A stretch of DNA of 32,000 bases from Allobaculum fili (GTDB lineage: Bacteria > Bacillota_I > Bacilli_A > Erysipelotrichales > Erysipelotrichaceae), in assembly GCF_020969955.1 (NCBI RefSeq), contig NZ_JAHDSX010000025.1:2883-34882 (forward strand), given 5' to 3'. Under the pieces are notes generated by a model. It saw nothing but the letters and a program-made list of their open reading frames with translations. It was not told where the DNA came from and ran no database searches. Positions 1 to 32,000 of this stretch are shown one piece after another (the first letter of the stretch is position 1; each line of letters begins with the position of its first letter). The position numbers and the translations under genes were made by a program.

Positions 1-455
1 AGGCCGACCGAAAACAAGCCGATCCTTCCGTTGAACGGTTGAAGTTCAAAGATCTAGACGAATCTGCCCATTATGCGGATTCGTCTTTTTCTTTGGAGCC
101 AGAAGAATCTGGATCGGTCGGGGCTTTGAAAGCTGCCCGGTGCTTCCTTCCTTTTTCTTCTCTTTTTTTTCTTCTCTTTTTCTGTTTTGAAATTTCCGGA
201 TCTTCTTTCAAATTTCTGTATCTGCGAAAAACTTCCGTACAATGAAAGAATCAGGAACGAAAGCGCGCTCACTCTGCCTGGCCGGATTGCCGGAAAGACG
301 CATGGCCTCTTATGGCAGAAAGCCGGCTTAAAACTCAATACAGAATTCGGCTTTGTCTGAAGTGTTTTTCGTTTTCTGGAATCGGAAGAAAAAGCTTTCG
401 TCCTGTTATGCGGCTGCCAATGCGGCGGACGGGGTACGAAAGCTGGAGGTTAACT

Positions 456-941
456 ATGGCACGAATGAGAATCGGGCAGGCCATCGACATTCATCCGCTC
501 GAAAGCGGGAGGCCGCTGGTGCTTGGCGGCGTAGAGATTGACTCGCCCAAAGGCCTGAAAGGCCACTCGGATGCGGATGTGCTTCTGCATGCGATTGCGG
601 AAAGCATTCTCGGGGCACTGGCCCTCGGCGATCTGGGCGCCAATTTCCCGGACACCGATCCCAAATACAAAGGCATCGCCTCGACGCTGCTTCTCGATGA
701 AGTCTATCGGAAAATGCGCGAGAAAAAATATCATATCGGCAACGTCGACGCGACAATCATGGCCGAAAAGCCGCATCTGGCCGGCTATAAGGCGCAGATG
801 ACGGAAAATGTCGCGTCCATTCTTCACTGCGACGTCGATCAGATTTCCATTAAGGCAACCCGCGGCGAAAAGCTTGGCTTTGTCGGCAGACAGGAAGGAA
901 TGACCGCTCTGGCTGTCTGCCTTCTGGAGGAAGACGAATGA
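456..941 (+). CDS. ispF: 2-C-methyl-D-erythritol 2,4-cyclodiphosphate synthase (IspF)
   Basis: The translation RIGQAIDIHPLE...LGGVEIDSPKGLKGHSDADVLLHAI...GDLGANFPDTDPKYKG...ATIMAEKPHL matches the IspF signature pattern. GGAGG at 445-449 lies 6 nt before the ATG at 456. The ORF-track start at 312 adds an implausible Cys/Arg-rich extension with no RBS. Confidence 0.9.
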   Translation: MARMRIGQAIDIHPLESGRPLVLGGVEIDSPKGLKGHSDADVLLHAIAESILGALALGDLGANFPDTDPKYKGIASTLLLDEVYRKMREKKYHIGNVDATIMAEKPHLAGYKAQMTENVASILHCDVDQISIKATRGEKLGFVGRQEGMTALAVCLLEEDE

Positions 942-1381
942 AAGTCGTCATTCAGCGCGTAAGTCACGCCTCCTGCACGGTGGACGGTGAAATTATCGGC
1001 CAGATTCAGGACGGACTGCTTCTTCTGGTGGGGTTTAACCGGGAAGACGATGCGTCGGTTTTGCCGAAGATGATTCGCAAAATTGTCAACATGCGCATCT
1101 TTGGCGATGAAGAAGGCAAGCTGAACCGCTCCGTCCTGGATATAAAAGGAGAAGTGCTTTCGATTTCGCAGTTTACCTTATACGCTTCCTGCAAAAAGGG
1201 AAATCGTCCAAGTTTTATCGAAGCAGCCCCTGCAGAGCAGGCGCGCATGTTATATGATCAGTTTAATGCACTGCTTGAACAGGAAGTCCCCGTACAGAAG
1301 GGCGTCTTTCAGGCAGATATGAAAATTGATCTGCTCAATGACGGGCCGATCACCATCGTACTCGACAGTAGAGAGGTATAG
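938..1381 (+). CDS. dtd: D-aminoacyl-tRNA deacylase (Dtd)
   Basis: MKVVIQRV...SQFTLYA...NDGPITIVLDS is the classic Dtd motif set in a 147-aa protein. The ATGA start/stop overlap with ispF indicates translational coupling. Confidence 0.9.
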   Translation: MKVVIQRVSHASCTVDGEIIGQIQDGLLLLVGFNREDDASVLPKMIRKIVNMRIFGDEEGKLNRSVLDIKGEVLSISQFTLYASCKKGNRPSFIEAAPAEQARMLYDQFNALLEQEVPVQKGVFQADMKIDLLNDGPITIVLDSREV

Positions 1382-1385
1382 AAAA

Positions 1386-2246
1386 ATGATTCTTTATGGA
1401 AATGAACTTGCTGCAAAACTGCAGGCAGGCATGAAAGAGGAAATCGATCAGATCAAGGAAAAAGGTCTGCGCCTTCCGTGCCTGTCCGTCATTCTGGTCG
1501 GCGACAATCCAGCCAGCCAGTCCTATGTCAAAAGCAAAGCCAATGCCTGCCACAAAATCGGCATTGAAAATCGCACCATTCATCTTCCTGCCGACATTTC
1601 TCAGGAAGAACTCGAAGCCGTTGTACAGAAAGAAAACGAAGATCCAAACGTTGACGGCATTCTGATCCAGCTGCCGCTGCCGGCTGGTTCCGGACTGAAC
1701 GAAGAAAAGGCACTGATGGCCATCAGCCCCGACAAGGATGTCGACGGACTTCATCCGCTGAACGCCGGCGCGCTCGCACTTGGCCGCGAAGGCTTCGCTC
1801 CATGCACCCCGCGCGGTGTCATGGAAATTCTGAAAGAAGCCGGCTATACTGATCTTTCCGGTATGCGTGCGGTAGTCATGGGCCGTTCCAATCTCGTCGG
1901 AAAACCGGTCGCGCAGCTTCTGCAGAACGCCAATGCCACCGTTACGGTCATCCATTCGAGAACGAAAGACGCGCCTTCGATCTGCCGCGAAGCCGACATT
2001 CTGATCGCCGCCATCGGCAAGCCGGAATTTGTAACTGCTGAATATGTCCAGGACGGCGCCATCGTAATCGATGTAGGAATCAACCGCGTAGACGGAAAAC
2101 TGAAAGGCGACGTAAAATTTGATGAAGTGGCTCCGAAAGCGTCCGTCATCACGCCCGTACCGAAAGGCGTCGGCCCGATGACCGTATGCATGCTTCTCGA
2201 CAACACCATCGAAGCCTGGAAAAAACACGAGGGAATTCATGACTGA
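1386..2246 (+). CDS. folD: bifunctional methylenetetrahydrofolate dehydrogenase/cyclohydrolase (FolD)
   Basis: Typical FolD motifs are present: LAAKLQ...ILVGDNPASQSYVKSK...DGILIQLPLP...KDVDGLHPLN...CTPRGVMEIL...VVMGRSNLVGKP...TPVPKGVGPMT. I chose the start at M21 of the ORF-track ORF, immediately after the dtd stop. Confidence 0.92.
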   Translation: MILYGNELAAKLQAGMKEEIDQIKEKGLRLPCLSVILVGDNPASQSYVKSKANACHKIGIENRTIHLPADISQEELEAVVQKENEDPNVDGILIQLPLPAGSGLNEEKALMAISPDKDVDGLHPLNAGALALGREGFAPCTPRGVMEILKEAGYTDLSGMRAVVMGRSNLVGKPVAQLLQNANATVTVIHSRTKDAPSICREADILIAAIGKPEFVTAEYVQDGAIVIDVGINRVDGKLKGDVKFDEVAPKASVITPVPKGVGPMTVCMLLDNTIEAWKKHEGIHD

Positions 2247-2451
2247 TATTCAATACGACCTTGGCGACATTGTGGAAATGAAAAAAGAGCACCCCTGCCA
2301 TCTTTCCAAAGAATGGAAAATCATTCGCATGGGCGCCGATATTCGAATCAAGTGCCAGGGCTGTCAGACCAGCGTTCTGATGCCGCGTTCCAAATTTGAG
2401 AAAAAGCTCAAGCGCGTCATCCGGAAAGCGGATCAGAACAAGGAGGAATAG
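2239..2451 (+). CDS. DUF951 family small protein (YyzM-like)
   Basis: The 70-aa protein has DIVEMKKEHPC...WKIIRMGADIRIKCQGCQ..., resembling Bacillus YyzM/DUF951, which also sits directly upstream of ychF. It overlaps the folD stop by 8 nt. Confidence 0.75.
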   Translation: MTDIQYDLGDIVEMKKEHPCHLSKEWKIIRMGADIRIKCQGCQTSVLMPRSKFEKKLKRVIRKADQNKEE

Positions 2452-2456
2452 AATCA

Positions 2457-3557
2457 ATGTCTTTAACTGCAGGAATTGTCGGACTGCCAAACGTAGGCAA
2501 GTCCACCCTGTTTAATGCCATCACCAACTCGCAGGCGGAGGCTGCCAACTATCCGTTTGCGACCATCTCGCCCAACGTCGGCGTCGTTGAAGTACCCGAT
2601 CGCCGCGTAGACCGCCTGACGGAACTGTTTCATCCGAAGAAAACGATTTATACGACCTTTGAATTTACCGATATTGCCGGTCTGGTCAAAGGCGCGTCCA
2701 AAGGCGAAGGACTGGGCAACCAGTTTCTGGCGAACATCCGGAACACGGATGCGATCTGCCATGTCGTTCGCTGCTTTGACGATCCGAACATCACGCATGT
2801 GGAAAACTCAGTCGACCCGGTTCGTGATGCCGAAATTATCAATCTCGAACTGATCCTCGCCGATCTGTCGACGGCAGAAAACCGCATTGCCAAAGTTGAA
2901 CGAAAGGCATCGAGCGGCGATAAGAGCGCCAAAGCGGAAATGAATCTGCTTTCCCGTCTTAAACCGCATCTGGAAGCCGGAAATCCGGCCCGCTCTCTGG
3001 AAATTACGGAAGACGAAGCGCCGATTCTGCACCAGTACGGTCTGCTGACTGTCAAACCGGTCATTTACGTAGCCAACATGGATGACGAAGGCATCGCCGA
3101 TCCGTCGGCCAATCCGTATTTCCAGGCACTGTCCAAAATGGCCGAAGCCGAAGGCGCGCGCATCGTTCCGATCTGCGCCCGTCTTGAAGAAGAACTTTCC
3201 AGTCTGGAACCGGAAGAAAAGGACGCGTTCCTCGAAGATCTCGGTCTTCCGCAGTCCGGTCTCGATCATCTGATTCAGACTGCGTACGCGACGCTCGATC
3301 TCTGCACGTTCCTGACTGCAGGCACCGACGAATGTCGTGCATGGACATTCAAGCGCGGCATGAAAGCGCCGGACTGCGCCGGCGTCATTCACACCGACTT
3401 CAAGCGCGGCTTTATCCGTGCCGAAGTGTACGCCTTTGATGACATCGATCGTCTCGAAAGCGAACAGGCGGTTAAGGAAGCCGGCAAGCTGCGCCTGGAA
3501 GGCAAGGACTATGTCGTTCAGGACGGCGACGTGATGCATTTCCGCTTCAACGTCTAA
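2457..3557 (+). CDS. ychF: redox-regulated ribosome-binding ATPase YchF
   Basis: The G1 motif GIVGLPNVGKSTLFNA, DIAGLVKGASKGEGLGNQFL, the TGS-type C-terminus (DFKRGFIRAEV...YVVQDGDVMHFRFNV) and the 366-aa length all fit YchF. Confidence 0.95.
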   Translation: MSLTAGIVGLPNVGKSTLFNAITNSQAEAANYPFATISPNVGVVEVPDRRVDRLTELFHPKKTIYTTFEFTDIAGLVKGASKGEGLGNQFLANIRNTDAICHVVRCFDDPNITHVENSVDPVRDAEIINLELILADLSTAENRIAKVERKASSGDKSAKAEMNLLSRLKPHLEAGNPARSLEITEDEAPILHQYGLLTVKPVIYVANMDDEGIADPSANPYFQALSKMAEAEGARIVPICARLEEELSSLEPEEKDAFLEDLGLPQSGLDHLIQTAYATLDLCTFLTAGTDECRAWTFKRGMKAPDCAGVIHTDFKRGFIRAEVYAFDDIDRLESEQAVKEAGKLRLEGKDYVVQDGDVMHFRFNV

Positions 3558-3596
3558 TCCGACAGGACGGTATTCCATTCCATCTGAAAACAATTT

Positions 3597-3628
3597 GACT
3601 CTCCGTCTCGATCGCGGAGAGTCTTTTT
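3597..3628 (+). terminator. intrinsic terminator after ychF
   Basis: A 9-bp stem, gactctccg (3597-3605) paired with cggagagtc (3615-3623), is followed by TTTTT (3624-3628). Confidence 0.8.
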
Positions 3629-3805
3629 GAATTCTTACACTGTGCCCAAATCAAACCGGAATCCTTTTCTTTTGGATGGCGTTCTGTATGATGGGTATAC
3701 GGTCCCAAAATGTATAGCCGCAAAAAGAATGCTTTTGCGAACTCCAATGGACCGAATTCGACGCAAATGACTTTGAAAGGCTCTGGCTTTGCGAAAGGAG
3801 AATTT

Positions 3806-4471
3806 ATGTTATCTGCCCTTCGAACATTCGATCTGCGCATGATTTCGATTTATCTGATTGCCGTTTTCCTTTCCATGACGCTTCATGAAATGGCGCATGG
3901 ACTGGTCTCCTACTGGCTGGGGGATTCGCTGGCAAAATCGCGCGGACGAATTTCTTTAAACCCGTTCCACCATATCGACTGGATGGGTCTGCTCTGCCTG
4001 CTGCTCTTTGGTTTTGGATGGGCCAAACCGGTACCGGTCGATCCATCCCGCTACAAGGATCCGAAAACCGGCATGATCTGGACCGCTTTTGCGGGTCCGA
4101 TGACCAACTTCCTGCTTTCCTTTGTCTGCGTGTTCCTTTTTGAAGTGCTGGTTTATTTCACCGGCGGCTTCGTGAACACTGCCATCGGATCGTATCTGAT
4201 CTCGCTTCTGTCCGCGACCGCGGTGATGTCCATGGGATTTGGCGTCTTCAACCTGATTCCGATCCCGCCGCTGGACGGATCCCGCATTTTCTGGGCATTT
4301 TTGCCGGACCGAGAATACTTCAAAGTCAATAATCCGCCTGCCTGGATGTCCCTGCTGTTTCTGGTTGTGATTTTCTCCGGCATTCTCGATGGACCGCTGG
4401 CCATGATGCGTTCCACCATGATCGGCTGGATGGAAAGCGGAGCGCTCTGGCTGCTTTCTCCGTTTATTTAA
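3806..4471 (+). CDS. site-2 protease family (M50-like) membrane metalloprotease
   Basis: HEMAHG (HExxH) lies in the first TM helix, NLIPIPPLDGSRI supplies the LDG motif, and there are several hydrophobic segments. AAAGGAG at 3794-3800 precedes the ATG at 3806. The ORF-track start at 3710 has no RBS. Confidence 0.8.
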   Translation: MLSALRTFDLRMISIYLIAVFLSMTLHEMAHGLVSYWLGDSLAKSRGRISLNPFHHIDWMGLLCLLLFGFGWAKPVPVDPSRYKDPKTGMIWTAFAGPMTNFLLSFVCVFLFEVLVYFTGGFVNTAIGSYLISLLSATAVMSMGFGVFNLIPIPPLDGSRIFWAFLPDREYFKVNNPPAWMSLLFLVVIFSGILDGPLAMMRSTMIGWMESGALWLLSPFI

Positions 4472-4590
4472 ACGGCCTGTTTACGCGCGGGGGACTGGAT
4501 CATCCAGTCCAAGGCGCCGCACAAACGAAAGAGATCGAACGGGATTGTCTGGAAATTCCGTTCTGAACCGCTCTGTTGTGAACCCTTTTT

Positions 4591-4631
4591 GAGTCTGTAC
4601 GTACTGCAATGGTACCTGCAGACTCTTTTTC
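4591..4631 (+). terminator. probable intrinsic terminator ~120 nt downstream of the S2P gene
   Basis: gagtctg (4591-4597) pairs with cagactc (4619-4625), with partial inner gtac/gtac pairing, followed by TTTTT. The stem is imperfect. Confidence 0.45.
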
Positions 4632-4848
4632 TTTTTCCAAAAAGGCGGGATCCATTATTCGTTTGCACGCTTCGAAAAGCCATCGCCTATAGAAAAACGA
4701 AAGGTACAATCCGGTATTGCAAGAATGAGCAGCGCTTGCATAAATTGATTGATTTTCAGAAGAATTGGACGATGCAGGGAAAGGCTACGGTACAAAAAAG
4801 ACAATGACAGTCAAAAGAAAACGTGAGTGTCAAACCAGACGCTCAATT

Positions 4849-4892
4849 TTCCGTACCTGTTGCGCTTTAATTCCGTACCTGTTGCGCTTTAA
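4849..4892. repeat. perfect 22-bp tandem direct duplication (ttccgtacctgttgcgctttaa x2)
   Basis: Read directly: 4849-4870 is identical to 4871-4892. It lies 34 nt upstream of the ATG at 4926. Confidence 0.95.
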
Positions 4893-4925
4893 AAGAAAAA
4901 AGTAAGAAAAGAAAGAAGGAAAATT

Positions 4926-5189
4926 ATGAAATACTGTGAGCACTGTCATGCTCCCATTTCCGATACGGCGCTGTTCTGCACCAGCTGCGGAACGCCTGTT
5001 TCCAAATCCTCTCCGGCCAGTCAGCCGGCAAAGTCGAATCCGGTCCAAAACGCATCGGCGCAGAGAGTTCAGCCTGGCAAAACTGTTCAGCCGGCAAAAA
5101 ATGCCGGATATCCTCAGAATGCCCGGGCGGTATCCAGTACGCCTTATGCGCAGAACGCGCAGCCCGTCCAGAATGCGCAGAACGGATAG
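4926..5189 (+). CDS. zinc-ribbon protein with a Q/N/A/P-rich low-complexity tail (probably the N-terminal fragment of an interrupted gene)
   Basis: MKYCEHCHAPISDTALFCTSCGTP has the CxxC...CxxC zinc-ribbon pattern. GAAGGA at 4914-4919 serves as RBS. The ORF ends at the TAG at 5187-5189 and is in frame with the next ORF. Confidence 0.6.
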   Translation: MKYCEHCHAPISDTALFCTSCGTPVSKSSPASQPAKSNPVQNASAQRVQPGKTVQPAKNAGYPQNARAVSSTPYAQNAQPVQNAQNG

Positions 5190-5252
5190 TTTTCGAATGC
5201 GGTAAAGACAAACGCCCAGACGCAGTCCGTTTCTTCCGCTGCCTCTTCCGCC

Positions 5253-5918
5253 ATGCAGACCGTGCAGGCGGTCGTCGGTTCGGTTCAGTCGTTTGTGGAT
5301 AATGCCTCGGCGGCTTACCGGCCGGTCGCTCAGCGCGCAGTGGAAAATGCGGAAGCGCCAAACCGGGACAAGACGTGTCATGGCGTAATTCTTTCGGACG
5401 GGGAAATCGTAATCCGGGACTACGTATGTGCCGATATCCGCTCCCCGCGCTGCATGGGATATCTTACCGTAACGAATAAGCGCGTCCTCTTTAACGGAGA
5501 AGGCAGCGGAAGCCGGATCGCTCAGCAGGCCTGGATTGACGGCGTCACCGGCGTTACCGCCTATTACGGGCGCGACATTCAGATTTCGATGGTCGTTGGC
5601 GGAGCACTTCTTCTTCTCTGTTCCCCCTTTGCAGCGATGGTCAATCCGCTCGTACTGTTTCTGTTTATGGGGCTGGGGATCTTACTGATCATTGTCGGCC
5701 TGATGCAAAAATGCTTCAAGCTGAGCATTCATTCCAGCAACTACACCGGCAACAGTATTTCGTTTGGGAGCGGGCCGACCAACATGCTCGGCAATGCGGC
5801 GCTGCTTTCGCTGACCGGCGGCCCGACTGTCGACACCAACAAGATGATGGATGAGCTCGGCGCTCTGATTCAGGATCTTCAGACGCAGGGCGATCTGGCC
5901 ATCAAAAAATGGAAATAG
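5253..5918 (+). CDS. PH-like (bPH/GRAM-type) domain protein with two TM helices (probably the C-terminal part of the interrupted zinc-ribbon gene)
   Basis: GYLTVTNKRVLFNG is typical of bacterial PH-like domains. Two hydrophobic helices follow (ISMVVGGALLLLCSPFAAMV and PLVLFLFMGLGILLIIVGLM). There is no RBS before the ATG at 5253, and the frame is the same as 4926-5189. Confidence 0.55.
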   Translation: MQTVQAVVGSVQSFVDNASAAYRPVAQRAVENAEAPNRDKTCHGVILSDGEIVIRDYVCADIRSPRCMGYLTVTNKRVLFNGEGSGSRIAQQAWIDGVTGVTAYYGRDIQISMVVGGALLLLCSPFAAMVNPLVLFLFMGLGILLIIVGLMQKCFKLSIHSSNYTGNSISFGSGPTNMLGNAALLSLTGGPTVDTNKMMDELGALIQDLQTQGDLAIKKWK

Positions 5919-5941
5919 CCGATCGAAATTCTGCGATCGCA

Positions 5942-5981
5942 ACAAAGACAGGCATCGGCTTTCGCTGCCTGTCTTTGTTTT
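5942..5981 (+). terminator. strong intrinsic terminator between the PH/TM gene and the 99-aa ORF
   Basis: A 12-bp perfect stem, acaaagacaggc (5942-5953) paired with gcctgtctttgt (5967-5978), runs into a T tract (ttgtttt). Confidence 0.8.
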
Positions 5982-5996
5982 GGAAAGGAAATCGAA

Positions 5997-6296
5997 ATGA
6001 TTGATATTAATGTAAATCGTCTCGCAAAACGCATTCAGGAAGAGTGTCCGTACCTCGATGCGCAGGCGGCAATGTATTACGCCAGAGACTTTCAGCGCAC
6101 CTTTGAAGACGGCTCGAAACCCGCACTGGAGCGATGGATGAATCATGAGCCGTTTGAGACGGATGAAAAATATACCGTTCCTGTGATTCAAAAAATTCAC
6201 AGAGCCGGAGGAATTGTGGAAGCATTCCGTCTTTACGATCTGTGGAAAAAAGATCCCGTCCTGGGCGAACGGCTCATCTGGCAGGGACCGCGCTAA
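5997..6296 (+). CDS. hypothetical 99-aa protein, first gene of the three-gene module
   Basis: This is the only sizeable ORF in the interval. AAAGGA at 5984-5989 serves as RBS. The composition looks like a real protein, and I recognise no family. Confidence 0.55.
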   Translation: MIDINVNRLAKRIQEECPYLDAQAAMYYARDFQRTFEDGSKPALERWMNHEPFETDEKYTVPVIQKIHRAGGIVEAFRLYDLWKKDPVLGERLIWQGPR

Positions 6297-6311
6297 AAGG
6301 AGCAGAAAGTC

Positions 6312-8498
6312 ATGAACTTACGACAGATGCGCTTTGCGCTTATGAGCGATGAAAAGCTCTATCAGTCTTTTGCTTCTTCGAACTGGAACCGGATGAGCGT
6401 CGAAAACCGGAAGGCAGCGCTGCAGGAGCTGGGCAATCGCGTCGCAGACGAATACGGGATTGAACGCCGGCCGATGTGGTTTGAACCCATGAGCGGAGGA
6501 CGCTTCGGATCTTTTGATGAGAATGAAAATGTCGTATGCCTCAACCGCTACCTTGTGGAAGAAGGCCGGCAGTATATGGCGGAAAACGGGCAGCTGTATT
6601 ACTGCGATCGTACGGATGCGCCGGCCGAACTGGTGAATACGGTTTATCACGAATACTATCACGCCTATCAGCGGGATGCGATCGACGGAAAAGTGACGCA
6701 TCCGGATCCCATGGAAGTCAAAGTCTGGGAAAGCAATTTTAAACGGGATGCGGGCAATCAGCTCGTGAACTACTACAGCAATCAAGACAAAGTGGATCCG
6801 CGCTATAACGTCCAGTCCGGGGAGCGAACAGCCGACCGCAAAGGAGAAGAAGGCGTTCGAAAAGTTTTTGAATCCAACGAAAGAACTCTCGGCAAAGACC
6901 AGATGTATGAAGAGTATAAAAAATCGCATGCCTGTGATTCATATTCCAGACACCTTCAGGATGCGATCAGCCAGTTACAGGATCCGAACATCGAAGAAAA
7001 TCTCGATAAAGAGATGCTCATGAAATACTGCGATGATCATGGAATCGACTATAAAGCAGAGGACAGCTATAAGGATGTCTGCAATCGGATTCGGCAGGCA
7101 GAGCATCCAGAACTTGGTCCAGCTAAGCCCGCTTCCGAAAAATCTCTGCTGACCCCGGAACAGGAGCGGCTTAAGCAGTACATGGATGATCATGGATACA
7201 GTCCGGAAAACCAGACGGAGTATAAGCGGGATCCGGAATGGCAGCGGCTGCATCAGGCAGTTTATGGAGAACGCGAAGGCATAAATAACTTGCCGCCGGA
7301 TCCCTCTTTCCACAAAGAAGCGGAAAAGGCCGAGCAGGAAGACCAGACGATCAACAGAGAACTGAACACGGAGGTTTTACCAAAGAAAGCGGAAGAAGCT
7401 GCCGAAAGCGAAGACCAGGATCAGCAGGAAGGCGAAAGCAAAACAGCGGAAGAGACCGAGGACGAATCTGAGGCTGAAAGCGAAGGTCAGAGCGAGCAGG
7501 AAGGCGAAAGCGAAGCGGTCGAAGAGACCGAGGACAAATCCGCAGCCGAAAGCGAAGATCAGACTGAACAGGAAGATCAGGTCGAGTCCGATGAACTGAA
7601 CATGGACGACTCCCCCGAAGAAAGTGAAGACGAAACTGAGCAGGAAGATCAGAGTGAAAGGTCTGAAGAGACCGAGGACGAATCTGAGGCTGAAAGCGAA
7701 GATCAGAGCGAACAGGAAGAGGAAAGCGAAGCGGTCGAAGAGACCGAGGACAAATCCGCAGCCGAAAGCGAAGATCAGACTGAACAGGAAGATCAGGTCG
7801 AATCCGATGAACTGAACATGGACGACTCTCCCGAAGAAAGTGAAGACCAGAGCGAACAGGAAGATCAGGTCGAGTCCGATGAACTGAACATGGACGATTC
7901 TCCCGAGGAAAGTGAAGACGAGACTGAACAGGAGGATCAGGTCGAATCCGACGAATTGAACATGGACGACTCTCCCGAAGAAAGTGAAGACCAGAGCGAA
8001 CAGGAAGATCAGGTCGAGCCCGATGAACTGAACATGGACGATTCTCCCGAGGAAAGTGAAGACGAGACGGAACAGGAGGATCAGGTCGAATCCGATGAAC
8101 TGAACATGGACGACTCTCCCGAAGAAAGTGAAGACCAGAGCGAACAGGAAGATCAGGTCGAGTCCGATGAACTGAACATGGACGATTCTCCCGAGGAAAG
8201 TGAAGACGAGACGGAACAGGAGGATCAGGTCGAATCCGACGAATTGAACATGGACGACTCTTACGACGAAAACGAAGACCAGAGAGAACAGGAAGATCGG
8301 AACCATTCGGATGATGTAAACATGGATGAATCGGCAGATCAGGAAGAAGAAACATCTGAAAACGAAGAACAGGCCCAGTCCGAAGATCAGAGTCTGTCCG
8401 ATGAGCCCAGCATGGAGGACGGTTCTTTGCCATCAGACAGCGGGGAGAGTTCCTCTAAAGAGGAGGAAGAAGACGAACAGAAGGGCATATCCTACTGA
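6312..8498 (+). CDS. 728-aa protein: N-terminal zincin-like domain (HEYYHAYQ) plus C-terminal polyacidic tandem-repeat region
   Basis: AGGAG at 6297-6301 serves as RBS. The HExxHxxQ motif is at codons 113-120 (6648-6671). The short module Y[CM]DDHG...YK.D occurs twice. From about codon 364 the sequence is almost entirely D/E/S/Q with 24-aa repeats (ESEDQSEQEDQVESDELNMDDSPE). No signal peptide or TM segment is visible. Confidence 0.85.
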   Translation: MNLRQMRFALMSDEKLYQSFASSNWNRMSVENRKAALQELGNRVADEYGIERRPMWFEPMSGGRFGSFDENENVVCLNRYLVEEGRQYMAENGQLYYCDRTDAPAELVNTVYHEYYHAYQRDAIDGKVTHPDPMEVKVWESNFKRDAGNQLVNYYSNQDKVDPRYNVQSGERTADRKGEEGVRKVFESNERTLGKDQMYEEYKKSHACDSYSRHLQDAISQLQDPNIEENLDKEMLMKYCDDHGIDYKAEDSYKDVCNRIRQAEHPELGPAKPASEKSLLTPEQERLKQYMDDHGYSPENQTEYKRDPEWQRLHQAVYGEREGINNLPPDPSFHKEAEKAEQEDQTINRELNTEVLPKKAEEAAESEDQDQQEGESKTAEETEDESEAESEGQSEQEGESEAVEETEDKSAAESEDQTEQEDQVESDELNMDDSPEESEDETEQEDQSERSEETEDESEAESEDQSEQEEESEAVEETEDKSAAESEDQTEQEDQVESDELNMDDSPEESEDQSEQEDQVESDELNMDDSPEESEDETEQEDQVESDELNMDDSPEESEDQSEQEDQVEPDELNMDDSPEESEDETEQEDQVESDELNMDDSPEESEDQSEQEDQVESDELNMDDSPEESEDETEQEDQVESDELNMDDSYDENEDQREQEDRNHSDDVNMDESADQEEETSENEEQAQSEDQSLSDEPSMEDGSLPSDSGESSSKEEEEDEQKGISY
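7449..8340 (+). repeat. in-frame tandem repeat array, 72-bp unit (with 216-bp and 144-bp higher-order structure), encoding the acidic tail
   Basis: The landmark gtcga[ga]tcc recurs at 7581, 7797, 7869, 7941, 8013, 8085, 8157 and 8229, giving exact 72- or 216-bp spacing. The block 7449-7664 is repeated at 7665 onward. Degenerate copies continue to about 8340. Confidence 0.95.
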
Positions 8499-8554
8499 TT
8501 CCTCCCAGCTAGTCCAATGCTTCAGCCTCAATGTATGGAAGAAAGGAAAAGAAA

Positions 8555-9865
8555 ATGGAATACAACGAACAGATTCTCAGCGGTGAATATCTTCATGATG
8601 ATCTGACTTACGTAGAACAGACGGCAAAATTCGGCCTTCCCGGAACGCTTCGAACCGGGAACAGTGTACTGCTCTGTCCGGGTGAGCAGATGCTGTCACG
8701 CCATCTGCTTCTGCTTGGCGGAATTGGAAGCGGCAAATCCAACTGCTTCAATCACCTGATCCGCAATGTCCGTGCCGGACTGACCGGACAGGATGTGCTG
8801 ATCATTTTTGATACCAAAGGCGACTATTACGATGAGTTTTACTGTCCGGGCGATGTCGTCATCAGCAACGATGCCCGGGCTACCGGCGGCGCTGGTTTTG
8901 ACTGCTGGAACGTCTTTAACGAAGTCATGATCGATGACCGCGTCGAAGAAAACGTCTACGAAATTGCCGGTACGCTTTTTTATGACAAGATTCACAACAG
9001 CTCGCAGCCGTTTTTCCCAAATGCGGCGAAAGACCTGTTTACGGCGCTGATGCTGCACATGAACCGCTCCGAGAAAATGGCGGCGCATCACAATAACAAG
9101 GCGCTCCGTTCCATGCTGGATACGTTCTCTCCGGAAGCCATGAAGAAAATTCTTCTTTCCTATCCCGATCTGAAGTCGATGAGTACGTATATTGATGATC
9201 CGAAGTCCGGACAGACAATGGGCGTCGTCTCGGAACTGCAGCAGGCAGTGCGGGAAATTCTGATCGGCAATTTTAAGCAGAAGGGAACGCTCTCCATGCG
9301 GGAACTGGTTCGCCAGAAAGGCGGCCGTGTCATTTTCATCGAATATGACACGGGCATCGGCAATCTGCTTACACCGATTTATAAGCTGCTGGTCGATCTG
9401 GCAATCAAGGAAGCGCTCTGCCGCAAGAGCAACGAAGGAAACGTTTATTTCATGCTCGATGAATTCCGGCTGCTTCCGCATCTCGAACACATTGACGACG
9501 GCGTCAATTTTGGACGAAGCCTGGGCGCCAAGTTCGCGATCGGAATTCAGAACGTGGATCAGATTTCGGCAGCGTATGGCGAAAACCTGGCGCGAAGCAT
9601 TCTTTCCGGTTTCGCGACAACGTTCGCTTTTCGGGTCAACGATTCCAATTCCCGCGGCTACATCAAGGATCTTTATGGAATGAATCTGCGTTCGGCAAGC
9701 TTCCTGTCCAATATCACGTCAAGAGGACTGGTCGAGCAGATTCGGGAAACGACGGTCGTTGAAGACGTGGATATCACCCGGCTACAGATTGGCGAAGCCA
9801 TTATCAGTACGCTGGGCATGCCGCCTTTCCGCTTCCGGTTTGATGAGTTTTTCTCGTCGCGCTGA
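8555..9865 (+). CDS. VirD4/TraG/TraD-type (type IV coupling protein-like) P-loop ATPase lacking TM segments
   Basis: Walker A is LLLLGGIGSGKS (8717-8740) and Walker B is VYFMLDEF (about 9443-9466). The TraG-D_C-like tail reads DEFRLLPHLEHIDDGVNFGRSLGAKFAIGIQNVDQISAAYGENLARSILSGFATTFAFRVNDSNSRGYI. AAGGA at 8543-8547 favours the ATG at 8555; an alternative ATG at 8531 has no RBS. Confidence 0.8.
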   Translation: MEYNEQILSGEYLHDDLTYVEQTAKFGLPGTLRTGNSVLLCPGEQMLSRHLLLLGGIGSGKSNCFNHLIRNVRAGLTGQDVLIIFDTKGDYYDEFYCPGDVVISNDARATGGAGFDCWNVFNEVMIDDRVEENVYEIAGTLFYDKIHNSSQPFFPNAAKDLFTALMLHMNRSEKMAAHHNNKALRSMLDTFSPEAMKKILLSYPDLKSMSTYIDDPKSGQTMGVVSELQQAVREILIGNFKQKGTLSMRELVRQKGGRVIFIEYDTGIGNLLTPIYKLLVDLAIKEALCRKSNEGNVYFMLDEFRLLPHLEHIDDGVNFGRSLGAKFAIGIQNVDQISAAYGENLARSILSGFATTFAFRVNDSNSRGYIKDLYGMNLRSASFLSNITSRGLVEQIRETTVVEDVDITRLQIGEAIISTLGMPPFRFRFDEFFSSR

Positions 9866-9939
9866 CTTTGGAATGCGATCCGCACCCCGTAAGGTACTCA
9901 CAGAAACGGTTCGCAGATCGCAAAAACCAGAGAATAAAA

Positions 9940-9980
9940 CCCGTCCGATCGAAATTTTGGCTCGATCGGGCGGGTTTTGT
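9940..9980 (+). terminator. intrinsic terminator closing the three-gene module
   Basis: A 13-bp perfect stem, cccgtccgatcga (9940-9952) paired with tcgatcgggcggg (9962-9974), is followed by TTTT. Confidence 0.85.
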
Positions 9981-10235
9981 AGGAATGCGTCTGCTTGTGG
10001 AAAGGAAACGACGGTTTTCGGAAAGGATCGGATCGGGAAGAAAAGTGCGCTTTTTGACGGCAGGGAGAACGGTTGTACGGGTGACTCGGGCGTTTTCGAT
10101 CCAAATCGGGTCAAATGTGAATGAAACGTGTACACCAAAGCAAGAAGTTTTCATTTCATTTTCAATTATTTTCATGAAAAAAACGTACAAAGCACACAAA
10201 AACGCAGAAATAAGGGAAGGGCACGGGAAGATATG

Positions 10236-10263
10236 TTGAGATTATCGGTTTTGCGTTTAATAT
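10236..10263 (+). promoter_or_regulatory. candidate sigma-A promoter of the liv operon
   Basis: TTGAGA (10236-10241), a 16-nt spacer and TAATAT (10258-10263) lie about 30 nt upstream of the livJ-like ATG. This rests on sequence pattern only. Confidence 0.4.
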
Positions 10264-10293
10264 TTAAGCTATCTTTTTAGAAAGAGGAACAAA

Positions 10294-11493
10294 ATGACAA
10301 AACACTTCTGGAAAGCAGCCGGAGCCACATTACTCTGCACATCCATGCTCGCTGGCTGCTCAAGCACTCCTGCAACTGGCAGCAGTACCGCAGATTCTGC
10401 TGCAGGCTCTTCCGCCAAAGCTGGCGATACCGTTAAAATCGGTCTCAACTTCGAGCTGACCGGTCAGGTCGCTGACTACGGCACAAAAGAAATTAACGGT
10501 GCGAAAATCGCTGTACAGCAGTTCAACGCCCGTGAAGACAAGCCCTTCACCGTAGAAACGGTTGAATTTGATGACAAGGGCGAACCGGCTGAATCGGTTG
10601 CTGCAATTACGAAACTGATCGAACAGGACGGTGTTGTCGGCGTTGTCGGACCTGCGACTTCCGCAAGCTCCATCGCTACGTATGAATTTGCGACATCGAA
10701 GCAGGTTCCTGTAATTTCTCCTTCCGCAACGCAGGTAAACGCCATGCTCAAGGCAGATGGTACACCATATGAATATGCGTGGCGTGTCTGCTTTGAAGAC
10801 AGCTATCAGGGCAAAGGCATGGCGGAATATGCCTACAACAATCTTGACGCGAAAAAAGCCGTTGTCCTGAACGAAGTATCCGACTACGGTTCCGGCCTGG
10901 CCGAAGCCTTCACCGAAGAATTCGAAAGCCTCGGCGGCGAAGTTCTCGACCGTTCCGAATACCAGTCCGGCGACAAGGATTTTGCAAGCTTCATTACCAA
11001 AATCAAAGACCTCGACTTCGATGTTATTTACGTTGGCGGCTACTATAACGAAGCAGCCCAGATCGTAAAGGCAGCCAAGGCAGCCGGCATTGAAAAACCG
11101 ATCATCGGTGCAGACGGATTTGACTCCGCTGACTTCATCCAGCAGATCGGCAACGACTACGCCAACAATATTTATTACACAACCGCCTACACAGCGATTG
11201 ATCCAAGCGAAGAACTGTCCAAGTTCATCGAAGACTACAAAGCAGCATACGGCGAAGAACCAAGCATGTTTGCGGCGCTTGCCTATGATGCAACCAACCT
11301 GCTCCTCTCCAGTCTCGAAACGTCCGGTGCGACGGGTGCAGAACTGAACGAAGCCATCAAGAAAGCAGACTTCTCCGGTATCACTGGATCCTTCACATTT
11401 GATGAGACAAACCACACTCCAGCAAAATCCGTTCTCGTTGTTGAACTCGTTGACGGTGTTCAGTCCAACGTCAAGGAAGTAAGCGTAGAATAA
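10294..11493 (+). CDS. livJ: branched-chain amino acid ABC transporter substrate-binding lipoprotein (LivJ/K family)
   Basis: The signal peptide carries the lipobox LAGC. A type-I periplasmic-binding fold pattern is present (VKIGLNFELTGQVADYG...GPATSASS...). The operon context with livHMGF supports the call. Confidence 0.88.
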   Translation: MTKHFWKAAGATLLCTSMLAGCSSTPATGSSTADSAAGSSAKAGDTVKIGLNFELTGQVADYGTKEINGAKIAVQQFNAREDKPFTVETVEFDDKGEPAESVAAITKLIEQDGVVGVVGPATSASSIATYEFATSKQVPVISPSATQVNAMLKADGTPYEYAWRVCFEDSYQGKGMAEYAYNNLDAKKAVVLNEVSDYGSGLAEAFTEEFESLGGEVLDRSEYQSGDKDFASFITKIKDLDFDVIYVGGYYNEAAQIVKAAKAAGIEKPIIGADGFDSADFIQQIGNDYANNIYYTTAYTAIDPSEELSKFIEDYKAAYGEEPSMFAALAYDATNLLLSSLETSGATGAELNEAIKKADFSGITGSFTFDETNHTPAKSVLVVELVDGVQSNVKEVSVE

Positions 11494-11519
11494 GCTGAAA
11501 ACCTGAATCCATTCAGAAA

Positions 11520-11546
11520 GCAGGGGTCTGATCCCCTGCTTTTTTC
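11520..11546 (+). terminator. intra-operon terminator/attenuator between the SBP and permease genes
   Basis: gcagggg (11520-11526) pairs with cccctgc (11533-11539), followed by TTTTTT. Confidence 0.7.
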
Positions 11547-11566
11547 AAAAGAAAGGAGAACTCCAT

Positions 11567-12445
11567 ATGGAAGTGTTTCTGCAGCAGGTGATCAACGGAC
11601 TGTCGCTTGGCAGTATTTACGCGCTGGTCGCCCTCGGCTATACGATGGTGTACGGAATCATCAAACTGATCAACTTTGCACACGGCGACATCTATATGAT
11701 CGGTGCCTACACAGCCTTTTTCGTAACTACCTACATGGGCATGAGATTTCTGCCGGCCCTGATCGTGTGCATGATCGTCTGCGGAATTCTCGGTGTACTC
11801 ATCGAACGCATTGCCTATCGTCCTCTGCGAAAGGCGCCCCGTATTACCGCGCTGATTACCGCGATCGGCGTCAGCTATGTCATTGAATACACGACCCAGA
11901 TGTTCATGGGCACGTCCACAAGAACGTATCCGAAGCTTCTGCCGGATACCTCATGGCAGCTCGGTCCGGTTCGTATTTCCTATATTCAGATGGTCATCTT
12001 TACCGTAACGATCGTACTGATGATTCTTCTGACGCTCGTCATTCAGAAAACAAAAATCGGCCGCGCGATGCGTGCCGTTTCCGCTGATGAAAATGCCGCC
12101 AAGCTGATGGGTATTTCCGTCGACAATACGATTTCCTTCACCTTCCTGATCGGTTCCGCCCTCGCGGGCGCGGCCGGTATGCTGGTCGGTGTGTACTACA
12201 ACGCAGCCAGCCCGCTGATGGGTATGGTTCCTGGTCTGAAAGCGTTCGTTGCGGCCGTATTCGGCGGCATCGGCTCCATTCCGGGCGCGCTTGTGGGCGG
12301 TCTGTTTATCGGCGTTGCCGAAACGCTGGTCGTTGCCTACGGCTCCTCGCTGTACCGCGACGCCATCGTGTATGCCATCCTGATTCTGGTGCTGATCATC
12401 AAGCCGACCGGTCTGTTTGGCAAGAACGAAAGAGAGAAGGTGTAA
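11567..12445 (+). CDS. livH: branched-chain amino acid ABC transporter permease (LivH type)
   Basis: The N-terminus QQVINGLSLGSIYALVALGYTMVYGIIKLINFAHGD is typical of LivH, and the protein is polytopic. Confidence 0.9.
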   Translation: MEVFLQQVINGLSLGSIYALVALGYTMVYGIIKLINFAHGDIYMIGAYTAFFVTTYMGMRFLPALIVCMIVCGILGVLIERIAYRPLRKAPRITALITAIGVSYVIEYTTQMFMGTSTRTYPKLLPDTSWQLGPVRISYIQMVIFTVTIVLMILLTLVIQKTKIGRAMRAVSADENAAKLMGISVDNTISFTFLIGSALAGAAGMLVGVYYNAASPLMGMVPGLKAFVAAVFGGIGSIPGALVGGLFIGVAETLVVAYGSSLYRDAIVYAILILVLIIKPTGLFGKNEREKV

Positions 12446-12448
12446 TCC

Positions 12449-13411
12449 ATGGCAAAACAGGTTCTGACAAAAACCAACCTGATCTGGACGGTGATTGCAC
12501 TGAGCATCTTTACCCTCGTCTGGGTTCTGATGGGCGCGGGCGTTATCAACTCCTACTATGAATCGACGATCTTTACGATCTGCTTCAATATTATTCTGGC
12601 TGTCTCCCTGAATCTGATTGTCGGCGTCTGCGGACAGTTCTCCTTAGGACATGCGGGATTCATGGCGATCGGCGCCTATTCTGCCGGTATCGTTACGAAA
12701 ATGATGCCCAACTACGGCGGCATGGCGCTGGGCATTCTGATCGGCTTTGTCATTTCGACGCTGGCCGCTCTGGTCGTTTCCATTCCGACGCTGCGTCTGC
12801 GCGGCGACTACCTCGCCATTGCGACGCTGGGCTTTTCAGAAATTATTCGAATCTGCATTCAGAACATGAAAATCACCAACGGCGCAGCCGGTCTGATGGG
12901 CATCCCCAAACTGACCACCTGGCCGATCCTGTTTTTCGCGGTTGTGCTTTCGATTATCGTCTGCACAAACTTCGTCCGCTCGACCCAGGGCCGTGCCTGC
13001 ATCGCCATCAACGATGACGAAATCGCAGCCGAAGCCATGGGCATCAACACCACGAAATACAAAGTCATGGCGTTTATTATCGGTGCCATTCTGGCTTCTC
13101 TGGCCGGCAGCCTGTTCGCCAACTACTTCTATGTACTGAACCCGAACCAGTTTACCTTCAACAAATCGATCGACATTCTGGTTATGGTCGTCTTCGGCGG
13201 CATGGGCAGCATGTCCGCTTCCGTTATCGCGGCCATCGCGATCGGCATCCTCAACATGTGGCTGCAGCAGTTCACCGACCTGCGCATGATCATTTACGGC
13301 GCCGCTCTGGTTCTGATGATGATCTTCCGTCCGCAGGGCATCCTTGGCTCCTGGGAACTTTCCATCGAGCGTTTCCTGAAAAAGCGTAAACTGAAAAAGG
13401 AGGAAGCGTGA
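12449..13411 (+). CDS. livM: branched-chain amino acid ABC transporter permease (LivM type)
   Basis: The protein is polytopic and carries LNLIVGVCGQFSLGHAGFMAIGAY, typical of LivM. It is adjacent to livH and livG. Confidence 0.9.
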   Translation: MAKQVLTKTNLIWTVIALSIFTLVWVLMGAGVINSYYESTIFTICFNIILAVSLNLIVGVCGQFSLGHAGFMAIGAYSAGIVTKMMPNYGGMALGILIGFVISTLAALVVSIPTLRLRGDYLAIATLGFSEIIRICIQNMKITNGAAGLMGIPKLTTWPILFFAVVLSIIVCTNFVRSTQGRACIAINDDEIAAEAMGINTTKYKVMAFIIGAILASLAGSLFANYFYVLNPNQFTFNKSIDILVMVVFGGMGSMSASVIAAIAIGILNMWLQQFTDLRMIIYGAALVLMMIFRPQGILGSWELSIERFLKKRKLKKEEA

Positions 13412-14190
13412 TGGACTCCGTATTAAAAATTACCGGCCTTTCCAAAAACTTCGGCGGTCTGGCTGCGGTTTCCGGCATCAACATGGAAATCTACCCCGGC
13501 GAACTGATCGGTCTGATCGGACCGAACGGTGCCGGCAAGACCACGCTGTTCAACTTGCTGACCGGCGTGTATGAACCGTCCGAAGGTCTGATTGAACTCA
13601 ATGTCGACGGCAAGAAGCAGCAGATCGGCGGCATGAAGCCGTACAAGATCACCGCACTTGGCATGGCGCGGACGTTCCAGAACATTCGTCTGTTCAAAAG
13701 CATGACCGTTCTGGAAAACGTCAAGCTCGCCATGCACAAGAACGCCGGCTACGGCGTATTCAACGGTCTGCTCCGTACGTCCCGCTATTACAACGCGGAA
13801 CGCTGGATCGAAGAAAAAGCCTGCGAATATCTGCAGGAAGTCGGTCTGTACAAAAAGCGCTACGACAAGGCGACGAACCTGCCGTACGGCGAACAGCGCC
13901 GCCTGGAAATCGCCCGGGCGCTGGCAACCCAGCCAAGCATCCTCTTTCTGGATGAACCGGCAGCCGGCATGAACCCGCAGGAAACCGAAGAGCTTACCCA
14001 GCTGATTCATCATCTGCGCGACAAGTACAAGCTCACCATCATTCTGATCGAGCACGACATGTCCCTGGTCATGAACCTGTGCGAACGCATCTTCGTTCTG
14101 AACTACGGCCAGCTGATCGCGTCCGGAACGCCGGATGAAATCAAGAACAACGAATTCGTCATCAAGGCGTACCTGGGCGAGGAGGTGTAA
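13408..14190 (+). CDS. livG: branched-chain amino acid ABC transporter ATP-binding protein (LivG type)
   Basis: Walker A GPNGAGKTT, an ABC signature region (LPYGEQRRLEIARAL), Walker B ILFLDEPAAG and the BCA_ABC C-terminus are present. It overlaps livM by 4 nt. Confidence 0.92.
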   Translation: MMDSVLKITGLSKNFGGLAAVSGINMEIYPGELIGLIGPNGAGKTTLFNLLTGVYEPSEGLIELNVDGKKQQIGGMKPYKITALGMARTFQNIRLFKSMTVLENVKLAMHKNAGYGVFNGLLRTSRYYNAERWIEEKACEYLQEVGLYKKRYDKATNLPYGEQRRLEIARALATQPSILFLDEPAAGMNPQETEELTQLIHHLRDKYKLTIILIEHDMSLVMNLCERIFVLNYGQLIASGTPDEIKNNEFVIKAYLGEEV

Positions 14191-14192
14191 GC

Positions 14193-14912
14193 ATGGCTTT
14201 GCTCGAAGTTAAAAATCTCCATGTTCACTATGGCGTAATCGAAGCGCTTAAAGGCGTTTCCATTTCCGTTGAACCCGGACAGATCGTTACGCTGATCGGC
14301 TCCAACGGCGCCGGCAAGACTTCGCTTCTGCAGGCCATTTCCGGCATCGTGAAAAAGAGCGAAGGCGATGTCATCTTCAAGGATGAGTCCATTTACAAAG
14401 CCAAACCGCGCCATATCGTGTCCAACGGACTGGTGCAGGTTCCGGAAGGCCGCCACGTCTTCCCGGGTCTGAGCGTGTATGAAAACCTGATGATGGGCGC
14501 CTATCTGCGCAAGGACAAGAAGGGCATCGCCGAAGATCTGCAGAAAGTCTACGAACGCTTCCCGATTCTCGAAAAACGTAAAAACCAGGATGCGTCGACG
14601 CTTTCCGGCGGCGAACAGCAGATGCTCGCCATGGGCCGCGCCCTGATGGCCAGACCGCAGCTGCTTCTGCTCGATGAGCCGTCCATGGGTCTGGCTCCGA
14701 TTCTCGTCAAGGAAATCTTCAATATTATTCAGGATATCCAGAAGACGGGAACGACGATTCTGCTCGTTGAACAGAACGCCCGCATGGCTCTTTCCATTGC
14801 GGACTATGCCTATGTACTGGAAACCGGGAAAATTTCCCTGCAGGGACCGGCCAGCGAACTGGCACAGTCTGAAGACGTCAAGAACGCCTATCTGGGCGGA
14901 AGCGCGTCCTGA
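14193..14912 (+). CDS. livF: branched-chain amino acid ABC transporter ATP-binding protein (LivF type)
   Basis: Walker A GSNGAGKTS, signature LSGGEQQML and Walker B LLLLDEPSMGL are present. Confidence 0.92.
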   Translation: MALLEVKNLHVHYGVIEALKGVSISVEPGQIVTLIGSNGAGKTSLLQAISGIVKKSEGDVIFKDESIYKAKPRHIVSNGLVQVPEGRHVFPGLSVYENLMMGAYLRKDKKGIAEDLQKVYERFPILEKRKNQDASTLSGGEQQMLAMGRALMARPQLLLLDEPSMGLAPILVKEIFNIIQDIQKTGTTILLVEQNARMALSIADYAYVLETGKISLQGPASELAQSEDVKNAYLGGSAS

Positions 14913-14932
14913 TCGGCGCAAAGGAGACCACT

Positions 14933-15583
14933 ATGTTTCGCGTATACAACTTTATGACGAAAAATCCCATCACGGTCGGCAGCGACGAAAAGATTTCCGC
15001 CGCGCTCGACCTGATGCGCTACAACAAGATTCACCGCATTCCGGTCACCGATGAAAACGATCATCTGATCGGTCTGATTACCGAAGGCATGATCGCCGCC
15101 AATAACAAGGCGACCAGCCTCAGTATTTACGAACTCAACTATCTGCTGTCCAAAACCGATGTTCGCACCGTCATGATCAAGCACCCGATTTCCATCGGCG
15201 AAAACGCGCTGCTCGAAGAAGCGGCCGAAAAGCTGCTCAAAAACGACATCGGCTGCCTGCCGGTCGTGAACGACAAGGATCAGGTGACGGGCATTCTGAC
15301 CCAGAACGACATTTTCAAGGCGTTCCTCGACATGCTTTCCTGGGGACAGAAAGGCACCCGCATCATTCTGTCCTTGCCCGAAGGCGTAGGCGTTCTCGAA
15401 AAAGTCAGCCGCATTTTTGCGCAGAACAACATTTCGGTAACATCCATCAGCGTGTACGAACACGGCCAGGAAAACGCGGAAGTGCTCGTTAAGACAACGG
15501 GCCCGTTCGATCAGAAACGAATGACTGAGCAGTTTTCCAAGGAAGGCTTTACCGTACTCGACATCGAAGAAGTCGAAGCGTAA
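14933..15583 (+). CDS. CBS-pair plus ACT domain protein (AcuB-like)
   Basis: Two CBS repeats are visible (MTKNPITV...IHRIPVTDENDHLIGLITE and VMIKHPISI...IGCLPVVNDKDQVTGILTQNDI), followed by a C-terminal ACT-like segment. The 216-aa length is close to Bacillus AcuB. AAAGGAG RBS lies 20 nt after the livF stop with no terminator in between. Confidence 0.75.
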   Translation: MFRVYNFMTKNPITVGSDEKISAALDLMRYNKIHRIPVTDENDHLIGLITEGMIAANNKATSLSIYELNYLLSKTDVRTVMIKHPISIGENALLEEAAEKLLKNDIGCLPVVNDKDQVTGILTQNDIFKAFLDMLSWGQKGTRIILSLPEGVGVLEKVSRIFAQNNISVTSISVYEHGQENAEVLVKTTGPFDQKRMTEQFSKEGFTVLDIEEVEA

Positions 15584-15633
15584 TTCAGAAGTTCTTCCTT
15601 ATACGATTGAAGCGATACGATTTATGCAGTCTG

Positions 15634-15659
15634 GGACCGGAGAAATCCGGTCCTTTTTT
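15634..15659 (+). terminator. intrinsic terminator ending the liv-CBS operon
   Basis: ggaccgg (15634-15640) pairs with ccggtcc (15647-15653), followed by TTTTTT. Confidence 0.8.
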
Positions 15660-15777
15660 CACGCATGCGCTTCTGGGGACCTGAAAGGACGGCCGGGTAT
15701 GAGGCGCAGGCAAGGCAAACCCTGCATACGGCCGCTATACTGAAACCGAAAAATACCGCAAAGAAAGAAGGAAAACT

Positions 15778-17073
15778 ATGGCTGAATCCACCAATCCAAA
15801 TCTCAGTAAGCAGATGATTTATTCCGTATTCGTACGCAACCATTCCAGAGAAGGAACCTTTGCGAAAGTCGAAGAAGATCTCGACCGCATCCGCGATCTG
15901 GGAACCGATATTCTCTGGCTCATGCCGATTCACCCGACGGGTAAAGTCGAGCGCAAAGGCGAGGACGGAAGTCCCTACGCGATTGCCGACTACTGGAAAA
16001 TCGATCCGAAAATGGGAACGGAAGAGGATCTGAAACATCTGGTGCAGAGCGCGCATGAAAAAGGCATGAAAGTCATTCTCGATATTGTCTTCAACCACAC
16101 TTCGCCCGATTCGAAAATGGTCCAGGAATATCCCGAATGGTTTTACCGCGATGAAGACGGCAAGCCGTATCCGATGTTCCGGGAATGGAGCGATATCGTC
16201 GATCTCGACTTTTCGAGCAAAGCGCTTCAGGAGGAACTCATTCGAATTCTGAAGCATTACGCTTCGATCGTGGACGGCTTTCGCTGCGATGTCGCCAGCC
16301 GCGTACCGGCCAGTTTCTGGAAAAAAGCCAGAGCGGCCTGCGACACAGTAAAGCCGGATTTGTTCTGGCTGGCGGAAAGCTGTCATCTTCCCTTTATTAA
16401 GTTCTGCCGTGACAATGGCCGCGTCGGCGAAAGCGATTCGGCGCTGTATGAAGCGTTCGATGTGCTCTATGACTACGACGCCTTCCCGTACTGCGAGAAA
16501 ATTTTTGAAGACGGCAAGCCGATGGAAGAATGGGTCGACGCGCTGATCCGTCAGGATGCCGAGCTTCCACAAAACGCCATCAAGCTGCGCTATCTGGAAA
16601 ACCACGATACCGACCGGATCAGTCAGTACGTAAAGGACTGGCCGCTCTGGAAAAACTGGACGGCGCTGCAGTTTACGCTCAAAGGCATGCCGCTCGTTTA
16701 CCATGGTCAGGAAATTCGAACAAGTCATCGTCCGGACATTTTTACTGCCGATCCGATCGCATGGAAAGAAGACGATGCGGCAGCAGACTGGATTCGAACG
16801 CTGGCGCATCTGCACAAAACGCTGTTCTCGGCGCAGCCGGTCATCGACTATGAAATCGATGAAACACATCCTGTTCTGCGCATCAGCCGGGACGGTTATG
16901 CGGGTGCCTTCCTGCTCGCAAAAACCGAGCCGGATGCTCTGATTTCGACGAACCTGAAAGACGGCGTATGGTACAACCTCTTTACCGGAACCGACTTTGA
17001 AGTGGCCGATCACCATATGAAAGCCGCGGATTTCCCGGTTCTCGTACAGATGGAAGACGAAGTCAAAGACTGA
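15778..17073 (+). CDS. GH13 alpha-amylase family glycoside hydrolase, cytoplasmic
   Basis: All four GH13 conserved regions are present: DIVFNHTS, GFRCDVAS, FWLAES and YLENHDTDR. There is no signal peptide, and the protein is 431 aa. Confidence 0.85.
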   Translation: MAESTNPNLSKQMIYSVFVRNHSREGTFAKVEEDLDRIRDLGTDILWLMPIHPTGKVERKGEDGSPYAIADYWKIDPKMGTEEDLKHLVQSAHEKGMKVILDIVFNHTSPDSKMVQEYPEWFYRDEDGKPYPMFREWSDIVDLDFSSKALQEELIRILKHYASIVDGFRCDVASRVPASFWKKARAACDTVKPDLFWLAESCHLPFIKFCRDNGRVGESDSALYEAFDVLYDYDAFPYCEKIFEDGKPMEEWVDALIRQDAELPQNAIKLRYLENHDTDRISQYVKDWPLWKNWTALQFTLKGMPLVYHGQEIRTSHRPDIFTADPIAWKEDDAAADWIRTLAHLHKTLFSAQPVIDYEIDETHPVLRISRDGYAGAFLLAKTEPDALISTNLKDGVWYNLFTGTDFEVADHHMKAADFPVLVQMEDEVKD

Positions 17074-17200
17074 CCTGAGGAAAAGCAGAAGCAAATCGCA
17101 GAGCGTGAAAACGGGAAACGCACTGAAAACAAGTCCTGCAATCCCGCTTTTGCACACAATCCGTATACGCATCCGAATAAAACGTTAAGAAACAAAAAAA

Positions 17201-17260
17201 CGCTCGTCGGCCGCAGGGGACTGTATGAAAATACAGACAGCTGCGCCGACGGGCGGTTTT
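17201..17260. terminator. bidirectional terminator between the convergent amylase and SMI1 genes
   Basis: cgctcgtcggc (17201-17211) pairs with gccgacgggcg (17245-17255) with one G-U pair. An inner hairpin ctgtat/atacag is present. An A7 run lies upstream (T7 on the minus strand) and TTTT downstream. Confidence 0.55.
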
Positions 17261-17301
17261 CTTATGGCTTTGTGTGTTATGCATTCGATCGCAGAAAAAG
17301 G

Positions 17302-17790
17302 TTACGATCTGCGCCGCTTTTTGCGGATGCGTCTGGAGAGATCCTGATCCGCACTGCTGGAGCCGGCGCACTGCGCCTGTTCAAGCATCTTAAAGAAGGA
17401 CTCGATATCGCTGGCGATTTCCTTCTTCTTGGACGGCCTCTCCAGCGGCAGCAGAACGATCGATCCCGTACTGGTGTCGAGGAAAAAGTCATCGTCCGTA
17501 TCGCTTAAAGCGAGCGGAAAATACGTATCGGGAATGAGATTGCCCATCGAGTACAAGTCGAGAATATGATCGGCTGACATATTTCCGGTAAATAAAGGAA
17601 TGAAATGATCGACGACATACGTATGGCCGTCTACCTCCAGAGGGGTATGGAACATACTCATACCGTTGCACGTGCGGTAGAAGTCCTTGAGGGCGCCGGG
17701 AAGACACAGATTATAGCGGTCTTCAAATTCCAGGAGCATTTCTTCCGAGAAAGGTAAAGGGTCCTGGCCGGGGGTGAGGAATGAATACAT
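17302..17790 (-). CDS. SMI1/KNR4 (SUKH-1) family protein, immunity-protein-like
   Basis: FEDRYNLCLPGALKDFYRTCNGM is the typical SMI1_KNR4 N-terminal signature. I chose the start at M26 of the ORF-track ORF (cat at 17788-17790), with GGAGG (complement of 17801-17805) as RBS. Confidence 0.7.
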   Translation of the reverse strand: MYSFLTPGQDPLPFSEEMLLEFEDRYNLCLPGALKDFYRTCNGMSMFHTPLEVDGHTYVVDHFIPLFTGNMSADHILDLYSMGNLIPDTYFPLALSDTDDDFFLDTSTGSIVLLPLERPSKKKEIASDIESFFKMLEQAQCAGSSSADQDLSRRIRKKRRRS

Positions 17791-18008
17791 GAGGTATACA
17801 CCTCCTTTTCTCAAGTATAGGCGCCATAGGGACCTCTCATTTCGTCGCCGGAGCGAAATTATCAAACCTTAATGGGAAAAAAGAATATAAACAAAGGCCG
17901 CCTAAAGATCCAAAACCATTATGGAGAAAATGAATAGAATGTAACAATTTACATTTCCAGCTCAAAACCGCGCGCAAACGGTCAGAGCGGATCGCGACGG
18001 CAGACCAA

Positions 18009-18037
18009 AGAAAAAGCAGGCGAAAGCATCCGCCTGC
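18009..18037 (-). terminator. intrinsic terminator after the lipoprotein gene (minus strand)
   Basis: gcaggcg (18016-18022) pairs with cgcctgc (18031-18037). AAAAA at 18011-18015 gives the U-run on the minus strand. Confidence 0.6.
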
Positions 18038-18061
18038 AAATAGAAAAACTGAGTCCTGGTT

Positions 18062-18781
18062 TTACTGGACGGGCCAGGAAGCGAGATCCGAAGGGAAGTC
18101 GATTTGAACGGTTCCGCCGACCTGATCGATTTCGATATCGGCCTGGAAGGTAAGCGGCGTGCTGGCCACGTCGATGTCATACGTTCCCTTGAGGTCGATC
18201 GACAGTTCCCTGATCGTCTTGTTTTCGATCTCGACTTCAAGGACGGTTTTGTCTACGTCGACCGCGCCATAGGAATCCAGAAATTTGGCGACTTCCGAAG
18301 GTTTGAGCACAAAGGTGTATTCATTGCCCTCCACTTTTACGGATTCGAAGAGGTTTTCCCGCTCGCTGCGGGAAAGTTCCAGAAACGGGTTGGGCATATG
18401 GAAACCGTCTTCTTCGTTAATACCGAGATTTGCGGCGAGAGAAGACGATTTGGTTCCGGCATAATTAAGATACGTGTGACCGTCACGAATATAAAAATCG
18501 GCGTCCACGCTCTGTCCGGCCACGCTGCCTTTTCCGAGAAAAGCCAGTTCAGCCGGCTGGCTTTGATACGCAGCGTTGAAATCCAGATCGACGCCCAGAA
18601 GATTCATATCCCCGTGGGCTTTGAGCGAATCGGCTTCACAAAGGCGGTTCCAGGATTCGAAAAACAGGTTTACAGCCTCCTTTTTCTGGTCAGCATTGCT
18701 GTTGGAACAGCCGGCAGCCAGAGAAGAAAAGGCGAACAGCGTACAGAGCGCTGTAGTGCGAAATGCGTGTTTTGAGAGCAT
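18062..18781 (-). CDS. hypothetical lipoprotein
   Basis: MLSKHAFRTTALCTLFAFSSLAAGCSN is a signal peptide with lipobox LAAGC. The start is at M16 of the ORF-track ORF, with a GGAGAA RBS. I recognise no family. Confidence 0.7.
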   Translation of the reverse strand: MLSKHAFRTTALCTLFAFSSLAAGCSNSNADQKKEAVNLFFESWNRLCEADSLKAHGDMNLLGVDLDFNAAYQSQPAELAFLGKGSVAGQSVDADFYIRDGHTYLNYAGTKSSSLAANLGINEEDGFHMPNPFLELSRSERENLFESVKVEGNEYTFVLKPSEVAKFLDSYGAVDVDKTVLEVEIENKTIRELSIDLKGTYDIDVASTPLTFQADIEIDQVGGTVQIDFPSDLASWPVQ

Positions 18782-19279
18782 GCGTTCTCCTTTCAAAAGA
18801 AATTGGACCGGTCTGCATCGACTCAAATCAGAAGGAAGAGCAGAGCGGCAGGGTTATTAAGCGGGAAACAGGCGGCAAAGAATGTCCGCCTGACAAAATG
18901 CAGAAAAGCAGCAATAAGAAATAGCAATAAGAAATAGAAATAAAAATAGAAATAAGAAATCAAGGATATACTGTCCGGTTTTCGTCTTTTCCGGATTGTT
19001 TTCAGAAAAGGGAACCGGCGCAACAACAGAATATTCAGAAATTCGAAAAAAATACAGGCAGATTCACGGATCTGTCGAAGCCAGAGACGAAAGTGCTTTG
19101 CGGTTTTCGATACAATAGTCTGAAAGCAAACCATACAGATTGAATGACGATCGATCCGCCACGGTTTATAAATCCTATCTATGCAGGTACTCTATAAATC
19201 GTCAGCCCATGCGGACGGCTAAACCGTCGAAAAAGAAAAAAACAGAAAAGGGCATCTATAGAAACAGGGAGGAACCTCT

Positions 19280-19849
19280 ATGATCCTGATTGAACGCGCC
19301 AGCACGATGAATGAAAAGCAGCAGAAGGCTCTGCTCAAAGCTCTGGGAAACCATTCGTATTCCTGGATCCCGGACGGATCCGACGAAAAGACGATGCGCG
19401 ATCTGCTGCAGGCGGCCGAGGCGTCCCCCTGTACCAGCGTCGATGCGCCAAGTGACACGCATGCCGATTCCAGCACAGACGAAGCTGCTTCGGACGCGCT
19501 GACGATTCTGTATCTGGACGGTTTCGATCACGATGCCGTGTTTACTTTGTACGACAAGCTGAATCAGGCGCAGATCGGTCCGTTTGAATGTGCGACAGCG
19601 ACCGAAAACAATCTGTACTGGACGCTGGCTGCCCTGAAAAAGGAAATGTTAGCGGAAGCGGATTACATGCGAAAGTACGGCGAGCTCAAAGAGCGGCTTT
19701 CCACGATCGATCTGCTGCGCATGCAGAAAGATCCGACCTACCAGAAATTCATTTTCATGGTCATGTCCATGGAGAAGGAAGAAGAAATCGATCCGGTTGC
19801 TCTGGAATGGATGCTTTATAAATTTAAGGAATTCGACGCGTCCAGATAG
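19280..19849 (+). CDS. hypothetical protein, possibly DUF3783-like
   Basis: GGGAGG RBS at 19266-19271. The segment ILYLDGFDHDAVFTLYDKLNQAQIGPFECATATENNLYWTLAALKKEMLAE resembles my memory of the DUF3783 pattern (T..N..WTL..L..E). The family call is tentative. Confidence 0.55.
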   Translation: MILIERASTMNEKQQKALLKALGNHSYSWIPDGSDEKTMRDLLQAAEASPCTSVDAPSDTHADSSTDEAASDALTILYLDGFDHDAVFTLYDKLNQAQIGPFECATATENNLYWTLAALKKEMLAEADYMRKYGELKERLSTIDLLRMQKDPTYQKFIFMVMSMEKEEEIDPVALEWMLYKFKEFDASR

Positions 19850-19995
19850 AGGATGCGTGACTGAGATTAAAAACGACGAAATGGAAACCAAAGAATTTCC
19901 AAAGAAAGCCCGCGAAAGAGGATGCTTTCAAAATCTGTATCGCGAAATAAACCGTCCTGAGTGCAGGAAGGCACGGCGAAGTAAAGGAGCTTGTT

Positions 19996-21369
19996 ATGCA
20001 GATCATCATTGCAGGTCTTGGAAAAGTCGGAATGTGCCTGACTGGCGAACTTTCGGCGGAAGGGCATGACCTGACAGTTGTGGATACAAAGCCGGAGCAG
20101 GTGCGCAAGGCGACGTCCAAATTCGACATCATGGGATTCAGCGGAAACGCCGCGGATCCGGATACGCTGGCGGAACTCGATGTGGCCGACGCGGATCTGT
20201 TTATCGCGGTGACGACGCAGGATGAAGTCAATCTTCTTTCCTGTCTGCTCGCCAAACGGGCCGGCTGTTCCAAAACGATTGCCCGCGTTCGCAATCCGGA
20301 ATACAGCTCGTCCATGGACTATCTCAAGGAAGCGCTGGGCCTGGAAATGATCATCAACCCGGAACTGCTGGCCGCCAAGGAAATCGAACGCGTTCTCTCG
20401 CTTCCCGGCGCGATGAATGTCGATGACTTTACGAGCGGTCATGGCGAAATTCTGAAACTGCGCATTCAGCCGGGATCCTGTCTGGACGGCTTGCGCGTTA
20501 AGGAAATTCATTCCCACATTCACGCCGAAGTGCTCGTCTGCATCTGCCAGCGCGGCAAGGAAACGTACATTCCGGACGGCGACTTTGTTTTGCACGCGCG
20601 CGATCTTCTGTATATAGCCGGTGCCCGCGCGCAGTCCGTCAAGTTCTTTTCAAGCGCCGGTCTTCCGGTCGGCGGCATCCGTCATGTGATGGCGGTCGGT
20701 GCCGGCAAGCTGTCTCACTATCTGATCGAGCTGCTCGAACGTGCGGGCATTGAAACGACAATTATCGATAAGGATCTCGACGCCTGCGAGCGCATGACCG
20801 TTCTGTATCCGGATACGGTCGTCATTCACGCGGACGCCTCGAGCCAGAACGTGCTGCTCGAAGAAGGTCTGGAGGAAATGGACGCCTTTATCGCCATGAC
20901 CGGCGTGGATGAGCAGAACGTCTTTCTCAGCCTGTTCGCCCAGCGCAAGGCGGATCTGAAAACCGTAACGAAAGTCACCCATATTGATATGGATGAACTG
21001 TTTGAAGACTTTGAACTGGATACGGTCATCAACCCGAAGACGCTCAGCGCGGAATACATCATTCGCCACGTGCGTGCGCTGGCCAATTCCATGGGCTCCA
21101 ATATCCGGACGGTGCACCGTCTGGCCAGCGATCAGGCGGAAGCGCTGGAATTCCAGATCCGGGAAGGATCGAAAGTCATCGGCGTGCCCCTGATGCGTCT
21201 GGCGCTCAAAAGCGGGGTGCTGATCGCGCTTATTGAGCGAAAGGGCATGCTCATTCTGCCGCGCGGAAACGATGTCATTTTGCCCGGCGACCTGGTCGTG
21301 GTCATTACCAACCGTAAAGGCTTTACGGATGTGGACGACATTCTGGAAGGGAAGAAGAGAATCCTATGA
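19996..21369 (+). CDS. trkA: Trk potassium uptake system NAD-binding subunit TrkA
   Basis: Two RCK_N/RCK_C repeats are present. The Rossmann motifs are MQIIIAGLGKVGMCL and VMAVGAGKLSHYL. The protein is 457 aa. Confidence 0.92.
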   Translation: MQIIIAGLGKVGMCLTGELSAEGHDLTVVDTKPEQVRKATSKFDIMGFSGNAADPDTLAELDVADADLFIAVTTQDEVNLLSCLLAKRAGCSKTIARVRNPEYSSSMDYLKEALGLEMIINPELLAAKEIERVLSLPGAMNVDDFTSGHGEILKLRIQPGSCLDGLRVKEIHSHIHAEVLVCICQRGKETYIPDGDFVLHARDLLYIAGARAQSVKFFSSAGLPVGGIRHVMAVGAGKLSHYLIELLERAGIETTIIDKDLDACERMTVLYPDTVVIHADASSQNVLLEEGLEEMDAFIAMTGVDEQNVFLSLFAQRKADLKTVTKVTHIDMDELFEDFELDTVINPKTLSAEYIIRHVRALANSMGSNIRTVHRLASDQAEALEFQIREGSKVIGVPLMRLALKSGVLIALIERKGMLILPRGNDVILPGDLVVVITNRKGFTDVDDILEGKKRIL

Positions 21370-23015
21370 ACCTGTTTGTCATTGCCTACGTACTTGGACA
21401 GGTGTGCAAGTTTGAAGCGGGCTTCATGCTTCTGCCCATGGTCTGCGCCCTGTGCTACAGCGAATATTCCATCGCGCTCATTTTCTTTCTGTGCGCCCTG
21501 CTGTGTCTGACGGTCGGCTTTTTCCTGACGCTTAAAAAGCCGGAACACATGCGCATACGGCCGAAGGAAGCCATGGCGGCAACCGCCCTTTCCTGGGTCG
21601 TGATTTCCGTTCTGGGCTGTCTGCCCTTCATGATCTCGGGCGAGATTCCCCGGTTTGCGGACGCGTTTTTTGAAACGGTCTCCGGGTTTACCACCACGGG
21701 ATCGAGCATTTTAAGCGATATCGACGCGATGTCCTGCGGCAGCCGCTTCTGGCGTTCGTTTACGCACTGGATCGGCGGCATGGGCGTTCTCGTCTTTGTG
21801 CTGGCCATTCTGCCTTCGACGAGCAGCACGTTCATGAACCTGATGGTTGCCGAATCGCCGGGTCCCTCGGTGTCCAAGCTGGTGCCGAAAGTCCGGCAGA
21901 CAGCCAAGTATCTGTACACCATTTATCTGACGATGACGATCGTACAGATCGTTTTGCTTCTGCTTGCGGGCATGCCGCTGTTCGATTCGATCACCCTGAC
22001 GATGGGAACGGCCGGAACGGGCGGCTTCAGTGTGCGCAGCAGCGGATTTGCGGACTATACGATGCTCCAGCAGGGAATTATCGCGGTGTTCATGGTTCTG
22101 TTTGGCATCAACTTCAGCTTTTATTTCCTGATTGTCCGGAAAAAATTCAAAGCGGCCGTTTCCATGGAAGAAGTTCTGACGTATCTGGCGATCATCCTCG
22201 CGGTCGTGCTGCTCATCGTGACATCGGTATGGTGGATGTTCCCAAATCTGTTTGAAGCGTTCCATCACGTCTTCTTTACCGTCTCGTCGATCATTACGAC
22301 GACCGGCTACGCCACGGTCGATTTCAACCAGTGGACCTCGTTTGCGAAAACGCTCGTCGTTCTGATCATGTTCATCGGCGCCTGCGCCGGATCGACGGGC
22401 GGCGGCATTAAGGTCTCCCGCATTAACGTCATGTTCAAGGGCATTAAAAAGGAACTGCAGATGCTTCTGCATCCCGGCCTGGTGCGCAAGGTCAAAATGG
22501 ATGGCAAGCCGATCCCGCACGAAACGGTTCGTTCCATCAACGTGTTCATCGCCATTTATCTGGTGACGTTTGTCGTGTGCCTCGTTCTTGTAACGCTCGA
22601 CGGCAAGGATCTCGTGACCAGTTTCACCGCGGTAGCCGCTACGCTCAACAATATCGGTCCGGGTCTAGGCGAAGTCGGTCCGATGGGCAATTTTGGCGCG
22701 TTCTCGGATTTTTCCAAGTATGTCCTGAGCTTTGCGATGCTGGCCGGGCGTCTTGAACTCATTCCGCTGCTTCTGCTGCTCATCCCGCAGATGTGGGAAG
22801 GCACGATCAAGCTGACCCGCCGCATTCGCACACAGTCCTCACGCGCGAAAAACCAGGGCTTTCAGCGCGAACCGTCCAGCCCCGAAAAAAGGCTGCGTCC
22901 AAAACCGGAGCCCCGGCGAAAACCGAAAGATCCGGATTTCGAACCGAGTCCGGCGCTTGCACGAAAACAGAGGCCAAGGCGCCTGCGCCTGCTGACCCAG
23001 ACCTCGCTGGAATGA
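21366..23015 (+). CDS. trkH: TrkH-family potassium transporter with a basic, Pro-rich C-terminal extension
   Basis: The protein is polytopic, with repeated pore-loop-like GFTTTGS, MGTAGTGGF, TTTGYAT and GSTGGGIKV segments. An ATGA overlap links it to trkA. The last ~65 aa (RRIRTQSSRAKNQ...RRKPKDPDFEP...) lie beyond the usual TrkH end. Confidence 0.9.
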   Translation: MNLFVIAYVLGQVCKFEAGFMLLPMVCALCYSEYSIALIFFLCALLCLTVGFFLTLKKPEHMRIRPKEAMAATALSWVVISVLGCLPFMISGEIPRFADAFFETVSGFTTTGSSILSDIDAMSCGSRFWRSFTHWIGGMGVLVFVLAILPSTSSTFMNLMVAESPGPSVSKLVPKVRQTAKYLYTIYLTMTIVQIVLLLLAGMPLFDSITLTMGTAGTGGFSVRSSGFADYTMLQQGIIAVFMVLFGINFSFYFLIVRKKFKAAVSMEEVLTYLAIILAVVLLIVTSVWWMFPNLFEAFHHVFFTVSSIITTTGYATVDFNQWTSFAKTLVVLIMFIGACAGSTGGGIKVSRINVMFKGIKKELQMLLHPGLVRKVKMDGKPIPHETVRSINVFIAIYLVTFVVCLVLVTLDGKDLVTSFTAVAATLNNIGPGLGEVGPMGNFGAFSDFSKYVLSFAMLAGRLELIPLLLLLIPQMWEGTIKLTRRIRTQSSRAKNQGFQREPSSPEKRLRPKPEPRRKPKDPDFEPSPALARKQRPRRLRLLTQTSLE

Positions 23016-23115
23016 GTACGGGCCAGAACGGAAAAATGGTTTCTTTCTGGCTGTAAGGACGGCTTAGAAAAACGGAGCGGAAAAGTACAGATTTTTCGCA
23101 CAATGAAATTTACGC

Positions 23116-23166
23116 AAAGAAAAAACAGTCCAGGAGCGATTTCGCTTGGAAATCGCTCCTGGACTG
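23116..23166 (-). terminator. perfect 18-bp hairpin with the U-tract on the minus strand
   Basis: cagtccaggagcgatttc (23126-23143) pairs with gaaatcgctcctggactg (23149-23166) around a 5-nt loop. The aaagaaaaaa run at 23116-23125 gives TTTTTTCTTT after the hairpin on the minus strand only. Confidence 0.6.
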
Positions 23167-23434
23167 TCTGCGTCTTAAGTGTTCAGGATTGGCAGATCCT
23201 TTGGAAAAGTCGGGCGTTTTGCGGGCGCTCTGTTCGATTTTTCGGGTATGGACCTTCAGAATAAAGGGAAGTACAGATTCGCAACAGTGCGAAAATACGA
23301 AAAAAGTAAGAAAAGCGGACGATTTCAGGGGCCGCTAAGGGGGCGCGTGCGCTCAAAAAAGGAGGGGTTTCGACTGGTATTAGCATTAAAACTGCCAGAA
23401 TGCAAGAATTTTCAGAATAAAAAAGAACAATCGA

Positions 23435-23463
23435 TTGATAGGCTGGCAAGCTAATAATATTAT
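23435..23463 (+). promoter_or_regulatory. candidate sigma-A promoter for rpoBC
   Basis: TTGATA (23435-23440), a 17-nt spacer and TATTAT (23458-23463) lie about 70 nt upstream of the rpoB start. This rests on pattern only. Confidence 0.45.
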
Positions 23464-23536
23464 AGTAAATTGCTAAATAGTCAATAAACCGAGGGTTTTT
23501 GACTGTTTTTGAAATTCAGAAGAAAGGATCGTGCGC

Positions 23537-26500
23537 ATGGACAGCAATAAACCATACCAAATCGTTCCGGAAGGAAAAAAAGCATTCCGTCGGGACTATT
23601 CCAAAGTATCCGGCAAGCTCGAACTTCCAAACCTCGTAGAAATTCAGACCAACTCGTTTGAATGGTTCAAAAAATACGGAATCCAGGAAGTATTCGAAGA
23701 AATCTTCCCGATCGAGAACCACGGCAGAAATATCAAACTTAAATACAAAGGCTTCCACTTCGAACCTCCAAAATGTTCCGCGCAGAAAGCCATGGAGCGT
23801 GAGTGCAACTACGCTTCACGCTTAGATGTTGACATGGAACTTGAAATTGTCAATGAGAACGGAGAAGTCATCACCAAGCAGGAAAAAGTCTTCCTTGGCG
23901 ATTTCCCGATGATGACTGAAACCGGTACCTTCATTATCAATGGAGCGGAGCGTGTCATCGTCAGCCAGATCGTTCGTTCTCCAGGCGCCTATTTTTCCGA
24001 AAGCTTTGACAGCAAAACTGGAAAACAGAACTACGCCAGTGAACTCATCCCGAGCCGGGGAACCTGGCTCGAGTTCATGACGGAGCAGAAGAAGAACACC
24101 AACGGACGAGCCATTATGACATCGATCGACAGCAGCCGCAAAATGCTGTCTACCATCTTCTTTAAAGCACTGGGCATGTCCTTCTCCCTGGAAAAAGGAG
24201 ACGACACCCAGGATACGACTGCACTCGATACCTTCATGAAGGCGATCGACAAGCAGGCTAAGGATCCGATTCAGGATGAAACCCATCGCGAATACATGGA
24301 TCAGTATCTGATGCTGTTCAACGGTTTCTTCGGCAAGTCGGAAGAAATCGAAAACACCCTCCTGGCTGACAAAGTCATGACCACTGAAGAAGCGCTGCTT
24401 TCCTTCTACGGCAACCAGCGCTCCGACGAAATCCCGACTCTGGACGGATCCATCACGCTGATGCAGAACAAGCTGTTCGATCCGCGCCGCTACGATCTGA
24501 CCAAAGCCGGACGCTACAAACTCGGCAAGAAACTTTCCGCCGTCTCCCGTACGATGAACAACACCCTCGCCCAGGACATCCTGGATGTTAACGGAGACGT
24601 CGTTTACCCCAAAGGCACCCATGTGACCCGCGATATCCGCAACCGTCTGCGTGAAGAACTCGCCAAGGGTACCTACATGAACCCGTTCCCCTTCAAGCCG
24701 GAATTCCTTGAAGCGGACATCGTGACCATTCCGGCCAGCTACCGGACCGGTCTCATCGGCCGTGTCCTGGCCGAAGACATCACCATCGACGAAGAGCTGT
24801 TCGAACGCGGACAGGTTCTTTCTGAAGAAGATGTCGCTAAAATCGTTGAGCACGGCAAGGACGTCAGGATTTACGCCGGTCTGATCGCCAGACCCGTTAT
24901 CCTGAGTGAAGAAAACTTTGATCCGGTTCTCAACTACGGTCAGCGTCTGTACACTCTCGGCCGTCTGACCAACGCAAAAGGTCAGGATCTCGTCAACTCC
25001 GATCTCGACCTCATTGCCGGCCGCTATGAAATCGGCGTTACCCCAGAACGCTTAAGTGATGCCGCCGTCTTCGATCTGAAGACCCGCATGAACGACGAAA
25101 CCGTCACCGCCTGGCTGATCGGTGCCGCCGTACAGGAATTCGACATTGAAGACAAGAACGGCGTTCGCCGTCACATTATCGGCAACGACCCGTTTGCTCA
25201 GATTCACACGATCACCATTCCGGATATTTATGCCTTCTTCGACTACAACCTGAGCGTTATGGAAGGCATCGGCGAAACCGACGACATCGATATGCTCGGC
25301 AACCGTCGTATCCGTTCCGTCGGCGAACTCATCCAGAACCAGTTCCGTATCGGTCTTTCCCGTATGGAACGCGTGGTTAAGGAAAGAATGTCGATTCAGG
25401 AAGCCAAGAGCATTACCCCGAAGAAGCTGACCAACGTCCGCCCGCTGACCGCTGCCATTAAGGAATTTTTCTCTTCCTCGCAGCTGTCGCAGTTCATGGA
25501 CCAGCAGAACCCGCTGGCTGAGCTGACCAACAAGCGCCGTATTTCCGCGCTGGGCCCAGGCGGTCTGACCCGTGATCGTGCCGGCTTCGAAGTTCGAGAC
25601 GTTCACTCGTCTCACTATGGCCGAATCTGCCCGATTGAGACCCCTGAAGGTCCGAACATCGGTCTGATTTCCAACCTCACTACCTATGCAAAAATCAACG
25701 AGTACGGCTTCATTCAGACTCCGTACCGTGTTGTAAACAAGGATGGAACCGTTTCGGAAGAAGCGCGTTATCTGTCCGCGGATGAAGAAGCGGATTACGT
25801 TATCGCTCAGGCGAACGAAGTGCGCGACGGCCGTCTGATTCACGACCGTGTCGTAGCCCGTAAAGGCGGCGAAACGATTATCGCCGACCGCGCCGATGTC
25901 GAACTCGCCGACGTATCCCCAAAACAGATCGTTTCGGTAGCGACCGCCTGCGTACCGTTCCTCGAAAACGATGACGCATCCCGAGCCCTGATGGGTGCGA
26001 ACATGCAGCGTCAGGCCGTACCTCTGCTTTCTCCGCATTCCCCGTACGTCGGAACCGGTATCGAATACAAGATTGCCAAAGACTCCGGCGTCGGCATCAT
26101 CGCCAAGGAAGACGGCGTAATTACGTATGTCGACTCCCTGCGAATCGTAAACACCGATGCAAACGGCGTGGAACATACGTATCACCTGCGCAAGTTCAGC
26201 CGTTCCAACGCATCGACCTGCATTAACCAGAAACCGATTGTCAAAGTCGGTGAAGAAGTCGAAAAAGGCGACATCCTTGCCGATGGACCGTCCATGGAAA
26301 ACGGCGAGCTGGCTCTGGGTCAGAACGTAACGATCGCGTACATGACCTGGTACGGCTACAACTATGAGGATGCCATCATCATGTCCGAGAGAATGGTCAG
26401 CGACGATGTCTACACGTCCATCCATCTTGAGGAATACGATATCGACTGCCGCGAAACCAAGCTTGGACCGGAAGAAATCACCCGCGACATTCCAAGCGTA

Positions 26501-27780
26501 TCCGAAGCCGCCATTAAGAAGCTGGACGAAAACGGCGTCATCATGGTCGGCAGCGAAGTGCACGAAAACGATATCCTTGTCGGAAAGGTAACCCCGAAAG
26601 GCCAGTCTGAATCTTCTCCGGAAGAAAAGCTGCTCCTGGCGATCTTCGGCGAGAAGTCCCGCGAAGTGCGCGACAACTCCCTGAAAGTACCGCACGGCGG
26701 TGCCGGCATCGTGCATTCCACCAAGGTGTTCAAACGAGGAGAAGAAGGCGTGGATCTGCCGCCTGGAGTTATCAAGCGCGTCAAGGTCTACATTGCTCAG
26801 AAACGTAAGATTTCCGAAGGCGACAAAATGTCCGGCCGTCACGGTAACAAGGGTGTTATTTCCAAGATCCTGCCGATCGAAGACATGCCGTTCATGCAGG
26901 ACGGCCGTCCAATCGACATCATCCTGAACCCGTTCGGCGTACCTTCCCGTATGAACATCGGTCAGATTCTTGAGATTCACCTCGGCTATGCCGCCAAGAA
27001 ACTGAACCAGAAATTTGCGACGTCCGTATTTGACGGTCTTTCCAACGAAGATCTGGCGGATGTCATGAAAGAAGCCCAGATGACTTTCGATGGAAAACAG
27101 GTTCTGTACGACGGTCAGACGGGTCTCCCCTTTGATGAACGTATCTCGGTCGGCGTCATGTACATGATCAAGCTTGCCCACATGGTTGACGACAAGCTGC
27201 ATGCCCGTGCCACCGGTCCGTATTCCACCATCACCCAGCAGCCTCTTGGCGGTAAAGCACAGAACGGCGGCCAGCGTTTCGGTGAGATGGAGGTATGGGC
27301 TCTTGAAGCTTATGGCGCCAGCCATACGCTGCAGGAAATCCTGACCATCAAATCCGACGACATCACCGGCCGTATCCAGACGTACGAAGCCATCACCAAG
27401 GGCCAGGATATCCCGGAACCTGGCGTTCCGGAATCCTTCCGCGTACTGATCAACGAACTTCAGGGTCTTGCCATCGACGTCAAACTGTTCGATGACGACG
27501 GCAACGAAGTTTCTCTGAACGCTTCGAGCGCGAAACCTGGTCAGAAATACGTGGAAGATGACAATGCAAAAATCGACATCATTCAGGATGCTGAAATTGT
27601 CGATGACGGCAAAGCCGATGCAGAAGTCAGCGATTCCCCTCTTGAAAACGATCTCGATCCGAATGCTGTAGCCCAAGCGCTCGAAGGCACGACCTACGCA
27701 GGCGACGATACAGAAGATGTCCAGAGCGAGCTCGACCAGGAGGAAGATGAAACCAAAGAACTGGAGGGCGAACTTCTCGA

Positions 27781-27790
<10 letters not shown>
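23537..27790 (+). CDS. rpoB: DNA-directed RNA polymerase subunit beta (RpoB), enlarged (~1417 aa)
   Basis: Canonical blocks are present: [122 protein letters not shown] and [28 protein letters not shown] favours the ATG at 23537; GTG at 23531 is the ORF-track start. Confidence 0.97.
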
Positions 27791-31722
<3,932 letters not shown>

Positions 31723-31804
31723 GGCAGTCTGTATCGTGTTGTCTTGAATTCTCCATGAAATCATCAGATTTGTATGAAGAATTCCGAAAATAAAACAAAA
31801 CAAG

Positions 31805-31842
31805 AAAGGCCTGGCTGTTTTCGAACAGTCAGGCCTTTTATA
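31805..31842 (+). terminator. intrinsic terminator after rpoC
   Basis: aaaggcctggctgtt (31805-31819) pairs with aacagtcaggccttt (31824-31838) with one mismatch or bulge, followed by TTTTA. The A-rich upstream flank suggests bidirectional use. Confidence 0.75.
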
Positions 31843-32000
31843 CTGGGCACATGTTTTTGGCTGCCCAAATGCCTCGTAAGTGTCAAACAATCGACGGGTA
31901 TACGCGAGACTGAATATTAGATACGCTAAACGGGATCCCTTTCGAGATCCCGCTTGGCGTATTTTTTATTCTTCATCGTTTTCTTCATACTTCGGATCCG

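Follow-up and report, generated by a model that had tools for sequence, protein, structure and literature searches.

A repeat-expanded polyacidic tail on a predicted zincin-like protein encoded beside a TrwB/VirD4-type ATPase in Allobaculum fili

A tandem array of 72-bp units in the 32,000-nucleotide window of Allobaculum fili DNA (the whole stretch analysed) encodes part of a polyacidic C-terminal tail, carried by a predicted zincin-like metallopeptidase whose gene lies beside that of a soluble TrwB/VirD4/TraD-type ATPase. Our tentative preference, held at somewhat less than even probability, is that the polyanionic tail is a multivalent handle for the partner ATPase and that the array is its recently expanded, strain-variable part. 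Acidic tails expanded by repeats are no rarity as sequence features. The present one flags a cassette that is widespread among the Firmicutes and Synergistota of the gut (745 cluster representatives, with gene order strictly conserved in the sampled loci), that is undescribed in the libraries and literature searched, and in which a conjugation-type ATPase, outside any secretion system seen, is coupled to a predicted protease. If the tail acts as a handle or pseudo-substrate, the pair would offer a tractable model for the recognition of a polypeptide rather than DNA by TrwB-class motors, and for the tuning of recognition by repeat number.

The repeat array and the constraint on its peptide

The array lies in phase within one open reading frame, whose features are listed below.

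6312..8498, + strand: whole coding sequence (728 aa plus stop), made up of a zincin-like domain, a helical linker and a repeat-expanded polyacidic tail
6312..7058, + strand: predicted zincin-like metallopeptidase domain (aa 1–249), assigned from an invariant HExxH, an AF2 model and weak fold matches
6648–6662, + strand: HEYYH (aa 113–117)
6822–6824, + strand: candidate third zinc ligand E171, in the motif Y165-x-x-Q168-x-x-E171-x-x-A174
7059..7328, + strand: helical linker (aa 250–339) with a doubled motif, DDHG(Y/I)..(E/Y)..Y K(R)D(PEWQ)
7404..8339, + strand: repeat array of thirteen in-frame 72-bp units, 24 aa each
7836–8267, + strand: near-perfect alternating A/B subarray, QS-type and ET-type units in turn
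8340..8498, + strand: acidic C-terminal stretch of degenerate sequence that closes with ...EEEEDEQKGISY before the stop codon; it holds the family C-terminal end motif

TRF placed the array at 7401/7548–8298 with periods of 72 (10.4 copies), 144 (5.2 copies, 85% matches, score 1015) and 216, and this result, together with the in-frame position inside 6312..8498, bears out the first-pass annotation, which had claimed a coding tandem array of 72-bp units. Its extent required revision, as the in-phase start is at 7404 and not at 7449, and three unit types are present. Labelled K, A and N here, these follow the order K-A-N-K-A-N-N-N-N-N-N-N and then a degenerate N (N'), with the motif ELNMDDSP in each N unit. 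The composition originally given, 12 D/E among 24 residues and no K, R or H, is correct for the unit ESEDQSEQEDQVESDELNMDDSPE; the alternation of QS and ET types likewise holds from 7836 to 8267, and the units at 7836 and 8124 are identical (72/72). The 216-bp block 7449–7664 does recur at 7665–7880, as a 91% duplicate (196/216 matches) and not a near-perfect one. All eight positions listed for the landmark gtcga[ga]tcc were right, although that at 8013 is no exact fit because it reads GTCGAGCCC, a Ser->Pro change. Two long antisense open reading frames, 7351..8433 and 7377..8306, overlap the array; we dismissed both as genes and regard them as by-products of the stop-free GAA/GAG-rich repeat.

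Comparison of the A and B consensus units disclosed 9 nucleotide differences, of which 6.5 count as synonymous and 2.5 as non-synonymous (pS 0.57, pN 0.04), and the resulting pN/pS of 0.07 supplies the dN/dS between units that the first-pass annotation had called for. With the QS/ET codon pair set aside, 6/6 differences were synonymous, as that annotation had described (P about 1.5e-5 if hits were spread by chance over both classes of site). The repeats encode protein, and purifying selection acts at the peptide level; the exact peptide is therefore conserved, beyond mere composition.

The expectation that unit number varies among close strains also held, in that alleles of 584, 560 and 512 aa have 6, 7 and 9 units of 24 aa fewer than the 728-aa allele, with the qualification that these shorter alleles come from MAG and short-read assemblies, in which real variation and collapse are indistinguishable. 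Strain alleles share 98–99% flank identity; whole units separate them, and the acidic frame is preserved throughout. Differences in unit number within the array were always in frame, unlike the frameshifting copy-number variants proposed earlier as a sign of a non-functional region. The complete 2.73-Mb genome CP078088.1 (Allobaculum sp. Allo2) has the same array length and differs from the window over 5.9 kb by only 10 single-base deletions, but it is not an independent confirmation because it belongs to the same strain or assembly lineage. The metagenome allele L019, at 2159 bp compared with 2187 bp, has a different unit order, which at near-full length argues for real unit turnover.

A 0.9-kb array of 72-bp units is difficult for short-read assembly, and the shortness of the MAG alleles (512–584 aa) would fit an artefact of assembly. 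We nevertheless consider it highly improbable that the array length or structure is artefactual, since the diagnostic substitutions follow a regular order along the units, the array remains in frame and continues into a conserved C-terminus, the independent L019 allele is nearly as long, and the same structure is found in CP078088.1, albeit within one strain lineage. Public annotations of the tail gene are unreliable: single-base indels leave only 207 aa of it in CP078088.1, and the array may be collapsed in short-read assemblies. As in bacterial VNTR-type coding arrays, the unit length is divisible by three, alleles are set apart by whole units and units are homogenised; unlike those arrays, this one lies in an intracellular-type protein, in which Pfam recognised neither a signal peptide nor a wall anchor, and its unit motif is conserved in distant homologues.

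Family traits of the tail and the N-terminal domain

The tail was originally described as acidic and roughly 370 aa long; acidic and low-complexity it is, with a length of 389 aa (aa 340–728) that includes 185 D/E, 11 K/R and 1 H (D/E content 48%, net charge about −174). Acidity is a family-wide trait. Among 237 family tails of at least 30 aa, 96% are net negative (median length 132 aa, D/E 23%, K/R 3%), a result opposite to the loss of the acidic tail in orthologues that had been named as weakening a functional reading.

Beyond charge, the tails share a repeated short motif, hydrophobic-x-M-D-x-hydrophobic, which takes the form ELNMDDS in the window protein. The repeat core LNMDDS recurs in homologues of 25–35% identity, where the M-D motif also stands in tandem with other unit lengths (DLSMDQL, VSMDDI, NIMDNSLDE); the first-pass annotation had passed over this sharing of the unit motif with distant homologues. 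The pattern [STND]-M-[DE]-[DEQNSA] occurs 77 times in family tails and 29 ± 5 times in shuffled ones (maximum 46, 300 shuffles), with at least one copy in only 35 of 208 tails, mostly those of the subfamilies nearest the window protein. Repetition itself is common, as 42/209 tails contain a 5-mer three or more times compared with 0 in shuffles. The C-terminal end motif consists of a small, a hydrophobic and a polar or acidic residue, and this tripeptide falls within the last 6 residues of 162/208 family tails compared with 43 ± 6 shuffled tails. From these sequence statistics, the disordered tail appears to retain its charge, short motif and end motif across large evolutionary distances.

These data bear on whether composition alone matters, with the tail as an entropic bristle, a solubility or spacer element or a Zn2+/Ca2+/Mg2+ buffer, and the array as slippage-driven length noise. 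Such arrays readily grow by replication slippage or unequal recombination, and the free variation of strain alleles, the wide range of family tail lengths (about 20 to about 670 aa) and the lineage-specific unit types all favour this explanation. It is at odds with the M-D and end motifs, which exceed composition-matched shuffles, and with conservation of the exact peptide in 6/6 differences outside QS/ET; overall, we judge it fairly unlikely.

The N-terminal HExxH domain had likewise been passed over. Single-sequence AF2 of the N-terminus gave a pLDDT of 44, which an 82-sequence MSA raised to 83.5 for the isolated domain (pTM 0.79), and the HExxH sits on helix 103–124 of that model. Residues H113, E114, H117, Q120 and Y165 are invariant in both homologue sets (29 and 82 diverse sequences), while Q168 and E171 are invariant in the larger set and conserved to at least 90% in the smaller. 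Foldseek returned jannalysin 4jix as the top match (E 0.03, prob 0.97–1.0) and further matches to PprI 8sln, selecase, abylysin and SPRTN 6mdx; the top matches were all zincins, but weak ones (E 0.03–1, TM 0.4–0.5 on small targets). Matches in BFVD were to SprT-like, IrrE and M48 proteins (E 3e-3 to 0.3). Combining the HExxH...E signature with the modelled zincin fold, the N-terminus is predicted to be a zincin-like metallopeptidase. Sequence searches were less informative: Pfam and NCBIfam had no match for the zincin protein of the window, the best of the curated peptidase models for 29 diverse members was SprT-like (2/29, at E>=0.11), and PDB sequence and profile searches with the domain gave no informative match.

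The domain is followed by linker helices at 253–264, 282–293, 298–305 and 308–318 in the AF2 model (pLDDT about 78–88). The linker motif also occurs twice in P0009, P0011 and P0015, and its Pfam match, to Ish1, is weak (E 0.006).

The best structural matches of the N-domain are zymogen forms of minigluzincins (4jix, 4jiu, 4qhi), whose latency is reportedly maintained by C-terminal segments. The tail could by analogy be an autoinhibitory pro-segment, in which the end motif or the repeated motif fills the zincin cleft and the ATPase or another trigger pulls the tail out. The family-wide conservation of the end motif supports this idea and the ATPase synteny described below is compatible with it, but one cleft needs neither hundreds of acidic residues nor ten motif copies, and the weak fold matches concern a model that covers the N-domain alone. 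We therefore hold autoinhibition to be unlikely.

Neighbouring genes and the partner ATPase

The genes surrounding the zincin-tail gene in the window are as follows.

4926..5189, + strand: N-terminal piece (87 aa; Zn-ribbon and Q/A/N-rich linker) of a Zn-ribbon membrane protein, with a premature stop at 5187–5189
5253..5918, + strand: C-terminal piece (221 aa) of the same protein, with a GRAM/PH-like region and then a two-helix transmembrane hairpin
5997..6296, + strand: partner protein of ~100 aa, directly upstream of the zincin-tail gene
8555..9865, + strand: 436-aa soluble homologue of hexameric ATPases of the TrwB/VirD4/TraD type, the tail protein's constant neighbour

In loci with enough sequence, the gene order is the ~100-aa open reading frame, the zincin-tail gene and the TrwB/VirD4-like ATPase. 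The small frame lies upstream in every context sampled and in 24/25 metagenome loci, and the ATPase adjoins the zincin-tail gene in 9/9 non-Allobaculum contexts and 22/22 metagenome loci, counting only loci with enough contig to show it. A link to the adjacent translocase-type ATPase, suggested in the first-pass annotation, is thus strongly backed by synteny; the conserved ~100-aa partner and the Zn-ribbon membrane protein had gone unmentioned. The essentially invariant synteny demonstrates a functional link between the genes, but not the tail as their contact point. The product of 5997..6296 shares 30–31% identity with the equivalent frames of loci L005 and L006 (E 7e-13 and 2e-12) and had no match in Pfam, NCBIfam, PADLOC, PHROGs or the PDB. 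Zn-ribbon membrane proteins are often encoded near the cassette, as are paired Hsp70-like proteins or E1/E2/JAB genes. A scan of 4400–10400 for promoters and terminators yielded nothing informative.

The ATPase matched the Pfam models TrwB_AAD_bind (PF10412, 3.9e-44), T4SS-DNA_transf (PF02534, 1.5e-20) and TraG-D_C (PF12696, 2.1e-12), and among relatives of solved structure the closest in sequence is TrwB 1e9r (2e-10). Orthologous ATPases share the start ATG and the 436-aa length, and a hydropathy scan found no transmembrane segment in the window ATPase or five homologues. Like TrwB/VirD4/TraD and DotL-DotM-DotN systems, the cassette includes an ATPase of the TrwB type that has nucleotide-binding and all-alpha domains, and like type IV coupling substrates, the zincin has a C-terminal region that is charged and unstructured and whose extreme C-terminus is conserved. 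In the Legionella DotL/M/N coupling complex, DotM binds Glu-rich acidic C-terminal signals (PMC5802825). In contrast to type IV coupling proteins, the cassette ATPase has no transmembrane anchor and a separate Zn-ribbon two-TM protein lies nearby; the tail is repetitive and hundreds of residues long, whereas coupling-protein signals are short. The cassette also differs from type IV secretion systems (T4SS) in that no channel, VirB4 or relaxase gene was found in the window or among Pfam-annotated neighbours in the about 6–9 kb inspected on each side, so the analogy with secretion signals may not hold.

In the explanation we prefer, a cassette of four proteins (the Zn-ribbon two-TM membrane protein, the ~100-aa protein, the acidic-tailed zincin and the soluble T4CP-like ATPase) would operate through the tail, by which the ATPase would recognise, hold or thread the zincin protein, much as coupling-protein complexes read unstructured, charged C-terminal signals. 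As the zincin-tail gene is always beside that of the ATPase, the tail is probably where the two proteins engage, possibly with the ~100-aa protein as an adaptor between them. Each 24-aa unit would be one more copy of a binding motif in an acidic spacer, and unit number would therefore tune avidity or reach. The natural ligand of TrwB-type ATPases is itself a polyanion, ssDNA, so the tail could equally occupy the DNA-binding channel of the ATPase as a pseudo-substrate. Export, protease activation or defence against invading DNA are possible outputs. Several points count against the handle: classical VirD4 signals are basic, not acidic, the M-D motif is limited to the 35/208 tails noted above, and the partners are not conspicuously basic. 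The pI ranges from 5.4 to 8.7 for the ~100-aa proteins and from 5.5 to 7.9 for the ATPases, and neither net charge nor pI revealed a conspicuous basic partner for electrostatic binding of the tail.

The first-pass annotation had given first place to the idea of a nucleic-acid mimic, a decoy for restriction enzymes or nucleoid proteins like ArdA/Ocr. The very high negative charge density (net about −174) is shared with ArdA and Ocr, and the neighbour is homologous to a DNA-translocating ATPase. Known DNA mimics are folded, with DNA-like charge spacing, whereas this tail is a low-complexity repeat, and neither ArdA nor Ocr nor any anti-restriction family of Pfam or PHROGs showed similarity to the protein. 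A tblastn search with the N-domain found no homologue in 72,556 plasmids or 50,697 phages, nor did IMG/VR contain one, which argues against a mobile-element or anti-restriction role. The chromosomal site is flanked by housekeeping genes, with ychF and an M50 peptidase to one side and livJHMGF to the other, and mimicry leaves the invariant fusion to a protease domain unaccounted for. The anti-restriction proposal thus fared poorly, and we consider DNA mimicry quite improbable.

The zincin-tail family comprises 745 representatives at E<=1e-3 and 252 at E<=1e-10, and a profile search of genome contigs gave only 2 loci. No Pfam, NCBIfam, PADLOC or PHROG model covers the family; weak GRAM and Ish1 Pfam signals aside, the ATPase alone of the four cassette proteins was recognised by these libraries as a known family. 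In PADLOC-DB v2, the ATPase had only generic P-loop similarity to the mad8 and HerA models (4e-11, 1e-7), and weak, non-informative matches linked the zincin to PDC-M37A (E 0.008) and the L007 membrane protein to LmuB (E 0.004). The zincin, the small frame, the membrane protein and the p420/p450/p300 proteins of extended loci were otherwise without a match there, and p420/p450/p300 gave no informative PDB match by sequence or profile. As judged from these comparisons, the cassette appears to match no anti-phage defence system described in PADLOC-DB v2.

Eukaryotic parallels and the membrane protein in this strain

The predicted domain architecture recalls GCNA/ACRC, Wss1 and SPRTN, in that a zincin core whose fold resembles minigluzincins and SPRTN is joined to an extensive disordered region that is acidic, repetitive and quick to evolve. 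PMC5098910 calls GCNA "acidic and repetitive" and gives it both an IDR and a minigluzincin protease, and according to PMC4559962 the Wss1 protease acts with the hexameric ATPase Cdc48 in eukaryotes. Some bacterial cassette loci also hold E1/E2/JAB genes, a further likeness. Unlike SprT-like proteins, however, the family lacks a significant sequence match (the 2/29 members given above); the cassette tail is C-terminal, and the partner ATPase is of the FtsK/HerA/TrwB class, not AAA+. We also considered the repeat core as a SUMO-interacting motif, using the ELM pattern as quoted in PMC5098910, and rejected it: the window protein has 0 matches, and the SIM core is not enriched in family tails (34 matches compared with 44 ± 6 in shuffles). 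The likeness is best viewed as an apparent analogy of architecture, short of demonstrated homology.

On this analogy, an orphan ATPase and a SprT/minigluzincin-like protease on a DNA-mimicking tail might form a bacterial counterpart of the Wss1/SPRTN/GCNA-Cdc48 theme, a proposal we regard as improbable. The canonical ligand of coupling-protein-type ATPases is a relaxase covalently joined to ssDNA. The tail could be displaced by DNA-protein adducts, or by DNA with bound protein that enters from phages or conjugative elements, and the protease would thereby be freed or activated; the Hsp70-like or ubiquitin-like modules would be add-ons, and repeat number would set the threshold of the switch.

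Proteins with a Zn-ribbon and two TM segments lie by the cassette in L007, L009, L011, L017 and most metagenome loci, and MAG orthologues of the window protein are encoded by a single 334-aa gene (Pfam Zn_Ribbon_1, 4.7e-8). By BLASTP, the two window pieces span residues 1–87 and 114–334 of the intact protein. A hydropathy scan placed TM segments at aa 108 and 127 of the 221-aa piece, whose GRAM match is weak (E 0.017). Nucleotide 5187 is T in the window and C in L001. The membrane-protein gene is thus prematurely stopped in this strain, and the cassette may therefore be decaying here.

The acidic repeat array of the zincin-tail gene

The zincin-tail gene (6312..8498, +) is one ORF of 728 aa, in which Tandem Repeats Finder detected periods of 72 (10.4 copies), 144 (5.2 copies, 85% matches, score 1015), and 216. 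Split into 72-bp segments from position 7404 onwards, the array gave 13 in-frame units of 24 aa in the order K-A-N-K-A-N-N-N-N-N-N-N-N'; the type labels are our own, and N' is a degenerate N copy.

Unit types of the 72-bp array
Type K: ...GESKTAEETEDESEA
Type A: ...ESEAVEETEDKSAA
Type N: ...DQVESDELNMDDSPE

After N', 52 more acidic residues follow, terminating in ...EEEEDEQKGISY, and the tail as a whole (aa 340-728) comprises 185 D/E, 11 K/R, and 1 H. The array described in the first-pass annotation is real. All eight positions listed there for a landmark of the repeat were right, with a Ser to Pro change in the one at 8013; the 216-bp block reported as duplicated is present as well, the copies being identical at 196 of 216 positions and thus not perfect. 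No base differs between the 72-bp units at 7836 and 8124. QS and ET units, which alternate, differ at nine positions, 6.5 of them synonymous and 2.5 non-synonymous (pN/pS 0.07); once the QS/ET codon pair is set aside, the six that remain are all synonymous (P ~1.5e-5 under random placement). This almost exclusively synonymous divergence upholds the earlier claim of peptide-level constraint. Two long antisense ORFs over the array were dismissed as side effects of a stop-free repeat.

Comparison of window 4401-10300 with the complete genome of Allobaculum sp. Allo2 (CP078088.1) revealed 5.9 kb of identity, save for ten single-base deletions in CP078088.1, in the span matching window 4489-10177. 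The complete genome therefore has the same array length, but it belongs to the same strain lineage and so is not independent evidence of that length. The deletions break up several annotated genes, including those for an M50 peptidase and the zincin-tail protein (annotated as 207 aa, P0007), and look like uncorrected long-read indel errors. That the array itself is an assembly artefact appears extremely improbable. Alleles from Allobaculum MAGs and metagenomes with flank identity of 98-99% encode proteins of 584, 560, and 512 aa, corresponding to 6, 7, and 9 fewer 24-aa units, and these shorter forms may reflect short-read collapse. A further allele, at locus L019 (4001-6159), is nearly full length (2159 bp vs 2187 bp), but its K, A, and N units come in another order. 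A 2-nt insertion in its T-run at window 7374, just before the array, shifts the frame ahead of the repeats; the called protein (P0004) enters a K/R-rich frame, while the acidic frame is still open up to the normal stop. A sequencing error could account for this insertion, as could a very recent lesion. No frameshifts were seen inside the arrays of the compared Allobaculum alleles.

The question raised at first pass, whether orthologues lack an acidic tail, could be addressed with 237 homologues having at least 30 residues past the domain: acidity is kept, with 96% of the tails net negative, a median length of 132 aa, 23% D/E, and 3% K/R. Internal repetition recurs too, a 5-mer being present at least three times in 42 of 209 tails vs none after shuffling. 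These repeats are of independent origin and differ in unit length, for example, 54-bp units in the homologous locus L013 and distinct units in the homologues P0015, P0053, P0089, and P0103. LNMDDS, the core of the window N unit, resembles repeated motifs of homologues at only 25-35% identity (NIMDNSLDE, DLSMDQL, VSMDDI, FSMDDMT). The pattern [STND]-M-[DE]-[DEQNSA] occurs 77 times in the tails vs 29 +/- 5 in composition-matched shuffles, mostly in the subfamilies closest to the window, and a small-hydrophobic-polar/acidic tripeptide lies within the last six residues of 162/208 tails vs 43 +/- 6 in shuffles (GIS in KGISY; SYSY, GGIE, GMEM, DYSE). The array thus holds many copies of a conserved short motif within an acidic spacer and finishes in a conserved terminus. 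The tail of the window protein is coding, selected, polyanionic, and repeat-expanded, and tail features are shared across the family. A tail that matters by composition only, as a bristle or cation buffer with slippage noise, is unlikely, as both the motif enrichments and the synonymous-only divergence count against it.

The zincin-like domain and its relatives

None of the curated libraries tried (Pfam, NCBIfam, PADLOC, PHROGs) recognized the N-terminus, which contains HEYYH at aa 113-117. By exhaustive profile search it belongs to a family of 745 cluster representatives at E<=1e-3, 252 of them at E<=1e-10, and two alignments, one of 29 and one of 82 diverse members, have in common the conserved positions W25, Q38, G66, N78, T110, H113, E114, H117, Q120, Y165, Q168, E171, and A174. 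The AlphaFold model built with the 82-sequence alignment (pLDDT 83.5, pTM 0.79) matched, in Foldseek against the PDB, the minigluzincin zymogens jannalysin, abylysin, and selecase, followed by PprI/IrrE, SPRTN, and BepA (E 0.03-1, probability up to 1.0); a viral structure library returned SprT-like, IrrE-like, and M48 proteins. These matches are weak, yet zincins throughout. By motif and fold, the N-terminus is a predicted zincin-like metallopeptidase domain, in a family outside every curated one. In minigluzincin zymogens the protein's own C-terminal segment is autoinhibitory, and a corresponding blockade of the protease by its own tail seems unlikely here.

Between domain and tail lies a helical linker (window 7010-7260, aa ~236-315) with a duplicated motif, ..DDHG(I/Y)..Y(K/S)(D/R).., the second copy being YMDDHGYSPENQTEYKRDPEWQRL. 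The motif also appears twice in each of the homologues P0009, P0011, and P0015, and the linker has a weak Pfam match to Ish1.

The closest architecture, by analogy, is that of GCNA/ACRC-Wss1-SPRTN, which joins a minigluzincin protease to a large disordered region with ubiquitin-family-binding motifs, acidic and repetitive in GCNA (PMC5098910). Wss1 works together with the hexameric ATPase Cdc48 (PMC4559962). The SIM motif defining this type is absent from the window zincin-tail protein, and sequence homology of its domain to the SprT-like type was not demonstrable; the likeness is one of resemblance, not membership.

Genomic partnership with an orphan ATPase

A ~100-aa ORF always comes before the zincin-tail gene, which also always adjoins the gene for a TrwB/VirD4/TraD-like ATPase, soluble and 434-507 aa long. 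Adjacency to the ATPase gene holds in the Allobaculum loci, in all nine non-Allobaculum contexts with enough contig (L005, L006, L007, L009, L011, L013, L014, L015, L017), and in all 22 metagenome loci with room for it; 24 of 25 metagenome loci also contained the small ORF. The window copy of this ORF (5997..6296) is 30-31% identical to its equivalents in a Synergistaceae MAG and an Oscillospiraceae MAG (E ~1e-12). Often there is a fourth member, a Zn-ribbon protein with two TM helices. We found no TM segment in the window ATPase or in five homologues by hydropathy scan, and no VirB4, relaxase, or channel genes within the approximately 6-9 kb inspected on each side of sampled cassettes. Lacking both anchor and T4SS, the ATPase is a TrwB-family member and not a bona fide T4CP. 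The zincin-tail gene and this orphan coupling-protein-type ATPase form an obligate-looking genomic partnership. As a feature the array is unremarkable in itself; what makes it valuable is that it points to an uncharacterised, widely conserved cassette, of which we found no description in the open-access literature.

The flanks of the window locus are housekeeping genes, namely ispF, dtd, folD, ychF, and the M50 peptidase gene upstream, livJHMGF downstream, and trkAH and rpoBC further on. Unrelated to the array are a SUKH-1 (SMI1/KNR4) immunity-type gene at 17302-17865 (-) and, near it, an AT-rich 13-bp tandem repeat of 3.8 copies (18913-18960).

Of the earlier suggestions, the evidence favours a link between the tail and the neighbouring ATPase, for which the tail could be a substrate or plug. 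The most likely reading, still put at somewhat below even, is that the tail would be a multivalent element by which the ATPase engages the zincin, perhaps through the ~100-aa protein, and would act either as a signal marking a substrate or as a pseudo-substrate resembling DNA. As precedent, DotM in the DotL/M/N coupling complex binds C-terminal signals that are acidic and Glu-rich (PMC5802825). That the whole would be a tail-gated system, in which an ATPase of the DNA-motor type is paired with a protease and acts on protein-linked DNA, is a long shot. A decoy like ArdA/Ocr is very unlikely: the tail is fused to a protease, and no homologues were found in the plasmid, phage, and IMG/VR collections, both of which count against it.

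Extended cassettes and the Zn-ribbon gene

In Catenibacterium and many gut contigs, the cassette has a fixed nine-gene layout, in which p300, p450, and two Hsp70-like genes are divergent from the small ORF, zincin-tail, ATPase, p420, and Zn-ribbon-TM genes. Other loci join it to a ThiF-type E1, a weak E2-like match, several JAB peptidases (one membrane-anchored), and an ATP-grasp gene.

Loci with extended cassettes
L007 824-13542: nine-gene cassette
L009 7381-18611: nine-gene cassette
L011 723-13337: nine-gene cassette
Many of L022-L045: nine-gene cassette
L005 215-6317 (Synergistaceae MAG): E1/E2/JAB-joined cassette
L006 1646-8680 (Oscillospiraceae MAG): E1/E2/JAB-joined cassette

The Hsp70-like proteins match Pfam HSP70, and the extra proteins p300, p450, and p420 (~300, 450, and 420 aa) had no informative match in Pfam, PADLOC, or the PDB. 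L007 carries a 514-aa Hsp70-like gene twice (100% protein identity), and L006 shows a faint SUMO-like (Rad60-SLD) match at 5740-6342. The L009 cluster adjoins GmrSD and RhuM genes, neighbours suggestive of a defence island.

The Zn-ribbon membrane gene is a single 334-aa ORF in Allobaculum MAGs and is split in the window and CP078088.1 by a premature stop at 5187-5189 (T in the window vs C in the Allobaculum MAG locus L001); relative to L001, the window also misses 12 bp at 5243. In the window strain, part of the cassette may have decayed, or the Zn-ribbon protein may be made as two pieces. Just upstream of the gene start, window 4849-4892 is a perfect 22-bp tandem duplication (TTCCGTACCTGTTGCGCTTTAA x2), of which L001 has a single copy.
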